From Clostridia bacterium (GTDB taxonomy: Bacteria; Bacillota; Clostridia; UBA1212): 64,000 nucleotides of DNA. Shown here piece by piece: positions 1 to 64,000 of the stretch. Numbering within the stretch: position 1 is the first letter of the stretch; each line of letters starts with the position of its first letter. A model generated the notes under the pieces. The model ran no database searches. It worked only from the letters and a program-made list of their open reading frames with translations, and had not been told where the DNA came from. Position numbers and translations under genes: made by a program. The stretch spans positions 1,008 to 65,007 of the forward strand of contig JAFTXP010000017.1 in the NCBI GenBank assembly GCA_017461545.1, read 5' to 3'.

Positions 1-1
1 C

Positions 2-820
2 AGAACAGCTGTATTGGGCGATACACTTGATATTGACTTCAAAGGACTTCTTGACGGAGAGTCTTTTGAGGGTGGTACTGCAGAAGGTCATTCACTTACA
101 CTCGGCTCTGGTCAATTTATTCCCGGATTTGAGGATCAGCTTGTAGGCGCAGGCGTAGGCGACGAGGTTAACGTAAACGTTACATTCCCAGAGGACTATC
201 ACGCAGAAGAACTCAAGGGTAAGCCGGTAGTATTCGAAGTAAAGGTTAACGGAATAAAGACAAGAGAGCTTCCCGAGATAAATGACGATTTTGCTTCAGA
301 CGTAAGTGAGTTTGAGACTCTTGACGAATACAAAGCTGATTTAAAGGCAAAAATGGCAGAAAAGAAAGCTACAGAGTCCAAACAGGCTATGGAAAACGAA
401 GTTATCGAAAAAGCTACAGCTAACGCAACTATCGACGTTCCCGAGTGCATGGTTGAGAGAAAAATCGACACTATGATAGAGAGATATAAGAACATGGTTG
501 CACAGCAGGTAGGTATTCCGTTTGATCAGTATGTTTCTATGTGCGGTCTCACAATTGAAGGCATGAGAAATGACCTCAGAGAAGGCGCAGAGAAGAATGT
601 ACGCGAGAGCCTTGTCCTCGAAGCTATTGCCAAAGCTGAAGATATCAAAGCGTCCGACGAGCAGATTGATGCTAAACTTGCAGAACTCGCAGAACAGTAC
701 AAGATGTCTTTGGACGAATTAAAAGAAAGAGTTACAGACACAGACCGCGCATACTTCGGTGATGAAATTGCAGTAGAACTCACTATTGCTTTCTTGCTTG
801 ACAGTGCCGTAAAGGCGTAA
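2..820 (+). CDS. tig: Trigger factor, C-terminal ~270 aa (5' end cut by window edge)
   Basis: Frame is open from position 2. FKBP-type PPIase segment [10 protein letters not shown]...[15 protein letters not shown] plus the C-terminal arm. Sits in the conserved tig-clpP-clpX order. Confidence 0.9.
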
Positions 821-851
821 TATCCTTTGTATTGAAAGGAGGCGTATTTAT

Positions 852-1436
852 ATGCCGTTAGTGCCATATGTTGTGGAACAGACAAGTCGCGGAGAGAGAT
901 CATATGATATCTATTCCAGACTTCTGAATGACCGTATAATTGTGCTCAGCGATCAGGTGGATGACGCCACTGCGAGCGTTGTTGTGGCTCAGCTTTTATT
1001 CCTTGAGTCGGAAAATCCGGATAAAGATATTCAGTTCTTTATCAACAGTCCCGGCGGAAGTGTATCGGCAGGTTTTGCTATATACGATACGATGAAGTTT
1101 ATAAAATGTGATATATCTACTATATGTGTAGGACGTGCGGCCAGCATGGGAGCTTTTCTTCTTGCGGCCGGTACAAAAGGAAAGCGTCTTGCGTTGCCTA
1201 ACAGTGAGATAATGATTCATCAGCCTCTCGGCGGAATGAACGGTCAGGCTACGGATGTTAAGATTGCCGCGGACCATATTGTTAACACAAAGAATAAAAT
1301 AAACCGTATACTGAGCGAAGTTACGGGACAGCCGTTTGATAAGATTGTGGCGGACACAGACCGTGACAATTATATGTCAGCGGAGGAAGCTATGAAATAC
1401 GGCCTTATTGACCGTGTCATAGAAAAAAGAGATTGA
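852..1436 (+). CDS. clpP: ATP-dependent Clp protease proteolytic subunit
   Basis: 194 aa. Motifs [24 protein letters not shown] (active-site Ser) and [11 protein letters not shown] aaggagg lies upstream. Confidence 0.97.
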
Positions 1437-1450
1437 TTTTTATGCTGCTG

Positions 1451-1488
1451 CAGCAATCTGCGTCCGAAATGATGCAGATTGCTGTTTA
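1451..1488 (+). terminator. Hairpin after clpP (possible attenuating terminator)
   Basis: cagcaatctgc / gcagattgctg 11-bp stem followed by ttt. Confidence 0.45.
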
Positions 1489-1594
1489 GTATGTATATGA
1501 GACTGTAGATTTTTGCAGAAATTTCTGTTAATCTATCTAAAAATGTTATAAATTCTGAAAGGAGAGACATGTGTTTTACATGTCATTTGTATAG

Positions 1595-2980
1595 ATGCCA
1601 AAAATGGAAGACAGCCAGATCAGATGTTCCTTTTGCGGGAAAAAAGAAGCGCAGGTAAAAAGACTCATCGCAGGTCCAGGTGTATGTATTTGTGATGAAT
1701 GTGTAGACCTCTGCTGCGATATTTTGTATGAAGAGTTCGGCGACGAAGATGAGTCCGGTATAAAAGAAAGAGGCGAAAGAGGTTCGATGAGGCTCTTAAA
1801 ACCTGCTGATATAAAGAAAGCATTGGATGAATACGTCATAGGTCAGGACAGTGCCAAAAAAGCTCTTGCTGTTGCTGTTTATAACCACTACAAGAGGATT
1901 GAAGACAGTGCTGAGCTGAGAGAAGTAAAAGACAAAAAGAAAAAGAAAACAGATGAGACAGATGAGAAGTTTGAAAATCCTCTTGCAGGCGTAGAACTGT
2001 CCAAAAGTAATGTTCTTCTTATAGGTCCCACAGGTGTAGGTAAAACTTATCTTGCTCAGACCCTGGCAAGAATATTGAATGTTCCTTTTGCCATTGCTGA
2101 TGCTACATCACTTACAGAAGCAGGTTATGTGGGTGAAGATGTAGAAAACATTTTACTAAGACTGATTCAGGCCGCAGACGGAGATATAGAACAGGCTGAA
2201 CGCGGAATTGTTTTTATAGACGAAATTGATAAAATTTCAAAGAAAAGCGACAATCCGTCTATCACAAGAGATGTAAGCGGTGAGGGAGTTCAGCAGGCGC
2301 TTCTTAAAATATTAGAAGGTACTATTGCATCTGTTCCGCCGCAAGGAGGAAGAAAGCATCCTCATCAGGAGTTTTTACAGATAGACACTACAAATATTTT
2401 GTTTATATGCTCAGGTGCATTTGACGGTATGCCGAAGATTATAGAAAGCCGTCTCGGAAAGAATACAATAGGTTTTTCCGGAAAGGTTCGCTCCGAAGAA
2501 AATACAGACACTGACGAGCTCTTGTCAAGGCTTGAGCCGCAGGATTTGCTGAAGTTCGGTCTGATTCCGGAGTTTATCGGTCGTGTACCGTCTATCGTGA
2601 CATTACAGTCACTTGATAAGGCTGCGCTCAAAAGAATTCTTACCGAACCTAGAAATGCACTTATTAAGCAATATCAAAAATTACTTGCATACGATGAAGT
2701 TATTCTCGAATTTGATGATGCGGCTATCGATGCCATAACAGAAGTGGCACTTTCAAGAAAGACAGGTGCAAGAGGTCTTCGAGCGATTATAGAGAGTGTC
2801 ATGACGGATGTTATGTTTAACGTTCCTTCTATTGACAATGTCGAAAAGTGTATAGTTACAAAGGAGACTGTCGAAAACGGTGCGCAACCTACATTGGTAT
2901 ATTCCGGCGCGAAGAAATCAAAGAAGAAAGAGAAGAAAAACACAGAAACGCCGGACGGTGCTGAGGGGGCAGGCGCATGA
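1595..2980 (+). CDS. clpX: ATP-dependent Clp protease ATP-binding subunit ClpX
   Basis: N-terminal zinc-binding CSFCGK...CICDEC, Walker A GPTGVGKT, Walker [10 protein letters not shown], and the GARGLR sensor motif. Confidence 0.97.
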
Positions 2981-3780
2981 AATTTATATATGCACTTATT
3001 TTGGGAATCGTACAGGGCGTAACGGAGTTCTTGCCGGTAAGCAGTTCAGGTCATATGATATTGTTCAAACATCTTTTTGATATTGACACGGAAATGTTCG
3101 GCTTGCCGTTTGATATAGCAGTTCATGTAGCGACACTTATAGCTGTGTTCGTTGCATTCAGAGAACAGATATTTGCTCTCATAAAAAAACCTTTCCAAAA
3201 ATATGTGTATCTGATTGTCATAGCAACGATTCCGGCCGTTATAGTAGGTTTGTTCTTCAATGATTTTATTGATGAAATTTCAGCCAGCGGCGGACTCTTG
3301 GGCATATCCTTTATCGTTACGTCGATAGTACTCATCATTGCCGAAAAAGTCGGAAAAAGAGTAAAAGATGACGATGAGATAAAGTACACAGATGCAGGTG
3401 TTATAGGAATTGCACAGGGCATTGCAGTAATGCCCGGCATATCCAGATCCGGAAGCACACTTGCAGCAGGTCTTATTATGGGTTTGAAAAAAGAGACTGC
3501 GCTTTCTTTTGCATTTATTATGTCAATTCCCGTAATTCTGGGTTCTGCTGTTTTAGGTGTTAAAGATGTAATTCAGGACCCTGCAAATTTTGATGTCATG
3601 GCGACATTGGTCGGAATGATTGCAGCTGGACTTTCCGGATATGCTTCCATAAAATTCATGCTGGATTTCTTCAAAAAAAGAAGCCTTATATGGTTCTCTG
3701 CTTACGTTGGCATATTGGGTGTGCTCGTAGTGTTTGACCAGCTTGTTACAAATATATTTTTTGAAGTGTTTATTGTGTGA
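2977..3780 (+). CDS. uppP: Undecaprenyl-diphosphate phosphatase
   Basis: N-terminus [17 protein letters not shown] and [10 protein letters not shown], the BacA/UppP signatures. Multi-pass membrane protein. ATGA overlap with the clpX stop. Confidence 0.93.
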
Positions 3781-3856
3781 GAAATTCATGATATAATTAA
3801 GCGTAAAATAATTTATTTAAGATATACAGCTTTTTTGCGAAAGGAGATTTTGAAAA

Positions 3857-4999
3857 ATGAGCAGAAGACTTTTTACTTCAGAATCAGTTACTGAGGGACA
3901 TCCCGATAAAATATGCGATCAGATTTCAGATAATATACTTGATGCATTGCTTGCAGAAGATCCGTATTCACGTGTTGCGTGTGAGGTTACTGCAGCTACC
4001 GGACAAATTCTTATTATGGGAGAGGTTACAACAAAGGCGAAAATCGATTATGCCGAGATTGCCCGTAATGTTGTAAGAAATATAGGATACACAAGCTCAG
4101 AGATGGGTTTTGACGCAGATACATGTTCAGTTCTCAACTGTCTGCATTCACAGTCACCTGATATTGCCATGGGTGTTGACGTAGACGGTGCAGGCGACCA
4201 GGGTATGATGTTCGGATATGCTTCGGACGAAACACCGGAATATATGCCTATGCCTATTGCTTTAGCGCACAAATTGAGCCGCAGACTTACAGAGGTCAGA
4301 AAAAACGGCACACTTCCGTATCTCAGAGCGGACGGAAAGAGCCAGGTTACTGTAGAGTACGATGAGAACGGCAAAGCTGTCAGGATTGATGCGGTAGTTA
4401 TTTCTTCACAGCATTCAGCAGATGTCACTATTGAGCAGATCAGAGAGGATATAAAAAAGCATGTTATCGAAGCTATAATCCCTGCCAATATGATAGATGA
4501 AGATACAAAGATTTATGTAAATCCCACAGGTAGATTTGTAATCGGCGGACCTTACGGAGATTCAGGTCTTACGGGACGTAAGATTATAGTTGATACATAC
4601 GGCGGCATGGGTCGTCACGGCGGCGGTGCTTTCTCCGGAAAGGATCCGACGAAAGTTGACAGAAGCGCAGCTTATATGGCTCGTTATATTGCTAAGAATA
4701 TTGTTGCCGCAGGTCTTGCAAAACGTTGCGAAGTACAGCTTGCATACGCAATCGGTGTTCCGTATCCTGTTTCTGTACGTGTTGATACATTTGACACGGA
4801 GAAGATTCCTGTTACAAAGATAGAGCAGATTGTATGTGATAACTTTGATATGACACCTAAGGGTATCATTAATCATTTCGAACTTCGCCGTCCGATTTAT
4901 GCACAGACTGCAGCATACGGACATTTCGGAAGAACGGATATTGAACTTCCGTGGGAGAAGCTTGATATGGTGGACAAGCTCAAATCTGCAGCTGTTTGA
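3857..4999 (+). CDS. metK: S-adenosylmethionine synthase
   Basis: [32 protein letters not shown] and [16 protein letters not shown] signatures. Confidence 0.98.
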
Positions 5000-5026
5000 T
5001 TAAAAAATAATATTTGATTATGTCCG

Positions 5027-5066
5027 GCGGCGGTTTGCATAGTTGTTTTGCGAACCGCCGCTGTTT
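5027..5066 (+). terminator. Rho-independent terminator after metK
   Basis: GC-rich stem gcggcggtt / aaccgccgc followed by tgttt. Confidence 0.6.
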
Positions 5067-5318
5067 AGAAATTTTTCAGTATAATATTATGGAGAGTTTT
5101 GATACAACATTTTATATATGTGAAAGGCTTTCTAAGAGGTTGCGGCGGAACTTTGACCGATACCGAGATTGAATTTTTGCCTGAAGGTGCGCGAATATGA
5201 TGACCATAATCCAGTGTGTTGCAACGCGTAATTTAAGCTTGTCGATGAGATTGAAGCGGCATGGGATAACATGAAGAAAATTGCAGAAAAATATAAATGA
5301 TTCGGGCGGTGAAAACGT

Positions 5319-6398
5319 TTGATTATTAAAAATGCGAAACTTGAAAAATCTGTTGCAGATATAAAAATTGAAAACGGTGTAATTACCGGAATCGGTGATT
5401 TCACAGGGGATGAGGAAATTGATGCGGCAGGCAGAAAGGTCATTCCCGGTCTTATTGATATACATGTTCACGGCTTTGGAGGCTACGATACCTCTGATAT
5501 AGGCAGACTCGGTGATATAAGCGTAAAACTTGCCGAAGCAGGTACTACGTCATGGCTTCCGACTACGATGACGGACAGCATTGAAAATCTGATAAAGGTG
5601 ACAAATCAACCTCTTGCGCCTGACGGAGCAAACATTATAGGCTTTCACCTCGAAGGTCCATATATTTCAAAGAAACGCAAAGGTGCGCAAAACGAAAAGT
5701 ATATAAAGAATCCGGATACGGAAGAGTTTAGAAAACTAAAAAACGTCAACATTGTGACGGTTGCACCGGAGCTTTGCGGAGCAGAGAAATTTATTAAAAA
5801 TTGTAATGCTGTTGTTTCGATAGGTCATACCGACTGCGATTACAGTACTGCGGTTAAGGCGATTGAAGCAGGTGCCATGTGCCTTACCCATACATTTGAC
5901 GCAATGCCGCCTATGCTTCACCGTGAGCCCGGACCGATAGGCGCCGCCTTTGAAAAGGGCATATATGCGGAAGTTATCTGTGACGGCAGACATGTCTCAA
6001 AGACTGTGTTTTTAGCTTTATACAAAATGTTTACAAGCGACAGGCTGATACTTATAAGTGATGCAATTCGTCCGGCAGGTCTTGAGGACGGCAAGTATTC
6101 TTCGGGAGGTCTTGATGTCCATATGAACGGAGGTGTTCTTACACTCAAAGACGGAACTCTTGCAGGCGGCTCTGGTTCGCTTCTTGACGGAGTAAAAAAG
6201 GCTGTCAGCTTCGGTGTTGATTTTTATGAGGCGGTAAAAATGGCGTCGCAGACTCCTGCGGATCTGTTAAAGCTTAACAAGGGAAGAATCGAAAAAGGAT
6301 ACGACGCGGATTTAGTTATACTTAATGATGATTTGAACGTTCGGGATGTGATTGTCGGCGGAAAAGTGTTCAAATCAAAAATTCTCCGAAATGTGTAA
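5319..6398 (+). CDS. nagA: N-acetylglucosamine-6-phosphate deacetylase
   Basis: TTG start. MIIKNAKL..., PGLIDIHVHGFGGYD metal-binding motif, HLEGPYIS, and HTFDAMP/HREPG. Confidence 0.9.
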   Translation: MIIKNAKLEKSVADIKIENGVITGIGDFTGDEEIDAAGRKVIPGLIDIHVHGFGGYDTSDIGRLGDISVKLAEAGTTSWLPTTMTDSIENLIKVTNQPLAPDGANIIGFHLEGPYISKKRKGAQNEKYIKNPDTEEFRKLKNVNIVTVAPELCGAEKFIKNCNAVVSIGHTDCDYSTAVKAIEAGAMCLTHTFDAMPPMLHREPGPIGAAFEKGIYAEVICDGRHVSKTVFLALYKMFTSDRLILISDAIRPAGLEDGKYSSGGLDVHMNGGVLTLKDGTLAGGSGSLLDGVKKAVSFGVDFYEAVKMASQTPADLLKLNKGRIEKGYDADLVILNDDLNVRDVIVGGKVFKSKILRNV

Positions 6399-6455
6399 AT
6401 TTGCTGTTGACATTGAAGCGATATTTGTTTATAATCAGCCTTGCTTTCAGCAAAA

Positions 6456-6529
6456 GGGCCATTAGCTCAGTTGGTTAGAGCAACCGGCTCATAACCGGTC
6501 GGTCCGGGGTTCGAGTCCCTGATGGCCCA
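6456..6529 (+). tRNA. tRNA with CAT anticodon (Met, or lysidine-dependent Ile2; not separable by eye)
   Basis: Cloverleaf readable: acceptor gggccat/atggccc, D-arm agctcagttggttagagc, anticodon loop ct-CAT-aa, T-arm ggggttcgagtccc. No encoded CCA. Confidence 0.9.
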
Positions 6530-6540
6530 TAAATCAGTAA

Positions 6541-6570
6541 CCAGTCCAAACGGACTGGTTTTTCTTTTTT
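6541..6570 (+). terminator. Rho-independent terminator after tRNA
   Basis: ccagtcc-aaac-ggactgg stem-loop followed by a T-run tttttctttttt. Confidence 0.8.
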
Positions 6571-6650
6571 CTGACAATGTGACATGATAAATATAGGTTT
6601 TAAATGAGATTTTATTTAAATTACAATAAGAAGTACATAGGAGGCTCTTA

Positions 6651-6995
6651 TTGGAAGCGGTTCAGCCGGATAAAAAGATCAAGTGCATCGGCTCTATAGA
6701 TGTTGTTAAAGGCGTCGCAATTTTTCTTATTTAGCTTTATTAGAAGCAAAATTATTTATGTCGGAACTTTAACTTTCAGTATCTTCATACTGCACGAGCC
6801 TTTACTGCAAGAGGTGTTCATGTGAATACTCGGCAAATTCGGAATTACGGCATATGATTTTGGACGGTATTCATCGCTTCGTTTGTAATCCTTATTATCT
6901 GCTATCTGATAATCCGTGTAATAAACCGATTTGCACCTTAGCTTCTCGGAAGATTTCATGATCTTGACGCTCCGAAGATGAAAGAGATTAAGTAA
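6651..6995 (+). pseudogene. Decayed acyltransferase-3 family gene remnant
   Basis: After SD aggagg, a TTG opens MEAVQPDKKIKCIGSIDVVKGVAIFLI then a stop; this is the typical acyltransferase_3 N-terminus. Downstream shifted frames read SIFILHEPLLQ and TVFIASFVILIICYLIIRVINRFAP*LLGRF...KEIK*, which look like the C-terminal TM and tail. The central ~250 aa are missing. Confidence 0.55.
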
Positions 6996-7070
6996 TAAAT
7001 CCTGTAAAACGGAGTTGATTTTTGTTGCGGTAATATAATGTATTGCAAATAAGGTTATAACAATTAAAAA

Positions 7071-7109
7071 GCAAAATCCAAAATACTGAAAATTTGGATT
7101 TTGCTTTTT
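7071..7109 (+). terminator. Rho-independent terminator
   Basis: gcaaaatccaaa / tttggattttgc 12-bp stem followed by ttttt. Confidence 0.65.
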
Positions 7110-7612
7110 ATGCACATAAAATATCTTATCGGTCAAAGTGATTTCTAAATGTTTCTATAGCGATATTTCATTAAATGTGCTATGCTTGAGGTACAATAGG
7201 GACAAAAACATGCTAATCTTACCTTATTTTATTAAAAAAAATAAGGTAAGGCAGGAATAGCCATCATACTTTTGGCAAGTTTACGGCTTAAAAACAAAGT
7301 TTTCAACTGCATTTTCTTTGGTATGATTTTCAATGTGCCAGTATGATTTTTGTCATACCTTAAATTTGTGAAATTTATTTTAAATAAAAAGCGTAAAACA
7401 GACCTTGAAACAGAATTTTTTCTGCTTCTGGGTTTGTTTTTTGTATTTAATAAATTTAAAAAATTTTAAAAAATATAATTTAACCCTGACACTAGTTTTC
7501 AGGGTTAAATTATAAAATATGCTTGCAACTGTAAGAAATCGGGACGCTGATTTCGTAAAAATAGTTACATTTTAATCAAAAACAAAAAATTAAAAATAAG
7601 GAGGAATATAAA

Positions 7613-7681
7613 ATGAAAACTATTTTCGGTGTTAGTTCAGCTACACCTATTAACAAAAAGCTGAAGAACGGTTATACATAA
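7613..7681 (+). CDS. Candidate 22-aa small ORF (MKTIFGVSSATPINKKLKNGYT)
   Basis: Canonical SD aaggagg 8 nt upstream of the ATG. Below the ORF-track cutoff. No recognisable family. Overlaps the 3' end of the convergent DUF1906 ORF. Confidence 0.25.
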   Translation: MKTIFGVSSATPINKKLKNGYT

Positions 7682-8099
7682 ATACAGCACCAAAGTAATC
7701 AACATCCTTTGTTGCCTGTACAAAGTGACTGCACTGACGGTCAAAGTTAAAGTTTTTAGAAGAATCGGTATTACCAATAAATGCGGGTACATAACCGTTT
7801 TCTGAAATTGTCTGTGCAAAGGAAATCATCCAGTTGTGGTTTATACTCCATTCAGGTTTAATTTCTGCAAATAAGGCAATACCCACGTTCTGAGGAACAC
7901 CTAACTCTTTTGCGGTTTCAACTGCTCTAAAAGCATCTAACGTACCATTTGCAGTAGAAACCTGTATTTCGGTAAGGTCACGAATAACCAAACCTATTTT
8001 GCAGTCCTTCGACTTTAAGAACTCAATTTCTTCTGCAGTGATTTTATCTTCACCGCAAAGAGTTCTCATACAAAACGTGGGAAAGCCTTTCTGTCTCAT
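7650..8099 (-). CDS. DUF1906 (Rv2525c-like glycoside-hydrolase fold) domain protein, probably N-terminally truncated
   Basis: GFPTFCMRTL...ITAEEIEFLKSKDCKIGLV...ANGTLDAFRAVETAKELGVPQNVGIALFAEI...ENGYVPAFIGN follows the DUF1906 pattern. About 30-40 N-terminal aa are missing. The upstream in-frame continuation is interrupted by a stop. Confidence 0.55.
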   Translation of the reverse strand: MRQKGFPTFCMRTLCGEDKITAEEIEFLKSKDCKIGLVIRDLTEIQVSTANGTLDAFRAVETAKELGVPQNVGIALFAEIKPEWSINHNWMISFAQTISENGYVPAFIGNTDSSKNFNFDRQCSHFVQATKDVDYFGAVFMYNRSSAFC

Positions 8100-8303
8100 T
8101 ATCCAATCATATTATGGCGACCGAGCCAAAATGTGACAGTATGCCTGAAGAGTGGGCACCCTATTGTCCTTCTGCATTACAGCCCGAGGATATGCACCTT
8201 TGGTGTTGCGGTACGACTACCTTTGATTTTATAGGGGTAGAAGATGTATACGCTAAGGACGATGAAGTCCTTGAAAAAATGTGGTAAAGGAGGTATAATA
8301 AAA

Positions 8304-9353
8304 ATGAACAAGAAACAGTATAATAATGTAATTGAAAATACTTTAAAGCACGAACTTTCTGCACAGACAGATGATTCCCTTAGCGTTGCAAGAGCCATAT
8401 TTGACAATATGGGCGTTGCTTTACCGCAGGGTGATATTAAGACTGTTTATGAAACCATAAAAACCAATAACTATATGGGTTGGAAGTCTTGCACTATGCA
8501 AGAAGCACAAGCTGCGGCTGACCGAGGTGTAGCTGCCATCGGTATAAGTGAAGACAAAATTGTAGTTCTTTCTGCAAACGATGAGGAACAGCCTGTAGCA
8601 CAAACCGCATCAGTTATGACGCTTTCTGAAAATACTTCTGCTTTTGCGGTTGAAGGTATGCAGTATTATTCGTATAGTTATGGCGGAACAACTTGCCAAG
8701 GTGGTAGTGGCACCTGTTCAAATAACAGATACAAAAGAGAAGATGCCGTTGCTTATGCAAGAGAATATGCTAATTCGACCGGACCTAACTATGTAAATTT
8801 TGGGGACCCTGTGTTTGCGGCAATATATCTTGCTCAATATGGAACATGGACCGGAATGGCAGACTGTGCAAACTTCGTTTCACAGTGTTTAGTTGCCGGA
8901 GGATTGAAAATGAACGATGATTGGTATTTTTATCAACATATAAATACTGCGGTTGCATTGCCAGGGATTACCGATATTTATTACCGTGATAAAGACGGTG
9001 TATTAGTTAGTTATCCTATCAGTTATTATTTTTCGGCACCATGGACTACTGCAAGTGCACAATATGAATATTTCTCAAATACAGCAAATGGATATACTTC
9101 CACGAATGTTATCAAAATCAGATCAATTTGCGATATTGAATATGCAGTTTCACATTAAAATATTCAACCAGGCGATTTAATGTATTTTTCCAGCGATGGC
9201 GGTCAAACTGTTTATCATGCAACAATAATCAGTGATGTAACAAACAATGATATTAAATTTTGTGCGCATACAACGGGACGTAAGGATAAAAAATTATCAG
9301 AAGTTCTCGGAAATGAGACAGTGGTAATTGTTAGACTTAATGATAGGATATAA
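8304..9353 (+). pseudogene. Amidase_6-type putative cell-wall amidase interrupted by an in-frame TAA (9156..9158)
   Basis: SD aaaggagg before the ATG at 8304. The domain reads YKREDAVAYAREYA...DCANFVSQCLVAGG...W...AVSH-TAA-NIQPGDLMYFSSDGGQTVYHATII...CAHTTGRKD. The same frame continues across the stop to a TAA at 9351..9353. Confidence 0.7.
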
Positions 9354-9421
9354 ATAGAAATATTCTAATTGATATAACTTATTGTTACAATTCCGGATAA
9401 TTTATAATAGGGGGCGATTTT

Positions 9422-9814
9422 TTGTTAAAGTTTTCTTTTAATTTTAAGAAAGTGTTTTTAATCGTTTTAATTGTATTTATTGCTTTATATACGATAATGG
9501 TTTTGAACACAAACTCTGTTATAAGATATGCAAAATCGGTTTTTCTCGGCGAAATTTCTTTAGAAGAAGTTGTTGATACGCCACTATACAGATATTATCC
9601 CAAAGACCTCGAAATAGCAACAACCGATTTAAGTATTAATAGGATATTTGTTGCTCATAATTTTAAGGAAGGATATATTTGGGTAAAATATGACGAAGAG
9701 CGAATGGATTCTTCTGGAAACATACTTAGTGGCTCGTGGGATGCTGTATCAAGATGGAAGATACATAAAGAAAACGGTGAATGGAAAGTTATTGAAATAA
9801 AAGAAGCCCCCTAA
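9422..9814 (+). CDS. Hypothetical N-terminally membrane-anchored protein
   Basis: 130-aa ORF with a TTG start and one N-terminal TM (VFLIVLIVFIALYTIMVL). No family recognised. A terminator follows. Confidence 0.55.
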   Translation: MLKFSFNFKKVFLIVLIVFIALYTIMVLNTNSVIRYAKSVFLGEISLEEVVDTPLYRYYPKDLEIATTDLSINRIFVAHNFKEGYIWVKYDEERMDSSGNILSGSWDAVSRWKIHKENGEWKVIEIKEAP

Positions 9815-9817
9815 GCA

Positions 9818-9855
9818 CTGAACAAGTCCGTTTTAACGGACTTGTTCAGTCTTTC
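9818..9855 (+). terminator. Rho-independent terminator
   Basis: ctgaacaagtccg / cggacttgttcag 13-bp perfect stem, then tctttcc. Confidence 0.7.
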
Positions 9856-9990
9856 CTTATCTTTCTTTATTTCAGAGAAACCTATTTTATTTCCATTTTG
9901 ATATATATATCAAAATATGCTGTAATTGTAAAAAACATAAATTTGTCTCTATTTTGACACAACCATAAATTTATGCAAGAGGTGAAGTTT

Positions 9991-10647
9991 ATGACAGATA
10001 TTTTGTTGTTGGGAACTTATCATTTCGACGGAGAAAAAATAAATTTTGGTCTAGAAGAAGTACAAGCACAGATTGATTCGTTTTGCCGTAGAATGGCAGG
10101 GTTTTCTCCGGATGCTGTGGCTGTTGAACTTGATAAAGCTAAATACGGCGACAAAGTGTATATTTCAAACGATAATTGGAGATGCAATATATCAAATGAA
10201 GCTTTTTCGGTCGGCGGTCGTATTGCATCTTTTTCAGGCTTGGAATATATATGTCCCGTTGATAAAGTACTTACATTAAATTCTGATATGCTAAGCGATG
10301 AGAGCATGAAACTTGTTATGCCGAGGATGAACTTTTTAAAGAAATTAGAAGAGATAAGCGATATCAGAAAAAAGCATTTGTTTATTAACAGTGCAGAGTA
10401 TAGGTTGCAAGACGCAAATATGTATCTGGATATAAATTCAATGAACCGGGATGGCGATTATTTTGAGTCCCGATGTCTTGCCGATTGGTATTTAAGAAAC
10501 TTATGTATTTTTTCAAACATCCAAAAACTTTCTGAAGAACACGATAGAATTCTTGTTCTTTACGGAGCAGGACATGTTCCGATTTTAAAGGATTTAATAG
10601 ATGCTTCTGACCGAATGAATTGGATTGATCCGAATTTATATTTATAA
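9991..10647 (+). CDS. Hypothetical protein, DUF5694-like (LLLGTYHF motif)
   Basis: SD gaggtg sits before the ATG at 9991. N-terminal ILLLGTYHF...PDAVAVE and C-terminal LVLYGAGHV resemble the DUF5694/ChaN-like pattern. Assignment is by memory only. Confidence 0.5.
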   Translation: MTDILLLGTYHFDGEKINFGLEEVQAQIDSFCRRMAGFSPDAVAVELDKAKYGDKVYISNDNWRCNISNEAFSVGGRIASFSGLEYICPVDKVLTLNSDMLSDESMKLVMPRMNFLKKLEEISDIRKKHLFINSAEYRLQDANMYLDINSMNRDGDYFESRCLADWYLRNLCIFSNIQKLSEEHDRILVLYGAGHVPILKDLIDASDRMNWIDPNLYL

Positions 10648-10738
10648 ATTTAATATATCTTTTTAAACATATAAGGAAACTACGAACTGCAAAAGTTAAG
10701 TGTTTGTTTTTATATGATATAAGATTGGAATTGATAAA

Positions 10739-12262
10739 ATGAAAAGAAATAAAATAAAGCGTATATTTGCTTCGATGCTGATGTTATTAGTTCTTGTGCA
10801 GACAGGTTGTAATAAGAACGATAATGATAAAACGGAAAATACTGCGACTGTCGCTGGGGAGAGTTCATCCGTAGTCACACCGGACTTATCGGCTGAGCCT
10901 GTAAATACAGCAGTGTCTACAGAAAACACAGAGAATCATATGTCAACGGATAGTGCTGCAATCGTGCAGACTGCAAAGCCTACAGAATCATTTGAAACTA
11001 ATTTGCCGACGTCTGCGCCAACTGCTTCTGCAACAGCTGTTACGCATAAAGCAACAGCTTCATCTTCCGTAACCGCAACTGCCGCACCTTCTAAGACGGC
11101 AACTGCCGTATCTTCTTCGACAATAACAGCCAAAAAGACTGCGACACCTACAGTTGAAACTCCAAAGGCTACGAGTACACCTGTAGTGACGGATACGCCT
11201 TACGTAGGCGAGGAGATTACAGTTCAGTCGATTATTGATGAAATGACACTTGAAGAGAAAGTTGCCCAGCTTTTTGTCGTAGTTCCTTACGCCCTTACCG
11301 ATATTTCAAATGCGAACGCCGCAAACGAAACGTACAAAAATGTTTTCGACAAATACCCCGTAGGCGGTTTCTGTTATATGGGAAATAGCATTGTTTCCGA
11401 GTCACAAGTTAAAAAAATGATTTCAAAGTCACAGCAGTACAGCTATGACAGAGTAGGTGTTCCTCTGTTTACTTGTATAGACGAAGAGGGCGGAACGGTT
11501 GCGAGAATAGGTAATTCAGGTATTGGTGTTCCGTCTGTGGGAAATATGTGTGATATCGGTGCTTCGGGCGATGTTTCCGCGGCAAAAAATGTCGGAAGTA
11601 CAATAGGCGATTACCTTTCCGAATTTGGTTTTAACGTGGATTTTGCTCCTGTTGCCGATGTTCTCAGCAATCCCGATAATACGGTTGTAAAAAAACGTTC
11701 TTTCGGAAGTGATTCTGAGATTGTTTCCGATATGGCACTTGCAGTAATGAGAGGTCTTGAAGAAAAAGGCGTCTACGGAACTCTTAAACATTTTCCGGGG
11801 CACGGCGCTACCGAGGGTGATACCCATGAGGGGTATGCATATACGTCAAAAACTTTGGAAGAACTTGAAAAATGTGAGCTTATTCCGTTTGCTGACGGTA
11901 TAGAAAGCGGTGCGGATTTTATAATGGTAGGACATATTTCCTTGCCGAACATAATCGGCGACAACACGCCTGCGTCACTGTCTCACAAAATGATTACGGA
12001 GATTTTGCGTGAGAAGATGGGTTATGACGGCATTATAATTACCGATGCGCTTAATATGGGCGCGATTACGAAGCAATATTCTTCTGCCGAGGCCGCTGTC
12101 GCGACGTTACTTGCAGGCTCTGACATGATTTTGATGCCTGATGATTTTGTGAGTGCATATGAGGGTGTACTGGAGGCTGTGTGTGATGGTACGGTCACCG
12201 AGAAACGAATCGACGAGTCTCTTGAAAGAATATTAAAAATCAAGCTCGAGATGATGAATTGA
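10739..12262 (+). CDS. Glycoside hydrolase family 3 lipoprotein (NagZ-like beta-N-acetylhexosaminidase)
   Basis: Lipobox LVLVQTGC, a ~150-aa T/S/A-rich linker, and a GH3 N-domain with EEKVAQLF and KHFPGHGATEGDTHEG. Confidence 0.85.
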   Translation: MKRNKIKRIFASMLMLLVLVQTGCNKNDNDKTENTATVAGESSSVVTPDLSAEPVNTAVSTENTENHMSTDSAAIVQTAKPTESFETNLPTSAPTASATAVTHKATASSSVTATAAPSKTATAVSSSTITAKKTATPTVETPKATSTPVVTDTPYVGEEITVQSIIDEMTLEEKVAQLFVVVPYALTDISNANAANETYKNVFDKYPVGGFCYMGNSIVSESQVKKMISKSQQYSYDRVGVPLFTCIDEEGGTVARIGNSGIGVPSVGNMCDIGASGDVSAAKNVGSTIGDYLSEFGFNVDFAPVADVLSNPDNTVVKKRSFGSDSEIVSDMALAVMRGLEEKGVYGTLKHFPGHGATEGDTHEGYAYTSKTLEELEKCELIPFADGIESGADFIMVGHISLPNIIGDNTPASLSHKMITEILREKMGYDGIIITDALNMGAITKQYSSAEAAVATLLAGSDMILMPDDFVSAYEGVLEAVCDGTVTEKRIDESLERILKIKLEMMN

Positions 12263-12275
12263 CAGCAAAAGTTTG

Positions 12276-12304
12276 TTGCAATGATTTCGACGATAAGGTA
12301 TAAT
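12276..12304 (+). promoter_or_regulatory. Sigma-70-type promoter TTGCAA-17-TATAAT
   Basis: Near-consensus hexamers with a 17-nt spacer, ~60 nt upstream of the NifU-like gene. Confidence 0.6.
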
Positions 12305-12365
12305 CGGAATGTTGTAATTTTTAGTTAAAGAAATTTATAAGATAACGAAAGGGGCTAATGGACAT

Positions 12366-13058
12366 ATGAATTATTCTCGCGAAGTAGAAGAAATGGTATG
12401 TGTAAAGCAGGGCGCAAATCACGGTCCGGCACCGATTCCTGAGGAAGGCAGATGGATAAAAGCTAAAGAAGTCGCTGACATTTCAGGTTATACACACGGT
12501 ATCGGTTGGTGTGCGCCGCAGCAGGGAGCTTGTAAGCTTTCTCTTAATGTTAAAAACGGTATTATCGAAGAGGCTCTTGTAGAGACAATCGGATGCTCGG
12601 GTATGACTCACTCAGCAGCTATGGCAGCTGAAATTCTTCCCGGAAAGACAGTTCTCGAAGCACTCAATACTGACCTCGTTTGCGACGCTATAAATACAGC
12701 TATGCGCGAACTCTTCCTCCAGATTGTTTACGGACGTACACAGTCTGCATTCTCAGAGGACGGTCTTGTAATCGGTGCAGGTATGGAGGATCTCGGTAAG
12801 GGTGCTCGTTCTATGGTTGGTACTATGTACGGTACAAAGGCTAAAGGTGTAAGATACCTCGAAATGACAGAGGGTTACTGCACAAGAATGGCTCTTGATG
12901 AGAACGACAACGTTATCGGTTACGAGTTCGTATCACTCGGAAAGATGACTGACTTTATTAAAAAAGGTATGGAGCCCAACGAAGCTTATGACAAGTCAAA
13001 GGGTACATACGGCAGATTTGCAGACGCGGTAAAATATATTGACCCGCGTAAGGAATAA
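12366..13058 (+). CDS. NifU/IscU-N-like domain protein (partner of GGGtGRT protein)
   Basis: 230 aa. GIGWCAPQQGACKLSLNVKNGIIEEALVETIGCSGMTHSAAMAAE resembles the IscU-type Cys scaffold. Strong C-ending/GGT-rich codon bias. Confidence 0.6.
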   Translation: MNYSREVEEMVCVKQGANHGPAPIPEEGRWIKAKEVADISGYTHGIGWCAPQQGACKLSLNVKNGIIEEALVETIGCSGMTHSAAMAAEILPGKTVLEALNTDLVCDAINTAMRELFLQIVYGRTQSAFSEDGLVIGAGMEDLGKGARSMVGTMYGTKAKGVRYLEMTEGYCTRMALDENDNVIGYEFVSLGKMTDFIKKGMEPNEAYDKSKGTYGRFADAVKYIDPRKE

Positions 13059-13072
13059 GGAGGTATAGTGTC

Positions 13073-14071
13073 ATGAGTTTATTTGAAGGTTATGAGAGAA
13101 GAGTAGACAAAATAAACGCTGTACTTGCCGAGTATGGAATAAAGTCTATTGAAGAATGTAAAGAAATCACTCTTGCTAAAGGTATCGACTGCGATACTAT
13201 CGTAAGAGAGACACAGCCTATCTGCTTTGAAAATGCTATTTGGGCATACACAGTAGGTTGTGCAATCGCTATAAAGAAAGGCGCTACAACAGCCGCAGAA
13301 GCTGCTGCCGCTATCGGTATCGGTCTTCAGGCATTCTGTATCCCCGGTTCTGTTGCTGAAAACCGTAAAGTAGGTCTCGGTCACGGTAACCTCGGCGCAA
13401 TGCTCCTTTCAGAGTCTACAGAGTGCTTCTGCTTCCTCGCAGGCCACGAGTCATTCGCTGCCGCTGAGGGTGCTATAAAAATCGCACTCAACGCAAACAA
13501 AGTAAGAAAACAGCCTCTCCGCGTTATCCTCAACGGTCTCGGAAAGGACGCTGCTCAGATTATTGCCAGAATCAACGGTTTCACATATTGCAAGACTGAA
13601 TTTGATCCGGCTACAGAGGAAGTTAAAGTTACAGAGAAGATTGCTTACTCAAACGGTCCCCGTGCAAACGTAAACTGTTATGGTTCGGACAACGTTCCCG
13701 AAGGTGTTGCTATCATGAAGCTCGAGAATGTAGGCGTATCTATCACAGGTAACTCCACAAACCCGACAAGATTCCAGCACCCCGTTGCAGGTACATATAA
13801 GAAATGGTGTGTAGAGAACGGTGTTAAATACTTCTCAGTTGCTTCAGGCGGCGGTACAGGTCGTACACTTCACCCTGACAACATGGCTGCAGGTCCTTCT
13901 TCATACGGTATGACAGATACTATGGGACGTATGCACTCTGACGCACAGTTTGCAGGTTCTTCATCAGTACCGGCTCACGTTGAGATGATGGGTCTCATCG
14001 GTGCAGGTAACAACCCGATGGTTGGTATGACAGTTGCTTGTGCAGTTGCAGTAGAAGAAGCTTTCAGATAA
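13073..14071 (+). CDS. GGGtGRT family protein (function unknown)
   Basis: Contains the family-defining string VASGGGTGRTLHPDNMAAGPSSYGMTD. 332 aa. Lies 14 nt after the preceding gene. Confidence 0.8.
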   Translation: MSLFEGYERRVDKINAVLAEYGIKSIEECKEITLAKGIDCDTIVRETQPICFENAIWAYTVGCAIAIKKGATTAAEAAAAIGIGLQAFCIPGSVAENRKVGLGHGNLGAMLLSESTECFCFLAGHESFAAAEGAIKIALNANKVRKQPLRVILNGLGKDAAQIIARINGFTYCKTEFDPATEEVKVTEKIAYSNGPRANVNCYGSDNVPEGVAIMKLENVGVSITGNSTNPTRFQHPVAGTYKKWCVENGVKYFSVASGGGTGRTLHPDNMAAGPSSYGMTDTMGRMHSDAQFAGSSSVPAHVEMMGLIGAGNNPMVGMTVACAVAVEEAFR

Positions 14072-14114
14072 TAAATATTATCTGCTCTGTTGATTTTATA
14101 AACGATATAGTAAA

Positions 14115-14150
14115 AGGCAGGATAGGATTAATTTCTATTCTGCCTTTTTT
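14115..14150 (+). terminator. Rho-independent terminator
   Basis: aggcaggatag / ctattctgcct stem (1 mismatch) followed by tttttt. Confidence 0.7.
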
Positions 14151-14294
14151 GTCGAAAAATGTCATAAAAAGTCTATAAGTGCAAGTGTGTAAAATGTTGT
14201 TAAATTAAGCAGAATGTAATATAATGAGAAAGGTTTAGTAATTTCATATAGTATTTTAAATAAATTGTTTTAACTTGAAAGGAGACTTTTAACT

Positions 14295-15644
14295 ATGGGA
14301 CTTATTAAAGCAGGCCTCGGAGCACTCGGGGGAACATTGGCGGATACGTGGAAAGAGTTTTTCTATTGCGATGCACTTCCGGTAGAAGTTCTTGTAAGAA
14401 AAGGACAGAAGCGCATCAGCGGACGCTCTTCAAATACAAAGGCGAGCGACAACATTATTTCAAACGGTTCGGGTATTGCTGTAGCGGACGGACAGTGTAT
14501 GATTATCGTTGAGCAGGGCAAAGTTGTAGATGTTTGTGCGGAGCCCGGTGAGTATACATACGATTCTTCCACAGAGCCAAGTATCTTTGCAGGCAGCCTC
14601 GGAAAGAGCATTATCGATACTTTCAAGACAATCGGTAAGCGTTTCACATACGGCGGCGACACGGGCAAGGATCAGAGAGTTTATTATTTCAATACTAAAG
14701 AGATTATCGGTAATAAATTCGGTACACCGAGCCCGATTATGTTCCTCGTAAAGAATATGGAAGTGGGCTTGACAAGAACGGTTCAGGTAAGATGTAACGG
14801 TATATATGCATATCAGATTACAAACCCGTTGTTGTTCTACACAAAGTATTGCGGAAATGTAGAGGACGAATACAGAAGAGAGGAAATTGACGAGACTCTC
14901 AAAATAGACTTCGTTGATGCTCTTCAGCCGGCACTGGGTGAGCTTTCTGCTATGGGTATTCGCCCTGACGAACTTTCTGCAAAAGCAAGAGAACTTAAGG
15001 CTGCTATGAACAACGCTCTCAGAGCTGAGTGGGTAGAAACACGCGGTATTTCTATAGGAAAGATTGCACTTAACCCGATTACTCTCACTCCTGAGGATAT
15101 GAAAAAGATCAATGAGATTGAAGAAGCCACTTCCTACGGCTCAAATCCTTTTAAGATGGCAGGTCGTATGACGACAGCTACAGCAGATGCGATGGAAACT
15201 GCTGCAGGAAATACTGCCGGCGCTATGACAGGCTTTATGGGCATGGGCATGGCAGGCGGAGCTATGGGCGGCGGATTTAATTCTGCTCAGCAGTTATACA
15301 ACATGGGTGTTCAGCAACAATCGGCACAGCAACCTCAGATTGCACAGCAGCCCGCGATAAATGAGCCTTCCGCACTTGGCAGTTGGAAGTGTTCATGCGG
15401 AGCTGTGGCAGGCGGAAAATTCTGTACAGAATGCGGTGCAAAGAAACCCGAAGCAGATGGCTGGACATGTGCCTGCGGAACTGTAAATAAAGGCAAATTC
15501 TGTGCAGAGTGCGGTGCTAAGAAACCTGCAGGAATACCTCTTTACAAGTGTGACAAGTGCGGCTGGGAGCCGGAGGATCCGAAGAATCCTCCGAAGTTCT
15601 GTCCCGAGTGCGGAGACCGTTTTGATGACGGAGATATAAAATAA
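14295..15644 (+). CDS. SPFH/band-7-like protein (YdjI/'virion core protein'-like) with three C-terminal zinc ribbons
   Basis: N-terminus MGLIKAGLGALGGTLADTWKEFF, typical of COG4260-type proteins. A Q/G/M-rich linker follows. Then CSCG..GKFCTECGAKKP, CACG..GKFCAECGAKKP and CDKCG..KFCPECG. Confidence 0.7.
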   Translation: MGLIKAGLGALGGTLADTWKEFFYCDALPVEVLVRKGQKRISGRSSNTKASDNIISNGSGIAVADGQCMIIVEQGKVVDVCAEPGEYTYDSSTEPSIFAGSLGKSIIDTFKTIGKRFTYGGDTGKDQRVYYFNTKEIIGNKFGTPSPIMFLVKNMEVGLTRTVQVRCNGIYAYQITNPLLFYTKYCGNVEDEYRREEIDETLKIDFVDALQPALGELSAMGIRPDELSAKARELKAAMNNALRAEWVETRGISIGKIALNPITLTPEDMKKINEIEEATSYGSNPFKMAGRMTTATADAMETAAGNTAGAMTGFMGMGMAGGAMGGGFNSAQQLYNMGVQQQSAQQPQIAQQPAINEPSALGSWKCSCGAVAGGKFCTECGAKKPEADGWTCACGTVNKGKFCAECGAKKPAGIPLYKCDKCGWEPEDPKNPPKFCPECGDRFDDGDIK

Positions 15645-15663
15645 TTTGAAATTTTTATGTGAT

Positions 15664-15695
15664 AACGCCGCCGTTTTTTGACGGCGGCGTTTGTT
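15664..15695 (+). terminator. Rho-independent terminator
   Basis: aacgccgccgt / acggcggcgtt stem followed by tgttg. Confidence 0.6.
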
Positions 15696-15723
15696 GAAAT
15701 TTATTTAATCGGAGAATGGTGGA

Positions 15724-16809
15724 ATGAGTGAAATTTTTGCATACAAATGTCCCTGTTGCAACGGAGCATTGGAGTTCAACAGCGATATTCAAAAAGTAAA
15801 ATGTCCGTACTGTGACACTGAGTTTGAAATGGAGACCTTAAAATCCTACGACGATGCTTTAAAAGGCGATGCAGAGGATGATGTGACATGGGAGAACAGT
15901 CCCGGAAAGGAGTGGGCGGAAAATGAGACCGACGGTCTTTGTTCTTTTGTTTGCGATTCGTGCGGCGGAGAGATAATCGGCGATGAAAATACAGCTGCAA
16001 CAAGCTGTCCGTATTGCGACAACCCGGTAATGATGTCGGGAAGATTGTCGGGAGTGTTGAAACCTGATTATGTCATTCCTTTCAAGCTTGACAAAGAAGC
16101 TGCCAAAGCTGCTCTTAAATCGCACCTTAAAGGCAAAAAACTTCTTCCCAAAGTATTTAAGGACGAGAATCACATTGATGAGGTAAAAGGTATCTATGTG
16201 CCTTTTTGGCTTTTTGATGCGGATACAGATGCGAGTATCCGTTACAAGGCAACACGTATAAGGCGATGGTCTGACAGCAATTATAATTATAAGGAGACAA
16301 GTTTTTTTTCAGTTCTGCGTGAGGGCAGTATAGGATTTGAGAGAGTCCCAGTAGACGGCTCCAAAAAGATGGCAGACGACCTTATGGAGTCCATTGAGCC
16401 ATACGATGCGGGCGGCATGGTTGATTTCCAGACTGCATATCTTGCAGGTTACCTTGCAGACAAATACGATGTTGACTCACAGATGTGTATTCCCCGCGCA
16501 AACGAGAGGATAAAACGCAGTACCGAGCAGGCATTTGCTTCTACGGTAAAGGGTTATACAAGCGTTGTTGCCGAACACAGCAGCATAAAAGTGTCAAACG
16601 GCCATGCCAAGTATGCTCTTTATCCGGTGTGGTTACTCAATACCACATGGCAGGGTAAAAAGTACACCTTTGCGATGAACGGTCAGACCGGCAAGTTTGT
16701 AGGCGATTTGCCTCTTGACAAGGCCGCATATCACAGGTGGCTTTGGGGGCTTACAGGTGTATGCTCCGCTGTCATATTTGCACTGTTTTTCCTGTTCTGG
16801 TTGATATAA
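15724..16809 (+). CDS. Double zinc-ribbon protein with C-terminal TM anchor (YdjG-like)
   Basis: CPCCNG...CPYCDTEF and CDSCGG...CPYCDNPV ribbons. C-terminal TM LWGLTGVCSAVIFALFFLFWLI. Confidence 0.6.
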   Translation: MSEIFAYKCPCCNGALEFNSDIQKVKCPYCDTEFEMETLKSYDDALKGDAEDDVTWENSPGKEWAENETDGLCSFVCDSCGGEIIGDENTAATSCPYCDNPVMMSGRLSGVLKPDYVIPFKLDKEAAKAALKSHLKGKKLLPKVFKDENHIDEVKGIYVPFWLFDADTDASIRYKATRIRRWSDSNYNYKETSFFSVLREGSIGFERVPVDGSKKMADDLMESIEPYDAGGMVDFQTAYLAGYLADKYDVDSQMCIPRANERIKRSTEQAFASTVKGYTSVVAEHSSIKVSNGHAKYALYPVWLLNTTWQGKKYTFAMNGQTGKFVGDLPLDKAAYHRWLWGLTGVCSAVIFALFFLFWLI

Positions 16810-16822
16810 AGGGGGCGATACC

Positions 16823-17617
16823 GTGAAGAAACATATAAAGCATATTTTATTATTTATTGTCTGTCTCAGTGTGTCACTGAGTTGCTTTGCGGGCATAGGC
16901 GCTTTTGCCGCTACGGACCCCAGATTGGTTGATGACGCGGATTTGCTTACCGACGAAGAAGAAATTACGTTGACTGCATTGCTTGACAGCGTGAGCGAAG
17001 AAGTCAAGTGTGATGTTGTCATAGTTACTGTAGAAGATATGGGGAACAAAACCGCAGAAGCTTTTGCCGACGATTACATGGATTACAACGGTTACGGATA
17101 TAACGGCGGTGATGATTGCGTACTTCTTGCCGTAGGCATGGCAGAGAGAGAGTATCATTTTTCTACGAGAGGCTTTGCCATTAAAGCTTTTACGGATGAT
17201 GCCATAGACAATGCAAAAGAGTGCCTTGAAGACAATTTGAGCGTAGACGATTATTACGACGCGTTTATTGAATTTACAGAGTTGTCGGAGGAGTATATAG
17301 GCGGTGCTAGGAACGGAAAATTGTACAAGAAACCTTTTTCTGTAATTTCAAGTATTCTTATTTCATCGATACTCGGTTTTATAGTTTCGATTACGTATGT
17401 AAGCATTTTAAAAGCTCAGCTTCAATCCGTAAGGCCTAAATACAACGCAAAAGACTACGAAAAACAGGGAAGTATGAGTATTACAAACAGCAATGATATA
17501 TTCCTGTACAGGACGGTAAGCAAAACCGCACGTCCGAAGGACAGCAGCTCAGGAGGCGGTCGTACGCATCGTTCTTCCTCAGGCAGAAGCCACGGCGGCG
17601 GAGGCGGAAGATTTTGA
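16823..17617 (+). CDS. TPM-domain protein with signal peptide, TM segment and Gly/Ser/Arg-rich tail (YdjH-like)
   Basis: GTG start. Signal-like N-terminus. VDDADLLTDEE...VVIVTVEDMG is the TPM pattern. TM ISSILISSILGFIVSITYV. Tail GGGRTHRSSSGRSHGGGGGRF. Confidence 0.65.
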   Translation: MKKHIKHILLFIVCLSVSLSCFAGIGAFAATDPRLVDDADLLTDEEEITLTALLDSVSEEVKCDVVIVTVEDMGNKTAEAFADDYMDYNGYGYNGGDDCVLLAVGMAEREYHFSTRGFAIKAFTDDAIDNAKECLEDNLSVDDYYDAFIEFTELSEEYIGGARNGKLYKKPFSVISSILISSILGFIVSITYVSILKAQLQSVRPKYNAKDYEKQGSMSITNSNDIFLYRTVSKTARPKDSSSGGGRTHRSSSGRSHGGGGGRF

Positions 17618-17754
17618 CTAAAAAATACCAAAGATAATGTAGGTAAAATATCATGTAGAGGTTGTATGCATATTTTAAAATGCAAAAGCATAGCTATTAA
17701 TGGTGACTGCGATATGGTTGAAATGCTTTTACCTTTGTCTAAGGCAAAAAAAGG

Positions 17755-17783
17755 TTGCATTTTGACATTGTCGTGGGTATAAT
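17755..17783 (+). promoter_or_regulatory. Sigma-70-type promoter TTGCAT-17-TATAAT
   Basis: Hexamers with a 17-nt spacer, 40 nt upstream of the SSB-like gene. Confidence 0.55.
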
Positions 17784-17823
17784 GGCGCAGGTATTTACTT
17801 GACATGCGAAAGGAGATTAGGAT

Positions 17824-18549
17824 ATGGTCAACAGTCAGTGCGAGAGCAACTACGCGACCATTTCGGGTACAATTGCATCAGTTCCGACTTTCAGTCATGA
17901 GGTGTACGGAGAGGGCTTTTATAGTTTATATGTAGATGTAAAACGTCTCAGTAACAGTTTTGACAGAATTCCGGTTATGGTTTCTGACAGATTGGCAGGT
18001 ATTGACGAATACGTAATAGGCGAGTACATAACAGTAGAAGGTCAGTTCCGTTCATATAATTCTGTAGGAGAGAACGGTTCAAAGCTTATGCTTATTGTTT
18101 TTGCTCGTGAAATAGAATTCGGCAGAGACAGTGCAATTGATTTTTCTGAAGATACATCGGATAAGGATATAAATCAGTTTACGGAAGAGCGCCCGGAGGC
18201 ACAGGACAAAAATACGGTAGTTCTAAATGGTTATATTTGCAAACCGCCGATATACAGAACAACGCCTTTTAACAGAGAAATTGCAGATATTCTTCTTGCG
18301 GTAAATAGGTCTTACAACAAATCAGACTATATTCCGTGTATTTCGTGGGGTAGAAATGCCAGATACTGCGGAAAACGAAAAGTCGGTGAAAATGTTAAAG
18401 TTACGGGAAGAATTCAGAGCCGTACATATCAGAAAAAATTCGAAGACGGTACAGTTATAGAAAAAGTTGCATATGAGGTTTCTGTTACAAGACTTGAACT
18501 TTTGAATGCCGAAGCTAAAGAACCTGTAAAAAGTCCCGATGTTCAGTAA
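17824..18549 (+). CDS. Tandem-OB-fold SSB-like protein
   Basis: Two SSB-like halves. Half 1: NYATISGTIAS...YITVEGQFRSYN...LMLIVFAREIEF. Half 2: NTVVLNGYICK...NVKVTGRIQSRTYQKK...AYEVSVTRLELL. An acidic linker joins them. Confidence 0.6.
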   Translation: MVNSQCESNYATISGTIASVPTFSHEVYGEGFYSLYVDVKRLSNSFDRIPVMVSDRLAGIDEYVIGEYITVEGQFRSYNSVGENGSKLMLIVFAREIEFGRDSAIDFSEDTSDKDINQFTEERPEAQDKNTVVLNGYICKPPIYRTTPFNREIADILLAVNRSYNKSDYIPCISWGRNARYCGKRKVGENVKVTGRIQSRTYQKKFEDGTVIEKVAYEVSVTRLELLNAEAKEPVKSPDVQ

Positions 18550-18698
18550 TTTTATTATAAATTTTTTGTGTGATTATCATTTTTTAGAATTATTGCAGAA
18601 AAAATTTTCTCATTGGTATTGTGAAAAATATAATTTTGTAGTATCATACGAGCATAAATAACGATTTAAATAATTTACTAAACAGAGGAGGAATTATC

Positions 18699-19121
18699 AT
18701 GATAAAGGTATTCTACGGAAAGAAAGGCATGGGCAAGACGAAGAATATGCTTGATTGTGCTAACGGTATTGCGAATGAGAGCAGAGGTAATGTTGTTTAT
18801 ATAGATGACAGTAACGAACTTCTTTCCAAGCTTTCGCACAAGATTAGATTTATCAATGTTCTTGATTATCCTAAATTTAACGAAGGTATTTTCGGCGCAG
18901 AAGCTTTCTTAGGTTTCATCTGCGGAGTTGCTTCACAGAACTATGATATTGAGACTTTATTTATAGACGGTCTTACATACATTATAGGTGATGACGCCGG
19001 TGCTCTCGAAAAATTCTTCGAAGGTATCGTAAAAATTACAGACGGTCACAATGTTGATTTTTACATCAGTATAAACGGTGATGAGAATAACATTCCTGCA
19101 TATATTAAAAAATATGTTTGA
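18699..19121 (+). CDS. Small P-loop-like hypothetical protein
   Basis: 140 aa with a Walker-A-like GKKGMGKT at the N-terminus and SD gaggagg upstream. No family recognised. Confidence 0.5.
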   Translation: MIKVFYGKKGMGKTKNMLDCANGIANESRGNVVYIDDSNELLSKLSHKIRFINVLDYPKFNEGIFGAEAFLGFICGVASQNYDIETLFIDGLTYIIGDDAGALEKFFEGIVKITDGHNVDFYISINGDENNIPAYIKKYV

Positions 19122-19265
19122 TAGTAGAAAATTTTTATATTGATTTTATTGACAGCTATGCATTACAAATGTGTAGCTGTTCTTTTTTGTACGAAACATA
19201 AAAATCTGCTATAATAAGTCGAATTATGTATAAATGCTGACAAGCTTTCAGAAAGGAACTTTTAA

Positions 19266-21518
19266 TTGACTGTCGATATATTCTTGTTGGAATCAAATAT
19301 TGATTTTGAGTTGAAGTATACTTACCGCGTTCCGGAAAATATTTCCGGGGAAATCGCCGTAGGTATGTTTGTTAATGTAAATTTCGGTGTACATAATTCG
19401 AAGCGAATCGGTATAGTCTGGTCGATAGACCGATCTGAAACTCCGGAAAATGCTCAAAAGAACGGATACAGATTAAAAAATATAAGCGGAATAAATTACG
19501 ATTATATGCCGCTGAGTGCCTCTCAGATGAGGCTTTGTGAAAAAATAAAGAAAAGATATCTATGTGTAACCGGAGATGCGGTTCGTTATTTTATGTCTCC
19601 AAAAATAAAGAATCCGAAAAAAGTAAAAACTGTCAGCTTAAATATTCCTCGCGCTCATGCCGAAGAAGTGTTAAGTACGAATACGCTTAGAAATATCGGT
19701 CAGATTAAGATAATCGAAACATTACTGAAAACAGGTGATATTTCTTGCTCTGATCTGATAAAGGATTATAATGTCAGCCAAAGCTCTTTAAATACTTTAT
19801 GTAAAAAAGGCTTCCTTAAGATTTATGAAAAAGAAGAAGCTAAAAAGTTTGAGGGTACGGCTTGTAAATATGAGTCCTATCCTGCACACACACTTAATGA
19901 CGAGCAGGAAAATGCCTTTTTACACATAAAAAAGCTGCTTGAAGCACATGCTTTTAAAGAACTTCTGTTGCATGGAGTTACCGCGAGCGGAAAAACCGAG
20001 GTTTATTTACAGTCTATTGCAGAAGTGATAAAAAACGGCGGAAAAGCCGTTATGCTTGTTCCTGAAATATCACTTACTCCGCAGATGGTAAAAAGGTTTT
20101 ACGGCCGGTTAGGTGATTGTGTGGCGGTTCTTCACAGCAGATTGACGGATAAGCAAAAGTATGAAGAATGGATGCGGATAAAGCGCGGAGAAGTTGCTGT
20201 GGTTATCGGAGCGCGTTCTGCCGTTTTTGCTCCGTTCAAAAAAATTGATCTGTTCATAATTGATGAGGAACAGGAGCCATCTTATAAGGCAGAAGATGAA
20301 TCTGTCAGATATCATGCTTCGGATATTGCGGTAATGCGAGCCGAAGAAAATAATTCCGTGGTTGTTTACGGTTCTGCGACACCGAGAATTTCTACATATT
20401 ACCGCGGCCGAACAGGCGAAATTGATTATGTAAAAATGGAAAAACGCGCAAGTCATAATGCGTTGCCTGATACAACTGTAATTGACATGAGAGAAAGTTC
20501 GGACAAGGCAGTCAGTGACGTTTTCAGTCCTCAATTGGTTAAGGAACTTGAGCAAAACTATATAAATAACGAGCAGTCTGTTCTTTTTGTTCAAAGAAGA
20601 GGGTTCTCAAAACAGCTGCTCTGCCGCGATTGCGGTAAAGTTATGAGGTGCGGAAAATGTAATATTGCTATGACATATCATTCGAAAGGCAACCGTCTTA
20701 TATGTCATTATTGCGGTAATACTGTAATTGCACCAAGTAACTGCCCGTCGTGCGGAACGGGCGGATTTGATACAAGGGGATTCGGAACGGAAAAAGTAGA
20801 AAAGGAATTACAAAGATTGTTCCCGGAATCCCGGACCGTAAGAATGGATACCGACACAACATCGGGACGAGATGCGCACGAAAAGCTGATTTCCGAATTT
20901 GTTGACCAAAATGCCGACTTCCTTGTAGGCACTCAGATGATTGCAAAAGGACATGATTTCCCGAATGTAACATTGGTCGGTATTGTATCCGCTGACAGTC
21001 TTATAAATATGCAGGAATATAATTCTTCAGAAAGAGCTTTTCAGCTGATAGCGCAGGTTGCAGGAAGGGCAGGGCGTGCAGAAAAGCCGGGCAGGGCATA
21101 TATTCAGGCGTATAATATTGATGATTATGCCGTTCAAAGTGCTGCGGAGCAGGACTATGAAAAGTTTTATAAAAATGAAATTATTTTGAGAGAGGTTTTG
21201 CATTATCCTCCTTTTTACAAAATGGCATTTATAAATTTCAGCAGCCTTGATGATCGTGCGGCATATGATTTCGGTATGGCGGTTTTCGATGCGGCAAAAG
21301 CTGTTTGTAATGAAAACAGTTTAGCTGATATAGAAATATTAAAGCCGGCGAGACAGCCTGCTCAGAAGGTGAATGGTTGGTATAAATGGCGTGTTGTGAT
21401 TAAATGTGAATCTTTCGAAAATATACTTAACCTTGCCGACAAATTAAGGTATAATATAAGCGCTCTAAAGAAAATGTCAAAAGCAGACATGAGGTCCAAT
21501 ATTGATATTATAAAATAA
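19266..21518 (+). CDS. priA: Primosomal protein N' (replication restart helicase PriA)
   Basis: TTG start. GVTASGKTEVY (Walker A), IIDEEQEPSYK (DExx), Cys-rich insertion CRDCGKVMRCGKCNIAMTYH...CHYCG...CPSCG, and GTQMIAKGHDFPNVTLV. Confidence 0.95.
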   Translation: MTVDIFLLESNIDFELKYTYRVPENISGEIAVGMFVNVNFGVHNSKRIGIVWSIDRSETPENAQKNGYRLKNISGINYDYMPLSASQMRLCEKIKKRYLCVTGDAVRYFMSPKIKNPKKVKTVSLNIPRAHAEEVLSTNTLRNIGQIKIIETLLKTGDISCSDLIKDYNVSQSSLNTLCKKGFLKIYEKEEAKKFEGTACKYESYPAHTLNDEQENAFLHIKKLLEAHAFKELLLHGVTASGKTEVYLQSIAEVIKNGGKAVMLVPEISLTPQMVKRFYGRLGDCVAVLHSRLTDKQKYEEWMRIKRGEVAVVIGARSAVFAPFKKIDLFIIDEEQEPSYKAEDESVRYHASDIAVMRAEENNSVVVYGSATPRISTYYRGRTGEIDYVKMEKRASHNALPDTTVIDMRESSDKAVSDVFSPQLVKELEQNYINNEQSVLFVQRRGFSKQLLCRDCGKVMRCGKCNIAMTYHSKGNRLICHYCGNTVIAPSNCPSCGTGGFDTRGFGTEKVEKELQRLFPESRTVRMDTDTTSGRDAHEKLISEFVDQNADFLVGTQMIAKGHDFPNVTLVGIVSADSLINMQEYNSSERAFQLIAQVAGRAGRAEKPGRAYIQAYNIDDYAVQSAAEQDYEKFYKNEIILREVLHYPPFYKMAFINFSSLDDRAAYDFGMAVFDAAKAVCNENSLADIEILKPARQPAQKVNGWYKWRVVIKCESFENILNLADKLRYNISALKKMSKADMRSNIDIIK

Positions 21519-21630
21519 ATGTAATCAGGCTTATTTCATAAGTCTTGCGTATTAAATGTAAATTATGCTTTGTCACAGGCGTTATTGTCTGATTCACAAG
21601 AATGTCCTTGCAAGCAAATGTTTTGATTTA

Positions 21631-21639
21631 TGGTATAAT
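21631..21639 (+). promoter_or_regulatory. Extended -10 element TGgTATAAT upstream of def
   Basis: tggtataat lies ~55 nt upstream of the def start. No good -35 is seen. Confidence 0.35.
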
Positions 21640-21694
21640 ATCAGAGTTCGAAATAACATTAATAGTATATTTTTTAGTATAAAGGAGTTTTTTT

Positions 21695-22156
21695 ATGGCA
21701 CTCAGAAATATAAAAACAGACGGGAATCCGGCGCTCAGAACAGTATGCAAAAATGTTCCTGAGGTTACAGACAGTTTAAGAAGACTCATCGACGATATGT
21801 TTGATACTATGTATGAGTCTGACGGCGTAGGTCTTGCAGCCCCGCAGATCGGTATTGTAAAAAGAATTGTAGTAATAGATGACGGAGATGGTGGAAAATT
21901 TGCCATGGTAAATCCGGTCATAACAGAGATGTCGGGAGAGCAGATTTCACAGGAGGGGTGTCTCAGTTTGCCGGGATTCGCAGGCAAAGTAAAACGTCCT
22001 CAGAAAGTGACCGTTACTGCGCTTGACCGTGATGGAAAAGAGTTTACAGTACACGCAGAGGGTTTCCTTGCGATTATTATGTGTCATGAGATAGACCATC
22101 TTGACGGAATTTTATATAAGGATAAGGCGTTTGAATATGGAGCAGCACAAAAATAA
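21695..22156 (+). CDS. def: Peptide deformylase
   Basis: GVGLAAPQIG, EGCLSLPG and HEIDHLDG motifs. Confidence 0.97.
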   Translation: MALRNIKTDGNPALRTVCKNVPEVTDSLRRLIDDMFDTMYESDGVGLAAPQIGIVKRIVVIDDGDGGKFAMVNPVITEMSGEQISQEGCLSLPGFAGKVKRPQKVTVTALDRDGKEFTVHAEGFLAIIMCHEIDHLDGILYKDKAFEYGAAQK

Positions 22157-23111
22157 AAACTTAAAAGTATTATTCATGGGGACACCCGATTTTGCTGTTC
22201 CTGTATTAAAGACTCTTGCATCTCATTATACTGTTGTGGCTGTTGTTACAAAAGTTGACAAGCCCAAAGGACGAGGAAATAAACTCACTCCGACGCCTGT
22301 AAAAGAGCTTGCAGAGGAGCTCGGTATTGATGTTCTTCAGCCTGAAAATGTCCGTACAGACGAGTTTTACGAGGAACTGTGCAAATATGGTGCAGATGTA
22401 TTTGTGACTGCAGCGTACGGTAAGATTCTTCCTGTCAGAGTGATTGATATTCCGAGATACGGATGTATAAATGTTCATGCCAGCCTTCTTCCTTACTACA
22501 GAGGCGCGGCTCCTATATGGAGAGTCATAATGAACGGAGAAAAAGAAACCGGTGTTACGACGATGTTTACCGATGCAGGGATGGATACAGGAGACATTCT
22601 TCTTGCCGAAAAGTGCGGAATTGACGAAAATATTACAGTAGGAGAGCTTTATGATAAGCTTTCCGTTATGGGCTCCGAACTTATAATAAAAACCATAGAC
22701 GGACTTCTTGAGGGAAGTGTGATTCGTACTCCTCAGGACCATGACAAAGCTACTTATGCGCCTATGGTTGAAAAAGAAGACGGAAATATAAATTGGACCG
22801 ATACGGCGAGAAACATTCATAATCTTGTCAGAGGCACAAACCCGTTTCCGACGGCCTTTTCTTATCTGGACGGCGAGCGTATAAAAATCTGGAAGACAAG
22901 CGTCATAGATAACGCAGACTGTAATAACTCTGATTTTTGTCCGGGTACGGTAATTGATGTCTCGAAAAACGGAATTGATGTTGCAGCAGGAGTCGGTGCG
23001 GTAAGAATTCTTGAACTTCAGGGAGTTTCCTCAAAAAGAATGGCTGTCAGGGATTATCTTAACGGACATAAAATTGATTGCGGAAAACTATTCAGAAATT
23101 GCATTGATTGA
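22137..23111 (+). CDS. fmt: Methionyl-tRNA formyltransferase
   Basis: LKVLFMGTPDFAVPVL, INVHASLLPYYRGAAPI. Start taken at the ATG at 22137; the ORF-track start at 22101 overlaps def further. Confidence 0.93.
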   Translation: MEQHKNKNLKVLFMGTPDFAVPVLKTLASHYTVVAVVTKVDKPKGRGNKLTPTPVKELAEELGIDVLQPENVRTDEFYEELCKYGADVFVTAAYGKILPVRVIDIPRYGCINVHASLLPYYRGAAPIWRVIMNGEKETGVTTMFTDAGMDTGDILLAEKCGIDENITVGELYDKLSVMGSELIIKTIDGLLEGSVIRTPQDHDKATYAPMVEKEDGNINWTDTARNIHNLVRGTNPFPTAFSYLDGERIKIWKTSVIDNADCNNSDFCPGTVIDVSKNGIDVAAGVGAVRILELQGVSSKRMAVRDYLNGHKIDCGKLFRNCID

Positions 23112-23123
23112 TAGGATTATGAT

Positions 23124-24155
23124 ATGAAATTAAACTTACTTGATTTAAACCCGACAGAGCTGAAAGAATATATTACGGGACTTGGTTTTCCGGGATTTCG
23201 TGCAAAGCAGGTTCACGAGTGGCTTATGCGAGGTGTAGAGTCATTTGATGAGATGACAAATATTCCTGCCGCGATGCGTAGCATACTTGATGAGAGTGCA
23301 ACTACGGGACTTCTGAAAATAAGACAAAAGTTACAGTCTCAGATAGATGAAACATGTAAATATCTTTTTTGCCTGAATGACGGATATATAATCGAAAGTG
23401 TTCTGATGAAATATAAATACGGTTATTCCATCTGCATTTCATCGCAGGCAGGTTGCCGCATGGGCTGCAAATTCTGCGCATCTTCAGATATCCCTTTTTC
23501 AAGAGATCTGACCGCAGGTGAAATGTTGTCTCAGATACTTACGGTAAACCGTGACAAAAATATAAAAATCGGTCATATCGTAATAATGGGTATAGGAGAA
23601 CCTCTTGACAATTATGAAAATGTTATGAAGTTTCTCAGAAATGTTCAGGACCCTGCCGGTGTAAATATAAGTTACAGAAAAATTTCTTTATCTACATGCG
23701 GCGTTGTCCCAGGTATTTACAGACTTGCCGAAGAGGATATTCCGATTACGTTATCTATATCGTTACATAATCCTTTTGACGAGCAAAGAACGCTTATAAT
23801 GCCTATAAATAGGAAATATAACCTTGACAAATTGATTGAAGCGTGCAATAGTTATATAGTTAAATCGGGGCGTAGAATTACCTTTGAATATGCTATGATT
23901 TCAGGGGTAAATGACTCTCCTGAACATGCCGAAAAACTGTGTAGCAGACTTAAAGGAATGCTTTGCCATGTAAATCTTATTCCTATGAATAGGGTTTCCG
24001 GAAAAAGCTTCGAAAGAAGTCATCGTAAGAGTATCGAACAGTTTTCTGACATATTAAGCCGTAATGGCATTTCAGTGACAGTCAGACGCGAATTAGGCCG
24101 GGATATAAATGCTGCATGCGGACAGCTTCGCAAGCAGCAGATGGATTCTGATTGA
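23124..24155 (+). CDS. rlmN: 23S rRNA/tRNA m2A methyltransferase RlmN (radical SAM)
   Basis: FRAKQVHEWL, CISSQAGCRMGCKFCAS cluster motif, and MGIGEPLDNY. Confidence 0.95.
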   Translation: MKLNLLDLNPTELKEYITGLGFPGFRAKQVHEWLMRGVESFDEMTNIPAAMRSILDESATTGLLKIRQKLQSQIDETCKYLFCLNDGYIIESVLMKYKYGYSICISSQAGCRMGCKFCASSDIPFSRDLTAGEMLSQILTVNRDKNIKIGHIVIMGIGEPLDNYENVMKFLRNVQDPAGVNISYRKISLSTCGVVPGIYRLAEEDIPITLSISLHNPFDEQRTLIMPINRKYNLDKLIEACNSYIVKSGRRITFEYAMISGVNDSPEHAEKLCSRLKGMLCHVNLIPMNRVSGKSFERSHRKSIEQFSDILSRNGISVTVRRELGRDINAACGQLRKQQMDSD

Positions 24156-24185
24156 GTTATAGTATTAGGGTGCGGTGATTAATCA

Positions 24186-24938
24186 GTGATATTTTTTCAT
24201 TTCGAAAGTGATATCGGAAAAAAACGAACACTGAACGAGGACAGCTACGGGTATTGTGTATCTGCTGACGGTTCGGTTCGGTTTTTTATTGTCGCTGACG
24301 GTATGGGCGGCCATAATGCCGGGGAGATTGCAAGTAAAATGGCTGTTGATACATTTGTAGAAGCTGCTTCCGCTTTTGATGCAACACATATCAGATCTTC
24401 CAGTATGCCGGACAGATTGAGTAAATTTATAAAAGATACTGTTTTTAAAATTGACAGAAAGATTATAAAGAAATCCCGTGGAGGAGACAATTGCTTTGGC
24501 ATGGGTACTACCGCTGTTATTTGTGCAGTTTTCGGAAGAACCGTTGTTATAGGTAATGTTGGAGATAGCAGAGCCTATATCGCCAACAAATACACAGGGA
24601 TAAAGCAGATTACAGTAGATCATTCTTATGTTGAAGAATTGAAAAAAAGCGGTTATCTTACTCAGGAAGAGGTTGATAACCACCCTAAAAAGAATGCTAT
24701 CACGAGGGCTCTCGGTTTTCTTGAAGAAGAGGGTGCTGATGTATTTATAAAGGAACTGTCTCGCGGCGAGAGAATAATTCTCTGCACAGACGGTTTGACA
24801 TCCATGGTTTCAGATGAAAAGATATCAGAGATAGTAAACGGTAATTTATTTTTGACTCTTGCATGTAAGAAACTTGTTAAGTGTGCAAATGAAAACGGTG
24901 GCACAGATAATATTACTGTTGCTGTCATACAACCGTAA
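24186..24938 (+). CDS. stp: PP2C-family Ser/Thr protein phosphatase (Stp/PrpC)
   Basis: GTG start. SDIGKKRTLNEDS, VADGMGGHNAGE and GGTDNITV motifs. Precedes the kinase as in the stp-prkC pair. Confidence 0.93.
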   Translation: MIFFHFESDIGKKRTLNEDSYGYCVSADGSVRFFIVADGMGGHNAGEIASKMAVDTFVEAASAFDATHIRSSSMPDRLSKFIKDTVFKIDRKIIKKSRGGDNCFGMGTTAVICAVFGRTVVIGNVGDSRAYIANKYTGIKQITVDHSYVEELKKSGYLTQEEVDNHPKKNAITRALGFLEEEGADVFIKELSRGERIILCTDGLTSMVSDEKISEIVNGNLFLTLACKKLVKCANENGGTDNITVAVIQP

Positions 24939-24963
24939 AATTTAACGGAGGGATTGCTGATAT

Positions 24964-27462
24964 ATGGAAAGTATCGCTGCCGGAACAATATTAAACCAAA
25001 GATTTGAAATAATAGAATGTGTCGGTATCGGAGGTATGTCCGAGGTATATAAAGCTTTGGATATCGAAAACGGCGATTATTATGCATTGAAGGTTTTAAA
25101 ACCTGAATACTCGACAGAAGCTGAATTTATAAAACGTTTTAAAAATGAAGCTGAGGCTGCTTCGAAGCTTGATCATGCCAATATTGTTTCTATATACGGT
25201 ATAGGTCAGGACGGAAATATTCATTACATAATAATGGAATATGTAGAGGGAGTTACCTTAAAAGACTATATTGAGGCATATCAGTCTATTTCATGGCAGG
25301 ATGCCCTGAAAATTTCTGCGCAGATTCTTTTGGCGATGGATCATGCTCATTCTAAACATATTATTCACAGAGATATAAAACCTCATAACGTTATGATGGG
25401 TAAGGACGGATCAGTAAAGTTAGCTGATTTCGGTATTGCCAGAGCCGCAACCGGTTCGACCATAACGGCAAGTGATGACGCAGGTTCTGTTCACTATCTT
25501 TCTCCCGAACAGGCACGAGGCGGATATGTTGACGAAAGATCTGATATTTATTCTTTAGGTATTTCTCTGTTTGAAATGCTTATCGGAGTAGTTCCGTTTG
25601 ACGGAGATTCCAATGTATCTGTAGCGCTAAAACATATAGACGGAAAGATAGTGCCGCCTCACGAGATTGATATTGATATTCCGGTTGGTGTAAGCGATCT
25701 TGTTGTTATTGCTACACGAAAAGATCCCGGGATGAGGTTTCAGTCTGCCAGAGATATGATCTCAAAAATAAGAAAAGTGATAGAAAATCCCAATGAAAGT
25801 CTTATAGAAAGCTATATAGATGATCCGGAAGCAGTTGTTGCCGAAGTTCTTTCCGAGTCTAGTGCAGTAATAAAGAATAAAGAGAATCTAAACAAGGATA
25901 TATCAACATCTCATCTTTCTGAAGAAGAAAATCATGAAGCCGATATGTTTGATGATTCTTTTGATGAAGACGAAGAAGATGAAAAAAACGGAGAGAATGA
26001 TGATTCGGAAAGAAAATCTGTGCGTGTCAGAAGAGCTATTGCTCTGGTTTTGACATATATTGCCGCTTCTCTGTGTACGGTTCTTGTAATATTGTGGGTT
26101 ATATCCTGTTATAATAAATCAACTTCATCACTGAATAACATGTTTGATCAGAAGCCATATATCATGATGGATTTTACAGGTCATGATTACGATTTGGTTG
26201 TTGCGACTCTGCAAGAAAAAGGAATAATCCCGGTCGAAAAAACCGAATATACAGATGAGCTGCCTCCGGGAGTTGTAATATCTCAGAGTGTTGATTCAGG
26301 CGCAGAGGTTTTTTCAGGGAAAGAGATAACATTTACCGTGTCATGTCCGACAGATTCTTTTGAACTCACTTCTGAGCTTATAAATCAAACAAAATCATTT
26401 GAAGAAGTTCAGCAAAAATTGATAGAAAACGGTGCAGTTGTAGAGTCTTATAACGTATTGAGCACAACGGTACAGCCCGGGTGTGTTGTCAGAACAGAAC
26501 CGGATATTGGCTCATATATAAAGAAAGGTCAGACTGTTTATTTGTATGTATGTGCCGAAAAAATGAATAATCAGATTGTCGTTCCTGATTTTACCGGACT
26601 GTCTACAAGTGAAGTTTATGAAAAAGCAGGGGCTGCAGGTATTGAAAATATTACTATACATATTAAAGAAGGTGCAGATGTTACAGATATAGTTGAGAAG
26701 ATAAAAGATGCTAAAGAAGCTCTTAATCCTCCGTCTGCTACACCCACATTAAGTCCGTCATCTGATCCGGCAGTTGTGCCGACTTCAGATCCTGATATAG
26801 GTGATGATTCTTATGCTGACCCGTCGGAATCAGCGTCTTTGGAAACTGCTCCTACGGAGAATGATCTTTTGGAAACTGCGCCTTCGGAAAGTGTATCCTC
26901 GGAAACACCTTCTTCAGAGGAAGAAACGGCAGAGTCTTTTATTCCCGGAGATAATTCAGCGGTACAAGAGACTGAAAGTAATTCTTTGTCATCAAATGAT
27001 GTACCGTATGACGCTGCATTGCTTACCGAGTCAGCAACAGATGAAATAATAGAGCCGGTAAAAGCTTCCGATACCGTTGTAAGCCAATTTCCTCCGGCGA
27101 ATACGTATATATACGAAGGGGAGTCTATTGACTTGTATTTTTATGATATGAACGAATTAATATATCTTGAAAATATTGATATCGATTCGCACGGTGTGCT
27201 CACAGCGGAGATCCGAGAGTCAAAAACAGTTGAGCTGAAATATCCTACAGATATAGTAAATTCGGGAAATGTTGACTATATATATATAAAGTATACTCTT
27301 GAGACAGGCGTTGAAATTGAAGAAGAATTAATTAATCAGAGTTACAGCGATTTCCCTAAAAAGATCAATGTGCCTTTTGCATACGGTTCGAGTGTGACAA
27401 TGATTGATGTCTATATACTGAACAAGAATGATCTTTATAAGAGAATATATGTATATGATTAA
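24964..27462 (+). CDS. prkC: PASTA-domain Ser/Thr protein kinase (PrkC/PknB-like)
   Basis: Kinase motifs GIGGMSEVYKA, HRDIKPHN, DFGIAR and SPEQ. TM at ~aa 355-380. Two to three PASTA-like units, then an S/P/E-rich linker and a C-terminal domain. Confidence 0.93.
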   Translation: MESIAAGTILNQRFEIIECVGIGGMSEVYKALDIENGDYYALKVLKPEYSTEAEFIKRFKNEAEAASKLDHANIVSIYGIGQDGNIHYIIMEYVEGVTLKDYIEAYQSISWQDALKISAQILLAMDHAHSKHIIHRDIKPHNVMMGKDGSVKLADFGIARAATGSTITASDDAGSVHYLSPEQARGGYVDERSDIYSLGISLFEMLIGVVPFDGDSNVSVALKHIDGKIVPPHEIDIDIPVGVSDLVVIATRKDPGMRFQSARDMISKIRKVIENPNESLIESYIDDPEAVVAEVLSESSAVIKNKENLNKDISTSHLSEEENHEADMFDDSFDEDEEDEKNGENDDSERKSVRVRRAIALVLTYIAASLCTVLVILWVISCYNKSTSSLNNMFDQKPYIMMDFTGHDYDLVVATLQEKGIIPVEKTEYTDELPPGVVISQSVDSGAEVFSGKEITFTVSCPTDSFELTSELINQTKSFEEVQQKLIENGAVVESYNVLSTTVQPGCVVRTEPDIGSYIKKGQTVYLYVCAEKMNNQIVVPDFTGLSTSEVYEKAGAAGIENITIHIKEGADVTDIVEKIKDAKEALNPPSATPTLSPSSDPAVVPTSDPDIGDDSYADPSESASLETAPTENDLLETAPSESVSSETPSSEEETAESFIPGDNSAVQETESNSLSSNDVPYDAALLTESATDEIIEPVKASDTVVSQFPPANTYIYEGESIDLYFYDMNELIYLENIDIDSHGVLTAEIRESKTVELKYPTDIVNSGNVDYIYIKYTLETGVEIEEELINQSYSDFPKKINVPFAYGSSVTMIDVYILNKNDLYKRIYVYD

Positions 27463-28345
27463 TGGCGTTATCATAAAAGGAATAGGCGGATTGTACAGTG
27501 TAAAGACTGCTGAGGGTATATATTCATGCAATGCGCGAGGTATTTTCAGGAAAGATTCTTTTAAACCTATGATAGGTGATTTTGTTAAATTGGGTGAACT
27601 TAATCGCAGCGAAATGTCTGCTGTGATTGATGAAATTCTGCCGAGAAAGAATTCGCTTATAAGACCTGCTGTTTCAAATGTTGACAGAATAGTTCTTGTG
27701 ATTGCATCCACTGCACCTGCTCCGGATTTGTTACTTGTTGATAAGTTGCTTGTATCGGCAAATATAAAAGAAATACCTGTCGTTTTAGTTGTAAATAAAT
27801 CAGATCAGGATAATGCGGTTGCAGAAAATATATATCGTGTATATTCAAAATGTGTAGAAAAATGTATAATGACTTCTGCAATAGAAAAAAAAGGTATTGA
27901 TTCACTGTTTGAGTGTATCGGCAGCGGTATATCTGTGTTGGTCGGTCAGTCAGGTGCCGGCAAAACAACTTTGTCCGGAATTATTTTAGGTGATTCGGAG
28001 CTTAAAACAGGAACATTAAGTAAAAAAACAGAAAGAGGAAAGCATACAACACGTCATTCTGAAATATTTCCGATCCCCGGATATGATGATGCATATATCA
28101 TCGATTCGCCCGGGTTTAGTTTATTTGATTTAACAGATACTGAGTCAGGCGAATTGCATTGTTTTTATCCTGAATTTTCAAATTGCAGCGATTTATGTCG
28201 TTTTATAGATTGCAGCCATACCGGTGAACCCGGCTGTGTCGTTGACGGTCTTTTGTCATCGGGAAAGTTTGATAAAGACAGATACGCGAGATATGTTTTT
28301 CTGTATAAAGAATTAAAAGAAAAAGAAAAGAATAAGTACAAATAG
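27455..28345 (+). CDS. rsgA: Ribosome small-subunit-dependent GTPase A
   Basis: GVIIKGIGGLYSV (OB), circularly permuted GTPase NKSD...GQSGAGKTTL, and zinc knuckle CRFIDCSHTGEPGC. Confidence 0.93.
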   Translation: MINGVIIKGIGGLYSVKTAEGIYSCNARGIFRKDSFKPMIGDFVKLGELNRSEMSAVIDEILPRKNSLIRPAVSNVDRIVLVIASTAPAPDLLLVDKLLVSANIKEIPVVLVVNKSDQDNAVAENIYRVYSKCVEKCIMTSAIEKKGIDSLFECIGSGISVLVGQSGAGKTTLSGIILGDSELKTGTLSKKTERGKHTTRHSEIFPIPGYDDAYIIDSPGFSLFDLTDTESGELHCFYPEFSNCSDLCRFIDCSHTGEPGCVVDGLLSSGKFDKDRYARYVFLYKELKEKEKNKYK

Positions 28346-28360
28346 TTTTAGAGGTGTATT

Positions 28361-29008
28361 GTGAATAAAGTTGCTCCTTCGATTTTATCAGCAGATTTTT
28401 CTGTATTAGAGCAGGAAATAAAAAAAGTTGCCGATGCCGGCGCTGATTTAATACATATAGATGTTATGGATGGTCATTTTGTTCCGAACTTAACATTCGG
28501 AGCTCCGATTGTAAAATGCATCAGAAAAGTAACTGATTTGCCGTTTGATGTTCACCTTATGATAGAGAATCCGGAGAGATATCTGGAAGATTTTAAAAAT
28601 GCCGGTGCTGATATAATCACTGTTCATGCAGAAGCGTGCATTCATTTGAATGTTGTCATTCAAAAAATAAAATCTATGGGAGTAAAAGCCGGTGTTGCGA
28701 TCAATCCTGCCACTCCCTTGTGTGCTATAGAAAATGTATTAAACGATGTGGATATGGTATTACTTATGAGTGTCAATCCCGGATTCGGAGGGCAGTCATA
28801 TATAAATTCGGTTACGGATAAAATCCGTGAGCTGCGAAAAATTTGTGACGAAAAGGGCATAGAAATCGATATCGAAGTTGACGGAGGAATTGATAAAATT
28901 ACCGCATCCCGTGCTTCTGAGGCCGGCGCAAATATACTTGTGGCGGGTTCTGCGATATACGGAGCGGAAAATATATCCGAAATGATTTCTGTTATAAAGA
29001 ATGCCTGA
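28361..29008 (+). CDS. rpe: Ribulose-phosphate 3-epimerase
   Basis: GTG start. APSILSADF, HIDVMDGHFVPN, MSVNPGFGGQ and VDGGI. Confidence 0.96.
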   Translation: MNKVAPSILSADFSVLEQEIKKVADAGADLIHIDVMDGHFVPNLTFGAPIVKCIRKVTDLPFDVHLMIENPERYLEDFKNAGADIITVHAEACIHLNVVIQKIKSMGVKAGVAINPATPLCAIENVLNDVDMVLLMSVNPGFGGQSYINSVTDKIRELRKICDEKGIEIDIEVDGGIDKITASRASEAGANILVAGSAIYGAENISEMISVIKNA

Positions 29009-29043
29009 AAAATGAATAATGTCTGCGGAGGATTCGGGAGGAA

Positions 29044-29760
29044 ATGAAGCGTTTACATAAATATAAAATTGCAGATTTGACTGTAGATGTCAGACATAAT
29101 TCTTCAGTATTGCTTCGGAACGGTATGAAATATGCAGACGATTCATCGGATAAGGCGGATATCACAATTGAAGTAAGCGAAGATAGAATATTAAAGGCGC
29201 TCGAATACAATAAATCATTTGACAGGGATTATGCAGAGTATTTTGTATCGGGAATGGACTTTTATCGAAAACTGATTCCTCATTACGGATTTATGCTTCA
29301 TTCATCCTGTGTAGCAGTGGATGGAAAAGGTTATTTATTTACTGCTGACAGCGGAGTCGGAAAGTCTACCCATACATCTCTTTGGAGGGAATATTTGGGG
29401 GACAGGGCAGTTATGATAAATGATGACAAGCCTGCCATCAGATATATTGACAATAAGTTTATGGTATACGGAACTCCGTGGAGCGGAAAATCTGATGAGA
29501 GCAGTAACGAAAGTGCTGTTGTATCCGCTTTGGTTTTTCTGGAACGCGGCTCTTGTTTTGAGATAGAGGCAATTCCATGCGACAGAGCAGTTGAGAGAAT
29601 TATACCGCAGATGTTGCGTTACATCCGTCCTGAAAATGCCGCAATTCAATTTGATTTACTTGACAGGTTTTTAAAAACAGTTCCGTCATATGTGATGAAA
29701 TGTACGCAGGATATTGAAAGTGCAAAGTCTGCATGGGAGTTTTTAAGTAAAAACTTTTGA
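29044..29760 (+). CDS. HPr-kinase-C-terminal-like P-loop protein (HprK-related putative peptide/protein kinase)
   Basis: 238 aa. HSSCVAVDGKGYLFTADSGVGKSTHT is the HprK-type P-loop context. Starts 35 nt after rpe. Confidence 0.65.
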   Translation: MKRLHKYKIADLTVDVRHNSSVLLRNGMKYADDSSDKADITIEVSEDRILKALEYNKSFDRDYAEYFVSGMDFYRKLIPHYGFMLHSSCVAVDGKGYLFTADSGVGKSTHTSLWREYLGDRAVMINDDKPAIRYIDNKFMVYGTPWSGKSDESSNESAVVSALVFLERGSCFEIEAIPCDRAVERIIPQMLRYIRPENAAIQFDLLDRFLKTVPSYVMKCTQDIESAKSAWEFLSKNF

Positions 29761-29785
29761 TATGGTTTGAAGGGACGTTTTTTAT

Positions 29786-30055
29786 ATGAAAATTAATGAG
29801 AGTTTTTTATTGAAGAATATTGCAGGAAAGAATGTTGTCGTACCGGTCGGCGAAGCAGGCAAGAAACTTAACGGTATGATTACTCTGAAAAATGATTCAT
29901 CTGTATATATTTGGAAATGTTTCAAAGAAGATGTTTCAATAGAAGAAGTTGCTGATAAAATTGTCAAAGAATTTAATATAGACAGAGAAAAGGCTGTTGC
30001 ATATGTGAACAGTTTTATTGAAAAGCTTTCTCCGTACGGTGTTTTTTGCAAATGA
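29786..30055 (+). CDS. PqqD-family protein (RiPP recognition element-like), copy A
   Basis: 89 aa. Pattern LLKNIAGKNVVVP...MITLKNDSSVYIWKCFKEDVSIEEVADKIVKEFNIDREKAVAYVNSFIEKL matches the PqqD fold length and layout. Confidence 0.65.
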   Translation: MKINESFLLKNIAGKNVVVPVGEAGKKLNGMITLKNDSSVYIWKCFKEDVSIEEVADKIVKEFNIDREKAVAYVNSFIEKLSPYGVFCK

Positions 30056-30537
30056 TGGATATTAAGGGTAAAGACAGCGGAAAATTTATAAAAGAGAATA
30101 TTGGTTTATACATTTCCGACGTCAAATCTGTTGTTGATGACGGCGGAAAGTTTTTTTTACGCATCACCGGGACAAGTATGCTCCCTTTTTTGAAAAACGG
30201 ACGGGATGTTGCCGTGTTGTCAAAGCCTTCAGGACTGAAAAAATATGAAACAGCATTTTATGTCAGGTCAAACGGTCATGTTGTGCTGCATAGAATTGTT
30301 GCGGAACACGGTGGTTTTTATGATTTCTGCGGAGACCACCAAACTGAGATTGAAAAGAATATTCCCAAAGAGAATGTGATTGCTGTAATGCGTGAATATG
30401 AGAAAGATGGTAAATTGTATTCATGTAATAAAATGTCATATAAAATTAAAGCCGTGCTCTGGGTAAAGTCACGGCTTGTCAGAAAATATTCTAGAAAAAT
30501 AAAAATAAAAATTAAGCATTTGGTGAAACAACAATAG
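30052..30537 (+). CDS. S24/S26-family serine peptidase-like protein, copy A
   Basis: ATGA overlap with the PqqD stop. ITGTSMLPFLKNGRDV (GxSMxP Ser motif), VLHRIV and CGDHQ. Basic C-terminal tail. Confidence 0.65.
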   Translation: MMDIKGKDSGKFIKENIGLYISDVKSVVDDGGKFFLRITGTSMLPFLKNGRDVAVLSKPSGLKKYETAFYVRSNGHVVLHRIVAEHGGFYDFCGDHQTEIEKNIPKENVIAVMREYEKDGKLYSCNKMSYKIKAVLWVKSRLVRKYSRKIKIKIKHLVKQQ

Positions 30538-32281
30538 TTTTTTGATTAGTATAAATAACCCTTCCGGGCTTTGCTCCGCCCGGTTTTTTTACATATTTGA
30601 CACGGGTATAATCAACTTCGACTTTTGAAGAAGTTTTCAGACTGCTGTGGCGCGCTGCGCAGACAGCTGCTTCTGTTACGGCACTATTTGTAATTATGCC
30701 GCCGTTTTGTGAGATACGTAAAATGACATGCGACCCGGGAGCGTCCTTTACATGAAACCATAGATCGTTGGGATTTGCTGTTTTGAGTGTAAGCGTATCA
30801 TTTTGTTTGTTGTTTTTTCCTATAAGGATTTCATAGTTGTCAGATGTGTATAAAGATATCGGAGCGCTTTCTGAGACTTTAAATTTTTGTTTTCCGTTAC
30901 GTTTATTCTTTTCAGAAATTACACCTAAGTATCCCTGTTCGGCAAGCTCTTCGCGAATATCTGCAATATCGGCACTTTCAGTACAACTCTCAAGATGTTC
31001 TTCCACACTCTTTAAATATTCAAGTTCTTCGATACATTTCTCCAATGACTGAATTGCATTTTCATAAGTGCTTTTTTTCTTTTTATACTTTTTATAATAG
31101 CTTTGAGCATTAAATGCGGCGGATTTATTTTTGTCCAAATCAATAACTATAGTTTCACCGTTTTCAGAATAGTAGTTTACAACTTCGATGTTTTCTTCGC
31201 CGCCTTTCAGCATATACATATTTGATGTGATAAGTTCACCTTTAATCCTGTATATATCGTAATTTTCAGATTCGCGAATAGCGGTGTCGTGAATTTGTAT
31301 CTTTTTTTCAGCACGGGCAACCGCATTGGAAAGACTTTTCTTTATGGAGGCCTTTTTCTGTCTGCTTCGCTCGATTGTATCTTTAGAAGTGAAATATTCA
31401 TCAAGCATAAGATTTATCGAACTGAAATATTTTACTTTTGACTCACAGAAGACGGTGTCGATACAGTGAAAATCAACCGGAACATCTTTTTCCGTTGGAG
31501 TATCGCCTATAATAACAGCAGGCTTATATGAGTGCATTGAGATATCATTGCATACTTTTTTGAGCTCTGAAAAAACACGTTTTAAAGATTCGTAAGGCAA
31601 TGAAAGAGCGGCGGACTGCGGCGATACTCCTGCCTTTAAACAAATTGTTTTGCAGAGAAGAGGACTGAAGCCGCTTAAATTATTTAAAATATATGACGAA
31701 ATGTTTCCGTTAAAGTTATCGGGAATCCGGCTCCTGACAAATTTGTCTACTTCTGCATCACAGTTTGGCTCTGTTTTATTCTGTTGCGGAGGTAATACAT
31801 ATGGATGTGCCGGTAAAACTTCTCTCAGACTGCTCATAGAGCTGTCGATATGTTTAATGGAGTCATATATAACACCGGTAGGGCTAAGGAGCATGATATT
31901 ACTGTGCCTGCCCATTATTTCTATTACAAGTTTTTTCTCAACCGGATCGCCGAGCTCATTGTATGTGTCAATCTTTATACTGATGACACGGTCAAAACCT
32001 GCCTGTCTTATCTCCGATATTTTTCCGCCCTGGATATGTTTTCTCAAAACCATACAGAAAGGCGGAGCAAACGCAGGATTTTCCTTTTTTTGTTTGGTGA
32101 GATGAATACGGGGATTCGCCGGACTTGCACTGAGTAAAAGACGGTACTTTTCGTGCATGGAATGGCATAACAAGATTATTTCATCCTGTTCTGTCTGATA
32201 TATTTTTTCTATTCGTCCGCCTGTAAGCAGTCCGGAAAGTTCCCACACAACTCCGGATGCAATGATACCGTCATATGGCAT
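30512..32281 (-). CDS. rqcH: Ribosome quality control protein RqcH (NFACT / FbpA family)
   Basis: 589 aa. N-terminus MPYDGIIASGVVWEL...GGRIEKIYQ, a coiled-coil middle, and the NFACT-R motif DLWFHVKDAPGSHVIL. Confidence 0.9.
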   Translation of the reverse strand: MPYDGIIASGVVWELSGLLTGGRIEKIYQTEQDEIILLCHSMHEKYRLLLSASPANPRIHLTKQKKENPAFAPPFCMVLRKHIQGGKISEIRQAGFDRVISIKIDTYNELGDPVEKKLVIEIMGRHSNIMLLSPTGVIYDSIKHIDSSMSSLREVLPAHPYVLPPQQNKTEPNCDAEVDKFVRSRIPDNFNGNISSYILNNLSGFSPLLCKTICLKAGVSPQSAALSLPYESLKRVFSELKKVCNDISMHSYKPAVIIGDTPTEKDVPVDFHCIDTVFCESKVKYFSSINLMLDEYFTSKDTIERSRQKKASIKKSLSNAVARAEKKIQIHDTAIRESENYDIYRIKGELITSNMYMLKGGEENIEVVNYYSENGETIVIDLDKNKSAAFNAQSYYKKYKKKKSTYENAIQSLEKCIEELEYLKSVEEHLESCTESADIADIREELAEQGYLGVISEKNKRNGKQKFKVSESAPISLYTSDNYEILIGKNNKQNDTLTLKTANPNDLWFHVKDAPGSHVILRISQNGGIITNSAVTEAAVCAARHSSLKTSSKVEVDYTRVKYVKKPGGAKPGRVIYTNQKTIVVSPNA

Positions 32282-32444
32282 TTTTAATATGCTCCTTTAA
32301 TAATTATTCTGTGAATATAATACCTTGACAGATTTTTATTAGCAATAGAAAATTCAAAATATTTCATCTTGCGATATGCATTTTTTATGTTACAATTGTT
32401 TGTAGACTTACAGAGAAAGTGTAAGTTTGTTTAGGAGAAATATT

Positions 32445-33443
32445 ATGGGATTATTTAAATCTGAAAAATATACGAAACCCGGAAAAGGTGTAGAAAAAAA
32501 CGAAAAACAAAAACGCCCCTTTTTCAGATTTTTTGAGTTGCTTTGGAGAAAAAAATATAAATTGATAGGGATAAATCTTATATATGTCCTTATGAATTGT
32601 GTTTCCGTAATTTTTGTGTGCGGAATATTCGCGGCTGCTGTAGGTCTGTACGGAATGTTTTTAGGCGGTTCAGATTGGGTAAGCAACTTTTTTGCTTCAA
32701 GCAGTTCGGATTTGTATTTCAAGTTTATGATGTTTTTTGCAATATTCTTAACGTCTGTTCCTATATATGCGATTGGTCCGTTGCAGGCCGGTTTTACATA
32801 TATAATGAAGTCGTTTGTGAAAGAAGAACCTTGTTTTTTGTGGCACGATTATATAAGCAAGGCACGTTCCAACAGAAAACTTGCGTGGCAGGTCAGTCTG
32901 ATAAACGGTATTGCTGCGACTCTTCTGATTTTAAATTTTGCTGCATATCTGATTATAAGTGATCCTGAGGGTCCTTTCGCAGGTGCCATACCAGGGTTTA
33001 TACTGTTTATTGTTGCGCTTGTAATCATAGCACTTTTCATGATACTGGTGATGATTAATCTGTATACGTATCACATGATGGTTACATTTCGTGTCACATT
33101 GAAGCAGCTGTATAAAAACTCATTTATTCTTGTTCTTATGAAGTGGCTGCCGAATTTGCTGATGCTGATTCTTGAGGGAGTCATAATAGGTATTCCTATT
33201 TTCCTGATAGTTACGGAATATTTTGATTTTATCGTAAGTCTGTTATTATACATTTTTATAACTCCGGCATTTATAGGATTTTTAAATAATTTCTATATTT
33301 ATCCGACTATAAAAAAGTATTTAATAGACAATCCGAATGCAGATAAGTCTAAAAGTGTGCAGGAGGAAATCGAAGAGAGTAAAGAGATCGAAGAACCGGC
33401 GACAAACGGTAGGTTTGAAAACGGAATGTGGATAGAAGATTAA
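32445..33443 (+). CDS. DUF624/YesL-like multi-pass membrane protein
   Basis: SD aggag before the ATG at 32445. FFRFFELLWRKKYKLIGINLIYVLMN and about 6 TM segments. Acidic C-terminal tail. Confidence 0.5.
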   Translation: MGLFKSEKYTKPGKGVEKNEKQKRPFFRFFELLWRKKYKLIGINLIYVLMNCVSVIFVCGIFAAAVGLYGMFLGGSDWVSNFFASSSSDLYFKFMMFFAIFLTSVPIYAIGPLQAGFTYIMKSFVKEEPCFLWHDYISKARSNRKLAWQVSLINGIAATLLILNFAAYLIISDPEGPFAGAIPGFILFIVALVIIALFMILVMINLYTYHMMVTFRVTLKQLYKNSFILVLMKWLPNLLMLILEGVIIGIPIFLIVTEYFDFIVSLLLYIFITPAFIGFLNNFYIYPTIKKYLIDNPNADKSKSVQEEIEESKEIEEPATNGRFENGMWIED

Positions 33444-33541
33444 AGGTTGTTTCATCGAAAAATGATTTGAATAGTTTTTATTTATTCGGTACAACATAAC
33501 AAAAGTTTAGATTAAGTAACAGAAGGGATAGTGTGTGGTTT

Positions 33542-34615
33542 ATGAGTAATTCATACATAAAGACAAAAAAGTCGGGCAGCAAAGCCGTAATTATTATATT
33601 GTCGTCTGTATTGGCTGTTGTTTTGATTGTGGCAATAGTTTTAGCTGTTATTCTGATAAATAAGTCAGATGATAAGGACAAAGGTTCGGATAATAGTTTG
33701 AGTAATAGTTCAATCGACAGTTCCGGTGACGGTAATGTAGATCCTAATAGCAGTTCAGGTGACAGCTCAAATGATGGAAGTACGCAGGAATCTCCTGCTG
33801 AAACCGATGAAAATACTATTGCAACAAGATTCAGTGTTCCTGAAGGATATATAAGAGTAGATGTAGAAGCGGGCAGCTTTGCCGAATATATAAGAAATTA
33901 TACACTGAAGCCAAAAGGTTCGATTGCATACTATTATGATGATGAAACCGGCTCTTATTTTGAAAATAAAGAGGCTTCGACAGTAGGTGTATTTGAGTTG
34001 CCTAACCAGCTTAATAGATGGATGCAGTGTGCTGATTCAGTAATAATGTTGTATGCCGAGTACCTTTATTCACAACAGAAGTACAGTGAAATTTCATTTA
34101 CTTTTGCAAATGGATTTGAGTGTGATTGGCTTACGTATTCACAAGGAAACCGATTTAATTCTTCCAACAGCACATGGGAGTTAAAGGCAGATCCGGATGA
34201 TTCATATGAATCTTTTCAGAAGTATCTTGATCTTGTATATCAGTATGCAAATACCGATTCACTTGCGAGAGATATGAGTTCCAGTCCTGCTATGCAGGAT
34301 ATAAGCATCGGTGATGCATTTGTCGTAGGCGTTTCCCAATTACAGGCAGTAGCCGCTGCTGTCGCACCCGGCATAGACATAAAATACGGACATGCGATAT
34401 TTGTTGCAGATGTTGCTGTAAATCCCACTACAGGTGAGTGTATTTTTATGCTTGCAGAGGGTAATACGCCTGCTACCGATATTACAATCATTGAAAATCC
34501 GGATACTTCAATGGGTGTTTGGTTTAAATTCAACGAAGTAGGATCATTTGTAAAGAACGAAAACCCCGGAATTCCGTGGTCTGCAGCATGGCTTAAGAGA
34601 TTTCCCGGACAGTGA
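33542..34615 (+). CDS. DUF4846-like membrane-anchored protein
   Basis: N-terminal TM and an S/D/G-rich linker. The C-terminal region ...YGHAIFVADVAVNPTTGECIFMLAEGNTPATDITIIENP...W matches the DUF4846 pattern as remembered. An alternative GTG start lies at 33533. Confidence 0.55.
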   Translation: MSNSYIKTKKSGSKAVIIILSSVLAVVLIVAIVLAVILINKSDDKDKGSDNSLSNSSIDSSGDGNVDPNSSSGDSSNDGSTQESPAETDENTIATRFSVPEGYIRVDVEAGSFAEYIRNYTLKPKGSIAYYYDDETGSYFENKEASTVGVFELPNQLNRWMQCADSVIMLYAEYLYSQQKYSEISFTFANGFECDWLTYSQGNRFNSSNSTWELKADPDDSYESFQKYLDLVYQYANTDSLARDMSSSPAMQDISIGDAFVVGVSQLQAVAAAVAPGIDIKYGHAIFVADVAVNPTTGECIFMLAEGNTPATDITIIENPDTSMGVWFKFNEVGSFVKNENPGIPWSAAWLKRFPGQ

Positions 34616-34648
34616 CAAATTGTGTAATAAAAACTAAAAAATAGGACA

Positions 34649-34688
34649 AAATAACCACCTAAGATAATAATCAAAGGTGGTTATTTTT
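34649..34688 (+). promoter_or_regulatory. 12-bp perfect hairpin that contains the sleB Shine-Dalgarno (terminator and/or translational block)
   Basis: aaataaccacct (34649..34660) pairs with aggtggttattt (34675..34686). The SD aaaggtgg lies in the 3' arm. tt then the ATG at 34689 follow. Confidence 0.5.
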
Positions 34689-35435
34689 ATGAACAGAAAA
34701 AAACTGTATGAGGTCATATGTGTATTAACTGTTATAGCAATCTTTGCTTCGTCATTAATTATTGGTGAATCATACTTTTACGGCAGTAATGATTTTATCG
34801 GTATCAGCGAAAATGATGAGGTTATAGCAGAGGCGCAGGATGCGTTGTCAAAAAGAGGTTCATACGGAAGCGAAGTCCGCCAGATTCAGACGAAACTGAA
34901 AAACTGGGGATATTATAACGGTGATATTGACGGGATATACGGCAGCAGGACAGAAAGTGCGGTAAAAAGTTTTCAGCGTAAAAACGGTCTGACCGTTGAC
35001 GGTATAGCAGGACCTGCCACTCTTGCTGCAATGGGGATATCTTCGGGATCGTCGGGTTCAACATCCGTATCGGCTTCTTCAGCAAATGTAGAGCTTCTGG
35101 CAAGAATCATATACGGAGAGGCAAGAGGCGAACCTTACGCAGGACAAGTTGCAATAGCGGCAGTTGTTCTTAACCGAGTGGAAGATAGCAGATTTCCAAA
35201 GACGATTTCCGGGGTAATTTATCAGTCCGGTGCTTTTGATGCGGTTTCAGACGGACAGATAAATTATACGCCTAACTCAACTGCGTATCAGGCGGCAAGA
35301 GATGCGTTAAACGGATGGGATCCGACCTACGGCAGTATATACTATTATAATCCTGTAACTGCAACAAACAGATGGATAAAGACTCTGCCTATAACTGTAA
35401 CAATAGGAAAGCATGTTTTTTCTGTAGGAAAGTAG
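34689..35435 (+). CDS. sleB: Spore cortex-lytic enzyme SleB-like (PG_binding_1 + Hydrolase_2)
   Basis: GSEVRQIQTKLKNWGYYNGDIDGIYGSRTESAVKSFQRKNGLTVDGIAGPATL (PG-binding) and IIYGEARGEPYAGQVAIAAVVLNRV...FPKTISGVIYQSGAFDAV (SleB hydrolase). Confidence 0.88.
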   Translation: MNRKKLYEVICVLTVIAIFASSLIIGESYFYGSNDFIGISENDEVIAEAQDALSKRGSYGSEVRQIQTKLKNWGYYNGDIDGIYGSRTESAVKSFQRKNGLTVDGIAGPATLAAMGISSGSSGSTSVSASSANVELLARIIYGEARGEPYAGQVAIAAVVLNRVEDSRFPKTISGVIYQSGAFDAVSDGQINYTPNSTAYQAARDALNGWDPTYGSIYYYNPVTATNRWIKTLPITVTIGKHVFSVGK

Positions 35436-35538
35436 TTTAATTTTGTAAAAAATCAACAGATATGTATTTACTTTGAATAACAGATTACATTATTATATTT
35501 TTTTAAAGTATGAGATAAAAGGAGTGGAGATGTAACAA

Positions 35539-35808
35539 ATGCAGTATAAGATATGTGACAATATTGAAGTAACTGAAGTTTCCGGAGAAGAATTTATAAT
35601 ATGTTTTGATGTCGAAAGCGGAGAATCTCATGTGCTTGATGTTGCGGCAACGGCTGTTTTAAATACCGTCGGAAAAGGTATGTCTTTAGAGGCTGCCGTT
35701 AATGCGATTGCGGCGGAGTTCGAGGCAGAACCGGGTGAGATAGCAGGAGATGTAGCCGCATTTACACAGACTTTGATTGAAAAGAAAATCATTGAAAAGG
35801 CTGTGTAA
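35539..35808 (+). CDS. PqqD-family protein, copy B
   Basis: 89 aa. EVSGEEFIICFDVESGESHVLDVAATAVLNTVGKGMSLEAAVNAIAAEFEAEPGEIAGDVAAFTQTLIEKKII is the PqqD layout. Confidence 0.65.
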   Translation: MQYKICDNIEVTEVSGEEFIICFDVESGESHVLDVAATAVLNTVGKGMSLEAAVNAIAAEFEAEPGEIAGDVAAFTQTLIEKKIIEKAV

Positions 35809-35815
35809 TACATAA

Positions 35816-36178
35816 ATGGGTATTGAAAGTATTAACGAGAAAAATTTGCTCAGAACAATTTTTTTGCGGCAGATAAAAATTGACAATTTAATTGAAATAC
35901 GCGGTTTCAGCATGGAGCCGACATATTATGCCGGCGATAAGGTCAAGGTAGAAACCGCACCCTGCTATAAAGTGGGTGATGTTGTTATCGCAATAGATGA
36001 CCCTTGCAGACTTCTGATACACAGAGTAGTAGAGGTTATACACGGAGCAGGCGATGAAGGTATAGTTTATAAAATTAAAGGCGATAATGCAGAAGCCTGT
36101 GAAATGATTCCTGCGAAGTATTGTCTTGCAAAAGTCACGGAAGATAAGCAGAATCTTAAGTCAGAGAGGCGGAAATAA
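35816..36178 (+). CDS. S24/S26-family serine peptidase-like protein, copy B
   Basis: 120 aa. IRGFSMEPTYYAGDKV (GxSMxPT), LIHRVV and KIKGDN (box-E-like). Confidence 0.65.
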   Translation: MGIESINEKNLLRTIFLRQIKIDNLIEIRGFSMEPTYYAGDKVKVETAPCYKVGDVVIAIDDPCRLLIHRVVEVIHGAGDEGIVYKIKGDNAEACEMIPAKYCLAKVTEDKQNLKSERRK

Positions 36179-36180
36179 AT

Positions 36181-37218
36181 ATGACAGAAGGCGCAATGAT
36201 AAGCGGTGCATACATAGAGATAACAAACAGATGTAATCTTAATTGCAGGGATTGCTACAATGCTTCGGGTTTAAATCGTACAACCTGCGAGATTTCGCCG
36301 GAGGATTTGGAAAAGTTTATAACGATGCTCTATGAAGGATGCGATGCAAAAGCTTTTTCTATTTCAGGCGGAGAGCCGACCATGCATACGAGATGGAACG
36401 AAGTGTGTGACATGATTGAACGAATGAAGCATATAAAGTTTACCGTTATTACAAACGGTACTACGGGAAATAAAAGGCTTAAAGAGCTTTTAGAAAATAA
36501 TGACCATGTGACGGTTCAGTACAGTATCGACGGTACCTGTGCCGAAATACACGACCAGATGAGGGGCAAAGGTAAATTCGATATTACCATGAAAAATATT
36601 TCTGAGATGAATCCTAAAATTAAACCGTATTTCCACATGGTTGTAGCTCCTTTCAACCGTGACAATGTTAAAGACTATTTTGAATTTGCGGAAGAGCACA
36701 ACGCGACCCCGACATTTTCTTTTACCTCAAAACACGGCAATGCGAGTGATAATTGGGATGAGATTTCAATGAATGACTCACAGCGTCTTGAGTCGCTGAC
36801 GGTGATTATTGACGAGTATAAAAAGAGAAAAATAGAGAATATTCCGGCTCCTTTTTGTACGGTCAAGTGTGCACTTACGGATCCTGCAAACAAGTTTAAT
36901 TTGTGTGTAACACCTTACGGCGATATCTATCCGTGTCAAGGTCTTTATGATAAAAAATTTTCGCTCGGTATATTGCATGATTTTAATTTAAGTGCGATAA
37001 TAAAAAAAGCGGAGAAGATGAGACAAACGCTGATTGAGCGCACCGAAAAAGATTACGGTTGTAAACGCTGTTTGGTTCGTTCCGTTTGCGGAAAAGGCTG
37101 TGCGGCATCCGCTTATACGCTGTGCGGCGACATAATGGGCTTTGACGGCGATTGCGGTTACAGGCGAAAAGTTTTGATAAAATACTATCTTATGCCATCT
37201 GCTAGGGGTATTTCCTGA
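36181..37218 (+). CDS. Radical SAM enzyme with C-terminal SPASM domain
   Basis: ITNRCNLNCRDCYN (CxxxCxxC), SGGEPTM, and the C-terminal auxiliary-cluster motif YPCQG...CKRCLVRSVCGKGCAASAY (Cx2Cx5Cx3C). Confidence 0.85.
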   Translation: MTEGAMISGAYIEITNRCNLNCRDCYNASGLNRTTCEISPEDLEKFITMLYEGCDAKAFSISGGEPTMHTRWNEVCDMIERMKHIKFTVITNGTTGNKRLKELLENNDHVTVQYSIDGTCAEIHDQMRGKGKFDITMKNISEMNPKIKPYFHMVVAPFNRDNVKDYFEFAEEHNATPTFSFTSKHGNASDNWDEISMNDSQRLESLTVIIDEYKKRKIENIPAPFCTVKCALTDPANKFNLCVTPYGDIYPCQGLYDKKFSLGILHDFNLSAIIKKAEKMRQTLIERTEKDYGCKRCLVRSVCGKGCAASAYTLCGDIMGFDGDCGYRRKVLIKYYLMPSARGIS

Positions 37219-37328
37219 CTTTCTTCATAATTACAAATGCTTTGAGAAGTTACTGTTCTGAACTTTTTAGTTTCATCGTCATATTATTTATTATGTATTT
37301 TTAATTTTATTTCGGAAGGTGACTTTTT

Positions 37329-38681
37329 ATGGCAAGAATGTTTGGAACTGACGGTGTTCGCGGTGTAGCTAACAAAGAACTTACTCCGCTTCTGGCATTT
37401 AAACTCGGTCGTGCAGGCGCGTACGTGCTCGCAATGGCTAAACATCATAAGCCCACAATTATCGTTGGATGTGATACAAGACTTTCATGCAGTATGCTTG
37501 AAAATGCTCTTGTTGCCGGTATCTGTTCTACAGGTGCCACTGCTATGTGTGCAGGCGTTATTCCTACACCGGCTATTGCATATCTCACAAGAAAATATGA
37601 GGCTGATGCGGGCGTTATGATTTCTGCGTCACATAATTCATTCGAATTCAACGGTATAAAATTCTTCAGTGACCAGGGATATAAACTCCTTGATGAGACA
37701 GAAGACCAGATAGAAAGTTATGTAACAGCAGAGGAGGACACTCTTCCGAATCCTGTAGGTGAAAATCTCGGAAAGCGCATTGAGTGCACTACAGCATTTG
37801 ATGACTATCTTAGCTATCTTGTGGAGACAGCAGGATGCAGCCTCAAAGGTCTTAAAATTGTTCTTGACTGTGCAAACGGCGCATCGTACAGAGTTGCTCC
37901 TGCGTTGTTCGAAAAACTCGGTGCTGATATTACTGTTATTCATAACGAACCTACCGGTGTAAATATTAATAAAAAGTGCGGATCTACACATATGGAGTCA
38001 CTTTGTGAAAAAGTTAAAGAAATCGGTGCAGATATCGGATTTGCTTTTGACGGTGATGCAGACAGACTTTTGGCAGTTGATGAGAACGGAGAGATGGTTG
38101 ACGGTGACGCAATCATGTCTATCCTTGCTATCGCGCTTAAGAAAAAAGGTTTGCTCGTAAGAAATACACTTGTTATAACAATCATGAGTAATATGGGTGT
38201 TGATATCATGGCCAAAGCAAACGGCATTGATATTGTAAAGACAAAAGTAGGCGACAGATATGTTCTCGAAGAAATGCTCAAGAGCGGTTATGTCTTGGGC
38301 GGAGAGCAGTCTGGTCACGTTATTGCGCTTCAGCACAATACTACAGGTGACGGTTTGCTCACAGCTCTCAAGGTTGCCGAAATAGTTGCTTCGGAGAAGA
38401 AGAAGCTTTCAGAACTTGCTTCTGTATATACTGCGCTTCCCCAGGTTCTTATAAATGCCAAAGTCAGAAATGACCTTAAGTACTCATTTATGGAGAATGA
38501 GGATATAAAAGCTATGTGCGAGGAACTCGAAAACGAGTTCAACGGCGAGGGCAGAGTTGTTATCCGTCCGTCCGGTACAGAGCCGATTGTAAGAGTTATG
38601 ATTGAGGGCAAGGACTACGAGTATATCAAGCGCCGTGCGGAGCTTCTTGCAGCTCTTATCGAGAGTAAACTCGGTATTTGA
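37329..38681 (+). CDS. glmM: Phosphoglucosamine mutase
   Basis: MFGTDGVRGVAN, active-site SASHNSFEFNGIKFF, FDGDADR, and GEQSGH. Confidence 0.97.
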   Translation: MARMFGTDGVRGVANKELTPLLAFKLGRAGAYVLAMAKHHKPTIIVGCDTRLSCSMLENALVAGICSTGATAMCAGVIPTPAIAYLTRKYEADAGVMISASHNSFEFNGIKFFSDQGYKLLDETEDQIESYVTAEEDTLPNPVGENLGKRIECTTAFDDYLSYLVETAGCSLKGLKIVLDCANGASYRVAPALFEKLGADITVIHNEPTGVNINKKCGSTHMESLCEKVKEIGADIGFAFDGDADRLLAVDENGEMVDGDAIMSILAIALKKKGLLVRNTLVITIMSNMGVDIMAKANGIDIVKTKVGDRYVLEEMLKSGYVLGGEQSGHVIALQHNTTGDGLLTALKVAEIVASEKKKLSELASVYTALPQVLINAKVRNDLKYSFMENEDIKAMCEELENEFNGEGRVVIRPSGTEPIVRVMIEGKDYEYIKRRAELLAALIESKLGI

Positions 38682-38701
38682 TAATTAATAAAAGCATATT
38701 A

Positions 38702-38750
38702 CCCGATGAGGTAACTTTACATTCAGTGCAAAGCACCTCGTCGGGTTTTT
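38702..38750 (+). terminator. Rho-independent terminator after glmM
   Basis: cccgatgaggt / cacctcgtcggg stem (one G-U pair) with a long loop, then ttttt. Confidence 0.6.
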
Positions 38751-38793
38751 CTATGTGAAAGATAAATAATATATTAAATTTGGGTGAATTGAA

Positions 38794-41199
38794 ATGGCTG
38801 ATAAGTTTTTTGTAAATGCAAAACCGATATTTGTTCAGGCGGATAATAAAGAGCCTGTTGTTTCGTGCGGGTACAGAGCCGATTTTGAGGTTTCTTCTTG
38901 CAGTGAGAAATACAAACTGAATATCACAGGCAGGAGTTTTTACCGTTTGTATGTTAACGGTACTTTCGTGATGCACGGCCCTGCGCGAACTGCGAGAGGA
39001 TATCTCCGCGTAGACGAGATTGATTTGAGCGATTACATAAAGGTGGGAAAGAACATTATTGCGATAGAACAGATAAGCTTTGCAAATCCGTATAACGGTT
39101 ATTCGAATAATCAGACATTGGAGCCCGGTATAATTATTTTTGAAATATTTGACTCAAACGGTAAAAGCGTAGTCGCATCATCAAAAGATATATTCGCAGT
39201 GAGACTTAACAACCGTCATCAGAATGTCGAGAGAAGATCCCACTGCAGAGAAGCCGTGGAGATTTACGATATCGATAACACATATTTTGCGTGGAGAGAT
39301 ACAGACGATTTCAGCGGATTTGTAAAAGCGACAGAGATTGAATGTGATTTTAAACTTCTCCCGAGACGAATGTTCTATCCTGATATGACAAAAAGAAAAG
39401 GTGCAAAACTTGTTGAATTCGGTTCGTTTTCATATGAAGGAGAATATTCACTTAACTTTTATGAGTCGTGGAATGCTTCATTTTACGAAAATCCGGATGA
39501 CCACCTTCTTCGCGATTTAGTATTGACACGTGAACACGCAGGTAATGCAAAGGTTTTATACATAAAAGACGGTGTGAATCTTGTATCGAAGGGTAATTCG
39601 TATCTGAGCTACGACCTCGGCGAAAGTTTTGTAGGATTTGTCGGATTCACTGTTAAGACCGATAAAGATATAGTTATAGACCTTGTATGTACCGAGCTCA
39701 CAAAGCCTGACGGCACTATTATGTATGACTTTAACACAGGAACAAGACTTTACATAAAAGCAGGCGAGTATTCGTTCACACGTTTTGATCCGTGCATCGC
39801 AAGATATTTCAGATTCTATATCAAAGGCGAAGCTACGGTGTCAATAACCGATATTCACATTATTTCATATTCGTATCCTGATCTGAATGAGGGTAGTTTT
39901 ACATGCAGCGACGAAGATGTAAATAGGCTTTACAATGCTGCAAGAAAAACATTGATTTTAAATACTCTTGACATATTTATGGACTGTCCCGACAGAGAGC
40001 GCGGCGGCTGGCTTTGCGACTCCTTCTGGACTGCAAGAGCGGCGTCCGTGATGCTCGGTGACACAAGAGTTGAAAAAGCTTTTATCGAAAACTTTCTTCT
40101 GACTGACCCGGCGAATTACAACTACGGAATGTTCCCGTCGGTATATCCGAATTCAGTCGGCGCTTATCCGACTGATGAGATTTCAACATGGAGCTTCTGG
40201 CTTTTGGCGGAAATCGTTGAGTATGTAAAGCGTTCCGGTGATATCGATTTGGTAAAGGAGCACAGCGCGCGTATAGATGCGTTCATCGATGGAACTCTTA
40301 AGCTTCGAGGTGAGTCGGGACTCCTGGAAAATATTCCGATAGTATTTATCGACTGGTCACAGTCTAACTCTCCGGCAAATACTAAGCCGATAAATGTACC
40401 TGCAAACGCTCTGTTTGCTTACGCCGTCCGTGAATACGGAAAGCTTATGGGAGATTTAGCAAGAATTTCTGTTGCCGATGAAATGACTGCAATTCTCAGA
40501 AACGCAGTTCTCTCCGTATGCAACGAAAAGGAACGAATTCCGGACAGCCTGACATACAGTGACGGCAATTTTGCTGACAACGGCGTATATACCGAAGCGG
40601 CTCATTTTACGGCACTTTGGGCGGAACTTCTCGGAACCGATCTGTGCGGCGACATGAGAAAGCGCACAAATATGATAAAGCTGAATGTTGTTGATAAAAT
40701 GGGTCCGATGCCGAAATTTAAGGCGCATCCGAATATCGGAAAGAGCGGTCTTTTTATAGGAGACTGCGTGCGCTTTGACATGCTTGTTAAGCTCGGACGA
40801 ATTGAGACAATGTTTGATGAAATCAAATATCTGTTTTATCAGCAACTCAAGGAAGGTCCAGGTACTCTCTGGGAGAACGAAGTCATCGAAGCAACCAGCC
40901 GCTGCCACGGTTTCAATGCTCATATCGGCGTACATCTGACACGCGATATTTTGGGCATCAAGGAAGTTTCCGAAGCTGATAAGAAAATCACTATTGCGCC
41001 TCATCCTGCTGACCTCAGATGGGCGAGGGGAGTTATCAAGACAAACGAGGGTTGTGTGTCCGTTTCTTTCTCTTTCGACAACGGTCAGTTCGAGCTCAAA
41101 GTCACTGCTCCCGAATGCTACAGGTGTGAAGTAGAGCTTCCATCGTATGTAAAGGGCCTCGGAGAGGAAAATATAACAATTGATGTTTGTTATGTGTGA
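38794..41199 (+). CDS. GH78-like (alpha-L-rhamnosidase-related) six-hairpin glycoside hydrolase
   Basis: 801 aa. LDIFMDCPDRERGGWLCDSFW corresponds to the DCPxRER-GW-GD motif of the Bac_rhamnosid6H domain. No signal peptide. Confidence 0.65.
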   Translation: MADKFFVNAKPIFVQADNKEPVVSCGYRADFEVSSCSEKYKLNITGRSFYRLYVNGTFVMHGPARTARGYLRVDEIDLSDYIKVGKNIIAIEQISFANPYNGYSNNQTLEPGIIIFEIFDSNGKSVVASSKDIFAVRLNNRHQNVERRSHCREAVEIYDIDNTYFAWRDTDDFSGFVKATEIECDFKLLPRRMFYPDMTKRKGAKLVEFGSFSYEGEYSLNFYESWNASFYENPDDHLLRDLVLTREHAGNAKVLYIKDGVNLVSKGNSYLSYDLGESFVGFVGFTVKTDKDIVIDLVCTELTKPDGTIMYDFNTGTRLYIKAGEYSFTRFDPCIARYFRFYIKGEATVSITDIHIISYSYPDLNEGSFTCSDEDVNRLYNAARKTLILNTLDIFMDCPDRERGGWLCDSFWTARAASVMLGDTRVEKAFIENFLLTDPANYNYGMFPSVYPNSVGAYPTDEISTWSFWLLAEIVEYVKRSGDIDLVKEHSARIDAFIDGTLKLRGESGLLENIPIVFIDWSQSNSPANTKPINVPANALFAYAVREYGKLMGDLARISVADEMTAILRNAVLSVCNEKERIPDSLTYSDGNFADNGVYTEAAHFTALWAELLGTDLCGDMRKRTNMIKLNVVDKMGPMPKFKAHPNIGKSGLFIGDCVRFDMLVKLGRIETMFDEIKYLFYQQLKEGPGTLWENEVIEATSRCHGFNAHIGVHLTRDILGIKEVSEADKKITIAPHPADLRWARGVIKTNEGCVSVSFSFDNGQFELKVTAPECYRCEVELPSYVKGLGEENITIDVCYV

Positions 41200-41225
41200 T
41201 TGGGATTTATGCGAAAATTTGCAGT

Positions 41226-41254
41226 TTGACACAATTTTCTCAAAAGTGTAATAT
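41226..41254 (+). promoter_or_regulatory. Strong sigma-70-type promoter TTGACA-17-TAATAT (copy A)
   Basis: Consensus -35 with a 17-nt spacer. No ORF follows. An intrinsic terminator lies ~55-100 nt downstream. A near-identical copy is at 43408..43436. Confidence 0.6.
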
Positions 41255-41307
41255 AAATATACAAAGAAATGCTCAGCGAAAGCAGTCGTTTTCTTTGTGC
41301 TATTGGA

Positions 41308-41352
41308 CAATAATCGTCAACAGCTTTCAGAGGGTGTGTTGGCGATTATTTT
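41308..41352. terminator. Hairpin terminator shared by convergent transcripts
   Basis: aataatcgtcaaca / tgttggcgattatt 14-bp stem (one G-U pair) followed on the + strand by tttgcg. The 3' arm overlaps the stop of the minus-strand 26-aa ORF. Confidence 0.65.
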
Positions 41353-41426
41353 GCGTTATGTATGAGAAGAATCAGTAATAATTCTATTACAGTCAAAAGT
41401 ATCATGATTATTTCAAATTCTGTCAT
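41346..41426 (-). CDS. 26-aa hydrophobic peptide MTEFEIIMILLTVIELLLILLIHNAK (type I toxin / Hol-Tox-like candidate)
   Basis: Not in the ORF track because it is too short. SD ggaggtga is 8 nt upstream of the ATG. Single TM helix with a polar/basic C-terminus. Confidence 0.55.
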   Translation of the reverse strand: MTEFEIIMILLTVIELLLILLIHNAK

Positions 41427-41682
41427 GAACATCACCTCCCCGCGCATTTATGAAAATGCACAAAGGAAACAACCGCTGTATCTTTTCTGAAATAAAACTT
41501 CAATCTTTTTTATACTCAAAAAATTGGTAGCGACAGTAAACCGTTGTGAAGGCGTTTACAACTGAGCAGGTTTACGGAGCGTGATTTTTTTGCGAAAAGG
41601 ATGCGTGACGGAATGAATGAGTGATGATTTTTAATCATTACGAATGGTATCAAGTCCACTCCGACGCGGTAGCAGATTTCCA

Positions 41683-41887
41683 TAAATCTACACTCTTACC
41701 TCGGCTGTTTTTGCCATGATAGACAGTTGTTTTACAGTTTTATTGCAAACTGTAAAATCGATAGTGTATACTGTAAGACACAGTAAGATATTTTTCACAG
41801 TACATATTTTCTATAACTTTTATATTTCATACAGCTATAGATATCTTAACTTAAAAAGAGGGATATTTATGGTTGTTTTTCATGGCA
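41683..41887 (+). repeat. ~205-bp direct repeat, copy 1 (promoter/leader and first 6 codons of the DUF3990 gene)
   Basis: Near-identical to 43437..43642, with a few substitutions and a 1-nt indel. Contains the palindrome ttttacagttt-N6-aaactgtaaaa overlapping TTGCAA. Confidence 0.9.
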
Positions 41888-42348
41888 GCGATGTTGCTGT
41901 TGCATGTCCTGTTATTCTTACTCCGAAGCGACCGCTTGATTTCGGTGCGGGTTTTTATGTGACGGAGAGCAGGGAGCAGTCAGAGAGTTGGGCGAAGAAA
42001 GTTGCGATACGAAATTTTACGACAAAAAGAATAGTCAGCATTTATGACTTTGATGTTGAAGCTGCAGAGAAAAGTGTACATATTATTCGGTTTGATAATG
42101 TGGATAGTACTTGGTTAAACTTTATATGTAATAACAGAAAAGGTTTGACGGATTTTGAGTATGATATTGCGATAGGGCCGGTTGCCGATGATAAGGTGTA
42201 CAAGGTCGTAATAGAGTACGAAATCGGTATTATTGACGAGGCGCGTGCGATTAAAAGATTAAAGGCGGAAAAACTGTATAATCAGATTGTATTTCACACG
42301 GAAGATGCATTAAAATATGTAGAGTATATAACATCGGAGGTTTTATAA
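41869..42348 (+). CDS. DUF3990 domain protein
   Basis: MVVFHGSDV...PLDFGAGFYVTESREQSESWAKK...IGPVADDKVY is the DUF3990 pattern. SD aagaggga. The ORF-track start at 41716 is an upstream read-through of repeat DNA. Confidence 0.7.
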   Translation: MVVFHGSDVAVACPVILTPKRPLDFGAGFYVTESREQSESWAKKVAIRNFTTKRIVSIYDFDVEAAEKSVHIIRFDNVDSTWLNFICNNRKGLTDFEYDIAIGPVADDKVYKVVIEYEIGIIDEARAIKRLKAEKLYNQIVFHTEDALKYVEYITSEVL

Positions 42349-42353
42349 CAGCT

Positions 42354-42566
42354 ATGGAAGATATCCGTTTCGAAGTTCTTATGTATGACAAAACAGCAAA
42401 TGTGATAGATTTATTGATAGAAAAATACGGGTGGACTGAAAATGTTGCTATCGAACGGTTTACACAGTCGGAAGTCTATTCACTTTTAGAACGTCAAGAG
42501 ACCGGATTTTGGAAGCTTTCAGATACAGAGATTGCCGAGAAGTTCTTTGATGATTTTGATATTTGA
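42354..42566 (+). CDS. Small helical protein, DUF3791-like (uncertain)
   Basis: 70 aa, immediately after DUF3990. Layout is similar to the following DUF3791 protein. Confidence 0.45.
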   Translation: MEDIRFEVLMYDKTANVIDLLIEKYGWTENVAIERFTQSEVYSLLERQETGFWKLSDTEIAEKFFDDFDI

Positions 42567-42587
42567 TGTGTTTTTAGGGGGTAGATT

Positions 42588-42788
42588 ATGACTGATACAT
42601 TAGAATTTAAAGTGTTTTGTTTTGAAGCTTACCGCAACGAGAAAAAGATGACCGGCAGTGATGTTATGGAGTTGTTTAAAAAATACGGTGTGCTTGATTA
42701 TATAGACAAGTGCTTTGATGTGCTACACACGCAGGGTAGAGCATATTTGATTTATGATATTGATATGTATATTGAGGCGAGAAAATGA
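42588..42788 (+). CDS. DUF3791 domain protein
   Basis: FKVFCFEAYRNEKKMTGSDVMELFKKYGVLDYIDKCFDVLHTQGRAYLIYDIDMYI matches the DUF3791 consensus as remembered. Confidence 0.65.
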   Translation: MTDTLEFKVFCFEAYRNEKKMTGSDVMELFKKYGVLDYIDKCFDVLHTQGRAYLIYDIDMYIEARK

Positions 42789-43267
42789 ATTTGTCAAAGA
42801 AAACAATACTATTAACAGCTTTTAAACATACATCTGCGGATAAACTGATAAAAGATATATTGGACTTTGATACTTTATTTTTGCCAAATGACAAGATATT
42901 AGATTCACAAAAGACGATTGATTATATCTCAAAGAGAAAAGTTGACTACATCATAAGTATCGGTCAAAAGCCAAATATTAAAGATAAAGTTCATATTGAA
43001 ACTCTTGCTTCAAAAAAGACGTGCAATCTTTATACATCGTTTGATTATGAAAATCTTAAAATTCTATTTGAAAAGAATGGTCTAATGGCAAAACTTTCGA
43101 ATAATGCGGGAACATCCTATTGCAATGAGTTGTACTTTAATGGGTTATCTTATATTCAGAACATAAAAACGATGCAAATGATTTTCATTCACATTCCATA
43201 TGTGAAAAACATCAGCGATTTTACCGAATTCAAAAAACGGTTTATAAATACGATTCATGAACTGTAA
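42785..43267 (+). CDS. Peptidase C15 (pyroglutamyl-peptidase I)-like protein, divergent
   Basis: ILLTAFKH, VHIETLA (Glu), SNNAGTSYCNELYF (Cys) and MIFIHIPY (His) align with the C15 catalytic triad contexts. ATGA overlap with the previous gene. Confidence 0.55.
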   Translation: MNLSKKTILLTAFKHTSADKLIKDILDFDTLFLPNDKILDSQKTIDYISKRKVDYIISIGQKPNIKDKVHIETLASKKTCNLYTSFDYENLKILFEKNGLMAKLSNNAGTSYCNELYFNGLSYIQNIKTMQMIFIHIPYVKNISDFTEFKKRFINTIHEL

Positions 43268-43300
43268 GACTCGGTTTCGGTGTGAGTTTTCTTGAACATA

Positions 43301-43350
43301 AAATGATTATGAGTTGGTTATGAGGTGTAATCGACTCATAATCATTTTTT
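43301..43350 (+). terminator. Rho-independent terminator
   Basis: aaatgattatgagt / actcataatcattt 14-bp perfect stem followed by ttt. Confidence 0.75.
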
Positions 43351-43407
43351 ATGTTTTAGAAGTGCTTATTTGTTTTCTCACTTCTTTTCCCACTAACACA
43401 AAACGGA

Positions 43408-43436
43408 TTGACACAATTTTCTCGAAAGTGTAATAG
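43408..43436 (+). promoter_or_regulatory. Promoter TTGACA-17-TAATAG (copy B of 41226..41254)
   Basis: ttgacacaattttctcgaaagtgtaatag differs from copy A at 2-3 positions. It directly abuts repeat copy 2. Confidence 0.5.
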
Positions 43437-43642
43437 TAAATCTACACTCTTACCTCGGCTGTTTTTGCCATGATAGACAGTTGTTTTACAGTTTTGTTGC
43501 AAACTGTAAAATCGATAGTGTATACTGTAAGTCGCAGTAAGATATTTTTCACAGTACATATTTTCTATAACTTTTATATTTCATACAGCCATAGATATCT
43601 TAACTTAAAAGGGGGGGATATTTATGGTTGTTTTTCATGGCA
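43437..43642 (+). repeat. ~205-bp direct repeat, copy 2 (ends in a truncated DUF3990 start: MVVFHGKISFFNF*)
   Basis: Aligns with 41683..41887. Homology stops after catggca. Confidence 0.9.
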
Positions 43643-43737
43643 AAATAAGTTTTTTTAATTTTTAGAAAATAATTACGTGGAATTGTGTAAATTGTTCCTT
43701 TAAAAAGGTCTTGCATTGTATCAATAAGATATTGATA

Positions 43738-43770
43738 TTCTATGCATATTTTGATAAAATATGCATAGAA
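43738..43770. promoter_or_regulatory. Perfect 15-bp inverted repeat (putative TA autoregulatory operator)
   Basis: ttctatgcatatttt-gat-aaaatatgcatagaa sits between a TTGCAT-17-GATATT promoter and the antitoxin SD. Confidence 0.6.
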
Positions 43771-43790
43771 TAATTAAGGGAGGTAATTTT

Positions 43791-44063
43791 ATGGCAACTA
43801 TAAGACCGAGTTCTGATTTGAGAAACAAATATAATGAGATATCTGACTTTTGTAATCGTTATAATGAGCCTGTTTTTATAACTAAAAACGGCACGGGAGA
43901 TTTAGTTGTTCTATCAAATGCAGAATATGAACGACTTTGCGGTAAAGCAGAGTTGCACAGGCTTTTGGATGAGGGACTTTTTGATGTTAAAAACGCCGCC
44001 GGTCGTGAGGCGTCCGACGTTTTTTCTGACGTAGAGAGGAAGTTCGGCTTTGACGAAATATAA
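43791..44063 (+). CDS. Type II antitoxin (Phd/YefM-RelB-like)
   Basis: MATIRPSSDLRNKYNEISDFCNRYNEPVFITKNGTGDLVVLSNAEYERL is the classic antitoxin N-domain. SD gggagg. Confidence 0.8.
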   Translation: MATIRPSSDLRNKYNEISDFCNRYNEPVFITKNGTGDLVVLSNAEYERLCGKAELHRLLDEGLFDVKNAAGREASDVFSDVERKFGFDEI

Positions 44064-44364
44064 AATAATTATAGAAAAAAGTGCTGAGAAGGATTTGAAT
44101 GATATTATTGTGTATATCGGAGAGATACTTCATGAACCTGATATCGCTATGAAAATTTATTTTTCAATAAAAATAAAGATTTTATCTTTAAAAGAGTTGC
44201 CGCTCAGATATGCTTTGATAAAAGATGAACCGTATTGTTCTATGGGAGTAAGACGAATTCCTGCTGAAAACTATACTGTTTTTTATGTTGTTGATGAAGC
44301 CGGCCGTACAGTACATATTTTTCGAATATTGCATATTCGCAGAGAGTGGAAAAGTTTGCTGTAA
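44050..44364 (+). CDS. Type II toxin, RelE/ParE family
   Basis: TTG start overlapping the antitoxin by 14 nt. IIIEKSAEKDLNDII...YTVFYVVDEAGRTVHIFRILHIRR is the ParE/RelE layout. Confidence 0.75.
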   Translation: MTKYKIIIEKSAEKDLNDIIVYIGEILHEPDIAMKIYFSIKIKILSLKELPLRYALIKDEPYCSMGVRRIPAENYTVFYVVDEAGRTVHIFRILHIRREWKSLL

Positions 44365-44423
44365 TGCATAAATTGGTTTTGTTGATTTATGAGTTTTGAA
44401 GATTTAATATGATATGTAATTTT

Positions 44424-44471
44424 AACCGCGAAACTTTTTGTTTTTTTGATGTTTCGCGGTTCTTTTTTTTT
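44424..44471 (+). terminator. Rho-independent terminator
   Basis: aaccgcgaaac / gtttcgcggtt stem followed by a 10-nt T-run. Confidence 0.8.
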
Positions 44472-44485
44472 CGTCACAAAACCGA

Positions 44486-44513
44486 TTGACACATCCCCGT
44501 TATCTGTTATAAT
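44486..44513 (+). promoter_or_regulatory. Promoter TTGACA-16-(TGt)TATAAT of the zur-znu operon
   Basis: Consensus -35, extended -10 tgttataat. Confidence 0.7.
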
Positions 44514-44514
44514 G

Positions 44515-44535
44515 ATTTGCGAATCGTTCGCAAAT
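44515..44535. promoter_or_regulatory. 21-bp palindrome ATTTGCGAA-TCG-TTCGCAAAT (candidate Fur-family/Zur operator)
   Basis: Perfect 9-3-9 inverted repeat starting 2 nt after the -10 hexamer, so it covers the likely TSS. Confidence 0.5.
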
Positions 44536-44630
44536 TGGAACGTGCATATTTGCAAATTGGGGCGGTCTCATATGCAAATTCGGCACAGGCCATTCGCAAA
44601 TTTTGTTTGCGATTTGCAAATGACCGCTTA
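44521..44630 (+). repeat. Five phased GCAAAT-containing direct repeats (period 22, 22, 22, 20 bp)
   Basis: GCAAAT starts at 44530, 44552, 44574, 44596 and 44616, in contexts ttcGCAAATTgg, tttGCAAATTgg, tatGCAAATTcgg, ttcGCAAATTtt and tttGCAAATga. Confidence 0.8.
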
Positions 44631-44690
44631 CTTAATTCTTTCAAACCGGCACATTCGGTTCAGTCATTAATTCATTCGGGGTTTTCTTTT

Positions 44691-45098
44691 ATGCGAGAAT
44701 ACATGACGGAGCAGCGTAAGGTGTTGCTTTCCTTTTTAAAAGAGAATACGGACAGGCAGTTTTCCATAGAGGAGATTTGCGAAGGCGTAAATCAAGGCGG
44801 CGGTCACGATATAAGTCTCAGCGCCGTTTACAGAAATATTGCAAAGCTTGTGGAGGACGGTCATGTCAGACGGTTTATGCGTGACGGCAGCAGGACGGCG
44901 GTGTATCAGTACATTCATTGCCGCAATTGCGAAAAGCATTTGCATATGAAGTGTGTTAAATGCAGCAAGATTCTGCACATGGACGATGAGGCGACGGAGA
45001 CGATGCTCGTTGCCGCTATGAAGAAGAACAACTTTAAGATTGACGAGAGAAAAACAATGCTGTACGGCGTGTGCGACAGTTGCAGTGAGGATATTTAA
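44691..45098 (+). CDS. zur: Fur-family metalloregulator (probably Zur)
   Basis: RQFSIEEI...LSAVYRNIAKLVEDGHV (wHTH) and HCRNCEKHLHMKC..C...CDSC (structural Zn sites). Directly precedes znuACB-like genes. The start at 44691 is uncertain. Confidence 0.75.
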   Translation: MREYMTEQRKVLLSFLKENTDRQFSIEEICEGVNQGGGHDISLSAVYRNIAKLVEDGHVRRFMRDGSRTAVYQYIHCRNCEKHLHMKCVKCSKILHMDDEATETMLVAAMKKNNFKIDERKTMLYGVCDSCSEDI

Positions 45099-46088
45099 AT
45101 GTTAAAGGCTATGAAAAATAAATTGAAAAAGATTGTTGCATTGGTAGTTGTGATTGTCACGGTGCTTTCGGTGTTTGCAGGGTGCGGCTCCCAAAACGAA
45201 GATGACGGCGTGTTGAATATTCTTTGCAGTTTTTTTCCGGCGTATGATTGGGTGCGGGAGATTACAGCAGGCGCACAAAATGTGAAAGTTGAACTTTTGG
45301 TTGAAAGCGGTGCTGATATGCACAGCTATCAGGCGACCGCGGCAGATCTTGTTAAGATTGCTTCGTGTGATGTTTTCGTATATGTTGGCGGCGTTTCGGA
45401 CGGTTGGGTAGAAGATGCTCTCGAAAGTGCGCCATCTGATCATAGGACAGTACTTAATTTTATGGCGCTTTTGCCGGAGGATAGAAAACTCTGCGCGAGC
45501 GAGGATGAGTTGCATGAACACGATCATGAACACGACCACGCGGAGAAAGATGCTTATGACGAGCACCTGTGGCTTTCACTTAAAAATGCAGAGATACTAT
45601 GTGAAAAGATTTCCGGAAAGCTTGCGGAAATTGATCCGGCAAATTCAGAAAAGTATGTTGCAAATACGAGTGAGTATTGCGAAAAACTGAAAACACTTGA
45701 CGGAGAATACGAAAAAACTGTTGCAGCGGCAGAAAACAATACGCTCATATTCGGCGGCAGATTTCCTTTTACATATTTATTGAATGATTACGGACTCGAG
45801 CATTATTCGGCGTTCGGCGGATGCTCGGCAGAGAGCGAAGCGAGCTTTGAAACGATAATATTCCTTGCGGGAAAAGTTGATGAGCTTGGTGTTTCGGCTG
45901 TTATGTCGGTAAAAGGTGACACGGATTCGATTGCGAAAACCGTTGTTGAGAACACGAAAAATAAGAATCAGCAGATAATAGAGCTTGATTCGATGCAGTC
46001 GGTGACAAAGAAAGATATTGACGGCGGCGCAACATATTTAAAAAATATGCAGGAAAATCTGACTGCCTTGGAAAAGGCACTCGGTTAA
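45099..46088 (+). CDS. znuA: Zinc ABC transporter substrate-binding lipoprotein (ZnuA/AdcA-like)
   Basis: Lipobox VFAGCGS. ZinT/TroA-type fold motifs. His/Asp/Glu-rich loop ELHEHDHEHDHAEKDAYDEHLW, typical of Zn-specific SBPs. Confidence 0.85.
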   Translation: MLKAMKNKLKKIVALVVVIVTVLSVFAGCGSQNEDDGVLNILCSFFPAYDWVREITAGAQNVKVELLVESGADMHSYQATAADLVKIASCDVFVYVGGVSDGWVEDALESAPSDHRTVLNFMALLPEDRKLCASEDELHEHDHEHDHAEKDAYDEHLWLSLKNAEILCEKISGKLAEIDPANSEKYVANTSEYCEKLKTLDGEYEKTVAAAENNTLIFGGRFPFTYLLNDYGLEHYSAFGGCSAESEASFETIIFLAGKVDELGVSAVMSVKGDTDSIAKTVVENTKNKNQQIIELDSMQSVTKKDIDGGATYLKNMQENLTALEKALG

Positions 46089-46106
46089 TGATATACGGAG
46101 GTTTTA

Positions 46107-46820
46107 ATGGCACTTCTGACTTGTAAAGACGTTACACTCGGATATGAAGGAATGGTTGTAACGGAAAATGTGAACTTTTCAATCAAGCACGGAGATTACC
46201 TGTGCATAGTGGGCGAGAACGGTTCGGGAAAAAGTACACTTATGAAAACGATACTTAAGCTTGTCAATCCGCTCAAAGGCGAGATAATTACGGGCGACGG
46301 TTTAAAACAAAAAGAAATAGGTTATCTGCCGCAGCAGACAATGGTGCAGAGGGATTTTCCGGCGTCGGTAAGTGAAATAGTCTTATCGGGATACCTTAAT
46401 CGGTGCGGTCTGAGACCTTTTTATACAAAAGGGGAAAAAAGACTTGCCGAAGATAATATGCGAAAAATGGATATTCTCGATTTGAAGGATCAATGTTACA
46501 GAGAGCTTTCCGGCGGTCAGCAGCAGCGTGTACTGCTTGCAAGGGCTCTTTGCGCGGCAAAAAAAATGATACTTTTGGATGAGCCTGTTTCAGGACTTGA
46601 TCCGAAAGTTGCCCGGGAAATGTATGAACTTATATACAAGCTTAACAAAGAAGACGGTATTACGGTTGTAATGATCTCTCATGATATAAACGAAGCGGTG
46701 CGATATGCAGATAAAATTCTTCACATAGGAAGCAATAGCCCTCTGTTTTTCGGTGATACACGGGATTATGTGAAGAGCGGTATCGCGGATTCCTTTATTC
46801 GTACAAAGGAGGCGGAGTGA
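46107..46820 (+). CDS. znuC: Zinc ABC transporter ATP-binding protein
   Basis: GENGSGKST (Walker A), LSGGQQQRVLLARAL (signature) and ILLDEP (Walker B). Confidence 0.88.
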   Translation: MALLTCKDVTLGYEGMVVTENVNFSIKHGDYLCIVGENGSGKSTLMKTILKLVNPLKGEIITGDGLKQKEIGYLPQQTMVQRDFPASVSEIVLSGYLNRCGLRPFYTKGEKRLAEDNMRKMDILDLKDQCYRELSGGQQQRVLLARALCAAKKMILLDEPVSGLDPKVAREMYELIYKLNKEDGITVVMISHDINEAVRYADKILHIGSNSPLFFGDTRDYVKSGIADSFIRTKEAE

Positions 46821-46821
46821 T

Positions 46822-47673
46822 ATGGCAGAGCTTTTTGATAAATTGTATACGTATTTCCAGTTTCCTTTTGTCAGATATGCAGTAATCGTAGCGGTGCTTG
46901 TATCTCTTTGTGCCTCGATGCTGGGAGTAATACTTGTACTTAAAAGATTTTCATTCATCGGTGACGGATTGTCTCACGTAGCCTTTGGTGCTATGGCGAT
47001 AGCCGCCGTGACAGGACTTACAAACAATATGCTCATAGTCATGCCGGTTACGGTTATTTGTGCAATACTGATACTTTGTACAGGACAGAACTCAAAGATC
47101 AAAGGAGATGCGTCCATTGCAATAATATCCGTAAGTTCACTTGCGCTCGGATATCTTTTGTACAATGTCTTTTCAACCTCGTCGAATGTCAGCGGCGATG
47201 TATGCAGTACGCTGTTCGGAGCTTCGTCGATTCTGACTTTGAAACAATCGGACGTGTGGATAAGTATCGTAATGTCTGTAGTTGTTATTGTACTTTTTAT
47301 ATTTTTCTACAACAAAATATTCAGCGTTACATTTGATGAGAATTTTGCGTGCGCGACAGGTACATCTGCGAAGCTCTACAATCTGATAGTTGCGGTAATT
47401 ACTGCGGTCATAATCGTTCTTGCAATGAATCTTGTCGGTTCGCTTCTCATATCGGCGCTGATAATATTTCCGTCGCTTTCTGCAATGCGTGTTTTCAATA
47501 CGTTCAAGTCGGTTACCGTATGTGCGGTCATAAATTCCGTGGTATGTACAAGTGTAGGAATGATAATTTCAATTCTTGCCGAGACTCCTGTAGGTGCGAC
47601 GATAGTTGCTGTCGATGCCGTTGTATTCATAATATATACGGCAGTAGGCCGGATTGCCGGTCATAAAAAATAA
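46822..47673 (+). CDS. znuB: Zinc ABC transporter permease
   Basis: 283-aa ABC-3 family multi-pass membrane protein. Starts 1 nt after the znuC stop. Confidence 0.85.
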   Translation: MAELFDKLYTYFQFPFVRYAVIVAVLVSLCASMLGVILVLKRFSFIGDGLSHVAFGAMAIAAVTGLTNNMLIVMPVTVICAILILCTGQNSKIKGDASIAIISVSSLALGYLLYNVFSTSSNVSGDVCSTLFGASSILTLKQSDVWISIVMSVVVIVLFIFFYNKIFSVTFDENFACATGTSAKLYNLIVAVITAVIIVLAMNLVGSLLISALIIFPSLSAMRVFNTFKSVTVCAVINSVVCTSVGMIISILAETPVGATIVAVDAVVFIIYTAVGRIAGHKK

Positions 47674-47769
47674 TTATTTACCGATTTAATATTTTACTTG
47701 ACTAAAGTGGTAAAGTGTGAGATACTGTCCGAGTCATGAAATATTACTATGAATTTTGAGGTGCATTTG

Positions 47770-48897
47770 ATGGAATCAGAAATCAGCATATTGAAAAAAT
47801 CCGAGCTTGCAGAGCTTAAACTCAGAAGGCTCTATGAGCAGTACGGATACCAAAAATACAGAATGAATCAGTTCGAAGAATACGCTTTTTACATAGAGAA
47901 CAAGAACTTTTTAGGTTCGGACAGTTTTATCACTTTTAACGATAAAGACGGAAAGCTCATGGCGCTCAAGCCGGACGTGACTCTCAGCATGGTAAAAAAT
48001 ACCGCTGCGGACATGGCAGGTTCCAAGAAGCTTTATTATTCGGAAAATATCTTCCGTTTTATAAAAAACGCTGGGGAGTACCGCGAGCTTAATCAGACGG
48101 GTCTTGAGCTTATAGGAAAAGTTGACTTGCTCAGCACTGCGGAGATTGTGACTTTGGCGGCAAAGAGCCTTGAAATAATCGATGCATCTTACGTGCTGAC
48201 CGTTTCTCACATGGGAATCATTTCGGGACTGCTTGAGGAGATCGATGCGGACTATACTGTTAAAGAACGAATTATGGAGTGTATTTCCGAAAAGAATCCT
48301 CACGATCTGAGAAAACTCGGAGAGAGTGCGGGCATAGACATCGATATTATAGAGCGTATCGAAAAGCTTATTTCGATAAATTGCCTGTTAAATGCCGCAT
48401 CTGAGGCACTTGACTCAATTGTATGCAATTTCACTACTTTCGAAGCAGTAAAGGAAATAAAGGCTATTTCAGAGATTATGACAGGCAGTAAATACGCTGA
48501 TAGAATACGCGTTGACTTTTCGTCGGTAAGTGATATGCAGTATTACAACGGAATCCTTTTCAGCGGATACATAGAAGGCGTTGCATCGGCTGTGGTAGTC
48601 GGAGGAAGATATGACAATCTTCTCAGAAAGATGAACAAGGGTAATCTTCAGGCAATCGGTTTTGCCGTAAACTTCTATGAGCTTGACAGATTCTTAAAAG
48701 AAAAGTCAAATTCATCGGGATTGCAGACGGTTGCAATAAAATATTCCGAAAAGGCTGATCTGAAAAAAGTATATGAAATTGCCGAGAAGTACATCGCAGA
48801 AGGCAAGAAAGTCGTTTGCGAAACAGATATTCCGGAAAATGCGGAATACGAAAAAATCATTGAAATTGACGAAAACGGGGAGGTGTCCTGTAAATGA
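47770..48897 (+). CDS. hisZ: ATP phosphoribosyltransferase regulatory subunit
   Basis: HisRS-like paralog without an anticodon-binding role, sitting before a short-form hisG. SD gaggtg before the ATG at 47770 (the track ORF starts at 47749). Confidence 0.85.
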   Translation: MESEISILKKSELAELKLRRLYEQYGYQKYRMNQFEEYAFYIENKNFLGSDSFITFNDKDGKLMALKPDVTLSMVKNTAADMAGSKKLYYSENIFRFIKNAGEYRELNQTGLELIGKVDLLSTAEIVTLAAKSLEIIDASYVLTVSHMGIISGLLEEIDADYTVKERIMECISEKNPHDLRKLGESAGIDIDIIERIEKLISINCLLNAASEALDSIVCNFTTFEAVKEIKAISEIMTGSKYADRIRVDFSSVSDMQYYNGILFSGYIEGVASAVVVGGRYDNLLRKMNKGNLQAIGFAVNFYELDRFLKEKSNSSGLQTVAIKYSEKADLKKVYEIAEKYIAEGKKVVCETDIPENAEYEKIIEIDENGEVSCK

Positions 48898-49517
48898 TAA
48901 ATGTAGCTTTGCCTAAAGGCAGAATCGGTGACAAAGTAAGAAAAATCTTTGCTCAGATAGGATATGAGTGCGAAGAACCCGATAAGGACGACAGACGCCT
49001 TGTTATAGAGAATGCAGACGGAACAATAAGATATCTTTTGATAAAGCCTTCAGATGTAGGTGTATATGTCGAAAGAGGCGCGGCAGACATCGGCGTTTTG
49101 GGAAAAGATACAATAACCGAAACTAATCCCGATATATTCGAACTTGCAGACTTAAATATAGGAAAATGTAAAATGTGCGTATGCGCGCCGAACGACTGGG
49201 AGGATGACCCCGACTCGGTACTTCGTGTCGCTACAAAATATCCTAACATTGCAAAAAATTATTACAACAGCGTAAACAGACAGATCGAAATTATAAAATT
49301 AAACGGCTCAATAGAGCTCGCTCCGATTTTAGGTCTTTCGGATGTCATCGTCGATATCGTTGAGACAGGTACAACCTTGAAGGAAAACAACCTGCATCCC
49401 GTTCTTCCGATTTTAGATATCAGCGCAAGACTCATAGCAAACAAGAGCAGTTACAGATTCAAATCAGAGGAAATAGAAAATATCACTCGTAAGATAAAGG
49501 AGTTAAACGGAATATGA
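48894..49517 (+). CDS. hisG: ATP phosphoribosyltransferase (short form)
   Basis: 207 aa. INVALPKGR, and ETGTTLKENNL. Confidence 0.93.
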   Translation: MINVALPKGRIGDKVRKIFAQIGYECEEPDKDDRRLVIENADGTIRYLLIKPSDVGVYVERGAADIGVLGKDTITETNPDIFELADLNIGKCKMCVCAPNDWEDDPDSVLRVATKYPNIAKNYYNSVNRQIEIIKLNGSIELAPILGLSDVIVDIVETGTTLKENNLHPVLPILDISARLIANKSSYRFKSEEIENITRKIKELNGI

Positions 49518-50791
49518 TACGCATTTTAGATACGGAAGATGTTGCAATAGAAGATATATTAAAACGTGAAAGCACATCGTTTGACGAGGCTGACAAGATT
49601 GCCGCAGACGTAATTGCAAATGTTACTGCAAACGGAGATAAGGCGCTTTTTGAATACTGTGAGAGATTTGACAAAGTTACTCTTACATCTCTCGAAGTGA
49701 CGGCGGAAGAGATAGAAGAGGCATACAAAGCTGTAGATGCAGAACTTCTCGAAACCATGAAAAAGGCTGCAGAAAATATCAGAGCTTTCCACGAGAAACA
49801 GGTGAGAAACGGTTTTGCTATTACGGAAAAAGACGGTATTGTTCTCGGTCAGAAAATAACTCCGATAGAGAAGGCAGGACTTTATGTGCCGGGCGGTACG
49901 GCAAGTTACCCGAGCACTGTTCTCATGAATGCGATTCCGGCAAAGATCGCAGGCGTAAGCGAGATTGTTATAACAACTCCGCCGCAGAAGGACGGAAAGA
50001 TAGCGCCGCCGATACTTGCTGCGGCAAAGATTGCGGGCGTTGACAGAATATTTAAGGTGGGCGGCGCGCAGGCGATAGCCGCACTTGCATACGGTACGGA
50101 ATCAATCCCGAAAGTAGATAAGATCGTAGGCCCCGGAAATGTATTTGTTGCCGCTGCAAAGAGAAGAGTTTACGGTATTGTAAATATTGATATGATAGCA
50201 GGCCCTAGTGAGATACTTGTAATTGCGGACGGAAAATGCGACCCTGCGGTTGTTGCGGCTGATTTGCTTTCACAGGCAGAACATGATAAAAATGCAAGCA
50301 GTGTGCTTATTACGGACAGCAGAGCTCTTGCGGTACAGGTTATGAACGAACTCGAACGACAGATTCCGCTTCTTCCGAGAAATGAGATATGCAGAGCTTC
50401 TATCGATAACAACGGAAAAATCATCATCGTAAACGACCTCAGAGAGGCTGTTAAAATTTCAAATATGATTGCTCCCGAACACCTTGAGGTATGTGTGGAA
50501 GAGCCTTTTGCGCTTCTCAGCGAAATAAAAAATGCCGGAAGTATATTCCTTGGCAGAAACTGTCCCGAGGCACTCGGTGACTATTTTGCAGGTCCTAACC
50601 ACACACTTCCGACAAACGGCACTGCGAGATTTTCTTCGCCGCTTTCGGTTGATGACTTTATAAAGAAATCTTCATTCATTTACTACACAAAAGATGCTCT
50701 GTCAAAGGTATCTGACGGCATACAGAAGTTTGCTGAGAGCGAAGGCCTCAGCGCGCATGCGAGAAGTGTAGCACAGCGTTTTGAAAAATAA
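49514..50791 (+). CDS. hisD: Histidinol dehydrogenase
   Basis: GLYVPGGTASYPSTVLMNAIPAKIAGV, AGPSE and SQAEHD motifs. Confidence 0.96.
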   Translation: MIRILDTEDVAIEDILKRESTSFDEADKIAADVIANVTANGDKALFEYCERFDKVTLTSLEVTAEEIEEAYKAVDAELLETMKKAAENIRAFHEKQVRNGFAITEKDGIVLGQKITPIEKAGLYVPGGTASYPSTVLMNAIPAKIAGVSEIVITTPPQKDGKIAPPILAAAKIAGVDRIFKVGGAQAIAALAYGTESIPKVDKIVGPGNVFVAAAKRRVYGIVNIDMIAGPSEILVIADGKCDPAVVAADLLSQAEHDKNASSVLITDSRALAVQVMNELERQIPLLPRNEICRASIDNNGKIIIVNDLREAVKISNMIAPEHLEVCVEEPFALLSEIKNAGSIFLGRNCPEALGDYFAGPNHTLPTNGTARFSSPLSVDDFIKKSSFIYYTKDALSKVSDGIQKFAESEGLSAHARSVAQRFEK

Positions 50792-50810
50792 AATCCGGAG
50801 GATTGATTTT

Positions 50811-51866
50811 ATGGGCAGATTTTTTTCAAAGAGACTTTCAGGTCTTTTGCCTTATGTCCCCGGCGAACAGCCGCAGGACATGCAGTATATAAAACTTAAT
50901 ACGAATGAGAGCCCTTTTCCTCCGTCCCCGAAAGTTATGGAAGCGGTCAGTGCAGAGTCCGGCAAACTAAATCTTTATTCCGATCCGGAGTGTAAAGTTT
51001 TAAATAATGCCATTGCAAAGGCGCTCGGAGTTGAAAGCGATATGGTTATTTCCGGAAACGGCTCCGATGAAATTCTTGCATTTTGCTATATGGCTTTTTG
51101 CGACGATGACACGGGTGTTTGTTATCCTGATATTTCTTACGGATTTTATCCTGTATTTAAGGATGTGTTTTTCCTTGACGGCAAGGCGATTCCGCTCACA
51201 GATGATTTCAGAGTTGACCCGGACGATTACATAGCAAGCGGAAGAACTGCTTTTATTGCAAATCCGAATGCTCCGACGGGAATATCACTCTGCCTTGATG
51301 ACGTTGAGCGGATTGTAAAGTGCAATCCTGACAACATTGTTGTTATAGACGAGGCGTATGTAGACTTCGGCGGAGACACCGCTGTTCCTCTTACATACAA
51401 ATACGACAACCTTATTGTCGTAAGAACTTTCTCAAAGTCAAGGAATCTTGCAGGCGGACGAATAGGTTTTGCTGTTGCTCAGAAGTCTTTGATCGACGAG
51501 CTTAATAAAATTAAATTTTCTTTCAATCCGTACAATGAAGACCGCTTGGCAATCGTTGCAGGCGCTGCTGCGATGGAGGATGATGAATATTTTAAAAAGT
51601 GTACCGGAGAGATAATAAGAGTCAGGGAAATGACGGCAGCGGAGCTTAAAAACATAGGTTTTGACGTACTTCCGTCCAAGACAAACTTCCTGTTTGCAAA
51701 AAAAGAAGGTTTTTCGGGAGAAAAACTCTACACAGAACTCAAAAAACGCGGTATACTAGTCAGACATTTTAAAACCGAACGAATCAAAGACTTTGTAAGA
51801 ATTACGATCGGTACGGAGGAGCAGATGAATGTTCTGCTTCGCGAAGTTAAAGAAATTATTAAATAA
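50811..51866 (+). CDS. hisC: Histidinol-phosphate aminotransferase
   Basis: IKLNTNESPFPPSP and TFSKSRNLAGGRIG (PLP Lys). SD ggagg before the ATG at 50811. Confidence 0.93.
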   Translation: MGRFFSKRLSGLLPYVPGEQPQDMQYIKLNTNESPFPPSPKVMEAVSAESGKLNLYSDPECKVLNNAIAKALGVESDMVISGNGSDEILAFCYMAFCDDDTGVCYPDISYGFYPVFKDVFFLDGKAIPLTDDFRVDPDDYIASGRTAFIANPNAPTGISLCLDDVERIVKCNPDNIVVIDEAYVDFGGDTAVPLTYKYDNLIVVRTFSKSRNLAGGRIGFAVAQKSLIDELNKIKFSFNPYNEDRLAIVAGAAAMEDDEYFKKCTGEIIRVREMTAAELKNIGFDVLPSKTNFLFAKKEGFSGEKLYTELKKRGILVRHFKTERIKDFVRITIGTEEQMNVLLREVKEIIK

Positions 51867-51920
51867 TAACGGATGATATACTGTGCCTTATTTTAAAGGC
51901 AGAAAGAAAAGGTGTCAAAA

Positions 51921-52508
51921 ATGAGAAAAGCGGAGATTGCGAGAAAAACTGCGGAAACTGATATTTCACTTAAACTGAACATTGACGGAACGGGAAAGAG
52001 TACAATCGATACAGGCTGCGGTTTTCTGAATCACATGCTTACACTTTTTGCAAAGCACGGAGGATTCGACCTCGATGTAAAATGTACAGGTGACGTTGAC
52101 GTTGACTTTCACCACACCGCGGAGGATATCGGTATAGTTCTCGGAAATGCTTTTGCGGAAGCTTTAGGTGACAAAAAAGGCATAAAAAGATACGGCAGCT
52201 TTTTGCTTCCGATGGATGAGTCTTTGGTAATGGTCGCACTTGATATAAGCGGAAGGTCGATGCTTTGCTTTGATGCAGACATGCCTACTGCCAAGGTTGG
52301 AAGCTTTGATACGGAGCTTTGCGAGGAATTTATGCAGGCTTTTGCACGCTCAATGAATATCACTTTGCACATAAAAAAACTTGCAGGCTCTAACTCTCAC
52401 CATATCATCGAAGCTATTTACAAGGGATTGGCTCACGCTCTCAAAGAGGCCGTGGAAATTGATGAAAAACTTAAAGGACAGGTATTATCTACAAAGGGTG
52501 TAATCTGA
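51921..52508 (+). CDS. hisB: Imidazoleglycerol-phosphate dehydratase
   Basis: RKTAETDISLKLNIDG, DFHHTAEDIGI, and SNSHHIIEA. Confidence 0.95.
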   Translation: MRKAEIARKTAETDISLKLNIDGTGKSTIDTGCGFLNHMLTLFAKHGGFDLDVKCTGDVDVDFHHTAEDIGIVLGNAFAEALGDKKGIKRYGSFLLPMDESLVMVALDISGRSMLCFDADMPTAKVGSFDTELCEEFMQAFARSMNITLHIKKLAGSNSHHIIEAIYKGLAHALKEAVEIDEKLKGQVLSTKGVI

Positions 52509-53119
52509 TGATAGCAATAATAAACTACGGTGTCGGCAACCTGTTTTCGCTGTCGGGCTCTCTTAAAAGACTCGGTATAGAAAGCGTAATAACCGCCGAC
52601 GAAAACATCATAAGAAATGCAGACAGAATTATTCTTCCGGGAGTAGGTGCTTTCGGCGATGCTGCTGAAAAACTGAGAAAAACGGGACTTGACCGTGTGA
52701 TAATCGATGAGGCGAAAAAAGGTAAGCCGCTTATGGGAATTTGCCTTGGTATGCAGATGCTTTTTGAAAAAAGCTATGAGTACGGCGATCACGAAGGCCT
52801 CGGACTCATTCCGGGAAATGTAAAACCGATGAAACCTCTTTTGGACGGAAAGCTCAAAGTTCCTCATATCGGTTGGAATTCTCTGCAGATAAAAGACAAA
52901 AACGATCCGCTTCTTAAATACATAGAAGACGGCGACTATGTGTACTACGTTCACTCTTTTTATGCGACGGACTGTGATAATTGGACTTCGTCTGTTTCGG
53001 AGTACGGTATAACCGTTACAGGTTCTGTGAGAAACGGAAACGTCTGGGGAACTCAGTTTCATCCTGAAAAGAGCGGCGAAAAAGGTCTTTTGATACTTAA
53101 AGCATTTTCTGAAATTTGA
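52508..53119 (+). CDS. hisH: Imidazole glycerol phosphate synthase, glutamine amidotransferase subunit
   Basis: IAIINYGVGNL, PLMGICLGMQ (catalytic Cys), and GTQFHPEKS. Confidence 0.96.
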   Translation: MIAIINYGVGNLFSLSGSLKRLGIESVITADENIIRNADRIILPGVGAFGDAAEKLRKTGLDRVIIDEAKKGKPLMGICLGMQMLFEKSYEYGDHEGLGLIPGNVKPMKPLLDGKLKVPHIGWNSLQIKDKNDPLLKYIEDGDYVYYVHSFYATDCDNWTSSVSEYGITVTGSVRNGNVWGTQFHPEKSGEKGLLILKAFSEI

Positions 53120-53162
53120 TTTTTGAAAAAATGTGTAAAAACATAATACGAGAGGACAATTT

Positions 53163-53879
53163 ATGTATATTCTTCCTGCTATTGATATAAGTGAAAAAAA
53201 GGTTGTCAGGCTTACGGAGGGCGATTATAACCGCGTTAAGGTTTACTCCGATAACCCTGTTGACATGATAAAAGAGTTTAAGTCAAAAGGTGCTTCATAT
53301 TTGCACGTGGTTGACCTTGACGGAGCAAAATACGGCTCGCTTGTAAATCTCGATGCAATATCCGCAATAGCTGCTGAGGGCGGTATTTTTATCGAAGTCG
53401 GCGGCGGAATACGCGACGAGGAAAAGATAAAGACTTACCTTGAAAAAGGCGCAAACCGTGTGATTTTGGGCACTGTGGCGATAAAGAATTTCGAATTCAC
53501 AAAAGAGATGGCAAAAAAGTACGGCGACAAGATTGCCGTAGGTGTTGACGCAAAAAACGGCAAAGTAGCTGTAAACGGCTGGCTCGAAGACAGCGGAATT
53601 GATTCTGTAGAATTCTGCAAAAAGCTTGCGTCTGCCGGTGTTAAGACCATTATTTATACAGACATCTCGAAAGACGGTATGCTTTCCGGTTGCAATCTCG
53701 ATATTTATAAAGAACTTTGTAAAATCGAAGGCATAGATATTGTCGCATCGGGCGGTGTAACTTCTGTTTCCGAGGTAAAGGCCCTTAAAGAATACGGATG
53801 TGCAGGTGTCATCATAGGTAAAGCGATTTACGAGGGCAAAATAACTCTCGAAGATGCTTTGGAATGTGTAAAAGAATAA
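53163..53879 (+). CDS. hisA: ProFAR isomerase
   Basis: ILPAIDI...VVRL, HVVDLDGA, EVGGGIR, and ASGGV. Confidence 0.95.
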   Translation: MYILPAIDISEKKVVRLTEGDYNRVKVYSDNPVDMIKEFKSKGASYLHVVDLDGAKYGSLVNLDAISAIAAEGGIFIEVGGGIRDEEKIKTYLEKGANRVILGTVAIKNFEFTKEMAKKYGDKIAVGVDAKNGKVAVNGWLEDSGIDSVEFCKKLASAGVKTIIYTDISKDGMLSGCNLDIYKELCKIEGIDIVASGGVTSVSEVKALKEYGCAGVIIGKAIYEGKITLEDALECVKE

Positions 53880-53897
53880 CAGACGGAGTTTTGTGAT

Positions 53898-54659
53898 ATG
53901 GTAGCTAAAAGAATCATTCCGTGCCTTGACATAAGACACGGCAGAGTTGTTAAGGGAGTAAATTTTGAGGGAATACAGGACGTTGACGATCCGGTGGCAC
54001 TTGCACGTTTCTACAACGAATCAGGTGCAGACGAGCTTGTCTTCTACGACATAACGGCAAGCGTTGAGGGCAGAGGACTTTTTACGGATGTTCTTGAAAG
54101 AGTTGCAAGTGAGGTATTCATACCGCTCACGGTGGGCGGCAGTATAAATACTCTTGATGATTTTGACAGAGTATTAAAGTGCGGTGCAGACAAGGTCAGC
54201 GTAAATTCCGGTGCAATAAAGAATCCTGCGCTTATAGGCGAAGCGGCGAAACGTTACGGTGACCAATGCGTAGTACTTTCAATGGATGTTAAGCGTGTTG
54301 ACGGAAAGTTCACTGTATTTACAGCCGGCGGCAGAGTAAATACCGGCATTGACGCTCTTGATTGGGCTGTGCGCGGCGAAGCGGCAGGCGCGGGCGAGCT
54401 TGTTCTCAACAGCATTGATACAGACGGAGTAAAGAAAGGTTTTGACATTGAAATGCTTTCTGCATTTGCCGAGAGACTTTCAATTCCGATAATCGCAAGC
54501 GGCGGAGCGGGTTGTATGGAGGATTTCAAGACTTTGTTTGAAACAGTACCGAAAGTCGATGCAGGTCTTGCGGCTTCGATATTCCATTTTAAAACCGTAA
54601 ACATAAAAGATTTAAAGAATTATTTAATAGATAACAACATTGAAATGAGGAAGATATAA
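53898..54659 (+). CDS. hisF: Imidazole glycerol phosphate synthase, cyclase subunit
   Basis: KRIIPCLDI, GADELVFYDITAS, GADKVSVNS, and ASGGAG. Confidence 0.96.
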   Translation: MVAKRIIPCLDIRHGRVVKGVNFEGIQDVDDPVALARFYNESGADELVFYDITASVEGRGLFTDVLERVASEVFIPLTVGGSINTLDDFDRVLKCGADKVSVNSGAIKNPALIGEAAKRYGDQCVVLSMDVKRVDGKFTVFTAGGRVNTGIDALDWAVRGEAAGAGELVLNSIDTDGVKKGFDIEMLSAFAERLSIPIIASGGAGCMEDFKTLFETVPKVDAGLAASIFHFKTVNIKDLKNYLIDNNIEMRKI

Positions 54660-54660
54660 A

Positions 54661-55317
54661 ATGATTAACGAAAATGTCATAGCAAAACTTAAATTTGATG
54701 ATAAAGGCTTGATTCCGGCTGTAGTTCAGGATTTCTACACAGGAGAAGTTCTGACAGTAGCCTACATGAACAGCGAAAGCCTTAAAATTACACTCGATGA
54801 AAAAATGACTTGCTTCTTCTCTCGCTCAAGACAGGAGCTCTGGAGAAAGGGCGAGACAAGCGGCAACCGCCAGCACGTTGTAAGCATTACCGCAGACTGC
54901 GACTGCGACGCGCTTGTTGTAAAAGTTATAAAAGACGGCCCTGCATGCCACACCGGCAAAAACAGCTGTTTCTTTGAGGCACTTTATGCAGACGAAGACA
55001 AATCAGAGTTTTCTATGGACGGCCTGTACGAACTCATTTTAGGCAGAAAACAGGAGATGCCGGAAGGCTCCTACACAACATATCTTTTTGCAAAAGGTAT
55101 TGAGAAGATTCTGAAAAAAGTAGGCGAGGAGTCCTCGGAAGTTCTTATCGGTGCAATGAAAAACAGCAAAGAGGAGACTATCTACGAAATTTCCGACCTT
55201 GCATACCATGTGCTTGTATTGATGGTTGAAATGGGTATCTCCGTTGACGACATCAGAAAGGAACTTGCCTCAAGGCATGTCATCGATAAAAAAGTTAAGC
55301 AGGAAACGATGAAGTAA
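54661..55317 (+). CDS. hisIE: Bifunctional phosphoribosyl-AMP cyclohydrolase / phosphoribosyl-ATP pyrophosphatase
   Basis: LIPAVVQD...VLTVAYMN, DCDCDAL and CHTG (HisI), then the HisE helical part YTTYLFAKG...EESSE. Confidence 0.95.
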   Translation: MINENVIAKLKFDDKGLIPAVVQDFYTGEVLTVAYMNSESLKITLDEKMTCFFSRSRQELWRKGETSGNRQHVVSITADCDCDALVVKVIKDGPACHTGKNSCFFEALYADEDKSEFSMDGLYELILGRKQEMPEGSYTTYLFAKGIEKILKKVGEESSEVLIGAMKNSKEETIYEISDLAYHVLVLMVEMGISVDDIRKELASRHVIDKKVKQETMK

Positions 55318-55338
55318 TTGAATTTTACGGTAAAGGAA

Positions 55339-55378
55339 GCAACGGCGTGTCAGTTTTGCAAAACTGACACGCCGTTGC
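55339..55378 (+). terminator. Long hairpin terminator after the his operon
   Basis: gcaacggcgtgtcagtttt / aaaactgacacgccgttgc arms of up to 19 bp. Confidence 0.7.
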
Positions 55379-55388
55379 TCTTATGCAG

Positions 55389-55415
55389 TCACACTCGCAA
55401 ATTTTGCGAGTGTGA
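55389..55415. promoter_or_regulatory. 27-bp perfect palindrome TCACACTCGCAAA-T-TTTGCGAGTGTGA
   Basis: Core TCGCAAA-T-TTTGCGA has a 7-1-7 layout, like Fur-family boxes. Same half-site as in the zur leader. Confidence 0.45.
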
Positions 55416-55583
55416 TATTGAATAATAGTTTGTTGCATATTTATATAACGACGGGTCAAAATAGATGTGAATTAAATGTAGAACAAATCTTGAATATTTT
55501 AGCTATTTTAGAGTGTTGAAAATTTAGCTAAAATATCATATGCTGATATTAGCAATGAAATATGCAAAAAGGAGGCGTAATCG

Positions 55584-55817
55584 ATGACTACCGCAACAGC
55601 AACAGAGGTTCAGAACAATTTCGGAAGATTTCTGAAAATGGTTCAGGACGGTCATGAAATCGTTATCATAAAAAACGGTTCGGAAGTTGCACGGCTGATT
55701 TCCCGGGAAAAGACCGTGTCGTTTCTTTCTGACAGCCTTGTGGGCGTTCTTTCCTCAGACGTGGACGAGAAGCAAGCCCGCGCAGAAAGGATGAAACGTT
55801 ATGAAAATACTGATTGA
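55584..55817 (+). CDS. Type II antitoxin (Phd/YefM family)
   Basis: TATEVQNNFGRFLKMVQDGHEIVIIKNGSEVARLIS is the Phd/YefM N-domain. SD aaggagg. Confidence 0.8.
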   Translation: MTTATATEVQNNFGRFLKMVQDGHEIVIIKNGSEVARLISREKTVSFLSDSLVGVLSSDVDEKQARAERMKRYENTD

Positions 55818-56208
55818 TACAAACATTATTTTAGATGTTTTATGTAACCGTAAGGACTTTGTCGAAGATTCGCTTAAAGTATTCAAACTTTGTGAGGCAG
55901 AACATATTACAGGATGTATATCTGCGCTGACTGTTCCGAATATTATGTACATAATGCGGAAAGAGTTGGATGCGGAACATGCTAAAAAAATATTGACCGC
56001 ACTGACCGCGATTTTCAGTGTTGTGGATTTGCGTGCGAGTGATTTGACTAAAGCTGCTGATTTGAATTTCTTCGACTATGAAAATGCTTTGCAATCTGTA
56101 AGTGCGACACGAATAAAAGCTGATTATATAGTAACAAGAAACATCAAGGCTTTTAAGAAAAGTATTGTGCCTGCGATATCTCCGGCGGAGCTGTTTGAAA
56201 GATTTTAG
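55801..56208 (+). CDS. vapC: PIN-domain toxin (VapC family)
   Basis: MKILIDTNIILDVL (first acidic residue), and later ...FFDYENAL...IVTRN. 17-nt overlap with the antitoxin. Confidence 0.8.
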   Translation: MKILIDTNIILDVLCNRKDFVEDSLKVFKLCEAEHITGCISALTVPNIMYIMRKELDAEHAKKILTALTAIFSVVDLRASDLTKAADLNFFDYENALQSVSATRIKADYIVTRNIKAFKKSIVPAISPAELFERF

Positions 56209-56353
56209 GTACAGAGAGATCTCCATTAGCCTTATGGTTTAGAGCCATAGAAGAGATGAACATTAAAGCGTGGGAAGATTCGTCTTCCCATTTTTTTAGG
56301 TCTCAATACATACTTTCGCAAATTTTGCGTATTTACGCAAAATTTGCGAAAGT
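56202..56353 (+). repeat. ~150-bp direct repeat, copy 1 (contains a terminator hairpin and a large palindrome)
   Basis: Aligns with 57741..57891 at roughly 90% identity by eye. Includes gggaagattcgtcttccc+ttttttt. Confidence 0.85.
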
Positions 56354-56360
56354 ATGTATT
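56305..56360. repeat. 56-bp near-perfect palindrome built from TTCGCAAATTTTGCGTA units
   Basis: aatacatactttcgcaaattttgcgta-tt-tacgcaaaatttgcgaaagtatgtatt. Confidence 0.85.
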
Positions 56361-56410
56361 GATTTAATTTAATGGATATAATATAATCAAAATCGATGAA
56401 AGTGTAGAAA

Positions 56411-56429
56411 TACGCAAAATTTGCGAAAG
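56411..56429. promoter_or_regulatory. Half-copy of the palindrome (TACGCAAAATTTGCGAAAG) abutting the ATPase SD
   Basis: Identical to the right arm of the 56305 and 57849 palindromes. Followed by aggag and the ATG at 56441. Confidence 0.5.
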
Positions 56430-56440
56430 AGGAGTGCAAT

Positions 56441-57739
56441 ATGATTGAACGAAATCGGTATCTTCAAAAACTGATAAATAAAAAAAATAACGGTCTTGTA
56501 AAGGTAATAACCGGTATACGTCGATGCGGTAAGTCGTATCTTTTGTTTAACCTGTATGGAGATTATCTTAAATCCGTAGGAGTAGAGGATGATTGCATAA
56601 TAGCTCTTGCGCTTGACGATGATGAAAACATGAGATATCGTAATCCGATCGAATTGGGAAAATACCTCAGAAGTATGACCGAAGATAAAAGCAAAAATTA
56701 TTATGTCTTTCTTGATGAAATCCAAAAGGTTGTTTCTGTTCAGAATCCGTATATTGATGGCGTGGATGACAAAATCGGATTTGTCGATGTCGTGTTAGGT
56801 CTGATGCGCCATGAAAACATAGATGTATATGTTACAGGAAGCAATTCTAAAATGCTTTCATCCGATATACTTACAGAATTTCGCGGAAGAGGTGACGAGA
56901 TTCGTGTTCATCCGCTTTCTTTCAGTGAATTTTACAGTGCTTATTCGGGGAATAAGAGTAATGCTTGGCAGGAGTATTATACGTACGGAGGACTTCCACT
57001 CGTGATGAATATGCATGGACACGAAGAAAAAACTAAATACCTGCAAACTCTGTTCGATAAAATATATCTCAGTGATATTATGGAGAGAAATAAAATACTT
57101 CACGAAAAGTCGGTGCTTGACGATATTCTGAACATCATATCTTCTTCTGTAGGGTCTCTCACAAATGCCGGGAAAATAGCAAATACTTTTAAAAGTGCAA
57201 GACAAATGAATATTGATGATGAAACTGTCAGTAGATATATTGATTTATTTATAGATGCTTTTATGGTATATAAGGCTGAACGATATGATGTTAAGGGGCG
57301 AAAGTATATCGGGTCTCCTTTGAAATATTATTTCAGCGATGTAGGACTTCGCAATGCACGACTTAATTTTAGACAGCAGGAAGAAAATCATATAATGGAA
57401 AACGTAATTTACAATGAATTGTGTGTACGTGAATTCAATATTGATGTGGGGGTAGTAGAATATTGCTATAAAGACGAAGAAAAAAAGAGTAGAAGGTCAC
57501 AGCTTGAAATTGATTTTGTTGTAAACAAGGGTAGCAAAAAATACTACATCCAATCAGCACTGACTGTAAGTGACGAATTGAAAAGGCAGCAAGAGGTTCG
57601 TTCGCTGAACCGTGTCGGTGATTCATTTAAGAAAATTGTTGTTGTGAAAGACAACATAATTCCTTGGCATGATGAAGACGGTATTCTATATATAGGTATC
57701 GAAAGATTCCTACTGGATGAAAATTCAATGGATATCTAA
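56441..57739 (+). CDS. AAA_14 / DUF4143 ATP-binding protein
   Basis: MIERNRYLQKLI...VITGIRRCGKSYLL (Walker A), YVFLDEIQ (Walker B), and the DUF4143-type C-terminal half. Confidence 0.8.
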   Translation: MIERNRYLQKLINKKNNGLVKVITGIRRCGKSYLLFNLYGDYLKSVGVEDDCIIALALDDDENMRYRNPIELGKYLRSMTEDKSKNYYVFLDEIQKVVSVQNPYIDGVDDKIGFVDVVLGLMRHENIDVYVTGSNSKMLSSDILTEFRGRGDEIRVHPLSFSEFYSAYSGNKSNAWQEYYTYGGLPLVMNMHGHEEKTKYLQTLFDKIYLSDIMERNKILHEKSVLDDILNIISSSVGSLTNAGKIANTFKSARQMNIDDETVSRYIDLFIDAFMVYKAERYDVKGRKYIGSPLKYYFSDVGLRNARLNFRQQEENHIMENVIYNELCVREFNIDVGVVEYCYKDEEKKSRRSQLEIDFVVNKGSKKYYIQSALTVSDELKRQQEVRSLNRVGDSFKKIVVVKDNIIPWHDEDGILYIGIERFLLDENSMDI

Positions 57740-57740
57740 A

Positions 57741-57891
57741 ATTTTGATTACAGAGAGGTCTCCATTAACCTTATGGTTTCGAGCCATCGAAGAGATGAAC
57801 ATTAGAGAGTGGGAAGATTCGTCTTCCCATTTTTTTAGGTCTCAATGCCACTTTCGCAAATTTTGCGTATTTACGCAAAATTTGCGAAAGT
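57741..57891 (+). repeat. ~150-bp direct repeat, copy 2
   Basis: Aligns with 56202..56353. Confidence 0.85.
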
Positions 57892-57892
57892 G
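57849..57892. repeat. 44-bp palindrome cactttcgcaaattttgcgta-tt-tacgcaaaatttgcgaaagtg
   Basis: Same core as 56305..56360. Confidence 0.85.
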
Positions 57893-57932
57893 AGGCTGTG
57901 CTTGGTATAAGCACCAGCAGAAATCCCCGTAA

Positions 57933-58007
57933 AGAGCGAAAAAAGCACCTGCAAATTTCTTTTTAGCGTAAGCTAAATCAGAAATTTGCAGGTGCTTTTT
58001 TCGCTCT
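57933..58007. terminator. 28-bp-stem hairpin, bidirectional terminator
   Basis: agagcgaaaaaagcacctgcaaatttct / agaaatttgcaggtgcttttttcgctct. Abuts the stop of the minus-strand GTPase gene. Confidence 0.75.
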
Positions 58008-58009
58008 AA

Positions 58010-58954
58010 TTAATAAAACGTCACAACGTCTTCCGTCGGCGGATTTGCAAGTTCGACTTTAATTGCCTTGAGCACAGGGCCTTTGCGGCCGTAAACGCTG
58101 CAATCTTCAATGTCGATCTTTGCGGTGAGATTTATCCATTCCTTGTTTTTAATACAAGAACTGCTGTCCCACATGCAGAGCAGACCGCCGAAAGCAATAT
58201 CGTCAGCACAGCAAGTCATAATATGTCTGCCGACAATAAAACTGTTTTTGGGAAGGTGGTCGCCCTTTGCAGTCATAACTTTGAATCTGACTGTCTTGCC
58301 GGCGTATTTATCCATTTCCTCGGTAATATCTCTGTACCATAGAGCATAGTCGGTGTCTGCGATTTCAATAATCGGGGCTTCGATGTCAAAGGGCAGAGGA
58401 TCTTCGATTTCGTCCATTTCAACACGTCCGTCAACATTGTCGTAAATGATTGCGGCGCCGCGGCTTATACCTCTTACTATCTTGTGGAGCTCCATTTTAT
58501 CGATTGCATCTGAAACTCTGTTGAAAATAATCGCGTCACAGTTGTTGAGTTTATCAACAACAAGACTTCTCATGTTTGCGTTGTAGGTGAGGTATGTGTT
58601 GCTGTCCGCAAAAGACATCTCCTGATAGATGAGCCAGCTGCTCGGCATCGCTTCAAAAAACTTGTCCAGAGTCCACATGCCGTTGTATTCGACAACAATT
58701 TTTTTTGCCTTATGCTTTTTCTGCAAAGCGGCAAGCTCGAATTTATTCAGATGTTCTTCATCTTCGATAACTTCTATTGCAACTTTCGGATGAACGAATT
58801 TTGAAGGATTAAGTTCTTCTTCGCCTTCCTCGCAAAGGAGTACAAGGATGTTTCCCTTGCCGTCATTGAAACGCTCGTCCGCCAATGTCTCCTGAATGAA
58901 TTTTGTTTTTCCGGAATCTAAAAATCCTGTGAATAAATATACCGGTATCTCCAT
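58010..58954 (-). CDS. G3E-family (CobW-like) P-loop protein with C-terminal DUF1980-like CC-motif domain
   Basis: VYLFTGFLDSGKTKFI (P-loop). C-terminal FIVGRHIMTCCADDIAFGGLLC resembles the TIGR03943/DUF1980 motif. Confidence 0.6.
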   Translation of the reverse strand: MEIPVYLFTGFLDSGKTKFIQETLADERFNDGKGNILVLLCEEGEEELNPSKFVHPKVAIEVIEDEEHLNKFELAALQKKHKAKKIVVEYNGMWTLDKFFEAMPSSWLIYQEMSFADSNTYLTYNANMRSLVVDKLNNCDAIIFNRVSDAIDKMELHKIVRGISRGAAIIYDNVDGRVEMDEIEDPLPFDIEAPIIEIADTDYALWYRDITEEMDKYAGKTVRFKVMTAKGDHLPKNSFIVGRHIMTCCADDIAFGGLLCMWDSSSCIKNKEWINLTAKIDIEDCSVYGRKGPVLKAIKVELANPPTEDVVTFY

Positions 58955-58973
58955 TATTTATTACCTCCGTAAA

Positions 58974-60278
58974 TTAAATTCCGAAAAGCTCGGCAATTTT
59001 TTCTTCGTTTATATTTGAACCGATGACGCAAAGTCTGCCTGTGATATCTGCGGCACCTGTTCTTATGTCTGGCTCGCCGGGAACATAGTCAAAGTGAATC
59101 CACTTGCCGTCTTTGCCGGCAACAATTCCTTTTGCTCTGAGAATTATTCCGTATTTTGATTCTTCGGTGAAGCTTTCGAGAATATCATTTATTTCATCTG
59201 CCGTGAAAGCTTTTGTCGTCTCTCTTCCCCAGCTTGTAAATACATCGTCTGCATGATGATGTCCGTGTTCATGGTCGTGGTCGTGGCAGCCGCAAGAGCA
59301 ATGCTCACCGTGCTCGTGGTGATGATTTTCATGCTCGTGTTCATGATGGTGCTCATGATGGTGCTCATGGTCGTGGCAGCCGCAAGTACAGTGTTCGTCA
59401 TGGTCATGGTGATGCTCATGTTCGTGCTCATGCTCATGATCGTGGCAGCCGCAAGTGCAGTGCTCGTCATGTTCGTGGTGGTGCTCGTGTTCGTGTTCGT
59501 GATGGTGCTCATGGTCGTGGTGATGTTCATGTTCGTGATGATGCTCATGTTCGTGTTCGTGTTCGTGGCAGCCGCATGTACAATGCTCGCCGTGCTCGTG
59601 GTGATGTTCATGGTCATGGTGATGGTGATGCTCATGGTGGTGTTTGTGTTCTTCCATGAGCTTTTCCAAATCGCCGGAGAGAGTGTTTGTCTTTTCGACA
59701 GCGGCAAGAATCTGATCACCTGTAATATCTTTCCACGGAGTAGTAATGATAACAGCTTCTGCGTTAAGTTCTTTTACTATGCCGACACAGACATTCAATT
59801 TATTTTCGTCAATGTCATCTGTATGGCTGAGGATAACTGCGGAAGCGCTCTTAATCTGGTCGTTAAAAAATTCGCCGAAATTCTTGTGGTAAATTTTACA
59901 TTTTTTAGCATCGACAACGGTGGTGTAGCTGTTCAAAACAACATCGTCGGAAAGAACTTCCTTAGTAGCCTTTATAACATCGGTGAGCTTGCCGACGCCC
60001 GAGGGCTCAATTAATATTCTGTCGGGGGAGAATTCGTCGATAACTTTTTTTAACGCTTTCCCGAAATCTCCTACAAGGCTGCAGCAAATACAGCCTGAAT
60101 TCATCTCGGTAATTTCGATACCTGCTTCTTTGAGAAATCCGCCGTCAATGCCGATTTCGCCGAATTCGTTTTCTATAAGAACGAGTTTTTCGCCTTTATA
60201 AGCTTCTGAAATGAGTTTCTTTATGAGAGTGGTTTTTCCCGCTCCGAGAAAACCTGAAAAAATGTCAATCTTTGTCAT
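58974..60278 (-). CDS. CobW/ZigA-type G3E GTPase metallochaperone with giant His/Cys-rich insert
   Basis: FSGFLGAGKTTL (P-loop), GCICCS (CobW metal motif), IEPSGVG, and a CobW_C-like end RAKGIV...RLCVIG. aa 211-345 are a His-rich insert. Confidence 0.85.
   Translation of the reverse strand: MTKIDIFSGFLGAGKTTLIKKLISEAYKGEKLVLIENEFGEIGIDGGFLKEAGIEITEMNSGCICCSLVGDFGKALKKVIDEFSPDRILIEPSGVGKLTDVIKATKEVLSDDVVLNSYTTVVDAKKCKIYHKNFGEFFNDQIKSASAVILSHTDDIDENKLNVCVGIVKELNAEAVIITTPWKDITGDQILAAVEKTNTLSGDLEKLMEEHKHHHEHHHHHDHEHHHEHGEHCTCGCHEHEHEHEHHHEHEHHHDHEHHHEHEHEHHHEHDEHCTCGCHDHEHEHEHEHHHDHDEHCTCGCHDHEHHHEHHHEHEHENHHHEHGEHCSCGCHDHDHEHGHHHADDVFTSWGRETTKAFTADEINDILESFTEESKYGIILRAKGIVAGKDGKWIHFDYVPGEPDIRTGAADITGRLCVIGSNINEEKIAELFGI
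59244..59648 (-). repeat. Coding tandem-repeat region: (H/E/D)n blocks with 4 x EHC(T/S)CGCH(D/E)H
   Basis: Protein reads ...HGEHCTCGCHEHEHEH...HDEHCTCGCHDHEHEH...HDEHCTCGCHDHEHHH...HGEHCSCGCHDHDHEH... Confidence 0.9.
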
Positions 60279-60356
60279 GTAAAAAGCACCTCTTAATTTA
60301 TTTTACTGCATACGTAAAGGTAACACCAAAAGCGTATTTTTTCAAGGATTTTTATA

Positions 60357-60385
60357 TTGAAAATGACGTAAAAAAAGAATACAAT
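60357..60385 (+). promoter_or_regulatory. Promoter TTGAAA-17-TACAAT
   Basis: Hexamers with a 17-nt spacer, ~20 nt upstream of the SGNH hydrolase start. Confidence 0.45.
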
Positions 60386-60403
60386 ATCGAAAAAAACAGT
60401 GAG

Positions 60404-61528
60404 ATGGCTCAGATGGACTTTTTTAAAACGTACAGTTCGAATACATTCGCAGGCACTTTAAATCAATGCTTTTTTATATCCGACGGGACGGCGCGGACAG
60501 GAAGGGTGTTTTACAGGATTTCATCAGGCGGGACATACAATTATTCGTTGCTGTATTCAAATACGGTTGACAGCACGTATCCTCCCGTCGAAGGAAGTTA
60601 CAGGAATATGCCGTGTGAAGACTGGCAGATAAATTTGATGCGCCTTGCCGTTTGTACGAAAGAAGCTTTTGATAAGTTTGAAAGAGACGGCTTTATGCCG
60701 GAAATGGATTTTAAGGAAGTAACATTTGCCGGAGAAACAGTAAAGTCTGTATCTTCCGGAGAAGTTTTTTCGACTGACCCGATAGAAATGACTTTTGAAA
60801 AGAATGATTATCTGTGTGTGGAGATATCATTTACGGGAACAAAAATTCCGAATATGTGCGATTTGAATATCCCGGGATTTTCCTATGAGAACGGCAAATG
60901 GATTGAATCGAATCGATTGCCTGTTCCGGATATGATCGGCTGTGACAGAAAAGTTGCGCTTAAAATAGGGTACTTCGGGGATTCTATTACTCAGGGAATA
61001 GGCACCGATAAAAATTCGTATGAGCATTGGAATGCAAAGTTATCCGAGAGACTGGGGGAAGAAAATTCTTATTGGAACATGGGCATTGCAGCGGCAAGCG
61101 GAAATGATGCTGCAAGCTTTGGTGCGTGGTTTGATAAAGCAATTCAAAACGATCTTGTCGTAATGTGTTTCGGTGTGAATGATATAATGGGGGGCGGCAG
61201 CTGCGAACAGCTGACATCTGACATTGCAAGTGTAGTTGAGCGATTTTATGAAAATGGCTGTAAAGTGATTCTTCAGACCGTTCCGCCGTTTGTATACAAC
61301 AAGCCGATGGCAGATATCTGGCGCAAAGTTAACGAATACATAAAAAATGTGCTTTCACAAAAGGTTGAAGCGGTGTTCGACAATGTACCGTACCTTCAGG
61401 ACGAGGGCGAGAACAGCCACATGGACAAATACGGCGACCATCCGAATGCCGGAGGGTGCAGTGTATGGGCAGAGGCAATATATCCCTGTGTAAAAGGTGT
61501 TGCCGAAAAAATGAAGAAAAAGTTGTAA
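60404..61528 (+). CDS. SGNH/GDSL-family hydrolase with N-terminal accessory domain
   Basis: IGYFGDSITQGIG (block I Ser), MCFGVNDI (block III), and GDHPNAGG (block V DxxH). The start at 60404 is uncertain; the track ORF starts at 60272. Confidence 0.75.
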   Translation: MAQMDFFKTYSSNTFAGTLNQCFFISDGTARTGRVFYRISSGGTYNYSLLYSNTVDSTYPPVEGSYRNMPCEDWQINLMRLAVCTKEAFDKFERDGFMPEMDFKEVTFAGETVKSVSSGEVFSTDPIEMTFEKNDYLCVEISFTGTKIPNMCDLNIPGFSYENGKWIESNRLPVPDMIGCDRKVALKIGYFGDSITQGIGTDKNSYEHWNAKLSERLGEENSYWNMGIAAASGNDAASFGAWFDKAIQNDLVVMCFGVNDIMGGGSCEQLTSDIASVVERFYENGCKVILQTVPPFVYNKPMADIWRKVNEYIKNVLSQKVEAVFDNVPYLQDEGENSHMDKYGDHPNAGGCSVWAEAIYPCVKGVAEKMKKKL

Positions 61529-61560
61529 GAATATTAAACGATAATATAGTGACAAAAGAG

Positions 61561-61590
61561 GCTGCGGCAGAATTTCTTGCCGCAGCTTTT
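61561..61590 (+). terminator. Rho-independent terminator
   Basis: gctgcggca / tgccgcagc stem followed by tttt. Confidence 0.7.
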
Positions 61591-61712
61591 GCATGCGGAA
61601 ACTGTGTAGCAGCCGCGTAATTATGAGATGTTATGCTGTGAGAAAAAGACAAATATTTCGTTGTGATATGGCCATAATATCAAATGAATAAAATGCACGG
61701 AGGTTTAAGCTT

Positions 61713-62555
61713 ATGAAAAAAAGAACCTTAAATGATGCTTTAATAGAAGCATTTGAATCTGATTTGCAGAATGAAGAAAAAAGTGACAATACAATAGGAA
61801 AGTATATGCGAGATGTTCGGCATTTTGCAGAATTTTTGCATGGGAGAACAGTAGATAAAACACTGACTCTTGAGTACAAAGAAGAACTCGGTCGAAACTA
61901 TGCCCCTGCAAGCGCAAACTCAATGATTGCGTCGTTAAATTCTTTTTTGCGTTTTGCGAAATGGCATGATTGCTGTGTAAAACAGTTCAAGGTCCAAAAG
62001 AAAACATACTGCTCCGAGGATACTGAGATTTCAAAATCGGAGTATATTGCTCTTGTAAATGCGGCAGAAGATAAAAGGAACGAACGCCTGTCTTTGTTAA
62101 TTCAAACGATTTGCGGTACGGGTATACGTGTAAGCGAGGTATCATATATCACGGTAGAAGCTGTGCAGAAAGGCGAAGCGACTGTTTCCTGCAAGGGGAA
62201 AACAAGAAAAGTTTTCATTGTTTCGGCTTTGCGTAAAAAATTACTGAATTACGTAAAGAAACACGGTATCAAACACGGTATTGTATTTATTACAAAGAAT
62301 GGCAAGCCGATGGATAGAAGTAATATCTGGCGTGAGATGAAGACTCTCTGTAAAACGACAGGAATATTGCCTGATAAAGTGTTTCCGCATAATCTGCGTC
62401 ACCTGTTTGCACGAACATTCTATCGGATAGAGAAAGATATTGCAAAATTGGCAGAAATTTTGGGTCACTCCAATATCAATACCACACGGATTTATATTAT
62501 ATCTACGGGTGCGGAGCACAGGAGGCGTATGGAGAGTATGAGACTGATAATATAA
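61713..62555 (+). CDS. Tyrosine site-specific recombinase (phage-integrase family, ~280 aa invertase-sized)
   Basis: N-terminal SAM-like core-binding domain. Catalytic residues in GTGIRVSE (Arg), HNLRHLFA (H-x-x-R) and GHSNINTTRIY (His...Tyr). Confidence 0.88.
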   Translation: MKKRTLNDALIEAFESDLQNEEKSDNTIGKYMRDVRHFAEFLHGRTVDKTLTLEYKEELGRNYAPASANSMIASLNSFLRFAKWHDCCVKQFKVQKKTYCSEDTEISKSEYIALVNAAEDKRNERLSLLIQTICGTGIRVSEVSYITVEAVQKGEATVSCKGKTRKVFIVSALRKKLLNYVKKHGIKHGIVFITKNGKPMDRSNIWREMKTLCKTTGILPDKVFPHNLRHLFARTFYRIEKDIAKLAEILGHSNINTTRIYIISTGAEHRRRMESMRLII

Positions 62556-62583
62556 AATCCGATGTCCGGAGAACATCGGATGT

Positions 62584-62608
62584 CACATAATCAACATTAT
62601 GTTGTATA
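62584..62608. repeat. Inverted repeat, left arm (cacataatcaacattatgttgtata)
   Basis: Perfect reverse complement of 62803..62827. Starts 29 nt after the recombinase stop. Confidence 0.95.
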
Positions 62609-62802
62609 TACAGTCAGCAAGACAGATAAATAAGTATAATAAAATAATCCTTTTGAACTTCATGAAAGAAAATAAAATCCAAAAGACTCAGTTGTTATAC
62701 AAAAATTCAGTTCATTAAATGAAAAAAAACTATTGCTTTTACAGCAAAAAAAGTGTATTCTGAAATAAAAATATTGGGTTTATGTATATATAACAATACA
62801 CT

Positions 62803-62827
62803 TATACAACATAATGTTGATTATGTG
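62803..62827. repeat. Inverted repeat, right arm (tatacaacataatgttgattatgtg)
   Basis: Perfect 25/25 match to the reverse complement of the left arm. Lies 102 nt upstream of the adhesin ATG. Confidence 0.95.
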
Positions 62828-62929
62828 GTAAAAAGTGAAGATATCTGTATTTTACGTTTATAAGCTTTCACATTTTTTAAAGAATGTTTGAGGCTTAGCA
62901 ATAAATATAAAAGAGAAAGGAAAAGGTTT

Positions 62930-64000
62930 ATGAAAAACTTAAAACGCATAGTATCATTTTTTCTTTCGCTAGTAATGATGCTTTCTATGATGAGTATTAC
63001 TGCATTTGCAGAAGAAACAGGCGAAGATACTCTGTATCAGGAGACAGATCCATATGTTTATGTTTTTATGGATTCATCTGTGGTGCCGGATGAATGGAAG
63101 GGTAAAATGGCATGGTATTTATCTTCGCATCGTCCGGAGTTCGTGTTAAAAGATAGTTATGATATCAGAGAAGGTGTTCCAACCGTAATTGCTCTGTACA
63201 ATTCCTCTGAAAATGAGATGATGAAGACATACTGTCTTGACTTGCAGGTTGAGACAGTTAGCAATACACGATATCGCCGCTTGAATCTCGAGGACAGTAC
63301 TTATTTCTCTGATGAAAATGCGGAGTTGCTGCGTGCTATCTTTCTGAACGGTTTTATCGATCCCGCAGATACTTCGGATCTTCAGAATGCTGCAAATGAA
63401 TGGCTTGCAGATCAGGGCATGGAGCAGATTACTGATTTGACAAGTGCTCAGGCACTGTCTGCTACCCAGTATGCGATTTGGCTTATTTCCGCTGAAGATG
63501 AATTTGCAGATTCCACAATATATAATGCTACTGTCCCTTCTAAAGATCGTTGGCTCGGCATGATCAAATATACAGACGACCCTAATCCAAAAGAGACAGC
63601 TGTAATCGATGATGACGGCAATAACATAACCGAAAAGAATATTACTTTATTTGCTGAATATCTTCTTAATCTGGATGGAGTTGCTCCGAGCACAGTTCTT
63701 GTAAGTGATGCAACACTTGCTGATGCGGATGCAGGCGATGCTGTACTCGAAGATGATGATACTTACAGTGTTACCGTAACTGTTAACATTGACGGTGTTA
63801 AAGATGGCGATGAGCTATACCTGACTGTGGGAAGCGGCGAAAAAACCGACGCAGGTTACGAAAAAAGCAATACAGTTGCAGTAACTGCTTCAGGCGAGCA
63901 GGCTGTTACTCTTACAGGCCTTACTGAAGAAGAAGCTAACGGAGCGCTGTCAGTAGAAATAAACGGTCAGCAGACAGGCTCTGATGTTTATATGTTTGAT
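62930..64000 (+). CDS. Secreted thioester-domain (TQXA) surface protein, N-terminal 357 aa (3' end beyond window)
   Basis: Not in the ORF track because no stop falls in the window. Signal peptide MKNLKRIVSFFLSLVMMLSMMSITAFA. Cys context KTYCLDLQ and Gln context SATQYAIWLIS match the Cys-Gln thioester domain. The frame is open to 64000. Confidence 0.75.
   Translation, partial: MKNLKRIVSFFLSLVMMLSMMSITAFAEETGEDTLYQETDPYVYVFMDSSVVPDEWKGKMAWYLSSHRPEFVLKDSYDIREGVPTVIALYNSSENEMMKTYCLDLQVETVSNTRYRRLNLEDSTYFSDENAELLRAIFLNGFIDPADTSDLQNAANEWLADQGMEQITDLTSAQALSATQYAIWLISAEDEFADSTIYNATVPSKDRWLGMIKYTDDPNPKETAVIDDDGNNITEKNITLFAEYLLNLDGVAPSTVLVSDATLADADAGDAVLEDDDTYSVTVTVNIDGVKDGDELYLTVGSGEKTDAGYEKSNTVAVTASGEQAVTLTGLTEEEANGALSVEINGQQTGSDVYMFD

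Follow-up and report, generated by a model that had tools for sequence, protein, structure and literature searches.

A 64,000-nt stretch of a Clostridia bacterium genome, hereafter the window, probably ends in a self-contained phase-variation cassette, in which inversion of a 194-nt core toggles a thioester adhesin on and off. The arrangement singled out in the initial annotation, i.e., a recombinase, inverted sites, a promoter-bearing core and a surface protein gene, is real and recurs in dozens of Clostridia loci.

Anatomy of the recombinase–adhesin locus

In the window, the gene of a Xer-like tyrosine recombinase, the presumed invertase, occupies positions 61713–62555 of the plus strand as an intact ORF of 280 aa. 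Its product matches the Pfam families Phage_integrase (E 7.6e-27) and Phage_int_SAM_1, and alignment to the XerA (4a8e) and XerD (1a0p) structures finds the catalytic residues R139, H226-x-x-R229, H252 and Y261 in place, as had been read from the sequence initially. The protein does not reach the cut-off of any NCBIfam model for Xer proteins or invertases. XerA is the best among the XerA, XerC, XerD and XerS models (141.8 bits vs. a cut-off of 220), the XerD model gives 115 bits vs. 330, and the FimB/FimE-type invertase models NF007370 and NF007371 give 24.6 and 22.0 bits vs. 221 and 222, respectively. The gene is currently annotated only as ‘tyrosine-type recombinase/integrase’.

Past the recombinase stop codon, 28 nt lie between it and the left arm of a perfect inverted repeat, CACATAATCAACATTATGTTGTATA; positions 62584–62608 are the exact reverse complement of 62803–62827, as first noted, with 25 of 25 nt paired and a spacing of 194 nt between the arms. 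The 25-nt arm has just two matches in the window when up to 3 mismatches are allowed, and no match was obtained in 100 shuffled sequences; the chance expectation of a perfect 25-nt inverted repeat is zero. The arms overlap two putative recombination sites of dif-like 11-6-11 design. The left site (62580–62607, plus strand) reads ATGTCACATAA-TCAACA-TTATGTTGTAT, has its central region at 62591–62596 and shares 18 of 28 positions with the E. coli dif sequence listed in PMC2731167. The right site (62804–62831, minus strand) reads TTACCACATAA-TCAACA-TTATGTTGTAT on its own strand, with the central region at 62815–62820. Between the arms lies the candidate invertible core (62609–62802, assigned to neither strand), which is 194 nt long and AT-rich, with about 25% G+C.

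Terminal inverted repeats of 25 nt, a short AT-rich segment and an adjoining gene of the ‘integrase’ family could also mark where a small non-autonomous transposable element begins and ends, or be attachment sites used by the neighboring enzyme to integrate an element. We regard this origin as highly improbable: the repeat pair is single-copy in 64 kb, no target-site duplication is visible around it, inverted sites make excision impossible, no relatives were found on viral contigs, and in dozens of species the site pair always accompanies the recombinase gene, at a fixed spacing.

A terminator scan called an intrinsic-terminator-like hairpin on the minus strand at 62557–62581, which folds at −18.3 kcal/mol and whose T-run (62547–62556) overlaps the last codons of the recombinase. 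Such a hairpin would stop transcripts running from the switch toward the recombinase. A terminator occupies the same place on the minus strand in 24 of 46 related loci vs. 2 of 46 on the plus strand. As for terminators that would block read-through in the OFF state, the candidates were all weak (about −5 kcal/mol), and no conclusion is based on them.

On the other side, 102 nt separate the end of the right arm from the ATG (62930) of the adhesin gene. The intervening mRNA leader (62828–62929, plus strand) contains a ribosome-binding site, AGGAAAAGG, at 62918–62926, and no promoter-like sites were called within it. The gene itself, encoding a thioester-domain (TED) surface protein, extends on the plus strand from 62930 to 64000 and runs past the end of the window. 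The earlier prediction of a secreted thioester protein holds: the N-terminus resembles a signal peptide (62930–63010), and the Pfam TED model (PF08341) scores 30 bits vs. a cut-off of 22. Both proposed thioester motifs are present, with Cys102 (codon 63233–63235) in YCLD (Y101-C102) and Gln180 (codon 63467–63469) in TQYAIW (T179-Q180-Y-A-I-W184); the TIGR03934 TQXA model remains below its cut-off (19.3 vs. 30.4 bits). An identical NCBI protein (P0121, a 515-aa partial sequence) is named ‘thioester domain-containing protein, partial’; its gene is truncated at residue 515, where the contig ends, and GramPos_pilinD1 is the one domain visible beyond the TED. Across five adhesin homologues the QxAIW motif is invariant, and the Cys is replaced by Ser in one. 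A PDB sequence search with the adhesin returned no match, and its AlphaFold2 model, built on a 5-sequence alignment, has a mean pLDDT of 47.5, a value too low for fold comparison. Neither a recombinase nor sites were found upstream of the adhesin homologues, be it the closest (56% identical) or more distant ones (33%), and the pairing of switch and adhesin is therefore lineage-specific. No TED gene was found downstream of any other cassette locus in the collected set.

A cassette family in Clostridia

Some 60 related loci from Clostridia genomes and metagenomes share the same cassette, in which a recombinase gene is followed by two inverted sites. The recombinase homologues are 43–72% identical, and the cassette follows them in most of the 36 genome and 37 metagenome loci; the first site is placed 4–200 nt past the recombinase stop codon, and its partner 190–300 nt beyond. 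The downstream genes mostly encode secreted or surface proteins.

The family sites conform to the dif-like consensus nnacaACATAA-TnnnnA-TTATGTtGTan, and their arms are self-complementary at 8.5 of 11 positions on average. The 4-nt center of the site, in contrast to these conserved arms, takes 25 different forms across loci, none of them palindromic, and is nevertheless the same at both arms in 36 of 38 loci. Matched but locus-variable centers fit a requirement for overlap homology, which would be expected of strand exchange and not of protein binding alone. This bears on the view that the two palindromic sites are operators at which a DNA-binding protein, recombinase-like or other, acts on a fixed promoter, e.g., by looping, with no rearrangement of the DNA. 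Each arm is indeed a near-palindrome (ACATAAT-N4-ATTATGT), as is often the case in operators; however, operators have no need for identical centers that are not conserved, the catalytic residues of the recombinase are conserved, and the promoters described below occur in both orientations, with one orthologous core flipped. An operator role is accordingly rated as very improbable.

A family promoter, TTGnnn-N17-(TGn)TAnAAT, is located at a fixed distance from one arm, and among 38 loci it faces the downstream gene (ON) in about 8 and the recombinase (OFF) in about 30. Comparison of orthologous loci, an approach put forward with the initial annotation, yielded one pair, L046 and L052, with collinear flanks and a reversed core. 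Their recombinases are 68% and their downstream genes 71% identical, and the two cores can be aligned only if one is reversed (local score 30 vs. 15; shuffle mean 14, maximum 25), with a gain of 53 bits when one of them is flipped. All other alignable core pairs are co-oriented. No flips were seen within three other species of the family, in which the orientations agree in 5 of 5, 10 of 10 and 8 of 8 assemblies. L048 and L023/L054, which have the same left site and differ in the sequence beyond it, were considered as two orientations of one locus and rejected, their recombinases being only 76% identical and the loci thus different. In contig L028, the core is flanked on each side by a recombinase 3′ end, the two lying in inverted orientation; a mixture of ON and OFF reads is expected to give such a pattern, which could also be an assembler artefact. 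Because the centers match within loci, the promoter occurs either way round and the L046/L052 core is reversed, the family is interpreted in terms of recombination rather than of a chance palindrome or an operator.

Related cassettes that are 86–95% identical share sharp borders and have unrelated flanks. The left border falls about 60–73 nt ahead of the recombinase start codon, and the right one at the outer edge of the right site, homology ending within 0–3 nt of that edge. Together with the resemblance of the sites to dif and with a Blautia MAG that holds two cassettes with identical sites, these borders would suit paired sites whose main work is relocating the cassette or swapping the DNA downstream of it, much as in Acinetobacter pdif modules and perhaps with host XerC/XerD participating, ON/OFF control not being the main role. 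Such a primary role seems distinctly unlikely, although less so than the operator. It leaves unexplained the outward promoter with its conserved position, the terminator that faces it and the two promoter orientations, and at the left border of the cassette, where a third recombination site was looked for, none was seen. Moving and switching are nonetheless compatible, not mutually exclusive. A tentative extension of the phase-variation reading, which we consider possible but doubtful, is that a portable, Xer/dif-derived ‘plug-in’ cassette, reaching from the recombinase promoter across the recombinase gene, terminator, first site and promoter core to the second site, spreads within and between Clostridia genomes, captures target genes by recombination at its right-hand site and so brings a wide variety of genes under stochastic control. 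These would include thioester adhesins, BspA-type LRR proteins, dockerin proteins, peptidases, TetR regulators and a NusG paralogue. The extension rests on the size of the family (at least 8000 protein clusters at E ≤ 1e-30), the sharp cassette borders and the dif core in the sites.

Promoter orientation and the proposed switch

Two promoter-like pairs facing the adhesin had been proposed in the core, and both are present (62733–62761 and 62774–62802). The main candidate promoter (62722–62761, plus strand) consists of an A-tract at 62722–62729, a −35 element TTGCTT at 62733–62738, a 17-nt spacer and a −10 element TATTCT at 62756–62761, with a predicted start near 62768. A position matrix trained on the family scores it at 10.2 on the plus strand (62733–62761) vs. 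2.2 for the best minus-strand match, and 7 of 500 shuffles reach 10.2. The end of its −10 element lies 47 nt from the site motif, the family mode being 46–49 nt. Its −10 element, which has no TGn, is weaker than those of the relatives, and a generic promoter scan found sites no more numerous than in shuffled sequence. The second pair (62774–62802, plus strand; TTGGGT at 62774–62779, TACACT at 62797–62802) is weaker, with a family matrix score of 5.6, and its position differs from the family-typical one.

Alignment of the window core to the cores of relatives was dropped as a means of calling the orientation, the cores not being alignable, and the family-trained promoter model was used instead. 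As this model places the window promoter on the plus strand, with TTGCTT-17-TATTCT facing the adhesin, the assembled state is called ON, in agreement with the original guess. All five assemblies of the species, i.e., the window and four independent Logan contigs, share this orientation; they represent at least six sequencing runs, one of the Logan contigs having been seen in three samples. In the search for flipped copies of the locus, exact-protein look-ups of the recombinase and of the upstream lipase led to same-orientation contigs only, and the 25-mer had no exact match among the metagenome contigs scanned. The k=31 Logan contigs pass straight through both 25-nt arms, and since they run unbroken, any minority orientation in those samples is rare.

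Five ON assemblies out of five, and the uniform orientation inside the three other species, would also be expected of a locked or fossil switch, which descends from the inverton family, undergoes no meaningful flipping now and has the core promoter drive what amounts to constitutive expression of the adhesin. We consider a locked state unlikely, though it is the likeliest of the alternatives weighed here. The arms are still perfect at 25 of 25 positions, the site centers are identical, and the recombinase ORF is uninterrupted and encodes every catalytic residue; moreover, consensus assemblies report the majority orientation only, and a strong bias is common among known phase switches.

For an active switch, the anatomy suggests the following sequence of events. 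The recombinase (61713–62555) would bind as a dimer at each of the two inverted dif-like 28-bp sites, each built of two near-palindromic 11-bp arms flanking the 6-bp center TCAACA. The two sites would then synapse, and strand exchange, presumably catalyzed by this enzyme at the edges of the identical centers, would invert the 194-bp core. In the ON state, the one sigma-A promoter of the core, located near one end, is predicted to read out through the right site and the 102-nt leader into the adhesin. In the OFF state, the inverted promoter would point at the recombinase 3′ end and leave the adhesin with no promoter; its transcript would be stopped by the hairpin and T-run (62581–62557), which should function on that strand only. 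In the source organism, switching of this kind would be recognizable by the predicted flipped-core junctions, ...CATTATGTTGTATA joined to AGTGTATTGTTATATATAC... and ...CTTGCTGACTGTA joined to TATACAACATAATG....

Relation to known switches and biological meaning

The comparison drawn at the outset with fimS, RecV and Bacteroides switches is borne out for the way the locus would work and fails for the recombinase, which lies outside those families. E. coli fimS with FimB/FimE resembles the window in that one or more tyrosine recombinase genes immediately precede a short invertible segment whose promoter drives an adhesive surface structure, and the fate of the transcript near the recombinase gene depends on the orientation of fimS. 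It differs in its 9-bp repeats and 314-bp element, and FimB and FimE, unlike the window recombinase, are about 200 aa long and have no N-terminal SAM-like domain. The RecV switches of C. difficile (cwpV, flgB, cmrRST and pdcB) share with the window the class Clostridia, a tyrosine recombinase and invertible segments of about 150–200 bp before surface or signaling genes. RecV, however, is one enzyme acting in trans on many unlinked sites, whereas the window recombinase is linked one-to-one with a dif-like site pair; in the cwpV and flgB switches, control is exerted once transcription has been initiated, and no promoter is moved. Bacteroides invertible promoters (Mpi, Tsr) likewise belong to gut commensals and invert upstream of surface structures, but they differ in phylum, promoter type, repeat motifs and recombinase groups. 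Cassette L032 is followed by a NusG-like gene, recalling UpxY downstream of the Bacteroides capsule switches.

Xer systems are close in parts rather than in purpose. XerC/XerD-dif and single-recombinase Xer systems have the same recombinase fold, catalytic residues and 11-6-11 site with the core CATAA-T....A-TTATGT, whereas the function of the window cassette is not chromosome-dimer resolution, and the cassettes carry two inverted sites each, occur several per genome and have a promoter as cargo. The window-type recombinase is dedicated and, unlike Xer equivalogs, stays under the XerA/C/D/S cut-offs. Acinetobacter pdif modules are reportedly bounded by oppositely oriented dif-like sites and able to invert or move. 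In Mycoplasma agalactiae, a single Xer-like recombinase, Xer1, is said to lie beside the vpma surface-protein genes and, by inversion between short sites, to set a promoter before a gene. There, one promoter is shuffled among several promoterless genes, whereas in the window two sites and one downstream gene are visible, as in a simple ON/OFF device.

The proposed window switch adds one more instance to a type of switch familiar from gut bacteria and does not amount to a new kind of system. Invertons that adjoin tyrosine recombinases in Clostridia are already published and supported by reads (PMC11892184, Microbiome 2025). As far as that paper is drawn on here, it describes an intergenic Clostridia ‘inverton group 139’ with an ‘invertase group 35’, in which 32 of 33 invertons are in Clostridia, from 17 strains, and nearly always sit beside a tyrosine-type recombinase; sequencing reads showed the group's 33 invertons flipping, and the flipping shifted as cultures were passaged (PMC11892184). 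In the geometry given, repeats of 25 nt enclose 206 nt in Clostridium sp. D5, and repeats of 13 nt enclose 228 nt in Intestinimonas (PMC11892184). Group 139 and the window cassette agree in host class, geometry and recombinase adjacency, and are likened on those features alone, not on repeat sequence; dif-likeness, a covarying center, the terminator and a thioester adhesin target are not described in the portion of PMC11892184 used for this comparison. Our literature search found no paper tying a thioester-domain adhesin to an inversion switch.

Thioester-domain adhesins mediate covalent binding to host or substrate surfaces, and because the binding is covalent, a cell that produces them makes a costly commitment and exposes itself immunologically. 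With a stochastic ON/OFF switch, a gut Clostridium could maintain adherent and non-adherent cells within one population. The locus is also a clean example of a very large, barely characterized Clostridia family of recombinase-linked switches, in which the variable centers make the two dif-like sites of each cassette a matched pair. It offers annotation rules for such loci, namely to locate the site motif, determine which way the promoter points and assign an ON or OFF state, and the cassettes offer compact parts for synthetic switches in Gram-positive anaerobes.

Inverted Xer-type sites beside a tyrosine recombinase

The 25-nt inverted repeat from which the initial annotation proposed a phase-variation switch is exact: 62584-62608 is the reverse complement of 62803-62827, and 194 nt separate the arms. 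With up to three mismatches allowed, the arm sequence matches the window at these two places only, and 0 of 100 shuffles gave a match; a site-motif scan of the 64 kb returned a single pair of dif-like sites. The ORF upstream (61713-62555, plus strand) encodes, as first annotated, a tyrosine recombinase of 280 aa with a Pfam Phage_integrase match (E = 7.6e-27) and an N-terminal SAM-like domain. It aligns over its full length with the XerA and XerD structures, and this alignment locates the catalytic residues Arg139, His226-x-x-Arg229, His252 and Tyr261. The enzyme is Xer-like, yet it falls under the cut-off of all NCBIfam XerA/C/D/S models and by model score is not a member of the canonical Xer families. 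Ahead of the gene (61640-61712), a CGGAGGT ribosome-binding site is preceded at ~20-30 nt by a TAAAAT/TACAAT-like -10 element; the same pattern recurs in the related loci L045-L052, L069, L080, L088 and L098, and marks where the conserved cassette ends on the left.

Homologues of the recombinase (43-72% identical) were found in 36 places in species-representative genomes, all from Clostridia (Oscillospiraceae, Lachnospiraceae, Acutalibacteraceae and other families), and in a further 37 places on metagenome contigs; at E <= 1e-30 the family comprises at least 8000 protein-database clusters. At nearly every locus with enough downstream DNA, the motif ACATAAT-N4-ATTATGT occurs 4-200 nt past the recombinase stop, and a second, inverted copy follows 190-300 nt beyond the first. 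The consensus of 66 sites, from outer to inner edge, is nnacaACATAA-TnnnnA-TTATGTtGTan, i.e., two near-palindromic 11-nt arms around a 6-nt centre, with a mean self-complementarity of 8.5/11. Judged from sequence, the sites have Xer-site architecture; the left one of the window is identical at 18 of 28 positions to E. coli dif, GGTGCGCATAA-TGTATA-TTATGTTAAAT (PMC2731167).

The four-base centre is variable, with 25 different versions among 38 loci, none of them palindromic; it is exactly reverse-complementary between the two arms in 36 of the 38, and the two exceptions are one-base differences. Tyrosine recombinases require identical overlap regions in the partner sites, and an asymmetric overlap dictates inversion as the outcome. 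Palindromes of this kind could also be operators, but protein binding would not require matching centres, and both the covariation of the centres and the flipped core of one related pair of loci contradict this reading, which we regard as highly improbable. We give the same very small weight to the repeats being transposon or attachment-site ends, an explanation contradicted by their single copy, inverted orientation and fixed linkage to the recombinase.

A third site, repeating the right one in direct orientation 40-60 nt (or ~560 nt) downstream of it, is present at some loci of the family: L088-L097 (at +341, counted from the recombinase stop), L058 (+267, +308), and L069, L070, L073 and L076 (+864, degenerate). 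Such a site would permit alternative, nested inversions. Two contigs of one Blautia MAG (CAYTNV01) hold cassettes, L032 and L033, that are 93% identical over 1.3 kb and have a common site centre, AAGA; these could recombine with each other, and large chromosomal rearrangements would therefore be possible.

Promoter direction and evidence for inversion

In nearly all family cores there is a single strong sigma-A promoter, TTGnnn-N17-(TGn)TAnAAT, preceded by an A/T tract; its -10 typically stops 46-49 nt short of one site, and it reads outward across that site. Among 38 loci, it points toward the downstream gene (ON) in ~8 and toward the recombinase (OFF) in ~30. The window core (62609-62802) could not be aligned with the cores of other loci, its -10 is weaker than those of its relatives, and a generic promoter scan, taken alone, carries little conviction. 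With a position matrix derived from 31 relatives, the promoter falls on the plus strand, at TTGCTT (62733-62738) and TATTCT (62756-62761), with a score of 10.2 that 7 of 500 shuffles reach, versus 2.2 for the best minus-strand match; the window is therefore read as ON, which agrees with the orientation guessed at first reading.

The gap from the recombinase stop to the left site holds a GC-rich hairpin (62557-62581, -18.3 kcal/mol), which has a T-run behind it on the minus strand only. A minus-strand terminator occupies the same place in 24 of 46 family loci, and a plus-strand one in 2. In the OFF state, the hairpin would halt transcripts of the inverted promoter before their antisense entry into the recombinase gene. 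With the core flipped in silico, the plus strand shows only weak terminator-like hairpins.

Comparison of orthologous loci in related genomes, which the initial annotation had put forward, did reveal a flipped orientation in one pair within the family. The loci L046 and L052 are collinear in recombinase (68% identical) and downstream gene (71%), whereas their cores align in reverse only (local score 30 vs 15; shuffle mean 14, sd 2.3, maximum 25), and the alignment gains 53 bits once one core is flipped in silico. Among related cassettes (86-95% identical), homology starts ~60-73 nt ahead of the start codon of the recombinase and stops 0-3 nt from the outer edge of the right site, and one cassette type is followed by five different downstream sequences; exchange therefore took place at this site. 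Sharp borders of this kind are compatible with cassette mobility or DNA exchange as the primary role, which nevertheless leaves the promoter and terminator geometry unexplained and seems to us very unlikely.

In contig L028 (JAZQGY010000036.1, 1681 nt; k=141 assembly), the recombinase 3' end flanks the core on both sides, inverted, and the contig is hairpin-shaped, with a 91-nt terminal inverted duplication; this pattern is expected from reads of both switch states, or may be an assembler artefact. Metagenome contigs L016, L018, L020, L023, L048 and L068 stop 3-70 nt past the left site, which would fit mixed orientations in those samples, but the ends do not all lie at the repeat boundary. In the species of protein entry P0059 (L085, L086 and 11 more places of this sort), many contigs agree through the left site and ~150 nt into the core, and then pass into unrelated sequence and end; this divergence, which sets in at ~+150 from the recombinase stop, is a structural variant of the core and not a simple flip. 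L048 and L023/L054, considered as one flipped locus, proved to be two different loci.

Within the species, neither the window nor any of four independent Logan contigs (one of them present in three samples) shows the flipped version. The k=31 Logan contigs cross both 25-nt arms unbroken, and a minority orientation must therefore be rare in those samples; the exact 25-mer arm is absent from the metagenome contig collection. In each of three other species, orientation is uniform across the assemblies (5/5, 10/10 and 8/8), which fits strongly biased switches because assemblies report the majority state only. Uniform orientation could also come from a locked switch, and a fossil or locked switch is the main alternative, albeit an unlikely one. 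We consider it probable that the locus is a working inversion switch, currently ON.

The adhesin and other genes around the cassette

The downstream gene (from 62930, plus strand) begins 102 nt 3' of the right arm, runs off the window and is cut by the contig end. Its product has a signal-peptide-like N-terminus, a Pfam TED match (30 bits vs a threshold of 22) and the thioester motifs YCLD (Cys102) and TQYAIW (Gln180), in keeping with the thioester-domain adhesin originally annotated. The identical NCBI protein is named 'thioester domain-containing protein, partial' (515 aa, TED and GramPos_pilinD1). The TED assignment is a prediction from the Pfam match, the NCBI naming and the conservation of the Cys and QxAIW motifs; the structure prediction (mean pLDDT 47.5) is too poor to judge the fold, and no sequence relatives were found in the PDB. 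Three independent Logan contigs of the same species (L002, L003 and L040) all end at adhesin codon 398 (window-equivalent ~64123), the NCBI contig reaching codon 515, which suggests a repeat or strain-variable region within the gene. L040 carries many adhesin substitutions (e.g., YCID for YCLD), and its repeat arms and 194-nt core are the same as those of the window.

Adhesin homologues (56% and ~33% identical) are preceded by ordinary fixed regions that contain neither recombinase nor sites, and no TED gene follows any of the other cassette loci; the pairing of cassette and adhesin therefore arose in this lineage, in accord with a portable switch. Other cassettes precede genes for BspA-type LRR, dockerin, Listeria-Bacteroides repeat, SLH, Big_3, M23 and trypsin-FHA proteins, TetR regulators and a NusG paralogue. 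The NusG-like gene follows the L032 cassette and recalls UpxY behind Bacteroides capsule switches.

Elsewhere in the window, 58974-60278 (minus strand) encodes a CobW/G3E-type GTPase-like protein of 434 aa, whose very long, His-rich insert has HEHEHH runs broken by four C-x-C-G-C motifs; GC content and AT skew peak at this gene. It adjoins a DUF1980_C protein gene (58010-58954), with which it probably forms a metal-chaperone pair.

Relation to known invertible switches

The likeness to fimS, RecV and Bacteroides switches drawn in the initial annotation holds for the mode of action: the locus works like fimS/FimB-FimE of E. coli, the RecV switches of C. difficile and the invertible promoters of Bacteroides, and also like the Xer1/vpma system of mycoplasmas. 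It does not extend to membership in the FimB/E family, since the recombinase reaches 24.6 bits where the FimB/FimE-type invertase model demands 221. A literature search found no report of phase variation or inversion in connection with a thioester-domain adhesin, as had been supposed for inversion, and none combining 'dif-like' sites with phase variation.

A 2025 report (PMC11892184) covers 33 invertons, of which 32 come from Clostridia (17 strains) and nearly all adjoin a tyrosine recombinase, with read-based orientation ratios that changed over passages; the sections consulted do not mention a terminator hairpin. As described there, these Clostridia invertons have the same geometry as the window family, and the family is likely to be this inverton/invertase group, to which geometry and recombinase adjacency liken it. 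We tentatively suggest, with more doubt than confidence, that a portable Xer/dif-derived phase-variation cassette may be spreading through Clostridia.
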